The translations under genes were made by a program, and so were the position numbers. Source: Patellaria atrata CBS 101060 (lineage: Eukaryota). Taken from it: a DNA stretch of 64,000 nt. The DNA is taken from positions 1,219,016 through 1,283,015 of the forward strand of contig MU006095.1 of assembly GCA_010093705.1 (NCBI GenBank). Reading direction: 5' to 3'. The notes under the pieces were generated by a model. The model was not told where the DNA came from. It worked only from the letters and a program-made list of their open reading frames with translations, and ran no database searches. Of this stretch, positions 1 through 64,000 are shown in pieces. Within the stretch, counting starts at the first letter, position 1. Every line of letters begins with the position of its first letter.

Positions 1-125
1 TTTGGTTTCGTCTAAAATATGTTTGCCGTTATACAGAATACATTGGTCGGGCTCTATAATGCTGCGTTTGTGCACGATATGACGACTTTTGGTTTGCCTC
101 TCGTATATAGGAATAGCCTCTTTCA

Positions 126-1662
126 TCATAGCCCTTCCTTTGCTAGCATGTCTATAAACACATCACGTCAGCGAGAACTAATTACAGGGTTACTGATGAG
201 ATAGCACTTACCAGCAATATCGAGGTAGAAAGCGATAGCGTTGAATCTGTAAATCGTAAGCGAAGTCCGTAAGACATGAAGTTTATGCCCACTTCCGTCC
301 TTGGCCAGTTATGGAGTAGAAGAACCACTGTGAAACCGGTGAGAATGATGATCTACTTGATTCTAGCAAGATGGAACTCTAACCTTCATACGATTTGACC
401 AGTTGATCAGATCCAAATGACTGACTCCAACTAGAGTTCCCTTGTACTCCCCCCATTGACTACTAGCAACACTAGGAGATATTAATTCAGTAATGATTCA
501 TATAAAGATAGGGTATAATATTCACCTGACGAGCCCATCATTCGGAGAACCCTCCATTCGCTTAATGATTGCATGGGACGGACGGAAGATCGAAAAGAGT
601 GTTGGTTCAAGCGTAGCCCCGTAGGAGTAATACCTGATACCTCAGTGATGGTAGTTCTAAAACAATCATTATAACGGAAATACTTACCGCACTCCTCCCC
701 GGTCAGGAGTTTTCGGGTTAAAATTTTCTTGCATATATTTCCTCGTCAATTGTGGGAATGCCGCGTGTTCGAAGCCAAACCATTCCATAGCCTTAAATAC
801 TCTAGGCAGTCGAGTAGCTAGAATAGATAAATCAGAACATTTGCGTGCTAGCTAAAGTTATAATTCAACTCACTTCCAATGAGATCAAATGTGTAATCTG
901 CAAAAGCCGACCCTGGGAATTATCAGCGTCAATCACTCATAGGAGCTTGGTGTGGTTCACCTCTATGTGGAGTAGCTATAGTGGTCAACGATAGCGCGTT
1001 GACATTGGTTGGTTTGAGTTGACTGAGCATATATCTCGAATCGAGTCCGCTTATTATACATTAGTTTGAGTCCTTCACTGGTATCAATGTGCATACCCCT
1101 ATAGCAGTAAGCATCACATTTTGAAATATTATTCATATACCACATATTACCATGCTATGTCTGTTAGTCGAATTAGCATCATTTCTTTTACTAGTAGAGC
1201 GAAAGAAAACGAACGCTATGATATTGACGCTCTTTCCGGCTGCCTTTTGAGCGATGATTTCAGATAGCTTTTCAGCTCTAGCTTCGATCGATCCGGATGG
1301 AGGAACCGTTGCAATAATCACTTCGATGTCCTTTTCACGCAACGCTTCGGTAATGCCACGCCAGTACTGAACGCCTGGTAAATTTGGAACCAGACGAAGC
1401 TCGTTGAATCCTAATAATCCGTGGGCAAGGATCAAGGGATTCTTGGGCTTTTCTGCACACATTCATGAGCTCGTGACACATTGCCAATGGAAGTTCATTG
1501 ATATTTACCATAGTTCTCGCGGATGATAGCATATTCACCTTCGATAACTCGACCAAGATCACCAAGTTTGGGGTCATTTAACAAGACTCTTGCAGTACTG
1601 AACGCTCGGTGTTGATAGGGACCTCTGCAAACTGCTGCGCAGAGTGAACGTTGTATATACAT
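126..1662 (-). CDS. TGL2: Triacylglycerol lipase, TGL2-like alpha/beta hydrolase (many introns)
   Basis: Exons give LILAHGLLGF, VQYWRGI, AHSMGGLDSRY (assembled across micro-exons), TIATPHRG, NDGLVSV and the C-terminus FNAIAFYLDIADMLAKEGL*. The N-terminus is Arg/Ser-rich and presequence-like (MYIQRSLCAAVCR...). Confidence 0.85.
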
Positions 1663-2078
1663 CGTATGAGTTGATTTCTGCAGTATGCATATTGAAGTAG
1701 GACCCATCAATAAAATAATCACAAAGATGAAATGGGTAGCAGTTGAGATGAAGCTCTTCACGCGTTTACAGGGTGAGCTCGCTTAGTATGACGTCGTTAA
1801 AAGCGAACTGTAAGAAGTCTCTGCTGGGCGAATATTTTTCTTATAACAGATATTATTTTGATACCTGGGAAATTTGGCTGATGAGTATTTTGATTGGTGC
1901 TTAACATGCCAAAGAATTTTCATTGTAGCATACATCATAAATTTAGTCCAGAATAGACCTCCCTTCTATGATATCAGTACAGGACGCACCAAGTTCATTG
2001 CTCAGCAACATAGCATCTCATAATAACATCGCTGTCAGTCGAACCCTTAGTGCAGAAATCACTGAGCTAGATGGTTGC

Positions 2079-2694
2079 TCATTGCTTTCGCGGTTCTGGG
2101 TTCGGGCTAGTAACCGCCGTCAGGAGATCTTCGACCACTTTTGATCCTTTGTCGTTTCCAATAGCCTTGATCTCCTTTAACTTCTCCTCCGTCTCCTTAT
2201 TTGCCTCTTCCTCGGCCTTCTTGTTGCCGCTGCTATGCTATAAGAATGTCAGCAATTGTGCTGACCCGAGATATCCAGATATGGTAATTTCTGCTCATAC
2301 CTCGTTCTCGAAAGCCTTGAACTCTTCCTCTTTTTGGGCGCGGTATTCCTCAATCTCCTTTTGTGCCTCACTTCGAGCGTCTTTTACTCTCTTGGTTCGA
2401 TCTAAAGGGGGCCGAAATTAGGATATCTACTGGGTAAACCCATCATGCGGTCTTCTTACACTCTCTGGCTACTTGACGTTAGCCGGCGAACAGTTCAAAG
2501 CAAGCGGACAGCATATACCTTTTTGTACTATCTTCTGTGCGTCACGTTCGGCCTATATAAGTTAAGCTACAGTTTGGCTCTTTTGAACGGAGGAGGCCTA
2601 CATCTAGTAGGGTTTGGATACCGGCCGAATTTTGTGCAGACTAGGATTACATTAACTTGATTAAATTTATGGATATCATTGAAGATCGCACCAT
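2079..2694 (-). CDS. VMA10: V-type H+-ATPase subunit G
   Basis: Spliced product MSAQNSAGIQTLLDAEREAQKIVQKAREYRTKRVKDARSEAQKEIEEYRAQKEEEFK... The first coding exon is the ATG only, and there is a 9-nt exon at 2460-2468. Confidence 0.93.
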
Positions 2695-2920
2695 CTTAAA
2701 GTATCTTGCTTTGAGAGTTTTCGAGATCTTGATACTGGTGACTGAGGTGAGATGCCCGCCGTGGAGAGCAAGATTGCCAAGTTAGGTGGTCATAGCTTCA
2801 CGAAGTTGTTTTCCAGGTTGCATGCGTAAGGTCGGGTAGGTCAGGACAGGAACTGTGAAGGAGTATCTTTTGCAACAAGTCGAGCATCTTATGCTTTTAT
2901 AATCATTTACATTACTCGCC

Positions 2921-3216
2921 ATGTCAACCGCTTCAAAGTTCACTTTAGCTACTACAGCATTGGGAGCAATTGGCATTGTTATCTTCGTCCACTATGGACA
3001 GAAAACAGAAAAAGCTGTAAGCTACGAGTCATCTGGATGGAGAACCAGCTTAACTAACATGTTTAGGCTATGCATGCCGGCGTAATAAGAGATATGGAGC
3101 AACAAAGGATAAAGAGGGAGCGATTGTTAGACTTCGAGGCCCAGAAAGCTTTGGAACAAGAGTACCGAAAAATCCAGACAGTAAAGGAAGATCCGCCAGT
3201 TGCTGAACAGCGGTGA
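2921..3216 (+). CDS. PET117: Cytochrome c oxidase assembly factor Pet117 (one intron; not in ORF track)
   Basis: MSTASKFTLATTALGAIGIVIFVHYGQKTEKA | AMHAGVIRDMEQQRIKRERLLDFEAQKALEQEYRKIQTV..., with a GTAAGC...CTAAC...TAG intron. Confidence 0.9.
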
Positions 3217-4287
3217 TGTACGAAAGATTACTTAGGTCTGTCACAGTCTAAGTGTCATCTATATCCGAACGAGATGTGTATCGCGGCTACGATATCCCCT
3301 CGCCGAAGTATATAAGTTTGCGAAAGCGTATCTGACTACGGATCACATGCATCAACATGGGACGAGGACAAGCAAACCGCTTCTAGTCCAAAACGAACGT
3401 CTCTATTCTGGTTGTCCCGAATATATGGTACACGATGAGCAATTCCTGAGACTCTTGATGTTCACCTCAGGCTGAAGTTGGGATTCAAATCGATACACCC
3501 GGCGCAAGTTGACGACCGCTCTTAGGAGGACGAGCACACTTGACGCTCTAGACCGTAGTTACTAGCTCGCCTTGATCTTCTGCAGATCTACTCGCCTCCT
3601 AATTAGCTCTCGAAGTGGTGAATTGTTAAGATTTAGGGGGTGGTGGATGGATAGTATATCCAATGTTTTGTGTTACTTCGACTACTACACTGTTATCATG
3701 TCGAGGTCGTTTCCGCAGACTGGATAACCAATGCGGTATACATTTTATTGTATCCTTTGAGGATTTTTTATTCGCCTAGAACGTCAATGTGACCTTTCAA
3801 ACCAGAACTTTGTGTAATTGTAGAACCGTGGCTTTGTTGCATTGCGGATAGTCCATGGCCAGATGCGGTGGGTCTAAGACAAAATGGCTTTACATTCTGC
3901 AATCTTTCAAGAAGACGATTTCCCAATCTATTCCCACAATTATCTTTCCTTTCCTCCGAACAATTGCAGGACACGGAATAAGTTGTGAAGCGCGCTGTCT
4001 CATCTCAACGCGGAGCGCACGCGAACGATTGGCCAAGAGTCGATCTCCCGTTCGTTGCTGAGGGCGACCGCCGAATCAACAATCAAACACGGCGAACCCT
4101 CAAGAAAACGCAACTTCCCACTCATTCCTAATCGTACATGACACATTCAACTATTCTTCTCAAAAAGCGGTCTTAAGTGAGAAATAACGTTCTTTGACTT
4201 CCACTTTTCTTAGTCCCACGGCGCATTCCTGCATTCCACCGTACCAAAGCGCTCCACTACCTTATTTCTTTGACGGCTTCCAGCATC

Positions 4288-4968
4288 ATGAATCCAGTTC
4301 TTAGTCCTCCACCTGCAACTGCAGCAGCAGATATGGATACGGTGAAATCTTCCACTGTAACTCTATCATCAACCAATAATGCTAATGTTACCAAACGGTA
4401 ATCCTCCATAACTCCAAGTCCCCACCCTCACCTACAAAATAAATAGCTAATGAACTATATCAGACTACAAAGCGAACTCATGTCTCTAATGATGTCCTCG
4501 ACACCCGGTGTCTCCGCCTTCCCTAACGATGGCGACCTCCTAAACTGGACAGGGACGATCGTCGGCCCAGATGCCACTCCCTACGAGGGACTTACCTTCA
4601 AACTCTCATTCAACTTCCCGACCACATATCCTTACGCGCCGCCTACAGTGCTGTTCAAAACACCCATCTACCATCCTAACATCGACTTCTCAGGACGGAT
4701 ATGTCTTGATATTCTTAAGGACAAGTGGAGCGCTATATATAATGTTCAGAGCGTGTTGTTGAGTTTACAGAGTCTGCTGGGGGAGCCCAATAAGTGAGTA
4801 CTAGAAAGGATTTCTTGCATATTCTGCTATGGATTGGATCAGTGCTAATGGGTGTATAGTGCGAGTCCTCTCAATGGTCAAGCAGCCGAGTTGTGGGATA
4901 AAGATCCGGTCGAGTATAAGCGATTGGTATTAGGTCGACATCGGGACCTTACAGATGATGAATTGTAG
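4288..4968 (+). CDS. UBC11: Ubiquitin-conjugating enzyme E2, UBE2C/Ubc11 (E2-C) type; two introns
   Basis: [44 protein letters not shown] (catalytic Cys), SLLGEPN|NASPLN. Confidence 0.9.
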
Positions 4969-7900
4969 ATGTGAAACGTTCAATAGGATATACATGATTG
5001 GAACGAGGTCATCGGGGAATATGTCATGGCACCTCTTTTCTCCCTTATTAACGAGTCTATGCTGTATTCTCGTCCCTCTACTTGAGACATCATGGTACGG
5101 TGTCGGTCATGGGGTTTATTGAACAGCAGCTGAGCGTTCAGGGTTAACTTGCATTGATGGTCTCTCCTAGTCGTCCCTGAATATCAACACCTTTTGTACG
5201 TTTAATTTATACAGCGGATACTGCATCTTGAGCCCCGCGATCGACCCATAACTCTTCCGATTAACCTAGCCTGCAATTTTATTCTTCTGTCATCTTTACG
5301 CAAGTATTATCTATTTGAGCCTCGCCGACATGTACCAGATACCGTATGAGGCTCTCGATTGATTGTAGCCGTTGTGGGGTCGGGGAATACATATAATAAG
5401 CCACCATCTCAGGTACGGGATACAGTACCTGGCATCCAGACGATATTAATAAACTACAATGTCGCTTCTCCACGATTAATATGCGGAACCACAAGTTTTC
5501 GGCGGGCTTACCACGATATTACCTTCTGGGCCCCGCTCATCAGCGAATTTATAGTACAAAGGGTAATACGGATTGTGGGACTTGGTCGGCGCTGGTATTA
5601 CCTAAAGGTGCTGCACTCCGCCATTTTCATATGGAGAGGAGCAACTTTAAGTCATTGATGCACCCGAATTCTCGGACACACTGGACTCGAGATGGCGTAA
5701 CCTCCGGCGTTCAGTTCAGTCTGGATGAAGGTGGGGTCTAGTGCCTATCAGAATACTTACAATATCCAAGTGCTACAGTAACCATACTAACTAATGCATA
5801 GGTACTAGATTAGAGAGTCTATTATACCCGTTTCCCGTCAATCAAAAAAAAAAAGATATGGTGTGTTACGGCGATAGAGATCAAAATTCACGGACGAAGA
5901 AGGTAGTTATGGCGGCATCATCGATAAGGTAAAGGAAAGTATTTCGTACCTCAACTCAACGGGCAGCGGCACGGCCCATATTGCTGACAGTGCCGCACAT
6001 GCCAACGTAGCGAGGATTAGATCGCACATCGCATCCAGCTCTGACAGGAAGGTCTAGAAAGAAGGGTGATGTGCTGGTTACAAGACTATAACTTGGAGCC
6101 GGGCGGGCAGAGGAAAAGGTGTGACCGCCCGCCATTGTTGATCAGTTGATGATGGATCTACTGTACCCGTTGCAAGTGGTCCACCTGCGACTAGCTTTTA
6201 AGGATCTTTTTTTGAAGAATAATGAAGAGTTGAAGACACCACCGTTAGTACGATTATTCATACGAGAGAGTTCCCAGCACCCAATTATTTCCTCTTCCCC
6301 TAGATGCGGATTAGCAAAGAGACCAGGACCCCACGGGCTGAGATCCCGAGCGAACGAGGGATGTGTCAGATTCCGGACCTGTCGCTCTTGGGTTGTGGCT
6401 GCAGGCGTGCCCTTCTCCCCGGGGCTGACCGCTGACGAAGGAGAGAGGTTGTTTGGTGCTCGTTGTAGCGGGGAGAGCGAGCGAGGGATGAATCCCGCGT
6501 GTTGGAAAGTCAGCGCCGCTTGATCTTGACAGGGCGAAGTAAACCGTAGGCCTAAGAGAGAGAATGTAGTCGCCTGAGGTTATAAGAGACTATTCTATGC
6601 TTCAAGAATAGATGATGAAACGAAACATGAACGATGAATTGCCCGGAGCAGGCTCCCCCCCCCTGTATCAGGAACACGAAACAGGTACGGCCGCGGGAGG
6701 GCAGAGGGTACAACATTGGCACGATCATAGGCCCTTGAATTAGGTTGAGTCTTTGAACTTTTGGCCCACGGCGAACCAGTTTGTCGAACTTGTAATGCTG
6801 CAGCTTGCTACTGTACGGAGGTACTGTACCTTGGGTTATAGCCTGTAGTGCTGTGGTGCAACTCGATCGTAAAACGGCTGATGCCCTGAATGAAGCAGTT
6901 GGGAGGGGGGGGGGACTATATCTGCAGCTATTATTATTGGAGCCTTTCCGTTTTCTCCATTACTTGGGGAATGGGGCAGTCAGACGACGAAGAAAGCCCT
7001 GTCTACGGTACCCTTTTTGACATTGTTAAGTTTAAAGGGCAAGCCAAATATAGTGTTGCCCTCTCCATTCTGCTTTGCCTGTATTCCTGTACGAGTGACC
7101 CTGAACCGTATACCGGAGAACTATGATGGGCATGCTTTGCTTATTGATCCATCTAATCAGTTCCTTGGGTCTGCCTTGTATAGGGTACTGTAATAGCGGG
7201 AAGATTCGGGAATGAGCCGCAAAGTAAAAGCCAGAGATGTTAGAGAGCCACCGCTTATATATAAGCTGGCTGGAAGCATGATCTCATAAGAGTATGAATA
7301 AAAGAGCGGACCGGAGAACTTGTTGCGGGTGCCATGGGAATCACGGCAACTTGCATGCAAGTTTCACTGCAGCTACAGCAGACAGACACTGCATAATTGT
7401 TTCTGAGGGACAAGACATCTATTCTGTAGTCATGTGCTATGCCTAGAAAACTTCCAAGAGGGACTTTTTGGCTCGAAGAACGAGGAATCGATCGTTCGAT
7501 CGGGCATTCAGACATGCTGGCTGACCTTCAGTCTGTAGTTCAAGCTGTTTACCGCACCAGCCGTACCATTCTGGTGCTTTGTCTGAAGAACCGTAGTTCT
7601 AAGACATGCATGATATTTTAAGTTTGGACTTGCTGTTTAAACTGTACTGTACTTTGTTTTAGACAAAGGGACAACCACTGGTGACAGAATCAACATTACC
7701 CTCTATACATGGAGTCTCAACACTGTAAAAGGAAGGACAATACTGTAGGACAGTACGAATAGCAATTCCTTCACGTATAGACTATGTGGGAGGGTCGTGT
7801 TCGCTGGTTGATGACAAGAAGTAATAGTAATACTGTAAATGAAATGGGGAAAGACAACCTAAGCTGGGAGACGCAAGCCCAGCTGTTCGATGCAAATGTC

Positions 7901-8402
7901 CGGCACTCTTTCGGTTTGGTCTTTTTGCCTTTTCGAATTTCGAGGGTATGGAAGACTTTATTTTTCGATCAAGGGGATCTTCGGCTCGCCCTTGTCAAAA
8001 TGAGGCACCTGGTGGCTTGAGAGCATGCTGAGGTGCATTCCACTGTTCAGTGCCCTCTACTTCCACTTCACTCCCACCAATTCCGATTCCTCACCACCTC
8101 ACCTCTCTTCGCAATTCTTGTCTTTGAACTTCCTCACCTGAACTTACCTCAAACCCGCCTGCCTCTCTGCCAACTCAAGAAACAGCTCACTTGCTGTAAC
8201 TCGTCATCCAATTTTGTTTGCAAACTGACAACCGGAGCTAGCAATCGTTTCCCTCCGTCTTCCTCATGACGCTCCTCTCACCTTCTTTGAAGTTGGTCCA
8301 TTCCTACTTCATATAAACACTCTACTTGTTATAGAATCCCCAAAATATTCCCCACGGAATAAATCCTACTCTTGAAGATATCATTCACGGAAACGGTGAG
8401 CT

Positions 8403-10402
8403 ATGGCTTCTACAGCCATGTTCAACTATCCCGTTTCCCTTCATGGGGCCCCGGATACCTACATCGGGAAGCCGGAAGCAAGAAGTAAAGCTGTACAAGT
8501 CATGCAGCTTGAAATGACCCAAGATGTTATCGACGAACTTCTGGAGAGCGTTCGTAGTGGAAAGCCTCCTCAAATTCTTTTCGGTCGAGCTCCCGTAAGT
8601 TGGATTACCGTTTATGAATCGTCCCTCGTACATAGTATCCCTACACCTGCTTAGAACAATTTGAAATAACAATGGTATCATTGCAGACAATACGTTATGG
8701 GTCGAAGAGTCACATGCTCGAAGCGTCGCAAGAAAAATACCGTCATGAATTATACAGGGTAGGGGGTGAAGAGACGGAGAACGAAATGGCATTCGCTGGA
8801 CTGATAAACACCACCCTTTCCATACAGAAAGTAGATGAAGCAACCGCTGGGGTAGACGCAGCTCTAGAAACGCTAAAGAACAATATTGCAACTATCAATA
8901 GGGAAAAGGAAGCTCAAAAGTATGTCATTGTCATTGTTGTTCATTGACCCAGATATTCATCAAATGCTATTGTGACTTTAGAAAACATGTGAACTGACAA
9001 TACCATTTTCGACAATAGACTTCAGGGCAGTCCACTTATAAAATCGTCCTCGCTGAACAAAATGTCATCTACGTCGAAGAAAACATCTCCGCTCAGCACT
9101 TTTCAAGATCCTACATCAAATTCCCCTTTACTAAGCAATCTACAATCACCGAACATGCCTTCGTCTCGATTGAGCCAGAAGAAGTACGACGCTATACGGC
9201 TGGCCGTACTTCACAAGCTTGCTGCCACCCCCCCAGGCCGGTACAAGTCCTTTGATGTTGTCGAAGCCAAATTCGCCCAAGAAGTGCGAGCGTACCGTTC
9301 TCAAGTAGCCCCTTTCATCAGGGAATTCATGAAACCAATCGATCCCAAGAAGACGTCGGAAGTTGTACTAGCCGACAAATTTTATAAGCAAGTCAATTAC
9401 CAAGGATTCGACTACAATGCCGTAGACCGAGAAACGGCAATTGAGAACGCGATCAAGGCTTTTGATCGCATGCGTCTCCCTTCAACTTCGGGTTTTTGGC
9501 AGAGACTTCTACCCGAAGAAGAACGAAAACAAGGGAAATGCTTGTCACGGTTGAACCTCCGTACCGGACCTCCCGAGACAACCACCAGTACCGCCCCTCG
9601 AGCTCAGTCCATCGAAAAGAAGATGGCTGCAGCGATGAAAGCCGGCCCAAAGAAGATGGCCGAGAAAAAGAGCGAGTCCAAGGAGCATGAGAAGAACCCG
9701 GAGACAGCTGTTGGTATGAAAAAAAAAGCGGCCATCGTACCCACGAATACGGATATCGTACCGTCCAGCACAAAGTCTCGAGATACAAAGATCGTACAAA
9801 CCTCGACTAACAAAGTCCCAGTGTCCAAGAAGACATTGGATGAATTACAAGCGAGAAAGAAATTAGAATCTAGGCAAACTCCTCTTGCTAAGAGTTCAGC
9901 CATACGGCCGACCCAAAAATCAATCCAGGCTAACAAACCCAAAAACCCGTCGCCATTGAGCGTTTCCCCCCCTCTTAATGCGTCGGACTTCGCAAATGGA
10001 AAATCCGCTCGCAAGGAGCTCTCTTCACACAAACCTCTGAAGCGCAAAGCAGTCGATGACGATAACAGCAACGTCAAGCGTACCAAGACCGACCGTGTCT
10101 CAATTCCAGTGAACGGCATAGCTTCGCTCTCCAGTTCTGGAGCAAGTCTCAAGAATTCCCTTGGATACACTTCCCCAAGCTCGGACTCTTCCACCAGCCC
10201 GACCCTCTCCTTTCACCAAATCGTAGAGCTTTCTCAAAAGTTCAAACGGTACTACGACCGTTACGAAAGACTCTATCATCAGATTGCCGACAACGCTGAC
10301 CCTCCCAGTCCCGAGAAGCGCGAAGCTCTCTTACGAATGCACACTAAGCTGGCTGAGATGAAGAAGGAGATTCGTGCCGGTACTCAAGGTCCCCTAGCTT
10401 GA
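8403..10402 (+). CDS. Probable RNA polymerase II elongation factor ELL-like protein (C-terminal occludin/ELL-like domain); two introns
   Basis: Three joinable ORFs (8403, 8672, 9062). The C-terminal helical segment ELSQKFKRYYDRYERLYHQI...LLRMHTKLAEMKKEI resembles an occludin/ELL domain, and there is a basic NLS-like KRKA. The family assignment is from pattern recognition only. Confidence 0.6.
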
Positions 10403-11559
10403 ACGCATGATTGAGTTCTTGGAATAAGAGTAGGAAATTTTTAACCCGGATAAGCATTTACATTGGTGGTTATGGTCATGGTCTTTAGATATGGTGTTCC
10501 TTCGATTTGCATTTTTGTCGGCTCATGGTTTGGCGTATTGGTTGAAACATTGGCTCATGAACATATGATCTTTGAGCGACTAGATCGTGGTGTCTGCAAA
10601 GACAGACCCTCCCACCCGACAGATGATGGACGTTGGTTTTGGTAGACTTGGTGGATTATTTGGTCGATTGCATCGGATCTGGCGACCCCGCTGGTTGGTA
10701 TTATGAGAAAGACTTTTGTCATGACGTTGAACGTCACATTATAACATCGATACGTCCCGTTCTGGTCATTCGGATAGGACGTCAGTTTTTAGGTAGCTTG
10801 AATGATACTGATTACATACCCCAGCCCATAACCATCTAGGCTGTAGCTATGTCTGACTCTCCTACTACTACCTCCTCTGTCTGGTCTTCTTCCTCTTCTC
10901 GCACCAGTCCACGCCCATCCCATTCCTTGATATTTGCTAGGTCAGTTTAGCTGCTTCAATTAGTATACTTACTATATCTAGTATATCCAGTAGTACGTAT
11001 AGGCCTAGGGACGCGTGAGGCGGGAGATACAGACGCGGCAACAAGCTAAGTCTCACTTCCGTAGGCACTTTTCACGCTCAAACTCGGTGGCACTTGAGGG
11101 GGTCCAGCGGAGGTGGAAGTATTGAGAATAATCGCGGGGGAGAGGTGTTCGAGTCTTGGGAATCCCAACACTGTCCTAAAATGATGCTAATAGGAGTTCG
11201 TGGTGTTAGTGCTGATAAGGGGTGTGGTGTAGGTTCCCCATGGCAGGATTCACTGGCAATTGCTTTTATCGTTGGGGTTTTGTATGGGAATAAAGGACAG
11301 TAAACAGTCGCATATGCACTCTTAACTCGAAAATAAGACATATAGAACTTATTTGGTCCTATCCTATACACACCGTTATAGCCAAGGAAAATCCCTCAAG
11401 ATACCAGGCCATTTCCACTATTATCCACCAAAAAGGTTACTGTTATGTATGCTTGCCTCCTTGGCAAACCATGCCTCATAATGAAATTCGTAACATATCG
11501 TAACTAGTCCTCCTTTTTGGAAGTACTTGTACAGTACTTGCTATCCAGGGTTTAGATCG

Positions 11560-13349
11560 TTAGTAGGTGTAGCGGAAACCTGCTTCGCTGCCTTCGATCT
11601 TCAGCTCGCCGCGATCTGCCTTCTTGTTGTCGAAGTAGAATTTGGTGTCGAGCACAGCGACGATGACCAGGATGAGAAGGCCGCAAGCGATGCACGCGTA
11701 GATGCCGGGTTTGTAGCCTGGTGCATCTTGGCTCCTGTAGAAGTGCGTTAGACTGATACTCCAAAGGTGATCCACGGTCTAGTCTTTTTTGAATGCTTAC
11801 CTGAAGACCAAACTACCAGCGATACCGCCAACACCGCCAAATCCGACCAAGAGCGCACTGCAGAAGGCACGTTTCCACTGCCCACGGATGTTGTTCGCCT
11901 GATAAGACATGCATTGCGGGATGTTTGCGTTCGCGCCGGCCGTGACGAGAAAGACTCCGAAATAACGGACTGCGTTATTCGAATGGAATCCCATGATAGG
12001 AAGGCCGATGAGCGTTAAGATCGCGTTGAATGCGATGAGTGGGCCACGGAAGCGCATCTTATCACCGATCCAACCAGTTGCGAACATGACAATACCCGCA
12101 AACGCATAAGGAGGCGCAACAAGGCATTGACTAGCCGCAATGCTGAAACCCATACCGCCGTGAAGGATAATTGGGAGAAAATAGGCCAGCGCATAGGTGA
12201 CGGTCGTGAGCGAGAAGAAGATAAGGGCGAATCCCCAGACCTTAATATCCAGGCCTGCAGCGAGAAACGATGAGAGCTTGAATGGCATGACAGCGGAATC
12301 GCCTCGGTCAGCATCGACGCGCCTGATGATGAAGGCAGCTTCGCGTTCCGTGAGGAATTTCCAGGACGTGTGGGCTTTATCCGGGAAGTCGACAAGGAGC
12401 CAGTAACCAATGACCGCAATTAAGCAGGTGATGATACCTTCCATGATGAAGATCCATCTCCATCCACTCAGGTCAGCTAGGCCCTTCATTTGCATGAGAC
12501 CGTAGGCAAGAATGCCAGCGAATGCGGAAGCAACGCAACCCAGAAGATAGAACGCAGCATAACGTTTACCGACCTCGTCTAGATGCTGTTAGGAAAGTCC
12601 TTGATAACTCATGATACAGGAGACTCTTACATCGAGTATACCATGTGGAGAGAAGGTAGACGCAGCTTGGGAAGAAACCGGCCTTGGAGTAACCTTAGTC
12701 TACTTCTCATGTGGTGGATTCCTAAGTCCAGAAGCTTACCTCGAAAATACCAAGGACGATACGAAGGGCGACGAGCTGTGTCCATTCTTCTACGAAACCC
12801 ATTCCGATCATGACAGCACCCCATAGTAAAGTGATAGTGGCAAGATGGATCCTAGGACCGATCTTTCGAACAATGACTATGTGATATGTAAGCGGACGTG
12901 TTCAGATACAATTGCTGAAAGTTAATCATGTTGTACGAACTGGTAGAAGGAGGCTGGAAAACGACGTAGGTCGTGAAGAAGACCAGGGTAACGATAGACT
13001 TTTCGAGTGATTAGCGCTTGAGTTGATGGATTACACTGATGAGGAGCACAAACATAACGAAAGTCGATGAGGTTAAGCTCAACTTCCATTCTGTATCCAT
13101 ACATTAGCAAAGTAAACACAAAATCAAGTCACGTGTGTAGCCTCACCCAGCAATATTAGCAGCGCTCAAGTTGGTCCGGTCCATAAGACTGATGCAGTAC
13201 ATGAGGCCGACGGTGGTGACCAGACGCCTATCAATCCGGTTGATGAGCGCCCTCTGCTCCTTGGGCGTCAACTCCTCATCGAAGCTCGAGTCGGATCCTT
13301 TCGTGTTGAAATGATTGACACCAGACTCCTTCTCGATATCGGTCGCCAT
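11560..13349 (-). CDS. MFS transporter, anion:cation symporter (Dal5/Tna1/phthalate-permease-like) family; multiple introns
   Basis: RIDRRL..., SLMDRTNLSAANIAG, GLLEAGFFP, GWRWIFIMEG, NNIRGQWKRA, ending GFRYTY*. Confidence 0.9.
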
Positions 13350-15537
13350 TGTGAAAAGAGCCCGCGTTAGGTGAGTGTTGGTGGAATTTTGTTGATGATT
13401 AGTATTCAAACTCCGTTGGAAGGAATTTGATTAATATTCCAAGCCGATCTCTGCAAGATTAGCGGGCAGGTTGTGAAACATATAAAGAAAAGGAAGGTCT
13501 CTTTTTCTAAAGGGATGGATTTGAATTTGCCTCGTCGTCAGCTAGCTCTGTTCTCTACATGTACCTGGGCTGTTTGCGACTCCTAATCTCTGACTGGACT
13601 GATAGCCAGCGCAAACCCCCAAGGCGACCCGACAACACACATGGCAGCATCCCGAACTGTGAAGAATTGAAGAAAGATACCGCGGCCTGGAAGAAAAATT
13701 GGAAGGAAGTGGCGGGGGCGCATCAATGCGTCTTGTGGTCCGTTGAGGAAGTCACATCCAAGGGGCATCACACATGCTCTTGCCAATCTGCCATACGACC
13801 GTCACTACTTCATCCAAACGCTGATCTTCAGAACGGAAGGAAAGCACAAAAGGAGGCAAGAACGACTGGGGACGAAGCTAGGGCTTTTCGCTCGAGGCTC
13901 TTGGCTTCCCCGGACGGGTACTGCATCCCTGATGTCCCTTCCGATCCTGGCCAATAGATGGGATGATTAACAATTAGCAAACTGATACTTTTACGCCAGC
14001 ACGGCCAGCCAAGAGATGCTCCGAGCGGGGGACGTTTCCCTGTCTGACATCCCCGGCTTTTGTATCTTTTGAAATCCTACCTTAACGTCAATTAATTAGG
14101 TCTCTTAAAGATGTCATTATACAGGCCTTGCCTACTCTACTGTAGTACCCTATTATCGTCTCACCAAAGCATCGGGATTGGTCAAGAGAAGGGAAGCAGT
14201 GGAACATGAGATGCGGATTACCATCTCTAGAAAACTACTCGAACCCAGGGGGTATGGAAATTCTGGGACTTCCATCCACCTTTCACCGCTCATCTCCATC
14301 AGCGACATTAATACTCGAGGTATCGGGTTGCATCAACAACCTTACGATGACGGTTCGAGGGATATCCGTAAAGAGCTTGGAACGTCCCTCTATCTCTACC
14401 ATGAACATTAGCAATCGCGTGCTCCGAAAGCTTTTTTCTTAGCAGCTATCCGAACAATTGAGGCGTCGAAATAGAACTTTTCATCCAGAATCGGCATTCA
14501 ACAATACTGGTTATACTCCCACCTTCTCCACGTTTTTGACCGACGCTAGAGAATCGGGTCGTTGGACCCATTTGACGCGCAGAATGTTTTGCGCTATTGT
14601 TAGTATTTGAGGGGTTAGTATCGGCGTACTGAACTACATCGAGGAAACATTCCGTTGTACAAATCCACGTCCTACGACCTAAGAGCATACTAGACCATAA
14701 TACTTTAACGCCATAAGTTACCGAAGAATATCGATCTGGGGTAGTCATATTTGGTCTATAGGGAGATCTGGTACCGAGGCAACGTCCGAATATTAACCTC
14801 AATTCTGGGACGAAGAGGAATCCAGCTACAAAACATGAACACCAGTAGCGTAGGATTTTACCATGCAGCTCTACAAGCAGTTGGGAACGAGCCAAAAACC
14901 TTGTGTGGGGCCCCGCGTTCTGGACGAGCGGCTTAGAAAATAGTGCAGTTTTTCAACTTCCCTCGGTCTAGGTGGACTAAATACTAGTATGATAGGCTGG
15001 TCTAATAGTAGGTTCATTACTTTAACTTTACCTCGGCGATCGGTTTATTCCGGTACGGATGTTTGAGCTAAACTGTGATACATGTTGAGGTTATATTCAC
15101 CAATAATTTAAGTCTAATCGCTCCACCATATGCTATTGTTATCAAGTCTAGATCCGTTTCCTTATACAAGTTGAGGTCTCCTTAGGAGTGTCAGTTCAAA
15201 GTCAGTATTTTCTAAACGTACGCCAGCACGCTTAGATGCGGCATCTGGCAGTGAGACATAAACCGATGGTATTCTTTCTTATATTACGAGGCTTCATCTC
15301 CTTATTTTATCATTCTACTTTGCAAAGGAGCCCATGTTAGCTTTCGCCAATGGAATAACTATCGGAATTGTCTTACTGTTTTCTACTTGTACCTATGCAA
15401 ATGAGGAACTTTCCTTCCTTGAGCATATGTTTGAAATCTCTTCTATCCTAGCTCGAGTCATTAAAGATCTTCTAGTCATCTAACGAAGAGTAGACACCCC
15501 AAGCGAGAGAGAGAGGGAAAAAAAAAACATTATTGAT

Positions 15538-15830
15538 TAACGCTGAGCACCGTTGACTGCAATCACGATTTTCTCAACTCGTAACCGTAATAGCTGTTCA
15601 TAGAAGGCTACTGCTTCATTCGTATCATCGACCCAACTTGATCAATGAGCTTCAGTAGCTCCCCTTCCTTGCACTTTTGACGAAACCTTAAAGCTCAAGT
15701 ACGAAAGCAGGTAATACCCCCAGAAAGAAAAGACATTAGATTCCGATGCCAGTTCTCCGTCTTAGGAACTCTCGAGTTTGGTGCATAACCCCTTCAAAAG
15801 CACCACAAATCCAAATTCCCGCACATGTCT
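15538..15830 (-). pseudogene. Possible decayed GNAT acetyltransferase fragment
   Basis: Minus-strand pieces in shifting frames: FVVLLKGLCTK / EFLRRRTGIG* (motif A-like R..G.G) / GRGATEAH*SSWVDDTNEAVAFYEQ (V...N..A..FY motif B-like), interrupted by stops. Confidence 0.3.
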
Positions 15831-16632
15831 CACTCTTGGGTCTCAAGGTAACTCTTCCCTAGCTTACTTCAATGACACACCGACATTGTCAAGTGCTGTG
15901 GAGAAGGTGATAAATGTGAAAACCGGATGGAATACGGACGGACCAGGAGAAAAGCAATTCTCACGCAATCCATAGTTGAGGACTATCAACCACCAGAGTA
16001 AGCACATCTTTACCGCTTCAAAGTCCAAGTCGAATGCTTTTTCCTTTGTTATTCGAACAGACTCTCTCCTCCGCGCCACTCACTAAGTTTCCATCATAGA
16101 TGGCTCGAATTTATTCAGTGTTTTTAAGCACAAATCTCTATTGCTCGATAGTTTCATCTCTGCATTTCAAGTCACACTGTTACTAAATATTCAGTATATG
16201 ATATGTGGCTCGAGAACGGGACGAGTGAGGCTTTGAAAAATAATTTTCAGTTATGAATACATCCCTGCACTGGTACTTCACTGATACTTATACTTAAGGT
16301 TAGGAGTCCAATTAGTTACTCAAGGACGAGTGAATAATAGAACTAGCTACTTGGTAAAGTCGAAGTTTTTTTTTTGTTTTTTTTTTTAATAAATATAAAG
16401 GTGTTACTTTGTAGGTTCGAGAGCACACTAGGACTTTCCCAAAAGGGTCGTGCCTCGGCACCTTGGTAGAAAGTAGTTGACGTCAGCTGGACGGCATGCC
16501 TGGGGCCGCGTTGTGAATAATCTTATGTTTTAACAACACTTGCTCGCGTGCTGTTATAAATTTCTTTTAGCGTCATTTCGTATTCCCTTTTCTTTTCTAC
16601 TCAGTTAGTTCTGTTTATCATACATTTCGAAC

Positions 16633-18192
16633 ATGGCGTGGTTATCAAAACTCAATCCCACTCCATCATTCCCTCCATATACTGGTCCGTACGATGTCGG
16701 ATCAGTAGATGTCGAAATACCCGCCACACAAATCACATCACCGAGTTTGACGCCTGAGAATGCTCCTGCAACTGTTGCATTCCGTATATTCTACCCATGC
16801 AGGAAGCCGACTTCTCCCACCAGGCCGGTCAGATGGATTCCCAACCCTCAGCGTGGTTTTGTGAGCGCTTTCGCACGGTTTCTAGGAGCCAACTCCTTGT
16901 TTGCCAATGCTATTTCGCATTTTCCCCAGTTGATATACCACGTCACTATACCCGTTCACCGTAATGCCGACATCCTTCCTGCACCAAACTCATCCAAACG
17001 ATGGCCTATGATGGTCTTCTCCCACGGTCTAGCAGGCTCTAGAAATACATACTCGCATATCTGCGGCAGCGTTGCTAGTCATGGCGTCGTTGTCGTAGCA
17101 GTTGACCACAGAGATGGTAGTGCCCCGGTCTCATATATTAGAGCTACAGAGAACACAAAAGCCACGACTGTAGAGTATATACAGATGGAGCATAACGATA
17201 CCCCGGAAGTCTTCTCGTGCCGCAATAAGCAATTGAAGATTCGATTGTGGGAGCTTGGTTTAGCACATGAAGCTCTCCTCAAAATCGACCAAGGGAGTGA
17301 AGGAATTCATAATCTGGATTCAAATAGTTTCCATCACCGGAAACATGATTCCAACGATGTACTTTCGAGGTTTGAAAATCAACTCGACGTCCATCGCCCA
17401 GGGGCAATCTGTTGGGCAGGCCATTCCTTTGGCGGATCCACCACAGTACAGTTTGTCAAATCCACATTTTGGCGACCTTCAGAGAAAGCGGAAGGGTACG
17501 AACCTCTCTTCGAGCCCGATCCGGACTCAGCTCTTGTCAAACAGATTACCCTGTCTTCACCCGTTGTTCTCCTGGATGTGTGGTGCCTACCTCTGATGAG
17601 CCCATCAACGAAATGGCTCTTCGACAAGCCACTCCCATGCTACGCTCCATCTGGACCTGGGGGTACCAATCTGCTATGTATCCTCAGTGACGCATTCTTC
17701 AAATGGCGCGCCCATCTAGAGAAGGTCAAGCATCTTCTCTCGGAAGATCCTTCCGTTGATAGCCCAAAGCAGACTAAACCTGGTCCTCACTTCTTCTACC
17801 CATCCCACTCCGCACATTTGTCGCAGTCTGATTTCGGCATTTTGTTCCCTTGGATTACCAAGAAAGCTCTCAAGGCAGAGGAACCAGAGCGAGTTCTCCG
17901 TCTTAACACTCGTGCAATTTGCCAGATACTTCGGAATACCGGCCTAGAGGTTGCAGATACCAGTGAGATTGATAGAGAGGAGCAGGAAGTAGAGAAGACC
18001 ATGTCAAAAGATGAGAGGGGCCAGGATTGGAAGATCCTCGCTAAAGATGGTGGTGTGAGAGGCTGGATTACCTTAGACACAAGGCTGGACTTGGAGGATG
18101 AGGGCAAGGACGGAAAGCTAACCAAAGAAATCTCCAAGGATCCAGCTGATATTGTTGGTGAGGGTGAGGCTATTGGAGATGTGAGGGCGTAG
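16633..18192 (+). CDS. Platelet-activating-factor acetylhydrolase (PAF-AH II)-like lipase
   Basis: Single 519-aa ORF with PPYTGPYDVG, VFSHGLAGSRNTYS, AVDHRDGSA, the nucleophile motif GHSFG, and HLSQSDF. Confidence 0.92.
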   Translation: MAWLSKLNPTPSFPPYTGPYDVGSVDVEIPATQITSPSLTPENAPATVAFRIFYPCRKPTSPTRPVRWIPNPQRGFVSAFARFLGANSLFANAISHFPQLIYHVTIPVHRNADILPAPNSSKRWPMMVFSHGLAGSRNTYSHICGSVASHGVVVVAVDHRDGSAPVSYIRATENTKATTVEYIQMEHNDTPEVFSCRNKQLKIRLWELGLAHEALLKIDQGSEGIHNLDSNSFHHRKHDSNDVLSRFENQLDVHRPGAICWAGHSFGGSTTVQFVKSTFWRPSEKAEGYEPLFEPDPDSALVKQITLSSPVVLLDVWCLPLMSPSTKWLFDKPLPCYAPSGPGGTNLLCILSDAFFKWRAHLEKVKHLLSEDPSVDSPKQTKPGPHFFYPSHSAHLSQSDFGILFPWITKKALKAEEPERVLRLNTRAICQILRNTGLEVADTSEIDREEQEVEKTMSKDERGQDWKILAKDGGVRGWITLDTRLDLEDEGKDGKLTKEISKDPADIVGEGEAIGDVRA

Positions 18193-18650
18193 AGTCGGGG
18201 GGATTCGACATTTCCAGGCGTACGGTATCAAGGTTAACGATATAATATTAGACTTGGGCATTTACATAGCGATGATGGACGCCACGTGGTGTCCCTTTCT
18301 GAACATTCCGTATAGAAGGGGTTCCACTTCTATACCATAGAAGTATATATATGCGAGTACCGGAATAGATACATGAGTTAGCGAACTTTTGGATGATTAA
18401 TATGGAGACTTATGAGACGTGCATGCGATCGTGCGTCTCAACTTTTGGGCGGGCATGACACTTGCGCTTCCTGACGTGGGCACGCGAACTAGTCCTACTG
18501 CGCAGTATCAAACGTACCCTACGGTATCTTTCTGTATCACTCGGAGGTCTAACTTCCCGCAACATATCGCTTTTTTCCTATGGGAGACGATTAAATACTG
18601 AGTTTCTCAAAGTACTACTTGTACCTTAGATCGTAATAAAGCCCTCCACA

Positions 18651-19976
18651 ATGGTGCGCCAACGCGCTACGTCAAATGCCTCAACGAACTCCTCCATGGG
18701 CGGTGCGCGGGATCAGGTATGTCCGTTATCTTAAGGCATTAATACAAAATACGCGCGTGTGTGCACATATATCTACAGAAACTGATCCGTACATGGTATC
18801 TAGGAGCTCGGGAGCATGTATGATTACTTAGCGAAGATTATCCTGCTGGGACCTAGTGGGTGTGGGAAGTATGGTCTCCCGCTACTCTAATACTCTACCA
18901 TGGGGGTGAGGGATATAGAGGAGGATGAATGAAGAAGACGTAACTGATTAGTATAGGTCGTGTCTTCTACATCGGTTCGTTAAGAACGAATGTGAGTGAT
19001 CGATATACTACCTCGCTGTCCTGTAAAGGATGAGGAAAACACAAGAGCTAATGCTGTCACCAAGGGCGCATCCTCTCCTCCCAGACAATCGGCGTCGAAT
19101 TCGCCAGCAAAGTCGTCAAAGTTGGTTCCGGCGCGCGAAGAAAACGAATCAAACTTCAAGTATGCCTACTATCATCCCTCTCCCATCCTTCTTCCCTCAC
19201 AATACCACCATACTCACCGGCCACTCTCCTAGCTCTGGGACACAGCAGGCACCGAACGCTTTCGCTCCGTCTCTCGGTCCTACTACCGCGGCGCCGCTGG
19301 CGCAATCCTCGTCTACGACATCGCCTCCCACGCCTCCTTCGCCGCGCTCCCCACCTTCCTAAACGACGTCCGCGCCCTCACTTCTCCTCAATTAACCCTC
19401 CTCCTAGCAGGTAACAAGACCGATCTCACCGAAGAGCAAACCACCAAGTCATACGAGCCAAGTCTGCTAGACGGGAGTCTGCCGACCCCAAGCAGTTTCG
19501 ACAGCAGACGGAGCACCTTCCCGCCCGAGAGCCTGAATTCCCGCGGCGGCAGTTTCGGCGGCCTGGGCATGCGCAATACGGCTACCGTCGCGCCCGAGGG
19601 CAGGGAGGTCTCCGCCGATATGGCGTCGCGCTGGGCCAGCGCGAATAATGTCCCCGTAGCTGTGGAGGTCTCGGCACTATCCGGGGAGAATGTGGATGAA
19701 CTGTTTTCGCGTCTGGCGAGGATGATCTTGACGAAGATTGAGCTGGGCGAAATCGATCCGGATGATCCGCAGAGCGGCATACAGTATGGAGATTCCGGGT
19801 GGGGTGTTGGTGGGGATGATGGGAGTGTGAAGAGCGGGATGACTGTTGAGGATGGAAGGGGCGTGAGGAGGAGGAAGGGGAGGAAAGGGGGGAATGGGTG
19901 GATTGGGGGTGTGCAGGAGTGGGAGGAGGTGTTTAGGTTAAGTGGGAGTGCAGGGCGGAGGAGGGGATGTTGTTGA
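18651..19976 (+). CDS. Rab GTPase, fungal Rab4/Ypt4-like; four introns
   Basis: YDYLAKIILLGPSGCGK|SCLLHRF, TIGVEF, LWDTAGTERFRSVSRSYYRGAAG, GNKTDL, EVSAL, and a C-terminal GCC prenylation motif. Confidence 0.9.
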
Positions 19977-20229
19977 TGAGAAGTCTGAGTTTTTGTTACG
20001 AAGGTGTTTTCCGCGTTGTTGCTGGAAAGCTGCCTGATGTGTAATGCATAATGAGTAATTTTTAATCAAGCCAAGCCCATATGTCGTGTGTCATTTCTGT
20101 TGAATCAGTCCTTCTCGCCGTTGAGATTGAGACTCGTACAGCTCCATATACTCTACACGTCTAATATAAGTTCTCATCGCTCCCCTGGGAGGTCACACAT
20201 TTTCGCCTCCCCTTCATCCATCTGCCCTT

Positions 20230-22355
20230 TCACCCCTCTCCCGCTTCATCTCCCTCCCCCTCGAAATCCTCATCAGCCCCATACGTCCGGACAACCCACA
20301 AGCAAAACTCCTCCCACTCCACCGCCCACTCCCTCATCCTCCTCGCCCTAACTCCCTTCCCCACGGCCCCCATCTTGACATCCCTTACCCATTCCGCATT
20401 CCCCTGATCCTCAAACGCTGCCCAACGGACCGAATTCTCGGCCAAGCTCCCCAGCCCCGCAAGCCCGAGGCTCTCCCAGCCCTGCAGCGCCTGCCAGAAA
20501 TCGTGGCTAGAGCCGCTGGTGCCGTGGCCGAGGATGGCGGGGTCGTCGTTGCTAAGGGCGCAGGGGACGCCAGCGGCGAGAAGCGCGGGGAGGGGGTGCG
20601 AGAGGATGCTCGCTGTGAGGCGGAGAACTTCGTTGGATATGGGGCAGGATTCGATCAGGATACGCTTTTCTTTCACCATAGTTATGAGCAGGGGATGTTT
20701 GTGGAGGGAGAAGCCGTGGCCGATGCGGCGCGTGCCGAGAAGGATGGCGTCGAAGAGGTTGTGGTCGGTGGGTGTGCCGGTGCCGAGGGTTTCGCCGGCG
20801 TGGAAGAAGAAGGGAATGTTGAGGGAGGTTTCGGCGGAGAGCTTTTTGAGGTAGAGGAGGGAGGGGAGGTGGGTGGAGAGGGGGTGGCCGGTGTCTTCTT
20901 GGCCGACGAGGTCGTAGCCGGCTATTAGGTGGGGGTATTGTTCTTTGAGATCGAGGAGGAGGTGGATGTCTTTGTGGGGGGTTAGTATGGACTAGAGAAG
21001 GGAGAATGGGGGATGGAAGACGTAAGGGACTGTATATGGAGTAGGGAGAAAGGGTGAGGTGAAGTTGATTATAGGGTTGAATAAGCGATTTGAAATGAAG
21101 AGAAACTATGCAAGAAAGAGAGGATAGTATGCGAATTTTCAAGGGATTGGGATAAGTAGTGTATGGTGAGTAAGTGAAACCTGTTCATATTTACAGAAAG
21201 GAGAAATAACTGCGGGTAAATGTGTGGGAGACTACTGTTCCACGGAGAATAGAGATGTTTATGATGAATGTTTGGTTCAACTCACGGTCTATGACACTCT
21301 TCTTATCCAAAAACCTGAGTGTGGTCCAAATAAACCGCGCACCCCAAAAGCCCTTCCCCTCTTCGGAAGCTTTAAAGTTCTCCAGTTCTTCTTCAAATAC
21401 TCGGAAGAACTCGAAATAACCTTCCTCGTCCTCTTCGGCTCCGAGTTTACGGTAAGGTTCTACAAAAGCGGAGCGCAAGTCCACCCATCTGATTCCATCG
21501 TCGAGCAACGACTTGAACATCTGACGCAGAAACTTGCGAAAGATGGGTTCGTAATGGGTGAGACTACCTAGTATGAGGAACGTCGAGGTAAATTTCTTCC
21601 AGACGTCGTTCAACCCATAGTGATGCTTCACGGACTCATCAGGGGTAATGGTACAACGATCCTTAACCCACTTCATGAAGCCTTCTTTACCTCCATCCGG
21701 GAAATTATTAGCAGCAGTGGTAATTGGTATTAAAGTGTCGGGCTGATACGACTCTGACCAGACATTTGCGGCATCTTGCGGAGTAGGCTTGCCGGTGTAC
21801 TTAAACTCGAACCTGACCTTATCACGGTCCCCTGCTGTTGCTAAAGGCCCAGAAGCTTTGATATGGATACCTTTAGTATTGAAAGCTTCCTCGAAGAGCC
21901 AATCAAGATCTACCATGGCAGGAAGATGGCAATGCAGTAAGGCCCCCTTCGGCATCCGGCGGATAATCTTCCACAGCTTGCTCTTCTCCATGCGTTCCTT
22001 TGCGAGACTGAACATCATGCCCGGGTACACGTCACCCTCTGCTTCCTGGAGACTGTCCTCGAACTCCCGCGTCCATAGTGTCTGTTGTTCCTCGAAACGA
22101 ATCTGGTCGACGATGGCACATGCTTCTTCTGCGATAGGAGAGAGGTTCTCGCGGAATATACGGTCTGAATGGGATATCAGACCTTACACTCATTTTGATA
22201 GTTCGAAATTGAGACAAACCACTTCTTTGCTTATCTTCTTCATGGATCAGGGCATCTCTTCCGGCAAAGTACTTCTGAATGAATTCATCTTTGAAACTGG
22301 GTACTCCAAGCTCTTCCTCCCATTGCGTATCTTCTTCGCTCTGTGATTGCTCCAT
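20230..22355 (-). CDS. Adenosine deaminase, ADGF/CECR1 (ADA2)-like; two introns
   Basis: MPKGALLHCHL, IAGYDLVGQED, FHAGET, RRIGHG, ESCPISNE and SNDDP metal/catalytic motifs are all present. Confidence 0.92.
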
Positions 22356-23042
22356 GTTGCTGTTTTGAGGATTTGAGAGATACTTCAGGTGTCTCTATTT
22401 CACATTGAGGGAATTATTAGTATTTATATCTTTCTGTTATTACAGTAAGCAACGCGGGACCACCCGAGATGTTGAGACTATGAAGTCACCCGCGGAAGTG
22501 CGGGCATGGGCCACGCGGGAGAGATCAAGGGTCCGGCTTCTTCAGTGGGGTTTGTCCTGACTCGTAACCCTCATCGGCGGCTTTCCCTTCTTAGTACTTG
22601 TAGTTCTACGGTGGGCCGAGAGTCGCCGCATGCCTATCATCGTGATTCGTGACCAGACGCCTCCGCCTGATACTTAGGCATTCAATATTCGTGCATCCAA
22701 CTGTATTCTTGCAACCTCATAAATACATGCTGTGAGCTACAGTGCTCATAACTCTCTCCGCTGAGTTAATCAGTCCAAGACTTCCACTCGTGCGTCTTAC
22801 CTCCGCGACATGTTGGACCTCAACAATAAAGTCATTCCTCGTTTCCAAAGATAACTCCGCAAATGAAGTTTCCTATCGTGAAGTCCGTGTCTCTATACTC
22901 CAAGGAAATATTTACACAACCCATACTTACGTATCTAGACCCTCTAGACAACTATTACTCCTCTCTACAAGCCTATGGATCTTCCCCGCTACGCGCCCTT
23001 CATCCGAACTTCTAGTCCGAGTAACCTCTGAGGTCTGGAAAT

Positions 23043-26000
23043 ATGTCATCGTTACTTTCATATCTCCCTTTGAAGCTCCCCAGATTTCTCCTACGTCATG
23101 TCTTGCTTCGATCTGGCCTTCTGGATACAAACACGATAGATGTAGACCGACTTGACTTTAAAGATGGCAGAGTAGTTTTGACTGACGTCCCCTTGCGTCT
23201 TGAGGTGAGAAATCGTAGGTTTATATACATTACTCAGTCCTGATTAATACCCGTTCTAGAAACTTGCCGCTCTCCTAAAATTCCCAGAGAAGCTTCAGCT
23301 GGAACAAGCCCGAGTCCTCGTTCTTCGAGTTACCGTCCCAATTTTCAATCCTCTTACCGAACGCACGATAGTAGAAGTAGAAGGTATAAAAGTTAGAATA
23401 CGACTGTTACCCGAAGATTGCATAGATAAAAACACGAATAATAAGGGCAAACACCCCAAGAGAGGCTCGCAGAGAAGGGCGAGTCCCCGCGGGATTGAAG
23501 AGGAGGATGAACTCCATATACCTACGTTAGAAGACGTAGCGGAGTCAATATACGATGAACAGCCTACATCAGAAAAGAGGAAGTTACAGGAAGTCTTTAA
23601 GTCGCAATACGAGTCTATGCATGAGTCTACGTTATCTGATGATGGCCAAGACGAGTATCCTGGTGGGACTGGCACTCCGCTGTCTGTACCTGACTTTATC
23701 GCAAACTATTTGAAGACTTTCGCCAAAGGATTAGCTGATCGGTTTGAGTTATCTGTACGCGGCATAGATGTTCAGCTTGACGTTGACTTACCCCCCGAAC
23801 ATCCCTCGGACAATGCAAGTCCCATATCCTCAGCCACATCCATAAACCTACATTTCGATGAACTTGGGCTTGAGAAAGCTTCCACGGGAAGTGCAACAGG
23901 CCACCATTCTCCAGAAACCTCGAAAGGTCTGAAAGTGCTTAAGAGGCCTGGAAAACGACAAGTCTATCTCCACAATTTTTCTGCGCAGTTGATATCGGAT
24001 GCTTCTCTTTTTGCAACACTTTCAAGAACGTCGAGTATTGCCTCACCAGTGGAAACTCACTCCAGTGGATCCAGTAGTCAACGACCGAGAAGCGAAGGTT
24101 CCGCTAGCCGAAGATCTAGTAGGAGTATCGAATCTACGGCTGAGCTCAAACAGGAAGTCCATCGAAGCGCTCTTCACGAATCTAAATCGTCAAGTGGAAG
24201 TGAGGTATACTCTGATGCGGCCGATCAGTCACCTCCATCTCCGCTTGCTTTGAAAGCGTCAAAGGCGTCTATCGCGACGGACGATGGTGATCGATTTGCA
24301 GACGCTGGCGATGATGAAGGTGAGAACCAGGATTTCTCCCACCCAAACGAGATCTTGCAGCATAGTACTCTTTCTGAGAGAGAGTTATACTCCAGTAGAG
24401 ACAGTATTCTTAGTGATTCCAATTACCTAGACTATGCTATCCAGAATGGTCTCTTCGAATCAACTCTGGGAGATCAAAACTTCAGCTCTTCACACCAATC
24501 AGTGAGTATGCAAGATAGTTCTACACTAGGTGTGGAACGGCTGCGTCAGGATCATAATATGCAAGAGTCTATCAGTGGATCTCAGCAGCTTCCAGTTGCA
24601 GACTCTCCTGCTGCGGGTAGTCCTCGTTCACATAGTCAAAGTCCTGAACCAATTACCTCACTATCAAAGTCTGATGAACACATACTACTGCATACGGATC
24701 CTAGATTACAAGAAGCAGGAACCGACAATATGGTCCAGGCACTGGAGGTCACTCGTGTACCTTCCAACGAGTCAAGCAATGCTTCGGATGAGACACCGAG
24801 CCCCATATCTGCGGAAGATTTATCTGAATCTAGGATATTCAGTCACGAGGAAGCCGAGAGTATGTATATGAGCGCAATGACCGATGTACAATCTGTTGAA
24901 AGTACTCCTCGTCTGAACATTCCGGGAGGTTGGGATTCCTCGAGCGAGAAAAGTGATAATTCCGATCATCAAAATGATAATCTACATGCTCAAACGCTAT
25001 CTATCGGAGCTTCTATGAAACTGACGGGTGCGATAGAGCATGGGGATGGCATCGAGACACCGCGGGCTAGAAGCCGTGCGACAAGTGATGCCCCGAGTTC
25101 TGCATCAAGTCTACCTACTGTGAACAAAGCTCATCTGCTAAATACGGAGAACACAAGTCCATCCCTAGCGTCTAAAATCTCAAAGCAGTTAATCAGTGGT
25201 GACAAGGTCTCCGTTTGGGTTCCTGATCATTTCTGGACAGGATATCTTAAAAAGGATCAACCGACGGAGGACGCTGAGAATCCTGATGAACGGTCGTCAC
25301 AATCGCCGAGTATGGAAGACTCGATATTGTTAGATTCATCTCACCAGAGCACATTGGGCTCATTTTCCCAGTATGCTCAGGTAGGTTCAACAGGTCACAG
25401 ACGCTGGAACTCGAACGACTCGAAACCTTCATCAAGGAAATTGCCATCAAAATCTTCACCTCAGGGCGACACATCGTCTCCAGTAGCTCCAACTGAAGGA
25501 ATCGAAGTTGATATTGGTGCCATACGCGGATATAGTGACATTTCCGCGGGCCGTATTGTAATGCAGATAGTCCAGCAAATTCAGTGTGCTTTTACCAGTT
25601 CCGGATCCGCACCTGTAGAGAAAACCCCCGAGTCCGATCAAACCGGCGGTGGACCGATGATCAGCGACATCAATATAAGTTATATCTGCTTTGCGCTCTT
25701 AGAACAGCTTAGGGGTTATGGCCTCGCGGTAAATCAAGACCCAGTCCCGCAGGATGTAGATCTAACAGACGACATCCTACTTCGAACCGACCTTAAGGGT
25801 ATCCGTATCCGCCCACAATTGGACTCGGATAATATTGTGGTTAGGGCAGATGTACGGCGGTTTACTTTTGGCCTCAAAGACGAGAATATACTCTCTTTTG
25901 ACGATACAATGAACGGATCCAAATCCGGGAGACCTGAGTCGGAACGTGGGAACGACATTGCGTTCGTTTACAAATTATCCCAAGGCATCCAAAAGGTCAA

Positions 26001-29000
26001 ACTGCTTAGTTCTCCGGTAAAGATCGATTTTGATGCGCAAAAGCTAGATGAAACCCTAAGCTGCTTCGGCGGCTTCAGTGGTATCTTAGAGCTCAGCAGT
26101 TCCATTACATCGACTAGTACAGTGCTTCCGAAAGAAGTCAAACCCCAGCCTCGACCTAGAGGCGTTCATTTTGTAATGTCTCCGAATGAAAAGCCCGTCG
26201 ATGCACAACCGGGTGTGTCAATCAAAGCAGAGATTGGTGGTGTATTTCTCGGCGTCAGGGGCAAAAGTTGCGGTATCGTGCTACGTACAGACATGGTCAG
26301 GATTTCGGGTACTGGAGATCATATGCGTCTACATGTACAATCTGTTAAAATCTCTGGGCCACATACTGGACCATATTCTGGCCAAGCTTCCGTAAATGTC
26401 GCAACTCGTGGTGTAGGTCTCGAATTTCTTTCAGCACCGGAAGAGAAAGACCTCGGGAAGCTATTATCGTTGATTACCCCTTCGAAAGACAAATATGAAA
26501 ATGATGACGATATCCTTGTTGAAACGTTGGTTAGACAACGACAGAAGGGCTCTATCATTCGGTGCGGTGTGAACTCTCTTTCTGTCGACATCTCAGACCT
26601 TGAGAGTTTTGATCAGTTCAAAGCTTTAGGCGCAGAGCTGACGAGACTTTCGAGCGTTACTAAATACCTCCCCGAGGACGATCGACCTGGTATTTTAAGT
26701 ATGATCTTTGTCAAGGACATCGGGACCCATATTAATGTCAACGACAAGTTAGGCGTATTCTCGTTCAATGCCCACAATACACAACTTGCACACGTAGGCT
26801 TGCCACCCCTTCTGGCACTGGAAGTTGGTAAATTGAGTGCTTCTCGAAATGATGAAGAGCAACTCATCACTGAAGTTTCTGCCTCTCACGGTTTCGAGCC
26901 GGTACCTATGTTTATGGCTCGCATGATTAGCGATGAAATGGACCCCACTGTAAAGATGAAGCTGTACAATATCTGTATTGAGTATAGAGTACCCACCATT
27001 ATGGCAGCTTTAGGATTAACCGAAGAAGAAATCTCAACGGAAGACCTAGCGGCAAGTATGGCGTCCTCAATTGCTACCGTTACTGGCCACTCGTCTCCAA
27101 AAGCTCTTACTCGACAATCATCTTCCAGTAGTGACTATTCGGATTCCTCCAAACGTCCCCTTCATTTGGATATTCTAATTCGGGATTGTGCTCTAGGGCT
27201 AAATCCTAGATGTTTGCCATCTCGAGGTCTATTTGTCTTCACCGACACACATTTTTCTGGAGCTTTACCCGATCAAAAGGGATTGAGTGCTACCTTAGAG
27301 GTCAGAAAAGCTTCAGTGCTGGTTATAGATAACATACAGAACTTCAACAGCAGTGAGGACGTTGTCCCCCAGAGATCGAGATCAAGTGTCACGGGTAGTC
27401 TACAGGTCAGAGAGCTATGTCACCGTGGCTATGTCTCCCTCAGTGAAATCAATTCCGCCAAGATTGCTGTCAACATTTCTCAAGGGAAGGAAGAAGAATC
27501 GCAATTCGTCGATGTGGAATTCAAAGATGATCTGTTCGTTTTGGAAAGTTGCGCGGATTCTACTCAAACACTAATTGGTATTATTAATGGGCTCAAACCA
27601 CCGATTCCACCATCGAAGGAAACAAAGTATCGGACAAATGTCCTTTCCATGGAAGAAATGATGGCATCTTTCACAGGCGACGCATTTGAGCGACCAGAAC
27701 ATACCAGTTTAGATCAGAGGCTGGATATGGACCAAGCTGATATAATCGAGGACGAGCTTCCCGCGAATCTCGAATACGTGGGCAGTTTCTACAATCCTGA
27801 AGCGCCGCCGACTTCAGAGGAGATTGCGGATAGCATGCTAGAGGACGACCTGTCGCACCTAGCCTCGCCACCAATTACACGTCCAATGGGACAGAGACCT
27901 CTATTAGAAAGTTTCCAAGAGCAGTACGAAGTCGATCCGGAGAATGAGCCGTTGAACATTGACGATGATTACTTTGGAGCGGAGTCAGAAGTTAAGGGTA
28001 ACGCCCGAAAATGGAATTCTTCGAAGAATCAATACAGCCTCACTAATGAGTATAAAGTCGAAGGCAGTCCTCTTAAGCTTCGCATCCGAGACGTTCATGT
28101 TATCTGGAATCTGTTTGATGGATACGATTGGGCTCAAACACGGGAGACTATCGAGCACGCCGTTGAGGAGGTTGAACGGAAAGCAGATGAGAGACGCAGA
28201 GCGCGACATACATCGATGGAAGAAGATGACGACCAGGATGAAGTTGTCGGCGATTTCCTCTTCGGATCAGTCTGGGTGGGCGTAGCGCCTAATTTACCCA
28301 CATCTGAGCTTAGACGCCAGATCAATCTTGAGATCAATGACGCCGTTAGCGAGACGGAGAGTTATGCATCTTCTACGGCATCTAGGTCGACCGTTCGAGC
28401 GAGTGGATCGAAGAGACCGAAACAGAGGAGACTGAAAATCGAGCGAAGCAAACGTTACAAAGTCAGGTTTGAGCTAGCTGGCGTATCTGCTGATATTGTT
28501 GTATTCCCACCTAACTCTGGGGAAACGCAAAGTTCGATCGATGTCCGCGTCCGTGATTTCGAGGTCATTGACAATATGCCAACTTCGACCTGGAAGAAGT
28601 TTGCAACGTACATGCATGATGCCGGCGAGAGACAGATGGGTAGACCCATGATTCATTTGGAGATGCTAAACGTAAAACCTGTCATGGAGCTCGCAGCGTC
28701 TGAAATTGTACTTCGGGTGACTGTCCTACCTCTTCGTCTCCATGTAGATCAAGACGCCCTAGACTTTATCACCCGCTTTTTTGAATTCAAGGACGAGCAC
28801 GCTGAAGAACCGGCGGTAAAAGCAGAACAACCCTTCCTGCAGCGAGTAGAAGTCAACACCGTCCAGCTCAAGCTCGACTATAAACCCAAGAAAGTCGACT
28901 ATGCGGGGCTCCGCTCTGGCCACACCACTGAATTCATGAACTTCTTCATCCTTGATGGTGCTGACATTACCCTAAGACACTGCATCATCTACGGTATATC

Positions 29001-29760
29001 TGGCTTCGACAAGCTCCACAAGACCCTCAACGACATATGGATGCCAGACGTCAAACGCAACCAGCTACCAGGCGTGCTCGCTGGTCTCGCACCCGTACGC
29101 TCTCTCGCCAATGTCGGCGGCGGCGTCCGCGATCTCGTCTCTATCCCCATCAAAGAGTACCAGAAAGATGGAAGAATCGTTCGTAGCATCCAGAAGGGCG
29201 CTACGGCCTTTGCACGCACCACGACGAGCGAAATTGCACGCCTTGGCGCAAAAGTCATGATAGGCACGCAAACAATATTGCAGACAGCCGAAGGCGTCCT
29301 CTCCCCAACCCACCCGAACTACTCCTCCTCCCCCGCCTACAGCACCTCGGACGACAGCGGCTGGGAAGACGTCGGCGCCCCGGAACCTTCTCGCGCCGTC
29401 TCGCAGTACGCGGACCAGCCCATCGGAGTCATGGCGGGCTTCCGTGGTGCCATCAGGAGTCTGGAAAGAGATCTGATCGTGGCTAAAGACGCGATCGTGG
29501 CCGTTCCAGGTGAAATTATGGAGAGTGGGAGTGCCGGTGGTGCGGCAGGGGTGCTGGGCAGGAGGGCCCCGACGATTATCCTGCGCCCGGCGATTGGGTT
29601 GACGAAGGGGGTTGGAATGGCGCTTATGGGGGCCGGGAATGCGTTGGACAGGGAGAGTAGGAGGAAGATCGAGGATGTGAGTAAACCCTTCTGCTCTTGG
29701 AGCTCATTTTCGATTTTAGATATGTTTACTGACTTGTTGCAGAAATATAAGCGATATTGA
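23043..29760 (+). CDS. ATG2: Autophagy-related lipid transfer protein 2
   Basis: >2000 aa. Chorein-N-like start, LESCADSTQTL (CAD motif), WNLFDGYDW, LPLRLHVDQDAL, LDYKPKKVD, DQPIGV, ending IED|KYKRY* (in-frame intron at ~29677-29742). Confidence 0.95.
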
Positions 29761-31003
29761 TTTGAAGATGAGGGTGGTGGGTAATGAGGAATGTAGGTTT
29801 TCACGGCTCGGTGTTGCCTTTTAAAGCGTTTGGACTTAATTTGATCATCGACTTTTCTTTCACTATAATCTTGCATAGCGATGGTGTCAGGGAGTTCACA
29901 TCATACATCATATTTTGTCGTTCTTTAGCGTGGGGAAAGGGGGCGTTTCGTTCTTCTCTTATCTGGCAGTGTGAAGATGCAATGGAGGATATGGCTGCCA
30001 TTCTCAAATCGTTGTACGCCAGACGCATTGAATTACCCCCTTTTTCCGGTACGAGACGTGCGAGGAATATTGTATATCCCTTTCCTGTGTTTCTACACTC
30101 TTTTACTGCCATGTGGATATATACACTTGGTTGTACATAAACAGGCGTCGAGCAGAGCTCTAAGGAATTAATTACGCAGATGAGTGGGGTTATCCGAGTT
30201 TTGCTGATTCGTAGGAATCTTTGTTTATGTAGCAGTAAGTTGTACGGTGTCACGCAGACTGTACGGTGTTTTATGTCTCGACTGCTCTCGTGGGGAATGT
30301 TATACAATTTACAGCCGGTTCACGGCTGTCAGAATATACTGGAAGAGCTTCTGTACGGCTGGTGAAGTGCTTTAGCAGGAGGAAAAAGAATTTGCACCGT
30401 GCTCAGGTATTCGGCCAATGAGCTGAGTGTGTAATTGGTCTTGATTGTAAACTCAGTACTAAATATATACTCGACACTGACCGTATATTTATTATGACCA
30501 CTTACCCGATCTTTCGCCTCATAAACGCGTAAGTGGCGAACCGCTCTTTCAGATCAAATCCAGACGGACGCAGTTTATCTGACGCCTGGAAAGATCAAGA
30601 TGAAGGGTGTTTGGTGTACGGGTGCAAAATAGATGATTTGCAACTCAGTATTCGCGTGGTGGGTTTGAGTTTAAGGAATGTCCTCACGGACTAAGCTATC
30701 TAAGAACTTACAACAGTCATGGGAGTTACAAGTGTGGAGGAGGGTGAGATGATAGAACCTAGTCTCGAGGTCTAACACTCCCTGGAGTGATTCAGATATA
30801 AGGAGTAGTTAGCAAGATATACCTACTTTTGACATGTTACGTTTGTCGTCCTGAGTACAAAATAGCATAAAGTAGCGATATGACCAGTTGAAAGCTGAAA
30901 AATTCTAATGCATCGATCGTGGATGTCTTCCATGGAGTCAGGTAGGGTGTGTACACTTCTTAGAAGCGAAGAAGTAGTGATGGGAGGATGTTTGGCTTTA
31001 TAG

Positions 31004-32435
31004 GGTAATACTAGGATCTCTCGTCGAACGTAGTGCACGTTCCGCGGATCTGTATACGGCAAACTTCCTCTTGCTAGAGTAGTTTCTATCGTGATAGGGT
31101 AATATCTATGACTTTTGTCGAACGTAGGGATCTTCTGCTGCTCTGGTATCGGTAAGTACTTTATAGGGGTCGTTAAATCAGATGTTTATGTCAGTCAGCT
31201 TCATTGGGTAATAGTTGAAGTCATCGTTAAACGTATGCGGTCAGTGGACCGGTCTTACGGTACTTGTCTCATCTAACAAGTTTCATACCTGAAAAGGTAA
31301 TATGTTGAACTTCCGTCGAACGCGGTAGTCTCACGTGGCTCAGCTATCGGTCGGCGGTTGTGTAACATTTGTCAGATATAGGGCAGGAATTCAATGGCCA
31401 AATGCGGTAATACTGAGAAAGTTCGTCGAACCCAGGTGGAAAGTGTTGTTCAGTCCTCGGAGAGCACTTTCACCAAATGGTCCTTAGCTATGGGTATTGG
31501 ATTGCCAGATACAGTGATAACTTCATATTCCGTCGAACGCAGGGGACTTGTGTGGCTCGGGTGTCGGTAAGCACTTTCTCTGGGAATCTTTAAAAAGTGG
31601 ATATTAGATAGACGGATATGGTAATATTGGAATATTCGTCGAACGTAGGTGGAAACTATGTTAGCCCGTGGAGAGAGCACTTTTTCCCGATACTGCTTCC
31701 CGTCAAGTCGCCGATCATGGGGGATATACTTTTCATTACTGCTATGTAGTATTAACCTGAATGAGTATATGTTCAAAATGTTTCATCGAACATCTCTCCT
31801 GGGGACTGCATTACTGCGAGCGCTTTTGAGTCCATATCCGTGGGCTAGTAATAATGCATTTCCCGACCAGGTAACTTTAAGATTCTTTGTCGAACGTAGC
31901 ATCTATCCATCGATCCGAAGTGGATTATGTAGTTAGTACTCCTAGAGTCCATATCCATAGGCTAGTATAATGCATTTCCTGAGAAGGTAAACCTAAGGAT
32001 TTTCGTTGAACGTAGGATCGGCTCCATCGGTTCTTGCATGCACATTCGTGGGTTCTTTGGTCGAAAACCTGGCGAAACTACCATATGACAGCTTTCCAAG
32101 TGCTAGGCTAGATGAGTTGTTATCTGACTTTCCTGTTGAGCGAACGAGTCTTTCTGTTGCTCGGCTGAATGGTAAGCCCCCCTTTTTTCGTGGTGGTCCT
32201 GGGCCGGTTCTTCATGGGAAATCCCCCGTTGCATGAGCACTATAGTTCCCTTAAGTAAAGCAAAAGAAACGGCGCAAGATAGAGTTTCAGACTTGATGTA
32301 TCCTATTTCGAATGAAGGAAAAGGTTAAGGGGATAATGATGAGGAGTCGTTGATAATTCCAGGATGCCGGAGAAATCTATCCAGACGCACCTAACCTAAT
32401 CAGGTCCTCTGCATTGCCTTCGTTGAACGCAGCAG
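31004..32435. repeat. Non-coding array of ~11 spaced bipartite motifs, consensus GGTAAT-N13-GTYGAACGYAG
   Basis: Core starts at 31023, 31117, 31226, 31315, 31425, 31532, 31638, 31785 (degenerate), 31889, 32005 and 32422. In 9 of 11 copies RGT lies exactly 16 nt upstream of the core. Confidence 0.85.
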
Positions 32436-32473
32436 TTTCTGTAACGGCTGCGAAACCATCTCCGTACAGTTGT

Positions 32474-32582
32474 TATACGGTTGAATGACAGTTTCTGGTT
32501 GCTAAGCGCTTCTATATCATAGCCATCTAGTAATCTAACCGTTTATTGGTAGAAAACGCTTTAAAATACGAGATGTGATTTG
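32474..32582 (+). repeat. Degenerate direct repeat A (partner at ~35850-35958)
   Basis: GGTTGAAtGACAGTT..CTAAgCGCTTCTATATCATAG..TTTATTGGtAGAAAACGCTT..TGTGA matches GGTTGAAaGACAGTT..CTAAcCGCTTCTATATCATAG..TTTATTGGAAGAAACGCTT..TGTGA. Confidence 0.8.
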
Positions 32583-32735
32583 TGCAAAAGTGGTTTTCAG
32601 CGTGATACGGTCTGCTTACAATTACCGTGTGGTAGATATACGGTTGGCGTATGGACAAGTTGACGGCAGAATAACGGTCATGATACGGTTTATAGGATGT
32701 AAACGGTTATTTTATCGGCAACTCTAAAAGATACT

Positions 32736-32965
32736 AAGCGTTTGAAAAAATTCGGTCCGAGGGCATGGACCGAACCATGTCACGAGTTGGTTACCGTAGG
32801 AACGCGACTCCTGATCGCGCCCTTTCACCTAGAAACTGAACTTTAGCAACCTTACCTAAAATTTCTATATCACACACGAATCGACAAAAAATTTTTAAGG
32901 AGATTTTAGATAAGTTTATAAAATTACTCTGTCTCTAACCGTTAAGGAGATGACTAAAAAAAATC
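32736..32965 (+). repeat. Degenerate inverted repeat B, left arm (partner 35973-36198)
   Basis: AGAAACTGAACTT (32831) is the reverse complement of 36085-36097. GGAGATtTTAgATAAgTtTAT.AAAT.ACT..TCTAaCCGTTAAG..AAAAAAAATC matches the reverse complement of 35973-36040. Confidence 0.8.
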
Positions 32966-33792
32966 TCGACCTTTTCAAAGAATATCTCAAGACTTCTCCA
33001 TGCCAAGATGTCAGATATAGCTCGGGCCAGGGGTAACGTGCAGCAGATAAGACTCCAAAACTGGCTACTATAGGTAAGTACTTGTGAATCATAATTATTC
33101 GTTTTGTTAGGTTTCATATGTGTATGGTCTGTACTGCCCACCAAATGTCTCAGCAGAGCCTTAAAGAGAAGTCGGGGAGTGACGAAGAAACCCTAGTGAA
33201 GAGATCATGGTCTTTTGATTCAGATTTGAAGGTGATCATAAATGATGAGCTGTATAAAATGACTTAGGGTGGATCGGGGCTCTAAGATTTTCTGAAACGG
33301 AATGCTTTAATCAGCTGTACAAGTGATAGGTGTCTGGCGTCACCACAGCAGATTGGCATGGTGCTTATCCTGATATATCAGACTGTTGGATTAGTTAAAT
33401 GCCCCTCACAGGTTTAGCGACTGCAAAATGACATGTGGTGTGGGTAACGAACCGGCAGTCTGGTTGCACGTCAACGGTTCCTTTGTCTGTTATTATGGTG
33501 TCATATACCGACATCCAGTACCTTTGCGCGGAGCAATGTTGTTTGTGCATGAGCACTGAGACCACGCCACTCAACACCAGGTTTTGTTCTGGTGTAAGAA
33601 TACGGTGAGTAATTGGTATATTCGTCATTTGTCTTGCTGAGGATTGGGCAGTACGCAGTATCTGCAAGCCCATATTATTGAAACAATTTGAAAACGGTGC
33701 GGGACTCTTAGGGCAATAGCGTCATAATTGTAGAGGTATTCACGCTTCCTTCCACCTTCTACAACATCTTATCCATATCAAGGAAAAACGTA

Positions 33793-35807
33793 ATGCTAGT
33801 GTCCAGCGACTCATGGAAGGCTAAGACCAAAAAGAAGACGAAAACCTTAGCTAAGGTGCCTTCCGAACGACGATTATCGAAACACGAGCTAGACAAGGTT
33901 GCTAAGCAGAGGGACCTCACTAGCGCCCTCTTTGACCAGTATCTCGAGACTCATGAACGCGATATCGTGAGGCAAGACGCAACTGTGATAGTCGAAAAAG
34001 TGCAGAGAGAACTCACCGTGAGGGAAACCACGTTGGCCTTCTGTAAAGCGGCAGCCATTGCGTATCGGATTGTACGTCAAGCACACCCTATCCTTGCTCC
34101 ACTTGGCTCAGGTTGAATTAAGTAGAACAATTGCTTGCATGAGATATTTTTTCCTCAAGCTATTGAAAGAGCAGAGGAACTAGAGAAGTACTATTAAAAA
34201 AAATGGAAAAACCATGGGACCACTTCATGGGCTTCCAATTAGTCTCAAGGACCAGTTTCGCGCCAGAGGGAACGATACCACCATGGCATACATTGGATGG
34301 ATAGGTACCTACGAAAGCTGCAAGGATCCGGAGCTCGTACACAACGTCAACAGTCAGGTTGTTTGCGAGCTCCTAAGTCTTGGGGCGGTTTTGTATTGCA
34401 AGACCAGTGTTCCATAGACGCTCCTCCTTGGTCAAACCGTCAACAATCTCATAGGCCAAACTCTAAATCCAAATAACCAAAACCTATCATCTGAAGGATC
34501 TTCTGGAGGAGAAGGAGCCCTCCAAGCTCTGCCAGGCAGTGTTGTCGGCTTTGGGACTGATATCGGGGGGTTCCTAAGAGTCCCTGCAGCATTCAACGGG
34601 ATATTCTCCCTCAAACCGACTCACTCGAGATTATCGTATCGAGGTGTTGCTAATGTGATTCCTGGGGAAACGACGTATTCATCCTCCGTCGGGGTTATGG
34701 GAACTTCTCCGGATACTATACATCTCGTTCTTCGTTCGGTTGTTTTGACTCAGCCTTGGATTAAAGATTCGAACGTAGTGCCGATACTTTGGGCGGGAGT
34801 ACTGTGTAAAAGATACTCTTTCAAGAGTAGCATCAAATTAAAAGACTAATGACAACAAACCCCTCAAGCTTGGAATCTTATGGACTGATGGCGTGGTTAC
34901 CACCCAGCCACCAATTGCCGTGGCCTCAGACTTGTGGTGGATGTTGTTAAAAGTGCTGGGCATAAGGTAATAGAGTATCATAATGCGTTTTGAAGAGCTG
35001 CGATTACAGTATTTTTGCGCCAGGTTGTAAACTAGGATCCCCCGGATCAGCGCACCGCTAAACGGGTCTATGTAAGTACAGGCGATCTGCTTCACCAAAC
35101 CATCATGTAACGCTCACATCTAGATAGGTAGCGTTTCTCAAGGCAGACGGAGGCTACGACATTCACCAGCAGCTTGATCTTTCGGGAGAACCTCTTGTGT
35201 CGCCTCTTCGAGACGCTTTCCGTCTGAAGAATCCAATGTCCCTTCATACTTAGCAAAGTCTGACGATAGAAGGACGAGACTACGAAGCAGCGTACTATTG
35301 GAATTCCACCGCTGATGTTGATGGTAAGTAGACTCATTAGGTTGGAAATCGCACTACTAACATCTTACAGGGCAGCTTGTTAATGCCGTAATCATGCTCG
35401 TTGCTCCGCATGCCGCTGTCATCCCCGGGAAGTTCTATCATACAGGTGACTTGAGAGAAGATCCGGTTGAAACTAGACGCTGACCATTCGAAGCATATAC
35501 CGAGGTCATCAACTTGATGGACTACAGAGTTGTTGTAATTCCAGTTACGAAGGCGGATAAGTCCATCGACAAGGCGGATCCAAGTTACACGCCCCTTAAT
35601 GACGTGGATGCCAAAAACTGGAACGCATGTGAGCATTGCTCAGAACCAACTACGACACTAGACTAATTTTCAACTCTAGATGATCCTGAAATATATGATG
35701 GCGCTCCGTTGGGTGTTCAGATAGTGGCGAGGAAGCTCGAAGAGGAGAAGATATGGGCAATAGGAAAGATTGTCCACGAGATCTTGAAAGCGGCCGGGAT
35801 TCAGTAA
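33793..35807 (+). pseudogene. Amidase-signature family (general amidase/acetamidase-like) pseudogene
   Basis: NCLHEIFF, GPLHGLPISLKDQF, YCKTSVP*TL, EGSSGGEGA, GFGTDIGGFLRVPAAFNG, YDGAPLGVQIVARKLEEEK. Lesions: TAA at 34195 plus a poly-A frameshift, TAG at 34415, and catalytic Ser to Phe at 34571. Confidence 0.9.
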
Positions 35808-35849
35808 AGCGGACTCTAATCTGGAAAATTGTTGGACCATACTAGTGCT

Positions 35850-35958
35850 TCTATGGTTGAAAGACAGTTGCCGTTTACTAACCGCTTCTATATCATAGGC
35901 GTGTGCTTGATATAATTATTTATTGGAAGAAACGCTTCAGATTATTGGCTGTGACTTT
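35850..35958 (+). repeat. Degenerate direct repeat A' (partner 32474-32582)
   Basis: Shares CGCTTCTATATCATAG and TTTATTGG..AAACGCTT with repeat A. Confidence 0.8.
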
Positions 35959-35972
35959 TTAATTAAACGCAT

Positions 35973-36198
35973 GATTTTTTTTTTGATTTTTCTTAACGGG
36001 TAGAAAAGAAGTGATTTGATATAATTATATAAGATCTCCAGGAAAAATCCCGAAGATCCATGTGTAATATGAAATTTAGAGGTGAAGTTCAGTTTCTCTC
36101 TGGAACTGAACGTGACAAGAGTGGAGACGCGAACAAAGGTCGCGTGTACGCACGAACCATGACCGAAATCTTGGCGACATTAACACATATAAACGCTT
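35973..36198 (-). repeat. Degenerate inverted repeat B', right arm
   Basis: The reverse complement aligns with 32736-32965, including AAGCGTTT, TTCGGTC, ACGCGAC..TCGCG and AGAAACTGAACTT. Confidence 0.8.
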
Positions 36199-36904
36199 CT
36201 TAAAAGGGCAATTTTCCCTTGGCGTAAACAGGTCTGGTCGTCATATAGTTGCTACGGTTCCTATACGGTTGTCAGAAGCAGAACCAACTCTGTGTCCTAG
36301 GGTCAGTACACTGTACGACCTGTAAAAACCCTACAACCCGCTATATATAGATGCATAAGATCAACATCTTCACCCAATAACTCCCTTACCTCATGTAGTG
36401 TACCGTTTCATACTGGGCTTTACAAACAACAACTAGAACCACATATCCATCACAACCATCATCTCACTCCCAACCAATCACGTACTCCCGAAACCCAACT
36501 CCCTTGCTCCAGACAAAAGTCAAGGCATCATTGATTCACCGCATGAATTTTCCACGCATATTATGTACACTCATGGACAGTACAGTAGCCCCCAACAGAA
36601 CCGCAGATCAATATCCCCACCTTAGATAAAATGATCGACAACTTGAGGCATCAAACTCGCTTATTCCTCCGCCCCAATCCTCCGGGTGAGGCTTAGCTAC
36701 ATCCCGGCACCCGTTTCCGTCTCTAAACATCCCTGTGCCGCAATCCGAAACCCAGCCACATGCGTCTCACAAGTTGCAAGTAGCTTAAATTGAACTACCT
36801 GTCTTAAAAGAGCGGCTCGCCGCTGCCTCGCGGTGGGGCCTGGTGAATTTTAAAAGTCTGGTGAGAATGAAGTGAGGCTCTCTACCTTAAAAGCTTCCAC
36901 TGCT

Positions 36905-39040
36905 ATGATGTATTCTATTCCATTATTCACGGTGCTTGCGTTTCTGTTTGGAGGTGTTGCGCAGGCGCAGTTTTTCCCTCCCGAACCCTCGGGCGTCACA
37001 ACGTTGGAATCGCAGTTTGGAGGCGGGATCACTATATCGTATAAAAATGTAAGAAGCTCAATTTCGCAATCTAAACTCAATTAGTAGCTTATGATTATAT
37101 CTGTAGCCCGGTATATGCGAGACGACAGATGGCGTCAAATCCTACGCCGGCTACGTCCACCTCCCTGCGGGAACCCTCTCTGACCTGCAAGAAGCCCAAA
37201 ACTACTCCATAAACACTTTCTTCTGGTTCTTCGAATCACGCAACGACCCAGCCAACGCTCCACTCAGTATCTGGATGAACGGCGGCCCCGGCTCCTCCTC
37301 TATGATCGGTCTCTTCCAAGAGGTCGGGCCCTGCTACGTGAACATTGATTCCAACTCGACTGTGCTGAACGAGTGGGCTTGGAATAGAGATGTCAATATG
37401 CTGTTTATCGATCAACCGAACCACGTGGGGTTTTCGTATGATGTGCCAACGAATGGAACTATGGATGTGTTAAGTGGGTCAGTTATAGAGGATGATTTTG
37501 AAGACGGCGTACCGGAAAGGGAGTGGGATTGGACGGAACTGGTAGGGACGTTTCCGAGTGGGAATCCGTTGGCTACAGCGAATGGGACGGTTACGGCGAG
37601 TCATGCTTTGTGGCATTTTGCCCAGGCGTGGTTTCAGAATTTTCCGCAGTATAAGCCGAATGATGACCGGATATCTATCTGGACAGGTAAGAAATAGGGA
37701 ATGCGATGTTGAGGGAAGTTGCTGAGTTAGTGAATGCAGAATCCTATGGCGGTCGATACGGTCCCCAGTTCACAGCCTTCTTCCAGGAGCAAAACGAGCG
37801 TATCCTCAATGGCACCTGGGACGATGTTGGTGAAAAGTACATCATCAATCTGGACACTTTGGGCATAATATGCGGTTGTATTGACTTGCTGATACAAGCG
37901 CCTGCATATCCTAAAATGGCTTTCAATAACACCTACGGTATCCAAGCGATCGACGAATCCGACTATAGCTCTGCCGTTGATGCAGTAGAATCAGAAGGTG
38001 GCTGCCTCGATCTTGTAAAAGAATGTAGGCGGCTGGCTGCCGAGGTGGATCCTGATAATAGCGGCGATGTTGATCGAGTTAATCAAGCTTGTACGGATGC
38101 TAACGATTTTTGTGCCCTATACGTCGAATCACCTTATGTGGACTATTCGGGCCTCAGCTTTTATGACATCACCCAGAATTCCACCACCCCGTTCCCACCG
38201 CCTTGGTATCAGGGCTTTCTCTCGCAACATTGGGTTCAGGGTGCGCTTGGTGTTCCGATCAACTACACCCAGTCCATTGAATCCGTTTACCGTGCATTTC
38301 AGAGTACTGGAGATTACGCCCGTGGCGGATTCCTCGAAGATCTGTCCTATATTCTCGATAGTAGAATCAAGGTCTCCCTAGTATATGGTGACCGTGATTA
38401 TGCCTGTAACTGGATTGGTGGTGAAGATGTTAGTTTGGCCGTAAACTACAGCAACTCAAGGGAGTTCCAAAACGCCGGATATGCGGATATCCAAGTCAAT
38501 GACTCTTACGTTGGTGGTCTAGTTCGTCAATATGGTAACTTCTCCTTTGCGCGTGTATTCGATGCCGGCCACGAGGTTCCCTCCTACCAACCAGAAACCG
38601 CATATGAAATTTTCCGAAGAGTAATGTTCAACAAAGACATAGCAACCGGTGAGACTGATACAATCGAAACCCCAGATTACGCCACCGAAGGTCCTTCGGA
38701 TACGTGGGGTACGACAAATAAAGCGACTGAACAACCTGAAAACATCTGCTATGTTCTGAGCCCGAATACATGTAGGGAGGATGATTTGGAAGGGATATTC
38801 TCTGAAGGAGATCCACCTTTGATCCGGGATTACATTGTGATCAATAATTATACCAGAGGTCTATTGGATGACTTTGAAGATGAGCAGTCCACAACAACGC
38901 CGTCAGGGAGTTCTGGGCCCTCCTCAACGGAAGCGGTTCCAAGCGCGACGAGTTCAGGTGCAGCTTCAGGGAACGTGCTTGTGGAAGCTTGGAGCTGGCT
39001 CACAGTGGGTGTAGTATTTGCTGGCATGACCTTGAGTTGA
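36905..39040 (+). CDS. Serine carboxypeptidase (peptidase S10, carboxypeptidase S1-like), secreted and probably GPI-anchored; two introns
   Basis: Signal peptide [59 protein letters not shown], a Ser/Thr-rich stalk and a hydrophobic C-terminal tail. Confidence 0.93.
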
Positions 39041-40594
39041 TCAAGGGGTGAAAACTGGGAAATTAAAGCATTAACGACTTTTTGAATGATATTACGTTCA
39101 ATTGACGAGGCAATATCCTTCCACTTACGCCCTAAAACTTGTGGTATAAGATTAAAGTAATATGAGCATACCTTCTATTAATAGGCGCTTACGAAGCGTG
39201 TATTTCTGCTTAAAGATTGACAAACGAAAAACAACATTCGACTAAAGAAAACACTATCTACACCAATAATCCGAGCTTGGGTTTCAGACGTGAAAACATC
39301 TAGTAGCCCCGGGTCGCGTCATAGGATGAAACAAATTAGCAGTATCCTACGGTCAACTTCACAGAAAGAGGATCCACACTCACCTAAAAAGAAAAAGAAT
39401 GAGCACCGTCCCCACCAGAGTAATCGGAATCGAATGATGCCTTCTCCCAGCACTAGTGAAAGTATTGGGATCCAACACGCCGCAATTGCACTAAAGTGTC
39501 GCACCTTTCGGCACACACAATCTCAGCGCCGGCTCCCATAAGGTACACCCATGCCTCACTCACCCGAGGGTAAGCTCAGCAAAGGGCTTCCCTTGAGTTT
39601 TCTTATGCCGAACGCAGGCGCGAAGAATACCACGCCAGGCCCTCGCAGGCGGTTGCCAGAGCCCACGTCTCTAGATAGAGAGATGAGATGGCCGTGGTTT
39701 GAGATTACTCCGAATTTCTCATTTGCAGGGAGGACAGTCTGACTGCTCAGACTGTCTGTTTGTGAGCAAAGATATGCGGCGTTGGTGGGGACGATGCTGG
39801 GGAAAAGAAAAAGAGGAATTAGAGAAGTGAGTAGAGATATATTTGAAGAAAGAGTGTGGCTTGGCGCCAATTTTTGCTCGGTTAGGCTTGCCCGTACCGT
39901 GTATTGTAACTAGAGACGGTTTCCCAATATTTACTCAATCACAGTAGAGTCAAGAACGATCACATACAGCTCAACACCTATTAATTCTCGACTTGACTAC
40001 GAGATATCCACATCGTACAGACTTGCCGACTCTGCTTTAGCATATGAAACCCAAACCCGTCCTATATCGACGGCATCCTCCAAAAGCAAACATCGACAAG
40101 AGTCGCCCTTCAGCAACAGAAAACTCCATCCACGCCAACAGACATGTACCTCAGTAATTGACCGCAATCAAACTATAGTCCCTCTCTCTCTGAAAGTTGA
40201 AGAGGAAGTTAAGATTTGCAGAGACCTGTACATTACGCCGTTTTTTCCCAGGGCTCTTAACTCGCTTGCTCAGTACTTGCTTGCTGGAATGAAAGTTAAA
40301 ATCAATACAATAAAGTGTGCTTGGGGAGTTAAAAGAAGAAGTACAAAATTCACGGAAACCTAGCGTTTGAACCAGACTATGCGTCACAAATCCGCCCAAT
40401 CGCTTTCCGATGAATGTATGCTATACAACTAGCCCGCAGAGATCTGGCTCTCAACAATATTCCGGCTCTGACGCATCGCATTTACAAATCCTGAGGACTC
40501 TGCAAGCATTGGAGCTCAATTAAGATGTAGTTATGATCGATGGTAATGGTTCCCGGATGGTTTTTCGGAGTCGATCCATGGATGTCCTAATTAC

Positions 40595-43500
40595 TCACCT
40601 GTCTTCCCTAGCTTTTCCTCTACGCCTGAAGAGATCCATGACACGCCTGGCAGCACCAGAGCTTCCGCTATGCTTCTGCTCGCTCTCGTATGCTTCGTTG
40701 AACTTTCTAGGCTTCTGAAGGACTCCTGGTCTATCCCTTCCGTGCTGCTGGATTGGAGGTGGAGTCTGGTCGTAGCTGTTGAAACCAGGAGGGTACTGTG
40801 GCCTCTGTGCCTGTTTCGGAGTTGACGCCTCGGACTCCGTGGCGTGATAGTAGTCACCATGTGTCTGTGAGGGATATTGAAGGTTACTACCGCCATATGA
40901 GTGAGAGGGAAATTCACTCTTTTGAGCGGGAGCCGAGGTTGGTGGAGCCATTGCGCCAGTTCTGGTATTAGTGTGGCCGGGACTATCACGGTGTTGATCC
41001 AATTGATGATCGTACAGAACGGGGATGCTACTGCCTGTAGTACTTTGGCTGGCAGAGCGGGCTTCGACCCTCCCAATAGCGGTGGGTTGAGAACGCGACT
41101 GGGCTCTAGCCCTTGGCTGTGCATTACTATAACGGGTGTCCGTTGAGATTGCTGTACCAGGTGGTGTTTGTTCTTTGTGCGCGCCCGTAAATGACTTCAT
41201 GGAAAATGAAGCGGGTAGAAGAGAGAACCTCTTGGATGACCTTTCTTTGCTAGGGGCATCGCTGTTCTTGCGACTAAATCCAAAGGACCGGCGCGAAGAA
41301 TCCATAGATGGCCTCGAAGAAGGTTGATCAATTGTTATTGGCCCAGGCATGCTGGTCGGAGGGTATGACTTCTGTGGCTTTTCCGGACGGCCTTGATCTG
41401 TCGAAGGTCTGCCGCCCGACATTAGACCACCAAAGAGCTTCTCAGTAATACCACTGGCGGTGTTAGATCTCCTATGGCTGCGACCGTTGTTCTCAGCTGG
41501 ATCTTGTGCGCCGTGACCGTAGGATGAAGTTTGATATCCATTGTTCGCTCCGTACGTGTTTTCATGGGGCATGTCTTGCTGTTGGATAGGTGCTGAGATG
41601 ACATAATGCTTGCCCTTGGTTTGCGGTTGTGAGAAGCGACCTTGGGCATTAGTTGCTGCCACGGTAGCTACAGCTGGTTGACCGTAAGAGTTTCCGCGTG
41701 ATGGTAACCTTGAACCACTAATCGTACCTCCAGTAGATGGTCTGGCTCCTGAAGTCGGCGGAGTATTATCGAGCAAACGATTGTCTGACATAGAACGTGG
41801 AGGATACCTAGTCTCGCGAGCTGCGGTCTGAGGATTTCGGTGGGCGGAAGAAGCTCGTGGTTGAGGTCGAGTGGCTCCAGATGCCCCATAACCATCTGTA
41901 GGTGGGATATCAACTGGGCCTTGATTCTCAGCACGAGCTCGAGTCCTCGGAGTTCCAATTTGCGGCGCTGGAGCACTTGTTTCCACGCCAGGAGGTGACA
42001 CTTCTCCTCGCTGGGTCTGTGAACGTGGTTCAACATACTCTACCTGAACTGTTCGTCTCTTGGCGTCATGATTACGCCTTGATGCTTCTGCTTGACTTGC
42101 TTGGTCAATATGACCATGCTTCTGTGATAATCCTCCGACCGGCGCAACGGTAGTCGTAGGCTTTCCAGGCTCCCTAACTGAAGCACTCCTGGCGAGTAGA
42201 GGCGTATCATCATTGACATCTTCCGCCGGAATTGTTGTATTCTTGATATCTGCTTCGGTGGAAGCACTGCTTGTAATGAACCCAACCACGTGTGCATATT
42301 CGCTTAACCAACTATGTCGGGCAACCTCGAACAGATCAGCCCGTTTCCGTGGATCAGGGACAAGAATGCGGCGCAGGAGATCGCGTGCATGCGGTGTAAC
42401 GTATTCGGGGAATGTTAAGGGCGTCGATACGATGTACTTATACAGAAGATTGATATTGTCGCCTTCAGGATTGGCGGGGTCGTCGTCAAAAGGAAGATAT
42501 CCTGCAAGCATGGCATACTATTGAGGGATATGTCAGTGTTGATTCTCAACTAAGATGACTTTTACTAACCAGGATGACACCACAACTCCAAACATCCACC
42601 TTCCTTCCAGTGTACAGAGAGTCGCTCACAACAAGCTCTGGTGCTGCGTAACACGGACTTCCGCAGCTAGTTTGCATGAGATCACCTCTCCTTACTCCGT
42701 TTCGTAATTCTTCTAGACCCATCTTTTTAACAAACTCCCTGTTTGAAAGATTGTATTCAATCTCCTCTGTAAGCTCATCGCTCGCGTCAAAGGTGTTGGC
42801 AAAACCAAAATCAGTGATGATGATGTTCTTGTTCCTGTCCAGGAGCAGATTCTCCAGCTTAAGATCACGGTGTACAATGCCCTTCTTGTGTAGATAGCCA
42901 ACTCCGGAGACCAGCTGGGCAAATAGACGGCGAGCTGCCTGGTCCTTGAGATATCGATGATGTAGAATGTAGTCGAATAATTCTCCCCCAGAAGCATATT
43001 CAAGAATGATTCCAATGTGCCTCTCTGTTTCTACCATTTCATGGAGCTTAACAATGTTAGGATGTTCCAGTTGACGTAAAATGTTAATCTCGCGGTAGAT
43101 CTTTGGGAGGCGTTGCGGGTTTGAGCCAAGTGTCTCACGTCGGATGAGCTTTATAGCAACCTCAACAGGGCTGTCTTTCTTCCAGCCCATTTTCACTTTT
43201 CCGAACTCGCCTTCACCAAGAGTCTGGCCCAGAATATACTCCCCGAATCTTGTTTCTTTCCTCCTTTCGCTCTTGGAGTGGTCTTGTCGGGTTCTAGGAG
43301 CACCTCGGCCACCATCGTCAACACCTTCGCTACCAACGAGACTAAGACCTGTTCGTGGGGTAATGTCTGCTCCCGTGGGATGACCAGGTTTTGATTCTGC
43401 AACTCTGGCCTGCTCTCGAGCAATGTCTGTAGCTGGATCATCAACCACTACTCTGTTGATGATCGTACTGTTCTCTCGTGGCAAGTCGGATCCTGTGGAA

Positions 43501-44102
43501 CCAACAGCAGTAGCTGACGTACTATGAACCGGGGTTGGACGCGCTCTGTTTGAGCTGCTGCTACTTTGTTGATGTGGGCTATCTCTAGGAGATTGCTGGG
43601 TACGACGTCTTGATTGACCTGTATCATCCCTCACATAATCTCTTTCGGAGCTATGATGAGATGAGCCCATTCTGTCATCTACTCTGCTACCAGTACTTGA
43701 CTCCGTATTTGCGTAACTGCGGTTATGAGATGAAGTACGAGGTGGTGGAGCTATCGGCGGACCGGAGGTGAGATAAGGTGACGTGATCGTGGGAGATACG
43801 AGGGGTGACGCGTGCGTGGACGGCGATAGAGGTTGATTGCGAGGTGTAGTCATATTGGAACCCGTCAAATCCGCGGATGAGTTGTGTTGTTGTTGTTGTT
43901 GATGAGGTGTGGAGGGTGTTATGTTTGGTGAAGACCCATTTCCACTCGGACGCTTGGACGGTCTCCTAGACGACGAAGGTGACGATGTTGCGTTTTGTGA
44001 AGACTGCGCGTAATATTGTTCGCGACTTTGTTGTGCGTGCTGTTGGTACTGGCGAGCGGGTATTGCTGATGTTGAGCTGGCTTGCACTGCTGCCGAAGAC
44101 AT
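40595..44102 (-). CDS. KIN4: Ser/Thr protein kinase, Kin4/Frk1/Ppk1-like (CAMK group); one intron
   Basis: GEGEFGKVK, VAIK, HRDLKLEN, DFGFAN with insert, TSCGSPCYAAPE, GYLPFDDDPANPEGDNINLLYKYI, and C-terminal SGAARRVMDLFRRR. Confidence 0.88.
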
Positions 44103-45837
44103 TTCCTCTCCTATCGGTCAGAGGCGCGGCAAGACCACAAGGCTCTCAATGAGAGCGGACGGAAGGGTACGTCGCGCGCAATGAGCAGGTAAGGAGGTTA
44201 ACAGGTACAATAGATCAAGTCAGGTATCGCAAATTCAATTGTCAACCAGAATGGTTTATGGTTGTTGGCAATGATGGTTAAGGTACGGGGTGATGAGGGC
44301 TCGCGCTTCCAGTTGCTGCCGTAGTCCAAGGTCCTTCACATGCGGTCAGGGCGTTTCCTTTCGCGGCTTGACAAAACAGACCGCTCCGACATTCAATACC
44401 TGCAATGCTGCACAATGTTGAATTTCGGACCGCGATCAACGTTCAAAAGGCGAATAAAAGGTGATAACAGACAGTACAGTAACGAGGGAGTTTAAGATGG
44501 TGAGAAGAGTGAGATGGATGGAGTATTGGAGTATACCTTACCGTATCAGGTTCGTAGGAAGCCCTTTAGGAGGTGAGCTGGTTGCGCCTTCGTTTGGGAG
44601 ATTGCAGGCATCCACAGAAAGCCACAAGAAGCCGATACAGACTACAGAGAAGAGAGAATACTGAAATAATGAATTAGAAGAGAAGACTTCATCAAGAGAC
44701 TACAAACTCCTTTCTTCCATCATCGAACACTCTGTTCTGAACAGAGACATTCTGAATCAGACCACCGTCACCGAGTCACTAGAGTTCCAACTTGCATACT
44801 TTCTGCAACCTCTTCCTCTTAACCTCTTCCTCCAATAGCAGTCATTTATCTCATCATTGACTCCAGTAACCCGTGTTTTGACTCCCAGGAAACTAATAAC
44901 TCACTCATAATCAGTAATGATGGCCTCTGCGCTAGTTCCAAAGTCATCAATTGGAGATGTGGCTCATCATCACCTCAGTCCAAGTTCCGATAACCTCGCA
45001 CCAAGTGTTGCCAACGCACGTCCTCCGGTCGTCCTTGAATTCCATATCGAGGATTCCTCGAGGCTGAACGGAGACTTAAGTTCCAGGATCTGGTAATAAG
45101 ATCTGTTTCGAATTCCCCTCGTTCCCCCTAAAACTTCTGTACGCGAACCAGGGATGCTAAAACAACTGACGTTCATGGTTTTACCTTCCTCTGCCGGCTT
45201 TTGCGAACCGCGACTTGCGCCGTTCACTGATAGATATGCCAGGACCACAGCAACACTAATATGAGAAGATCTGGAATTATTCTGACAAGTCAAATGTCAT
45301 GAACTGGTTCTCCTGAGAGGGAAGATTCGACCACTAAACACCAATTGATAAACACCCACTACATCCAGCTTCGAGAATCACAGCGTTGCCCTATCCTTCA
45401 ATAGACGCGGTTCCGCTCGACCCCTTTCGGCCTCAGCTGCCTTCCTAAGTATCACGAGAAGTCAGACAAACCCGGTAGTCAGGCCGACAGCGTGCTCAGG
45501 TACCGGGTCAAGAGGGTATGCACCTCAAGATATTATATTAAGGAGATTGCATATGAAAAAGCACGTTCATCAGTCGGTCCATGATGCTTTAACTTAACGG
45601 AGATGGGGCTTACCGTGCTAGTCTGATATCGGTAGATGTTTCTGGGCGTGGGCTGCAGCCGATGACTTGCATAACTGCGCCAGACAGATCTTCACGTCTG
45701 CAGCTCAAGGAATCTATCACACGTCAAACTCAACTTCTTCTTCCATCAAAGATCATGGCAAGTTTGTTATTCTCCAGTCATATCAATCATATCAAGAACC
45801 TCGAGATCGTCTAAGCATTATCTACTCTACATCTGGG

Positions 45838-45867
45838 CTTCTTCTTCTTCTTCTTCTTCTTCTTCTT
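45838..45867. repeat. (CTT)10 microsatellite
   Basis: Perfect trinucleotide run. Confidence 0.95.
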
Positions 45868-46550
45868 CTATCCTTTCAGTCAATCCATCAAATGTCTCGT
45901 CTTGAGTGTAGTCGTCACATATAATTCAAATATTGGACATGCATTCCCAGTCTTTGGGGTTTCCCTCAATTGCGTCTTTCAAATTTTGATTTTGAATTCT
46001 GAGATCTCATCGTCTTTTCTTTTTTCAGCCTAAAATATCTCGTTTCTGAATGTGGAACACTCGACGTCACATCCGGTGCTTCTGATGCACTAAAACTCTT
46101 GCTGGAACCTCACGAGAATACAAGTCTAAGCGCGTTTCGTAAGTTATTACCAAGGAGAGGATTAACATCCCAAAGTTCGGTTGAAGCTTCTTCTGTGTGC
46201 AGCATAGACATCGTGGAGAAGCGTAACCGGACTGCAAGCCAGAGCGAACCGTACTTGGATTCTACATCCCATCTCATAAGAGATAATGGATTGCCAAATA
46301 ATGGTTGTATGCTCCCATGTGACTTATACCATATACCTATTTCCGTATATTCCAGGGAGAAAAGCTCTTCAATACAAGCATACGAGGATGTAGGGATTGC
46401 CTGAGCCCATAAGGATGGAAAGGATACTTATTTCAATACGCGCTTTATACATCGTAAGGTAAGAGCAAAATAATTATATCTACAAGGAACTCAGCGACAT
46501 TACAACCAACGTAATCTCCTATACTAAGTTCTAAGCCCGAACAACACTGA

Positions 46551-47336
46551 TTAATCTCTCCTCTCAAACCACCTCTCTAATCCTCTTTCTCTCGCCCTTT
46601 GTACAACCCAGTCTGGATACACCCCAGTTCTCAGCATCTCCGCATGTTCCTCCCCAGACATATCAAACTCCAACATAAATACCTCTAAAGGCATATCATC
46701 CTCTCCATCCATAACAAAATCCAGCTGCAAATCTACATCCATGTCCCTGTCATTCGCCCCATCTACACCCCTCCAACTACCATCAGCCGGTTCAAACATA
46801 TACACATCCCCCTCCCCCATCTCTCCCACATCAGGAAACATCTCCCCTCCACCTCGTTCCCATTCCTCCCTCCTTCCGATTCCATTCGTCAACACCACCC
46901 CATACAGATCTTGCTCACATTCACTCTCCCCCTCCGCATCAACCTCACTATCCATAAAGCCTCCAAACCCCTCCATTCCCATCTCTATATCTGGAGGCCT
47001 ATAATCCCACCCCAACCGCATCGGCGTTTCCCCCGCCATCCACGTCCTCAGATCCGGCATCTCGCCCATCACGCTATCTGGGGACACCGCGGCCGACCGC
47101 ACGAACGAAGGCGGCGTGACGATCTCCGGCGCCGGCGACCGTCTGTCCCGCGGCGTCGAAACCGTCCGCATGATCGTCCGCCAGCCCCCGTCGTAGATGT
47201 AGGGGTACGGGTACGGGGCCGAGCGGGCGCGGCGGCGCATGCGGTACTCGTGTGGGGTTGGAGGGATTATTGGCGGCCCTGAGGGGCTGGAGAGCCAAGG
47301 GTGGTCTGGGAATTGGACTGTGGTGTAGTTTTCCAT
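46551..47336 (-). CDS. Hypothetical protein, 261 aa (Pro/Arg-rich N-terminus, very acidic Met/Asp/Glu-rich C-terminus)
   Basis: Uninterrupted ORF with CAATGG start context and the same C-rich 5' / G-rich 3' gradient seen in neighbouring real genes. No recognisable domain. Confidence 0.55.
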   Translation of the reverse strand: MENYTTVQFPDHPWLSSPSGPPIIPPTPHEYRMRRRARSAPYPYPYIYDGGWRTIMRTVSTPRDRRSPAPEIVTPPSFVRSAAVSPDSVMGEMPDLRTWMAGETPMRLGWDYRPPDIEMGMEGFGGFMDSEVDAEGESECEQDLYGVVLTNGIGRREEWERGGGEMFPDVGEMGEGDVYMFEPADGSWRGVDGANDRDMDVDLQLDFVMDGEDDMPLEVFMLEFDMSGEEHAEMLRTGVYPDWVVQRARERGLERWFERRD

Positions 47337-47932
47337 TGGGGTTTGATTGGTGGTGGGTTAAGCAGGTGAAGTAGGACGCTTTCGTACGGGCTATACGGTA
47401 TTTGTACGTCGGTGGTCGAGGGGTGGGGATATGTTAGTTATGATATTGGGACGAGTGCTGAGGTGGATGTCGAACGGCGGTGTTTGCGTACGAGGTGGCG
47501 ATTTTGAGATCGCGGAACATGTTTTTCTGCCTTGTTTGCTCGTTGCCAGCGGTGGTGTGAAGTGGTGATATACGCTTTTTTTTTTTTTGGCGGAAATTCG
47601 CTGTACATGGTTATGGGTAGATGACGCGAGATCTGTACAAGTCGGGTGCTGGTTCTTGGTCGTAAGTGCGTATATCCTGTCTAGCTCGATGACTGGTCTA
47701 GTAGATATGGATAGTACCGTAGCTTATCGTGGGATCTCGTGCTATCTTTGCATGCGCATCAGCTCAGGAATTCTCATTTGTTTGAGTAGTATGTTCGAGC
47801 CACTGATTTTGACTACCGGTCTGGATCACCAAGATTTTACGCATACCCCGGGAATAAAGATGAGTAAATTGACTTTGAATATTTGAATGATTATGAAGTG
47901 ACTCCCATCGGAGCTTTGGGTATCAAGAATAA

Positions 47933-49693
47933 TTATAGAAATCCTATAAGTGTTTCTAACATATCACTCAACATCTGTTCCTCCTCTGTTTTCTCACCTT
48001 CAAACCCATGAAGTTGCTCCTGTACCGTTACCTTTATATCTTTGAGTGACTCGTCACGCTCAGCAAGCAGCGACATGATCCTTTCTCTAGCCCCTCCGTC
48101 TTCAGCCACAAGCCATGCTAGGATTACGTCGATAGTCTGCAGGCAGAATAATCCCGCGTCCAATCGTTGTGAAAACCAGACATCTGCCATGGAAGCCTTT
48201 TGCTCTGCATCTAGATTTGCTCGTTCGCGGCTGATCTGCTGGTCAACGGCAGCAATACGGTTCATATAGTCTCTCCGTAGTTTTATGACCTTCCCAATCT
48301 TTTCGTAATCTTTCTCCATGAACTTTGCAAGCGTCCTGATCCGCGGTGCCGAGTCGCCGGGTAACAAACGCAGAAGAGAGCCGAATATCCCCAAGAGGTG
48401 TTCTGTAACGAAATTATCTTGTTTCTTCATAAACATGCTAAAGAGAGTTTTCAATCCAGCAGCGTCAACGATTTTCTCGCAAACTTCTGCGCCGTGCTGA
48501 CCTCCTGCGGCATGATCTAAGAGACGCAAAGCTCTTGATTTACTCCATTTTGCTTCTCGCAGCATGATGAGAGCTAGCTCAACACCTTCTGCTTCCACAA
48601 ATTTTGACTTTCCACTAGACTCGTCTACCAAGCATGTGAGGGAATCGAACAAATTCTCTGCGAATTCTTCCTCTGCGCTGTCCTTTTCAGGGTCCCGTTT
48701 TCGGTAGGAGCTGAGAAGTTGTAGAAGAATATCAACTGCGTCAAGTTCAAGTATTCGTTGTCGGTTAGGAGAGGATGATTGGAGAAAAATTGCGAGCACT
48801 TCAGCAGCGTATTGCTTGTTTTGCCCAACAGGAGTTTCCTTGAGTTTCGTCCGGTCAAGTAACCATTTTAATACATTACTTTCCTTTACAATCTTTTCCG
48901 ATATCCGCGTTTGTGATCCAAGGTTTTCCAAGATAGAGATAGAATTATAGACTCCACTGCGGTCTTCCTCAATGCTCTCGTCTAACCGTTCGAAATTCTG
49001 CAGCAATAGACTCATGAGGTCGGCTTCCAGCATTACATCCACTATCGAATCCCATTGCTCTTGTTCAGCTTCCACATCCTCATCAGTCAACTCGCTTATT
49101 ATACCAATGGCTGCAATTGCGATATCCGTATTTTCATGCGCCAACAGGGAGACTAGGGAACCGGCAGAACCCAGTTCGGCAAACTCTTTATAGAGTTCTG
49201 GGTGCTCTGAAAGTATAGATAAAGTTTTGATGTCCGCATCCAAATCCCCTTCTGAGTCCATAAACTTCTCTGGCTGTGTCTCATATTTCGCTCGCAATTC
49301 CGCATTTTTGGTGATCTTCTTCTCGAAGTTCAGCGCGGTCTTCCGCAGCCACGCGGACTCAATCTTCTCGTCTGCGTACGGTTCGGATTCCTTCGAATCA
49401 AGAAAGTCCAAAGCAGCAACCGTGCCCTTATCCACGCCGCTGCCGAAGAACCGACCTTCCTCATCTTCATCCGGGCCAAAGTCCTCCTCATCATCTGGTG
49501 GTAGGGCTGGCCCAGCTTCTTGGTCATCGTCGTCTACCTCATCCTGCACTGTAGCCTTTCCCTTTCCTTTCGTGTCACCGTTTAAGCTGAGTTTCACGGA
49601 CTTGTATACTTTGTCTGGGTCGACGAGGGGTTCGAATTTCCGTTTGTGACTTGGGAGATTTGGTTTCTTGAATAGGTCGTCAATACTTGTCAT
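47933..49693 (-). CDS. CTNNBL1: Beta-catenin-like protein 1 (CTNNBL1/DUF1716), armadillo-type spliceosome-associated protein
   Basis: NAELRAKY...PEKFMDSEGDLD, LLAHENTDIA, NKQYAAEVLAI, YRKRDP, RLDAGLFCLQ. Confidence 0.92.
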   Translation of the reverse strand: MTSIDDLFKKPNLPSHKRKFEPLVDPDKVYKSVKLSLNGDTKGKGKATVQDEVDDDDQEAGPALPPDDEEDFGPDEDEEGRFFGSGVDKGTVAALDFLDSKESEPYADEKIESAWLRKTALNFEKKITKNAELRAKYETQPEKFMDSEGDLDADIKTLSILSEHPELYKEFAELGSAGSLVSLLAHENTDIAIAAIGIISELTDEDVEAEQEQWDSIVDVMLEADLMSLLLQNFERLDESIEEDRSGVYNSISILENLGSQTRISEKIVKESNVLKWLLDRTKLKETPVGQNKQYAAEVLAIFLQSSSPNRQRILELDAVDILLQLLSSYRKRDPEKDSAEEEFAENLFDSLTCLVDESSGKSKFVEAEGVELALIMLREAKWSKSRALRLLDHAAGGQHGAEVCEKIVDAAGLKTLFSMFMKKQDNFVTEHLLGIFGSLLRLLPGDSAPRIRTLAKFMEKDYEKIGKVIKLRRDYMNRIAAVDQQISRERANLDAEQKASMADVWFSQRLDAGLFCLQTIDVILAWLVAEDGGARERIMSLLAERDESLKDIKVTVQEQLHGFEGEKTEEEQMLSDMLETLIGFL

Positions 49694-49963
49694 CTTCTCT
49701 AATGCGCTGAAAGAGATACGATTATTAAGGTCCTAGTTATGGGTAATGCGTTGGAAAGTATAAATTGTGGGCTAAAATCGTCAACGTTGGGTTGAAGTAG
49801 GAAACTGCCGATGATCATCCGCCGCAGACTAGTTCTACGCGTCGCGTCTCCCAGTGATTGAGCATTCACCTGTTGAGGGATAGGTAGGGGTTTTAAGAAG
49901 TAGTTGTAGGTCTCAATAAACAAAGTACATAACTTTTCGGGCAAACAATATACAACACTTAAC

Positions 49964-51930
49964 ATGCCGTCAACGCTTACAGCAAAAGAATTGGAGGAAT
50001 TGGGTAAGTCCTACTATAAGCGGAAGGAATATCAAAAGGCTGTAGACACATTCACGGAGGTATGCAATTGTACGAAAACATGCTGGAATATAATCTCTGA
50101 CAGTTGGTAGGGCCTTCGTGCTCCAAGTGCAACATGGCTTACACTTCTCGACTATCGCTCCGCTGCTTATATGAAGCTTGAGAAGAACGAAAGAGCACTG
50201 GCCGATGGGAAAGAAATGATTAGAGTGGGCAACCAAGACGTCCGAGTGCGTATCATGACTAGATCTCACTTTCTATTCAATTCTTACCGACCTAGGGATA
50301 TCTCCGTGCAGGCAAGGTACTTCAAAAAATGGAGAAATTTGAAACTGCATTGAAGGTCTACGAGTATGGGTTGCGTAAGGTCTCTACAGCGAACACTGAT
50401 TATCAGGTAGGTAAACTGAATATCAATGCACCCACAGTCATCCTCGTTAACTGTTTGAGCAGCTACTTCGAGGTGTCCAGGATAAATTAACAAAACAACT
50501 CTCACCCCCCAAGGCAGTTGACCCGTTGAATGCTTTACCAGCTGAATTGGTAGACATGGTTTTGAGTTATCTTTCATTCAAAAACATTGTGTGAGAAATC
50601 ATGTCTGAATTTATATAATGCACCTTTTGCTGATAAGAAACTAGGAATTGCTTACGGGTTTCAAGAACTTGGAACGGATATCTTGGTTCCATCCCTTCTC
50701 TCTGGTCCAACTTGGACCTCTCTCTTCCACGGAAACCCGTCAAGCTGCAATTCATCCGGAAATGCATCACCCGGTCTCAGGGACGACTTTCGACCGCCGT
50801 CATGTCACGCATAGCAGATGGTGGCACACTGAACACACTTACAAAATGCTGTAAGAATTTACAGACCTTGGAACTGACTGATGGCGGATTAGTGGGTCAA
50901 ACTCTAATTGAAGCTATGAAGCACGCCTCAAACTTGACGACACTCATATTAGGTCAACGAATCCACGTATCAGAAGATACGCTATATCAAATACTGAAGA
51001 ACTGCCCGAGCCTAGTACACGTCGAGGTCCAATCCTTAAAAGGGCCCCTAGATGTTGATTTTCATATGCCCAACATGCAGACTATAAAACTTACATCTGC
51101 AGCACCAGGGAGACAATCTATAGTAAGATTAGAACGCAAATTCTTTATGGGTCTCTCAACTAAGCGCATGATAGGATAGTTTCCTTGACTACATGCCGAA
51201 TATCCGGTGCCTATCATTGATTAACTGGTCCTTATGGGGTCCCAGGCATGTGATAGATCTTGCAAAGCTTTCCAAACTGCAGCATCTAAACCTCGAAAAG
51301 TCTAGCAGTTTGTATTCTTTAACTCTTCCACCTTCTCTTTTGAGCCTGAAGCACACGAAATCCAACGAATTTGTAGCATCGAACAATTCTCGGTGGTCAC
51401 CAGCACAGGCAGATGAACCATTTTTACTTCCACAAATCGAAGAACTTCACTTGGAGCAAGTATACGCAGAGAGAGCTTACGAGGTGTTAGACACCATGCT
51501 CAACGCAGAAGAGAGGCCGGAAGCGCCATTTCCATGGTCCAGTTTACGCACTCTTGCTCTCTGTTCTTTTACGGGTTCAACCGAGAGAGAGAGCGACATA
51601 TCTATTGCATTAGGATGCCCAAGATTAGAGAAGCTCGAGGAACTAGCTTTGATTGATACCCCAACCGTTGATGATGAGCTCGCATCGACCTTACCAGATT
51701 TATTTCCACGTCTGCGAATATTGAATCTTTCAAAGACCAGTATCAGTGGAGTCGCGGTTAAGGTCATTGTTACGAAGTTGCGGGGTCGCCTTACATTCCT
51801 TGGCCTCAATATGTGCCATAGGGTTAGTCCTGACGCTGTCGAGTGGGCAAGGCAACAAGGTATTGAAGTCTCCTTCAAATCAGCAGAAGGAGCGGGTAGA
51901 GGTAAGGGCGGGCGCTTGGTACGGTTTTAA
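49964..51930 (+). CDS. TPR / F-box / LRR protein (Pof3/Dia2-like SCF adaptor); about five introns
   Basis: N-terminal TPRs (GKSYYKRKEYQKAVDTFTE; LDYRSAAYMKL; GYLRAGKVLQ), F-box DPLNALPAELVDMVLSYLSF..NCLRVSRTW, and LRR-like C-terminal repeats. Confidence 0.85.
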
Positions 51931-52005
51931 AAGTTCTACGAAATGTTATGCTAGGAATACTGTTTACACTTTACAAAATTATGGATTTAATCTGTACACT
52001 TGTCA

Positions 52006-53123
52006 TTACAGTTTGTTATTCTGAGGTTGTGGGACTTTCACCACAACCTTACCCCATGTATTCCTCGCGCCTAAGGCTTTTAATGCTTCCGGAACGCTCT
52101 CTAAACCAGAAAATTCCCGGTCTGTAAACGTGGTACCCTTGTACTTTCCTCTCTCTATCAGCTGGTAAATACCTTCCCAGACTTTAGGGACTGTCTCCGG
52201 CTCCTTTTGCCAGTACATTCCCCAGTGCAATCCAACAACGCTGACGTTCTTTAGTAATACGCGGTTTGTCGCAATTTTTTCGAGCTCCCCACCGGCAAAA
52301 CCTATCACCAGAAGACGTCCATTCCATGCTATACATTTCATCGATGGGCCAACCATTCCGACGGGGTCGTAAACAATGTCTACCCCTCTACCTTTAGGAG
52401 TGAGCTTCTTTACCCGGTCAGGCCAGTCTTTATCTCGATAATTGACAACATAGTCCGCACCAAATGATCGGGCAACATCAAGCTTTTGCTGAGTGCCTGC
52501 TGTCGCGATAACGGTTGCCCCAAATGCTTTTGCAATTTGTACTGCAGCCAAACCAACACCACCTGCAGCTGCGTGGACAAGAACCCAGTCACCTAAAGGT
52601 TTCATGAGTACAGATCAGCGTTTCTTGAGACCATATTAAATACCTTGCTTCACGCCCGCTCTCTGCACCAATCCAGCGTAACTTGTTGGCACAGTGACAT
52701 ATAACCCAGCTGCATCAGTGAAGCTCCAATCCTTAGGCATAGGTCTCAGTTGGTCCTCAAGTGCGGCAATCTTAGTAGCATAACCTCCTTGACGAGCGCC
52801 GAAGACCTTATCTCCCACTCTATATTTTGGGCTTTTACCACTAGATGGGATCTTTTCGATCATCCCCGCGAATTCAGTGCCAGCTATCCAAGGGAGCTTA
52901 GGTTGGTGCTGGTACTTGCCCGCTATTTGGAGTAGATCGAAGAAGTTGGTCGCTGTTGCGTGGATAGCTACAATATATTCATCTTCGGCTGGTACGGGAT
53001 CTGGTATGTCGGATATTATGAGATCATCTGGCTCCTATTCATGTCAACTTTTCAAGTTTCAGACCTCATACTTTGATTGAATTCTCCTACCTTGACAAGC
53101 TCTTTGAGTTGAATGCCCCGCAT
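52006..53123 (-). CDS. NADPH:quinone oxidoreductase / zeta-crystallin-like MDR; two introns; PTS1-like ending NKL
   Basis: ATATNFFDLLQIAGKYQHQP, GTEFAG, VLVHAAAGGVGLAAVQIAK, GVDIVYDPVG, ending QNNKL*. Confidence 0.92.
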
Positions 53124-53713
53124 GTTTTTATAAAGAGCAGAGAGGTCCTTCTGAACTTTGTATACAGTTGTTTCTAATGTTATATTTCTACTTATCTAGT
53201 GCTATGAAGACGAGATTCCAACCAAAAACAAATAGAGAGCAAGGAACTTCTAGTGTTAAGGATCAAATAGAACATTTGTACACATAAACCGAGAACTGGA
53301 GATCAAAACGCCCCCTTCAAACGAGTCCCCCACCAGTTGCCTCGGCTCAATTTTACTGTTTTTGTTCGGCTCGTAGTGATAACTTTCGGAGAGCGGAACA
53401 TCTTCCCCCCGATCCTGTTTGCTCTCATCTGGTTTTACCTTACGCCGCGCACCTCCGGCCTTGTAAGCCAAGCATCTCAACTTCGTAAACCTTCTCTCCC
53501 TTCCATTGGACTTAGCCTTGCATTTACAATCTCAACCCTTCCTTTCCTAGGAACTTATACCAGGCAAACAACTAAATCGCCGCAACTTTATCGAAAACAT
53601 CTATTGAACCTTCATCTTTGATCTTCCGCCCGTCCGTGAGGAATAACCTACTTCCTTGGCTTCGATATCGCCCCACCTTCACGAGCTTGCCATCTTCCCT
53701 GTGAACGACAAGA

Positions 53714-55150
53714 ATGTCGGAAGAGAATGTGGATGAGCCTCAAATCACTTTCAACGTCAAGTCTTCAAGCGATGCGAAATACGTTATTACCGCCTCCGCC
53801 AGTTCTACAGTGTCGGATCTGAAAAATACGCTCTCAACATCAGAATACGCAGATATCCCAGTTGAGCGACAACGACTGATCTATTCCGGCCGCGTTCTGA
53901 AAGACCCAGATACCTTAGCAGCTATTAAAATCAAGGATGGCCATACTATTCATTTAGTAAAGGGAGCTGCGAGCAATGCACGCCAAAATCCAGCAAACCA
54001 GAGTTCAAGTACAGGAGCATCAACTGGAGCTTCAAATCCAGCGACAGCCGGCGTTCCCACGAATATCGCAGCAGGTACTGGCAATAATCCTCTCGCTGCT
54101 CTGACTGGGGCTCGACATGCAGGTTTTCATGGCTTGCCAGGTGCAGATATATTCGGACCAGATGGCGGAGTAAGTTTCTGGTGGAACACAATGAATTACA
54201 GTGATGCTGACTGAGTCATGCAGATGGGCCCTCCCCCAGATGCAGACTCCCTTCTACAAATGATGGATAATCCGATGTTCCTGTCACAGATGAACGAAGC
54301 AATGCAGAACCCGGCAATTATCGAGATGATGCGCAACAGCCCTATGATGCGTAACAATCCAGTCGCACAACAGATGTTTGACAATCCGGAGATTAGACGC
54401 ATGATGACAGATCCACAGATGATACGTATGCAGCTACAGATGCAGAGAGCAATGCGTGGTCAAGAAGGTTCCGGTGGAGGATCGGCTTTTCCCGCCCCTG
54501 GAGTGACGGATATGACACCACAACAGGGCACGGCGACAGGCGATGGTACAACAGCGACACCAAATCAACCGGACACCACTGGAAGCACGTCTCCGCCACC
54601 AAATCCGCTTGCAAGTCTTTTTGGTAATACGGGCACAGGAGCTCCAGCGGGCGGAAACCCATTCGCAGCGCTCTTCGGCACTCCCCAAAACAATAACACC
54701 ACCGGCACCCCTACAAATTCTCCACCATCTTACGCTTCCGCAGGCGTCACACCTACCGGCCGAACTACATCCCCTCTAGGACAACAAAACCAACAGAATC
54801 CATTTGCAGGACTGTTCGGTGCGCAGCAAAACACGAACGATCCAATCGCACAGATGACTCGACAAATGATGCAAAACCCGGAAATGATGCGCCAGGCCAT
54901 GCAAATGCTAGGAGGTGGTACTGGTGCTGGTGAACAAGGAGGAGCCAACCCCCTTACTGGTTTGTTCAATCCGTTCGGTGGCGAAACGCCGGCTGCGCCT
55001 GCGGACAACAGACCCCCAGAGGAACGCTACGCGGATCAGTTGAGGCAATTGAATGAGATGGGGTTCTATGAATTCGAGCGTAATGTTCAAGCATTAAGGA
55101 GGAGTGGTGGTAGCGTGCAGGGTGCAGTAGAGTATTTATTAAGCGGATGA
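53714..55150 (+). CDS. DSK2: Ubiquilin (UBL-STI1-UBA) proteasome shuttle factor; one intron
   Basis: UBL QRLIYSGRVLKD, Met-rich STI1 motifs (NPEMMRQ), UBA PPEERYADQLRQLNEMGF...GSVQGAVEYLL. Confidence 0.95.
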
Positions 55151-55808
55151 TGAAGTGGGGTCAAGGCATTCGTGAGTTCTTCTCATATTCCAATATCTTG
55201 ATAAATGGATGGGAGTGGAGGGTTCTCTTTGCATCAACACCGCCTCTTCCCCTTGAGGCCTGTCATGCGGGCCTATAATCAGGTTTTCGACTGTTGGGAC
55301 CAGACATCAGGCGAGAGCCGCTCTATTCTACTGATATACGGTATTTTGGCGGTCGGTAACGAGCGAGGTTTGAACGTTCCCATTAGTATTCAAATAGAAT
55401 TATCGAGATACCGCCGCTGGGAAAGGCGGGTTATATGTGTATTCCAATGAATGCTATATGATTCTCTCGGTCTACCCTCAGTCGCGTATTCGGTCATCTG
55501 TGATCCCATATCTGCTCCAATAGATCTGTTGCCTATATGATTGACTCCTACGTATACCAGAGGTCCTTCGTACGTTTCGCACTTTCCTGTACGGTATAGT
55601 CATTACCTCCTCCGTGGTGAGCGTACAGTATACAGTAGAAGAGGGATTTACTACAGGGAAAGGAATATCTAACTTCTCGCATACCTCCATCGCCCATTCA
55701 ATACCCGTCACTCATCAGATACTTTCTTCCTCACTCCCCCTTCCCGCTATACTCACAAAATCCCATTCCATCCCATACCGTCCTATCCTCCCGTCCAACC
55801 CTAGAAAA

Positions 55809-55844
55809 ATATCCCTCATATCCCTCATATCCCTCATATCCCTC
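55809..55844. repeat. (ATATCCCTC)4 minisatellite
   Basis: Four perfect 9-nt copies followed by degenerate ones. Confidence 0.9.
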
Positions 55845-56024
55845 ATAACCCCCTCATATGCCCCCAATCCATTCTAGGGTTTTTTTTTTACACAAGGGGC
55901 ATGATATATCCTGCTCCTTTCTGCCCAGTGATTGCGGATAGTCCACGCCTCTGGTCTCGGATCTGTAGTCTCGTTTTGGAGGAGTGCGTTGTATCGATCT
56001 GTTATCTCATACACCTACGGTTTA

Positions 56025-56049
56025 TACAGTACAGTACAGTACAGTACAG
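56025..56049. repeat. (TACAG)5 microsatellite
   Basis: Five perfect pentamers. Confidence 0.9.
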
Positions 56050-56227
56050 TGCAATAAACGTCTATCAATCGAACAATACTCAGGGGTTTAAAGTAGGGCT
56101 TACGATATGGAAAGACAAGGTGTAAATATATCCAAATAGAACTGAAATAACTAAATTTAAAGTGACATAACGAAGCATACTAAACATTACAACGGGACGT
56201 GTCCTTTACCAGCGAAGAAGTGCCATA

Positions 56228-57311
56228 TCACAGAGTGATAACCTTCTCACCCTGCTTCGGCGGCCTACAACAAAACAGAATCGAGTCGACCAAACTCGCC
56301 AACCCGGCAACGAAAGGGATGAGCTGACCTGGCGTGCCCATGTCTCCGAACGGTTCGAGATTGTTATACTGAATCGTCATTTCGGCCGTCGCGACGAAGA
56401 AGGGAAACATGATGAGACCGGTGACGGTAGGATACAAAAGTTGCGATGCGAGATTTGAGCGGCCTTCACCGGAGATAGTCTGAAAAGTGAGTTAGTACCT
56501 GGGCCAAGTCTGTAGTTGAAAGAATGCGAGTACATACCCATTCATCGTCATCCAAAATGTCGTTCCACCACCACTTCGAAATCGGTATGACTGCTTTCGT
56601 CAAAGAATTGTATACGGAGAAAAGTACCAAAAACGATGAAAGAGCCGTCAGAGCCGCCATCATTTTCCAATACCAGCCATCGATCGACACTCGAGTAAAA
56701 AACCATGTCACGTTAATCGTGTCCAGTTTGGGTAATTTGGATCGTCCTACGGGCCAGAACCACATAAAAACACCGTTGAACCACAATGAGGTCGCATTGT
56801 AGAGAACCAAGCCGAGAGCGTTCCCTCGAATGCCTGAATTGATGATGCTGGTCCCTACAGTGGTCATATTGGTGCCGAGAATATTGCAGATGACCAGTGT
56901 CTCTGCGGCACTGATATCTTTTTTAATAACCAGTCGGCACCATGCAGCAAGCACGGAGATGAAAATGACTGTCGAAAAGATCATCGGTGGCCCACCTGCT
57001 GGAGAACGGAGTGGCCTGATCATAATGATCATACCTGCGATGGATTGAAGATAAAGTCCAACACGGATGCCGATGCCGTAAGTATCCTGAGCTGCGTCGG
57101 GATTGCCAATTACCCTCCGGGAAACTAGATGTTTCGGTAGAGTCTGTGAGGTATGGCTGAATATGAGAACTGCAGTGAGTCCGATGCAGAAGACAATCGA
57201 TGTGCACATGAACGGCACAAACACATTTCTCCTTGAGGTAGTTTTTTCTTTCTCCAAGCTATATGTAGCTACCGACAATGACCGCTGCCCTGGGTATGCT
57301 TGTAAATCCAT
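56228..57311 (-). CDS. Uncharacterised multi-pass fungal membrane protein; one intron
   Basis: About 7-8 hydrophobic segments. Motifs D..YGIGIRVGLYLQ and AEMTIQYNNL...TPGQLIPF resemble a recurrent hypothetical ascomycete membrane family. Confidence 0.75.
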
Positions 57312-59477
57312 GGCTCGTACCCGTTTTGCGAAATGTGACCAGTAGAAAAAAGATCACTGTGTGGACTGATGTAATTTATGTTTTCGATTAATGGCCAACA
57401 TTTGAGTCAAGAGAACTTTATTATATATTTATTTGGCTACATTTGAACAACCACCTCATTTTGTCGAAAGAGCCTCAATCAGGCTGTGGCTGTGGCTGTA
57501 ATTCCGACCCTCATAGGTCTTCTGCAGACTTGGCAATACACGCCACCACGAAATTCGACAAACACCATGAGGCTATGTGAAGCAGAGAAGAAATGACCAA
57601 TCATACAGGCAATACGAGGCCATTAAGCGCATTTTTTTTTCGAAAAAGGTTGCAGAACATGTTTTTGTTGAAGCAAGGCTAAGCGAAAACCATTCGCAGT
57701 CCACTACGGTACACGCAAATGGAATGAAAGCTGAGAAAGAGAAGTCGAGAACTTCGACCGGTTTGACGAATATGGAAGTGATGTTTGTTAAAGGGATCCG
57801 ACTTACCCGTTCTGTTTTATAGCCATATCTATTGAACGTTCAACGCCAGCCACAAAGTGATGGTAAAAATATCCTGACTTGTGTCGTCATCGTCGCTGAA
57901 TAGTTCAACCAAAAACATAATAAGGAGTATACGTTTTCTTCTCAAGCAGCATGCAACCTCGACGGAGGCCGCCGAAAAAAAAGAAGATTATACCTACGAA
58001 ACAGTCTCATGAGACAGAGTAGCACGCGATGTACCTGATAGACATTTGGACTGAAGAGAATAGGGCGCTCAACAACCGACATATTGTAGATATTACCATA
58101 ACGTAATGGAAGGAGGATGCTCTTTGATAATAAGCAGTAAACGATGTTACGAATTGTGAAAGAAATGACTCTGAAGATGGATATGGTCTCATCCTGTTAA
58201 GCGCAACTTCAATCAATAGGAATTTTTAATAAACGACGTGCATTTGTGAGTTCAGTGTTAAATGGCGGAAATGTCGGATTCCGGCAAGATTTCGTAGATT
58301 TTTAGTTCGAATATATATCGAGATGCCTGAAGGTAAGGTGGAGTAGTAAACGGACCCGGGGGGATTTCAGAGTGGAACCTCACTGTGGACGATTACGGAC
58401 CTCTAAAAGGTATGAAATGGCATGGACAAGGTATTTGCACAGTACAGTAGAAGTACTAATGAACCTGTTGGTGTTTCACGGATCCACGTCGCGTTGAGTG
58501 AGTTTGACGGTACTGCGGGTGCAGCTGACTGTGGTCGGGGAGCTAACATGCTGTTTTTGACTGTCATGAGCTGAGCGTCGCGGAGAACCAATTCTCCATT
58601 GCCGGATTAGGGAAACGCGAAGACAAAAAGGAGGCTGCAGGCTAATAACGAAGATGGGAAGAATAAAGAGCGATGAGGTGTATGCTTGGATGGCTTGGTG
58701 CAAGGGAAAAGAACAGGAGCCGCCGGATCAAGGCGAAATGCTGGTTCTAACAATGCTTCCATGGATGCTGCTGAGTGCTGACGAGGGAGGGAACGAGAAA
58801 AGGCAGTCGATGGTGAAAGGGCTCGCACCTCAGACTATAATTGGGCCCGGATCAAGGAATTTTTGTCGCAATGTGCCACCTCGACTCGACCGGCGACAAA
58901 GAGAGAAAACAATCAGAGAGTAGAAGATAATAAATAAGGGAAGTAGAAAGTAAAAGATGAAGATGCATTCTAAGGAAAGAGAGATTCTAGGAAAGAGAGA
59001 TTCTAGGAAAGAGTGGGTTGCACGTGACCCGAGCTCTCTCACTTCATCATGATCTTCCTGCGACAATTCAGAAGTGCTTGGGCGAACCTTAAGGGCTCAA
59101 TAACGGTAAGTCAAACAACAAGCGACTCGCACCAATATGACGGCCAGCCCCAGCTTCAACCTTTTTAATCATGCATCCACCTCACACTTGTCCTCTCCTC
59201 ACCCATTCAACTCCAACTCTTCAACTCACTTCCTCAAAACACCAAAACTCCCATCGCCGCCATCCCCTTCTATCACCCTTACCGCAAACGAGAGATACGC
59301 TCGCGCCCCTTTCACGCTCCACCAACTCACGCTTCGGCCTGACTGACTGACCTTGCACGCCAACGGTCGCTTTGAACGGTCACGACCTCCCTTTCAACCC
59401 ACTTTTACCTCCGAATTTCATTCATCCTCAACACTAGGCATTCACGACGAACAAAACAATCTCGCGATAATTCGTCA

Positions 59478-60474
59478 ATGTCGCCTTCCACCACACTCAC
59501 CATGTCTTCCTCGCCTAAATCCACAAATATGGCAAAATCTAAGCTGGTAAAACTCGTCCTATCGAGTGAAGCACTCAAACGGTTCCCTCACGAAGCACCT
59601 GTTCGTAAAGAGTCGCGATCAAAGTCATCTTCATCGTCTACCTCAACGCCAGCAGAGCACGTAGTCGATGCTTCACCACTCACCATCCCTTCCGAGATGA
59701 ACGAGTCGCCAGCACCCAATGGCACTGCCAACCCCTTACCATCTAATCCATCCTCGGACAATGCGACATCAACATCTCAAGCTGCAAATGGCCTTAAGAG
59801 GAAAGGGATTCCTGGCCCAAAACCAGGCTCCAAGAGAGGTCCTCCCTTGACCGCAGATGGCCTCCCCAAACCTCGAGGAAAGCCTGGACCTAAAAAGAAG
59901 CCAAGATTGTAAGTCTACAGCTACCCCAGAATCTATTCACAACATATGTTCCCGTCCTTAGATGCATTGAATGGCTGAACCAGCAATGTATCAGCTTACA
60001 CGCGTCTCTGATCCAATCATTCCATCACATATACTATCGTAATGAAAACTAACATTATTCTGTAGGGGCGACTTCAATGGCGACCCTATGCTTCTCAAGG
60101 CTGCGTTGGGGAGCATGACAACCACGCAAAAACTGGGTCCCAAAGCCAACCAAGGCGCCATCAATGCCGGTCTACGCGCTCTCGACAGGTCTGGCAAACC
60201 TTGTCGTAAATGGGAAAGGCAAGGACTTCAACTCAAGAGCTTCACTGGAGTCGTCTTCAATGTTCCACTCTGGAGAGCTCCTAGGAAGGTCAACGTCGAT
60301 GAGAATGGCGATGTCAAGAGTGACACTACTGGTTCGAGCGAAGCTAAACCGAACAATGACAGCAGTGCTGTCCCAAGCGAAAAGAGCAATGGGAATGTAG
60401 ACACCCCTAATATAGAGCAGGCAGCGGTCAATATTGTTGGCTCACCTAGCCCTGCTGTCGCCACACCAGCCTGA
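59478..60474 (+). CDS. IES4: INO80 chromatin remodelling complex subunit Ies4; one intron
   Basis: KLVKLVLS, PGPKPGSKR, KPRGKPGPKKKPRL | KLGPKANQGAINAGLRALDRSGKPCRKWER..LKSFTG. Confidence 0.88.
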
Positions 60475-61575
60475 GTGAGGATCAACAAATCGGTAAGCAC
60501 ATTGTACTCCTTTCTTCAACATTCCTAAACTTCTTATCCTCGTTTATGTCTCGCTCAGTTGCGCTTACCCGATCCTATGATCTTACATTATAATTCAAGT
60601 CATATTCAGTGCTAACCATATGATAGGACTACATTTCTTATCATATATGCGGGACTGGTTCCTGCTTATCCATACTCTTTACACACTATCAAAAGTATCT
60701 TTAAAGGTTTCGAACCCTCTTCGATGCTCATTCTTCCTTCTTCGAGCATTTTCTCACGTTACTGGCGTATATTGTGGAACGGGGTTCTATTCGGGTGGCA
60801 TGGTCTATTGGGCGTTCTGAAAAGGAGCATTTTATGAGCTGGCGCGTTCAGATGCTAGTTCACATTGCAGGACGTTGGCGTATGACCTGGGGGAATCTGG
60901 AGGAGAGACCTGGAATAGGTCTTGGATGGTCTTACATTCACGGCATTGGGCCGTATCTGTATAATATCACAAGATTTGGAGCTTGCATGTCGTGTCATGG
61001 TGGCGTGTATTTGCTAACATGTAATTGTTTGCCTTTTGAGTAGCATCTGTGACTCGCTCAGCTATGAGTGATTCGCGGTGAGGGGCATCGGGTGTGCATG
61101 CTCTATGTTCGATGTACCTCAATCAAAAACCCCCCTTCCGCCCCCCCGCTATCTCAGTAGACAACGTCACGATACGGAAGATTATACCTGTCAAAGAGCT
61201 TTCGATTGATCCCGGAAAATGCCCAAATCTACCATTCCTGCAACTGTAACAACGTATAGTGTGCCTGGTCGCCATTGATACCCTGCCCTGACCAGCGCTC
61301 TTGCCACCTCCAACCTTCAACGTGATTCCCCAGCAAACCTCCCGTCCTACTTCACTCTCAGTATCACGGTATTAACGGCAAACATTCAGTTATCACCATC
61401 ATTATCGTCCGAGCCTCCTACGCAGATACAATAACCTCGTTCTTTGAGCTTCTTGCAAGGTGACCTTAGCTCCATCGGGAGCAGGGCATCACCAGTCCCG
61501 GCATCTCCCATAGCGTTTCCGTAGCTCTTACTCTGTCACTAGACATATCATCAACTGTTCTCCTCAAAGCTAACA

Positions 61576-63933
61576 ATGTTTCGAAGATCTTCGTATGCCT
61601 CAGTCGCCGCGGGAACCGCGGCCTCCACATCCCCACAGCCCTTCCAGTCTAGACCTAACACCTTATCACCCATGATGAACCCAACTTACAGCGGGGCGAA
61701 TTCCCTCCCATATTCAACACACCATTCGCGACACCCGTCAAGAGGTATGGACGTAGAAGGACATCATAATGCAGGTTCTTGGGGAAGAGGCGGTCAGCTC
61801 CCATCATATTCGAGCCAGTATGGCTATTCATCAAATGGTTCCGGTGGCGGAGCATATGACGGATTGCATGAGACTTTCTTCATACCATCCTACCTGAGGG
61901 GATCGAGGCATATGGAACGGTTAGAGGAAGCATACAAAGCACGCGTCGCTGCTCAGAGAGAAATGAAGTCTTCGCACTCCAACCCTGGTTCGCTATCCGC
62001 GAGTTCGAGCAGCGTAAACCTTCATAAGATGGTACCCTCGCATCGTGGGATGACACACGACATAATAGAAAGAGCACCTGCTCATAATGAGCCCAAATAC
62101 GCTCCTTTACCCATGCGGTGGAGTGAATCAGATATGGTAGGACTCGAATTACAAGCGGACGGGCTCGAAGTAAGATTTGGCGGCTCGAGTAAAACACACG
62201 ATGATGCAGCATCGATAAGAGCAGATCATTGTATGCCACGGCAATGCGGAATATACTATTACGAGGTCACAGTTGTATCCAAAGGGAAAGAAGGGTGGGA
62301 GACCTCCCGTGGGTATAAAAATTGGGACTATTCTAACTGATTCAATGATATAGGCTCATTGGCGTCGGTTTCTCCGCGAAAGGAGTACCCCTGAATAGAT
62401 TACCTGGTTGGGAGCCACGCTCGTGGGCGTACCATGGGGATGATGGCTACAGCTTTTGTCAAACCGCACAAGGTAAAGCATATGGACCCAAATTTTCCAC
62501 TACAGATGTTATAGGCTGTGGTATAAATTTCCGAACCAATTCTGCTTTCTTCACAAAGAATGGAATATATCTAGGTATGTCAATCCTTACAGTTAGAAAA
62601 AAAGTGTGCTTAGTTGTATCAGGAACCGCTTTTAAGGATATCCTTAAGGAGGAGGATCTCTATCCCTCGGTCGGTATGAAAAAACCCGGAGAGCATCTAA
62701 GAGTAAACTTCGGGCAGTCTCCATTCATATTTGACATTGATGGGATGATGAGGGTTCGTAAGCAAATCCGCTTTTCATCTGATCAAAACTAAATTTTTAT
62801 CCAGCAAGAGAAAAAGATGATTCAGGACGAAATTAACAAAGCAGATGTCGCATCGCTACATCCTCCACTCGACGAGACAGCACTAATCCATGAGCTAATC
62901 GCTCAGTACCTCGCCCACGACGGGTACGTCGAAACAGCACGTGCATTCGCCCATGAAGTACGCGCAGAGTCGCAAGCCCTCGCAAATGGGAACACTAACG
63001 CAACGATTAAAGAACTCGATCCCGCCGACGACATCGATGGTGTAAACCGGCAACGTATGTTCCCCTTGTAAGCGCAGTCTCAAATTCTAAAGACTGACGG
63101 TAGACTAGGGATACGAATGGCAATCCTCGACGGCGACGTCGACAAAGCTCTCAAATACACAAAATCGTTTTACCCGCGCGTCCTACGCGAAAATGAAAAC
63201 ATCTACTTCAAACTCAAATGCTGCAAGTTCGTCGAAATGGCACGGCGGTTCGTGGAACAACAATCGGCAAATGCGCCGTCTTCGAATCGGGCCACCAGCA
63301 ACGGCAACGCCACGAGCAACGGACATAGAAATCAAAATGGCAAAGCGCCCGTCATAAACGATTACGATGATGATGTCTTCGACCACCAGATGGAGCTTGA
63401 TGACCAGCTGATCCATAACGGCGGCAGCGGGGACTGGGAACGCATGGATATGGAGGACAGCCAACCGCATGAATCTCGAGCTACAGGGGAGAAGGAGCAA
63501 CAGGGAGATCTGATGGTCGAGTTGTTCAAATACGGCGCCGAGCTCAAGACGGAGTTCAAGGATGACCCTAGGCGAGAGACGAAACAGACGCTCGATAGCA
63601 TATTCGCGATTATCGCGTATCCGGACGTGAGGGAGAGTCCGGTGAATCAGTTACTCGACGTTTCGGGGAGAGTAGCGGTGGCGGAGGAGTTAAACGGGGC
63701 TATTCTAGGTGAGTAGTTGAACATTTCTCCCATTCAGACACTGGAGAAGGGGGGTGGGATGGCAGTGCGGCAACAGGAGATCATGGCTAATGTGTACAAC
63801 AGTGAGTCTAGGCAAATCATCGTCAGCAGCCCTCGAGCGCCTCTGTCAGCAAAGCGAAGCTCTCGTCAACGAGCTCGCGGGCGATGGTGGACCCGGCGCT
63901 TTCATCAACGTCAGGAAGGACTTTTTGCTGTAA
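61576..63933 (+). CDS. RanBP9/10 (Gid1/Vid30-like) SPRY-LisH-CTLH-CRA protein of the GID/CTLH E3 ligase; five introns
   Basis: SPRY (GIYYYEV, RLPGWE..SWAYHGDDG, NFGQSPFIFDI), LisH (LIAQYLAHDGYVETARAF), CTLH (AILDGDVDKAL, FKLKCCKFVEM), CRA (VAEELNGAIL). Confidence 0.92.
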
Positions 63934-64000
63934 TCATCTCGTTTCCTCTTCTTGTTCTGCGTGTGGATCTGGGAAGGCAAGGAGAGATATCCCCCACTGT

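Follow-up and report, generated by a model that had tools for sequence, protein, structure and literature searches.

A 1.4-kb, gene-free tract of the 64-kb window (the window being the whole stretch of DNA analyzed) carries a two-part motif, GGTAAT-N13-GTCGAACGTAG, in ten well-kept copies between positions 31004 and 32432, accompanied by one or two that have decayed, all of them on the plus strand. The distance between the two halves of this core is fixed, and the core has been kept against near-random spacers. We tentatively propose that the cores form a row of two-part docking sites for one predicted sequence-specific factor. We infer binding as the cause of the constraint, DNA rather than a transcript as the level at which the putative sites are read (the DNA level being a guess), and every role considered for the array below. 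Two readings remain, docking sites and mini-intron cassettes, and the docking sites are slightly preferred.

Position, copies, and extent of the array

The array lies inside a 4-kb interval that separates the gene for ATG2 from an amidase gene, both of which are eukaryotic and appear to contain introns. When the sequence was reread, the strings quoted in a preliminary description of this DNA were found where it had placed them. The features of the region are as follows.

23260..29760, + strand: ATG2, the upstream neighbor (PF13329, E = 2.6e-260 on the last 586 codons)
31004..31033, + strand: core copy 1, GGTAAT..GTCGAACGTAG, found by pattern and by profile
31098..31127, + strand: core copy 2; the following spacer is homologous to that after copy 6
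31207..31236, + strand: core copy 3, with a decayed 3' half (GTTAAACGTAT) and without the terminal AG
31296..31325, + strand: core copy 4, ending in CGCGG, without the terminal AG
31406..31435, + strand: core copy 5, GTCGAACCCAG; the following spacer is homologous to that after copy 7
31513..31542, + strand: core copy 6, with AGTGAT as its 5' half
31620..31648, + strand: core copy 7, with the gap between its halves one base shorter
31763..31795, + strand: very decayed copy, TTTCATCGAACATC, missed by the profile
31870..31899, + strand: core copy 9, GGTAAC.., a recent duplicate of copy 10
31986..32015, + strand: core copy 10, GGTAAA..GTTGAACGTAG
32403..32432, + strand: outlying copy 11, with the 3' half kept (TTCGTTGAACGCAG) and GGTCCT as its 5' half (profile E = 1.9e-6)
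31034..31986, + strand: spacers of 65, 80, 60, 81, 78, 78, 222, and 87 nt, mostly mutually unalignable
33794..34849, + strand: start of the amidase gene, the downstream neighbor (PF01425, E = 1.4e-28 on 34418-34846; the ATG at 33794 is our reading)

The pattern put forward earlier for the motif, GGTAA-N14-GTYGAACG, proved to be enriched: with up to two mismatches allowed, it matched 11 times in the window, and nine of these matches fell at 31004-32429, all on the plus strand. In shuffled windows, 1.90 matches were expected, the largest count was 7, and none of 100 shuffles reached 11. Copy 7 (31620) has a 13-nt gap and was missed by this pattern; it was recovered through its 3' half and the repeat search. 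A search of the window for the 3' half, TCGTCGAACGTAG, returned ten plus-strand copies at 31021-32432. A 45-nt core profile matched its ten training copies with E values of 7e-9 to 6e-6, as it must by construction, and had no further match in the 64-kb window, where the next best hit had an E value of 0.37. Ten of the approximately 11 copies claimed in the preliminary description were upheld by the profile; the one claimed near 31767, with ATCGAAC at 31785, has decayed badly and was not. Start-to-start distances of 94, 109, 89, 110, 107, and 116 bp were borne out, and the ORF list holds no frame that spans the array, as had been said. Tandem Repeats Finder did not detect the array, because the units are so diverged.

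A look-alike stretch was sought in the other scanned genomes, and none was found. In a metagenome scan, a pattern of two adjacent units hit 83 loci; among the 80 listed, 79 are single chance-level matches, and the sole multi-match locus was rejected as a 42/84-nt tandem repeat of unrelated sequence, its added resemblance to the core being no greater than chance allows. Two DNA contig runs contain the locus at a word depth of ~320 to 450x, in the unspliced genomic form only; being DNA, they are mute on expression. None of the 34 ORFs of the interval has a Pfam domain at the cutoff, be it a transposase, integrase, recombinase, helicase, or cas-like domain, and a scan for bacterial-type promoters and terminators, which is irrelevant for a fungal host, gave results at the chance level. 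Clusters of the words TACGG or AACGG lie on both sides of the array (30243-30354 and 32441-32702). From 29.4 to 32.8 kb, the plus strand is rich in G and T, with a GC skew of +0.05 to +0.37 and a mostly negative AT skew.

Conservation of the core and growth of the array

Each core consists of GGTAAT, 12 to 13 free bases that end in a pyrimidine-rich TTC, and then GTCGAACGTAG. The two halves start 19 nt apart in nine copies; in the remaining one the distance is 18 nt. In a fixed register, the mean pairwise identity of the GGT and GTCGAACG columns is 0.8 to 0.99, and that of the columns to the right of the core is 0.26 to 0.32. This per-column comparison agrees with the earlier claim that conservation is far stronger in the two-part motif than around it, and the uniform decay of whole units that would mark an ordinary minisatellite was not seen. 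CpG occurs in the core at 2.1 times expectation versus 0.82 in the spacers, and three CpGs are retained per core. The 3' half of the core is a near-palindrome, TTCG-T-CGAA, and contains the 4-bp palindromes TCGA and ACGT, as is typical where a site is recognized in double-stranded DNA.

The spacers had been described as strongly diverged, which is true of most pairs and untrue of several, which are duplicated blocks. Of the 36 spacer pairs that follow the core, four can still be aligned; of the 36 that precede it, two can. The blocks comprise 31093-31169/31508-31584 (70% identity over 77 nt; the spacers after copies 2 and 6; z = 10.6), 31851-31903/31967-32019 (77%; copies 9 and 10, which share a second duplicated stretch at 91%; z = 9.9), and 31417-31442/31630-31655 (85%; the spacers after copies 5 and 7; z = 6.6). 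Since spacer pairs can still be aligned, the array grew by block duplication, and its spacers were therefore not acquired. Among the core positions of the three pairs that arose by recent duplication, 10 of 60 differ by our own count, versus roughly 35 to 40% of flank positions; here the advantage of the core over its flanks is only about twofold, which speaks against the docking-site reading.

The architecture had been called CRISPR-like. This comparison fails, given the eukaryotic host, the duplicated spacers, and the variable spacer length, and the likeness comes down to the picture of kept repeats that alternate with dissimilar spacers. Unlike in CRISPR arrays, the center of the repeat is free, the spacers are 60 to 87 nt long with one of 222 nt, and some are duplicates of one another; moreover, the interval between ATG2 and the amidase gene holds no cas-like gene, and the neighbors are eukaryotic.

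Quite unlikely, in our estimate, is a neutral origin, in which an old minisatellite would have decayed unevenly through mutation bias (words immune to RIP), chance, or local homogenization. In its favor, the locus is single in the window, no product was detected, and decay is visible in three or four copies. The raw RIP indices of the array are mildly RIP-like (TpA/ApT of 1.03; [CpA + TpG]/[ApC + GpT] of 0.83), and CpA and TpG are absent from the core. However, masking the cores abolishes the RIP signal, conservation does not extend to the A and T positions beyond the core, on which RIP has no effect, and the three CpGs of each core have survived. There is no RIP pattern, because substitutions between homologous spacers comprise 17 transitions versus 40 transversions and because CpA, TpG, and TpA stand at 1.10, 0.95, and 1.02 of expectation in the spacers; these values gave no support to a RIP-degraded or RIP-protected relic. 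Homogenization would call for gene conversion confined to tracts of 30 bp whose flanks cannot be aligned, a process that would be without a known mechanism. Since neither chance nor RIP explains the retention of the core, selection on a two-part site, as the preliminary description had suggested, fits better than uniform satellite decay.

Transcript, mobile-element, and protein-relic readings

If the constraint acted on a transcript, the cores might be repeated linear motifs for an RNA-binding protein in a long noncoding RNA of the plus strand, a reading that we regard as unlikely. All cores share one orientation, and they are short and conserved amid free spacers; single orientation, however, is expected of any tandem duplication. 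The richness of the plus strand in G and T could reflect transcription, a weak point. Termination factors of the Nrd1/Seb1 type bind GUAA and GUAG, and both words occur in the core. Against this, the units have no common structure, and the near-palindromic, CpG-rich half-site is more like a DNA site. In the Xist A repeat and the NORAD repeat units, tandem units keep a short core as their linkers drift. The array resembles both in its kept core and drifting linkers, and docking at many copies would give it a function; it differs in that its core is unrelated and in that each unit of ~100 nt has a two-part core of 30 nt but lacks a hairpin. A polycistronic precursor of structured small RNAs of ~100 nt, which had also been raised, found no support in the searches. 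Rfam matches up to an E value of 10 numbered two, both at the chance level and outside the array; ARAGORN reported 0 tRNA genes; RNAalifold predicted 0 pairs on the units; and nine spacers folded no better than shuffles (z = -1.48 to +0.92).

That the cores are binding repeats for a transposase or an antisilencing factor, left in a nonautonomous or decayed mobile element, appears very unlikely. Paired-type Tc1/mariner transposases have 30-bp two-part sites, which the cores resemble, and hAT elements have subterminal AAACGG repeats, of which the flanking TACGG/AACGG clusters are reminiscent. Yet no terminal inverted repeats surround the region (the only two pairs are 72 to 79% complementary, and neither flanks the array), the 34 ORFs of the interval are devoid of transposase, integrase, and helicase domains, and a second copy of the array is absent from the 64-kb window. 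A transposase or recombinase site, one of the possibilities named in the preliminary description, was neither borne out nor rejected by these searches of the 4-kb interval, which also holds no recombinase domain.

Most improbable of all, and largely refuted, is a relic of a repeat-protein gene, in which the minus strand of the core would have encoded L-R-S-T-x4-I-T-x-S-G-N, or its plus strand V-I-x4-F-V-E-R-R, and would have been conserved as protein before the gene died. Both frames are open across most cores, some core variants are synonymous (TCG/TCA, ACG/ACA, ATT/ATC, GTC/GTT, and CGT/CGC), and 8 of the 14 differences between copies 9 and 10 fall at one codon position. However, column identity by phase is 0.46, 0.48, and 0.41, with no significant 3-periodicity (permutation P = 0.18), stops occur in every unit, and the units are mutually out of frame. 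Third codon positions are kept (GAA in 9 of 10 copies and CGT in 6 of 10), and conservation at the protein level is disfavored because these positions are too well kept for an ancient protein constraint. The minus-frame profile found 4 proteins among 1.84 billion representatives, all of them translations of simple tandem DNA; in the PDB, it found only the word LLRST in designed beta-trefoils, and in Pfam, only DUF1899 (E = 0.16). No match to the plus-frame profile was found among longer proteins, nor was one to the 95-codon ORF at 31649-31933 among proteins of similar or greater length. Comparison of the homologous spacer pairs with BLOSUM scores in six frames gave no consistent best frame. 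By eye, the peptides were likened to LRR, ankyrin, and WD40 repeats, none of which was confirmed; since each was seen in turn, such impressions are worth little.

Proposed docking sites and possible splice-type cassettes

In the docking-site reading, a unit of ~100 bp in old noncoding DNA would have been copied head to tail, partly as multiunit blocks, and purifying selection would afterwards have held the 30-bp core alone. One factor with two reading heads at a fixed distance would bind the ten same-oriented sites; candidates are a two-domain Myb-type protein, a paired-type protein, a transposase-derived protein, and a multi-zinc-finger protein. The array might serve as a multivalent platform between ATG2 and the amidase gene; a boundary, a terminator, a barrier, and an enhancer are among its possible roles. 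The distance between the halves is fixed while the spacers range from 60 to 87 nt, and searches for RNA genes and coding sequence came back empty, both of which favor docking sites. Against them, the unit spacing of 89 to 116 bp is without helical phasing, and the locus is single within the 64-kb window. Moreover, the start at G/GT, the end at AG/G (the slash marks the edge of the conserved block), and the constant length of 28 to 29 nt are needless in a binding site, and this coincidence favors the splice-type rival. Should the core be a docking site, nature would have supplied ten copies of a bait for an unknown sequence-specific factor of fungi; as the array has a defined location, with a housekeeping-type gene on either side, pull-down and deletion would be straightforward.

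We take the resemblance of the core to the Reb1 core (CGGGTAA), the CENP-B box, and the tRNA B box to be partial only, as candidate likenesses. The mouse ribosomal DNA (rDNA) Sal-box terminators T1 to T10, bound by TTF-I, and fungal Reb1 sites are same-oriented and stop polymerases or forks. Like them, the array consists of about ten asymmetric sites of roughly 18 to 30 bp, in one orientation, irregularly spaced, and downstream of a gene, and GGGTAAT in copies 1 to 3 is partly like the Reb1 core. Unlike them, it is not in rDNA, and it matches at most 6 of the 7 Reb1 core bases, in some copies only. In fission yeast, TFIIIC binds clustered B boxes of the tRNA type, and these clusters are chromatin boundaries. 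The minus strand of the array reads GTTCGA in each core, some ten times in a noncoding interval, but the flanking positions mismatch the B box (G before the core and C at tRNA base 61), and no A box, tRNA, or Rfam match accompanies the cores. The CENP-B box of alpha satellite is read by a transposase-derived protein and, like the core, is a TTCG...A..CG-type motif kept in diverging tandem units. The array, in contrast, has TTCG-N4-A without the CGGG part, and it is not centromeric and has ten units versus the thousands of alpha satellite.

The splice-type reading, which we consider somewhat unlikely, posits a plus-strand transcript whose 28- to 29-nt cores would each act as a minimal GT-AG intron or as a cassette of combined splice signals. 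The conserved ends would be the donor G/GTAATA and the acceptor region yTTCGTCGAACGTAG/G, the spacers would be exons of a noncoding, fast-evolving, or dead transcript, and the 29-mers cut out, constant at both ends and variable in between, could themselves be the product. Decidedly improbable is the fuller proposal, in which all ten cores would be GT-AG mini-introns of 28 to 29 nt, a tandem family in a filamentous ascomycete, cut from the plus-strand transcript, whose excised pieces, with their variable center of 10 to 12 nt, could act as small RNAs. If the cores were spliced out, the lower size limit of fungal introns would be pushed and intron-derived small RNAs would be possible; true mini-introns would be the shortest known intron class in these fungi and a new route to a small-RNA family. 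This reading, absent from the preliminary description, was opened by the GT start, the AG end, and the constant length. The conserved block starts with GT in nine of nine copies and ends with AG in seven of nine, the AG being lost in copies 3 and 4; it is 29 nt long in eight copies and 28 nt in one, and outlying copy 11 is likewise GT..AG. A G directly precedes the GT in eight of nine copies, and conservation ends right after the AG. Several centers contain a branch-like CTRAG (ACTAGG, ACTGAG, and CCTAAG), and the inferred carboxypeptidase intron in the window (37687-37739) uses CTGAG too. On the other hand, two inferred local introns (66 and 53 nt) are about twice as long as a 29-nt core, and introns of ~29 nt are not known to us in filamentous ascomycetes. 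The G usual at +5 is missing from the donor, and donor and branch would be only ~10 nt apart.

Introner-like elements of Dothideomycetes are described as longer than regular introns and stably folded (PMC3609843 and PMC4457414), and they are reported to occur as many dispersed near-identical introns inside genes (PMC3609843). The cores share with spliceosomal introns and introner-like elements GT...AG, a G on both exon sides, conserved ends, and a free center; unlike the elements so described, they are 28 to 29 nt long and tandem at one locus in the window, without a common fold. A permissive intron survey of the window gave 5278 candidates, and a consensus-based survey, which was too strict, gave 3 matches versus 4 to 10 in shuffles. 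A best-path spliced ORF of 836 nt on the plus strand (versus 290 to 530 nt in shuffles) was rejected as overfitting, with 12 ad hoc introns. The codon score of the spacers is -0.065 versus a null of -0.078 +/- 0.059, that is, without a coding signal; neither the longest spacer ORF nor the plus-frame peptides were found in a database protein, and three of the six in-phase spacers have stops. Nevertheless, with the cores removed, six of the eight spacers (60, 81, 78, 78, 222, and 87 nt) are multiples of 3 (P of ~0.02 by a post hoc binomial estimate), and frame 0 of these six holds 5 stops versus 8 to 14 in the other five frames.

Detection and setting of the array

The array of two-part cores lies within a gap of about 4 kb between the end of the ATG2 gene and an amidase gene, and none of the 34 stop-to-stop ORFs of this gap passed the Pfam cut-off. 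The neighboring genes, together with two introns inferred by eye, are as follows.

Features near the array
29677-29742, + strand: last intron of the ATG2 gene (inferred by eye; 66 nt, GTGAGT..ACTGAC..CAG), preceding the stop
29758-29760, + strand: stop codon at the 3' end of the ATG2 gene (PF13329, E 2.6e-260)
other side of the gap, + strand: amidase gene (PF01425)
37687-37739: serine carboxypeptidase intron (inferred by eye; 53 nt, GTAAGA..CTGAG..CAG)

The motif strings quoted in the preliminary description were found where it had placed them, and a pattern scan with GGTAA-N14-GTYGAACG (at most 2 mismatches) yielded 11 matches in the 64-kb window, compared to 1.90 expected from shuffles, with 0 of 100 shuffles reaching 11. 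Nine of these matches fell within 31004-32429, every one on the + strand. The 3' half, TCGTCGAACGTAG, occurred in ten + strand copies in the window (31021-32432), including one at 31620 in which the gap between the halves is 1 base shorter and which was detected via the 3' half and a repeat search. A 45-nt core profile recovered ten copies, the same copies from which it was built, and no further copy within the window (next-best match, E 0.37); an eleventh copy, at about 31763-31795, is nearly erased. Tandem Repeats Finder did not report the array because the divergence between units is too great. The array is real.

On the + strand, G persistently outnumbers C from 29400 to 32800 (skew up to +0.37), and T mostly outnumbers A, over the ATG2 3' end and the entire gap; as a weak indication, this could reflect + strand transcription across the array. 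Clusters of TACGG(T), TAACGG, and AAACGG words lie on the + strand on either side of the array, at 30243-30354 (TGTACGG three times) and at 32441-32702 (RATACGGT plus TAACGG or AAACGG, about seven times), and 7 of the 30 + strand copies of TACGGT in the window fall within 30-33 kb. These clusters may be Myb-type or hAT-type sites.

Core conservation and growth of the array

Column identity, taken as the mean pairwise value over copies aligned in fixed register, was 0.8 to 0.99 at GGT and GTCGAACG, about 0.6 at the TTC preceding the 3' half, and 0.2 to 0.4 in the core centre, whereas rightward of the core it was 0.26 to 0.32, close to the level for unrelated sequence. The core is therefore kept better than its surroundings. 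The distance between half-site starts is 19 nt in nine copies and 18 nt in the remaining one, and the spacers measure 65, 80, 60, 81, 78, 78, 222, and 87 nt. Of the 36 downstream-spacer pairs, only 4 exceeded shuffles in likeness (z > 3), as did only 2 of the 36 upstream-spacer pairs. Copies 2/6, 5/7, 5/9, 1/3, and 9/10 make up the pairs that can be aligned, and identity in the repeat search reached 70-91%. These alignable pairs indicated that the array grew through duplication of units and multi-unit blocks, so that the spacers were not acquired from elsewhere, and the CRISPR-like architecture proposed in the preliminary description is rejected in any mechanistic sense.

Raw RIP indices of the array were mildly RIP-like. 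With the cores masked, however, CpA, TpG, and TpA in the spacers stood at 1.10, 0.95, and 1.02 of expectation, and homologous spacer pairs differed by 40 transversions versus 17 transitions; RIP was thus rejected as the driver of divergence. The core contains 0 CpA and 0 TpG and keeps three CpGs per copy (CpG, 2.1 times expectation). Since RIP was ruled out and these CpGs are kept, we conclude that the core has been under purifying selection. Gene conversion limited to 30 bp between unalignable flanks would be mechanistically unlikely. Conserved halves between near-random spacers, with no RIP pattern, favour the earlier view of a selected two-part site over uniform satellite decay, and neutral decay as the origin of the array is quite unlikely.

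Docking-site, RNA, and splice-like readings

We tentatively predict that a single sequence-specific factor would dock at the cores, reading both halves of each, with the same-strand cores forming a row of such two-part sites. Judged from sequence, reading at the DNA level is slightly preferred over reading at the RNA level because the 3' half is near-palindromic and CpG-rich; an RNA-level docking platform is quite unlikely. The further proposal of a polycistronic precursor of ~100-nt small RNAs gained no support: Rfam (E up to 10) gave no match within the array and two chance-level matches outside, ARAGORN found no tRNA, nine aligned units had no common fold (0 predicted pairs), and the spacers folded no better than shuffles (z, -1.48 to +0.92). 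A cluster of structured small RNAs of this size is therefore unsupported.

The main rival to docking sites, though an unlikely one, is that the cores are miniature GT-AG cassettes. In almost every copy the conserved block opens with G|GT, and it closes with AG|G (GT in 9/9, AG in 7/9; 29 nt in eight copies, 28 nt in one), and several centres carry CTRAG, a branch-like word also inferred in the carboxypeptidase intron. Moreover, once the cores are taken out, six spacers in a row have lengths divisible by three, and their frame 0 has 5 stops versus 8 to 14 in the other frames. However, 29 nt is half the length of the two inferred local introns, the donor lacks G at +5, stops fall within 3 of the 6 in-phase spacers, the spacers carry no codon-usage signal (-0.065 versus a null of -0.078 ± 0.059), and the best-path spliced ORF (836 nt) requires twelve ad hoc introns. 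The strict fungal consensus GTRAGT..CTRAC..YAG had only 3 matches in the window, a count that shuffled sequences exceeded, so splice signals here seem loose. A 37-nt segment at 33066-33102, between short ORFs of the gene-free gap, also has intron-like ends (GTAAGTACTTG...TTTTGTTAG); together with the 29-nt cores, it poses the question of minimum intron length in Patellaria atrata.

Mobile-element and coding readings

A transposon remnant is highly improbable, as no inverted repeats flank the region, no transposase domain occurs in the gap ORFs, and the window holds no second copy. The search for look-alike stretches across the other scanned genomes found none. Scanning metagenomes for two units side by side returned 83 loci; 79 of the 80 listed were single, chance-level matches, and the exception, contig locus L076, was rejected as a relative because it is an unrelated 42/84-nt tandem repeat. 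This repeat (L076 200-900) contains the strikingly core-like GGTAATATCCACATTACTGTCGAACGTAAT, a likeness judged to be chance because the search pattern forced 21 bases, and on the reverse strand it gives a 14-residue repeat, ITFDSNVDITTAEY.

It is scarcely credible that the array is a dead repeat-protein gene. The minus-strand core reads CTA CGT TCG ACG, four codons, ATT ACC, and then often TCN GGN AAT (L-R-S-T-x4-I-T-x-S-G-N), and it shares third codon positions with the plus-strand frame (V-I-x4-F-V-E-R-R); some core variants are synonymous. Against this, 3-periodicity was not significant (0.46, 0.48, and 0.41 by phase; P = 0.18), every unit has stops, the frame shifts from unit to unit, and an old protein-level constraint would not have left codons as uniform as GAA (9 of 10 copies) and CGT (6 of 10). 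In searches whose power is limited by the shortness of the core profiles, the minus-frame profile found nothing real in PDB or Pfam and, against 1.84 billion representatives, four matches that were simple tandem DNA translated; the plus-frame profile had no match among longer proteins. The longest plus-strand ORF had no match among proteins of similar or greater length. On these grounds, the core was rejected as a coding repeat. The minus-frame profile matched one 198-residue database protein (P0002) solely via the word RSTK..IT; this protein, in which RSTKAEAITSAT repeats with variable stretches between, resembles a repeat-spacer array that was translated in error, possibly a CRISPR array.
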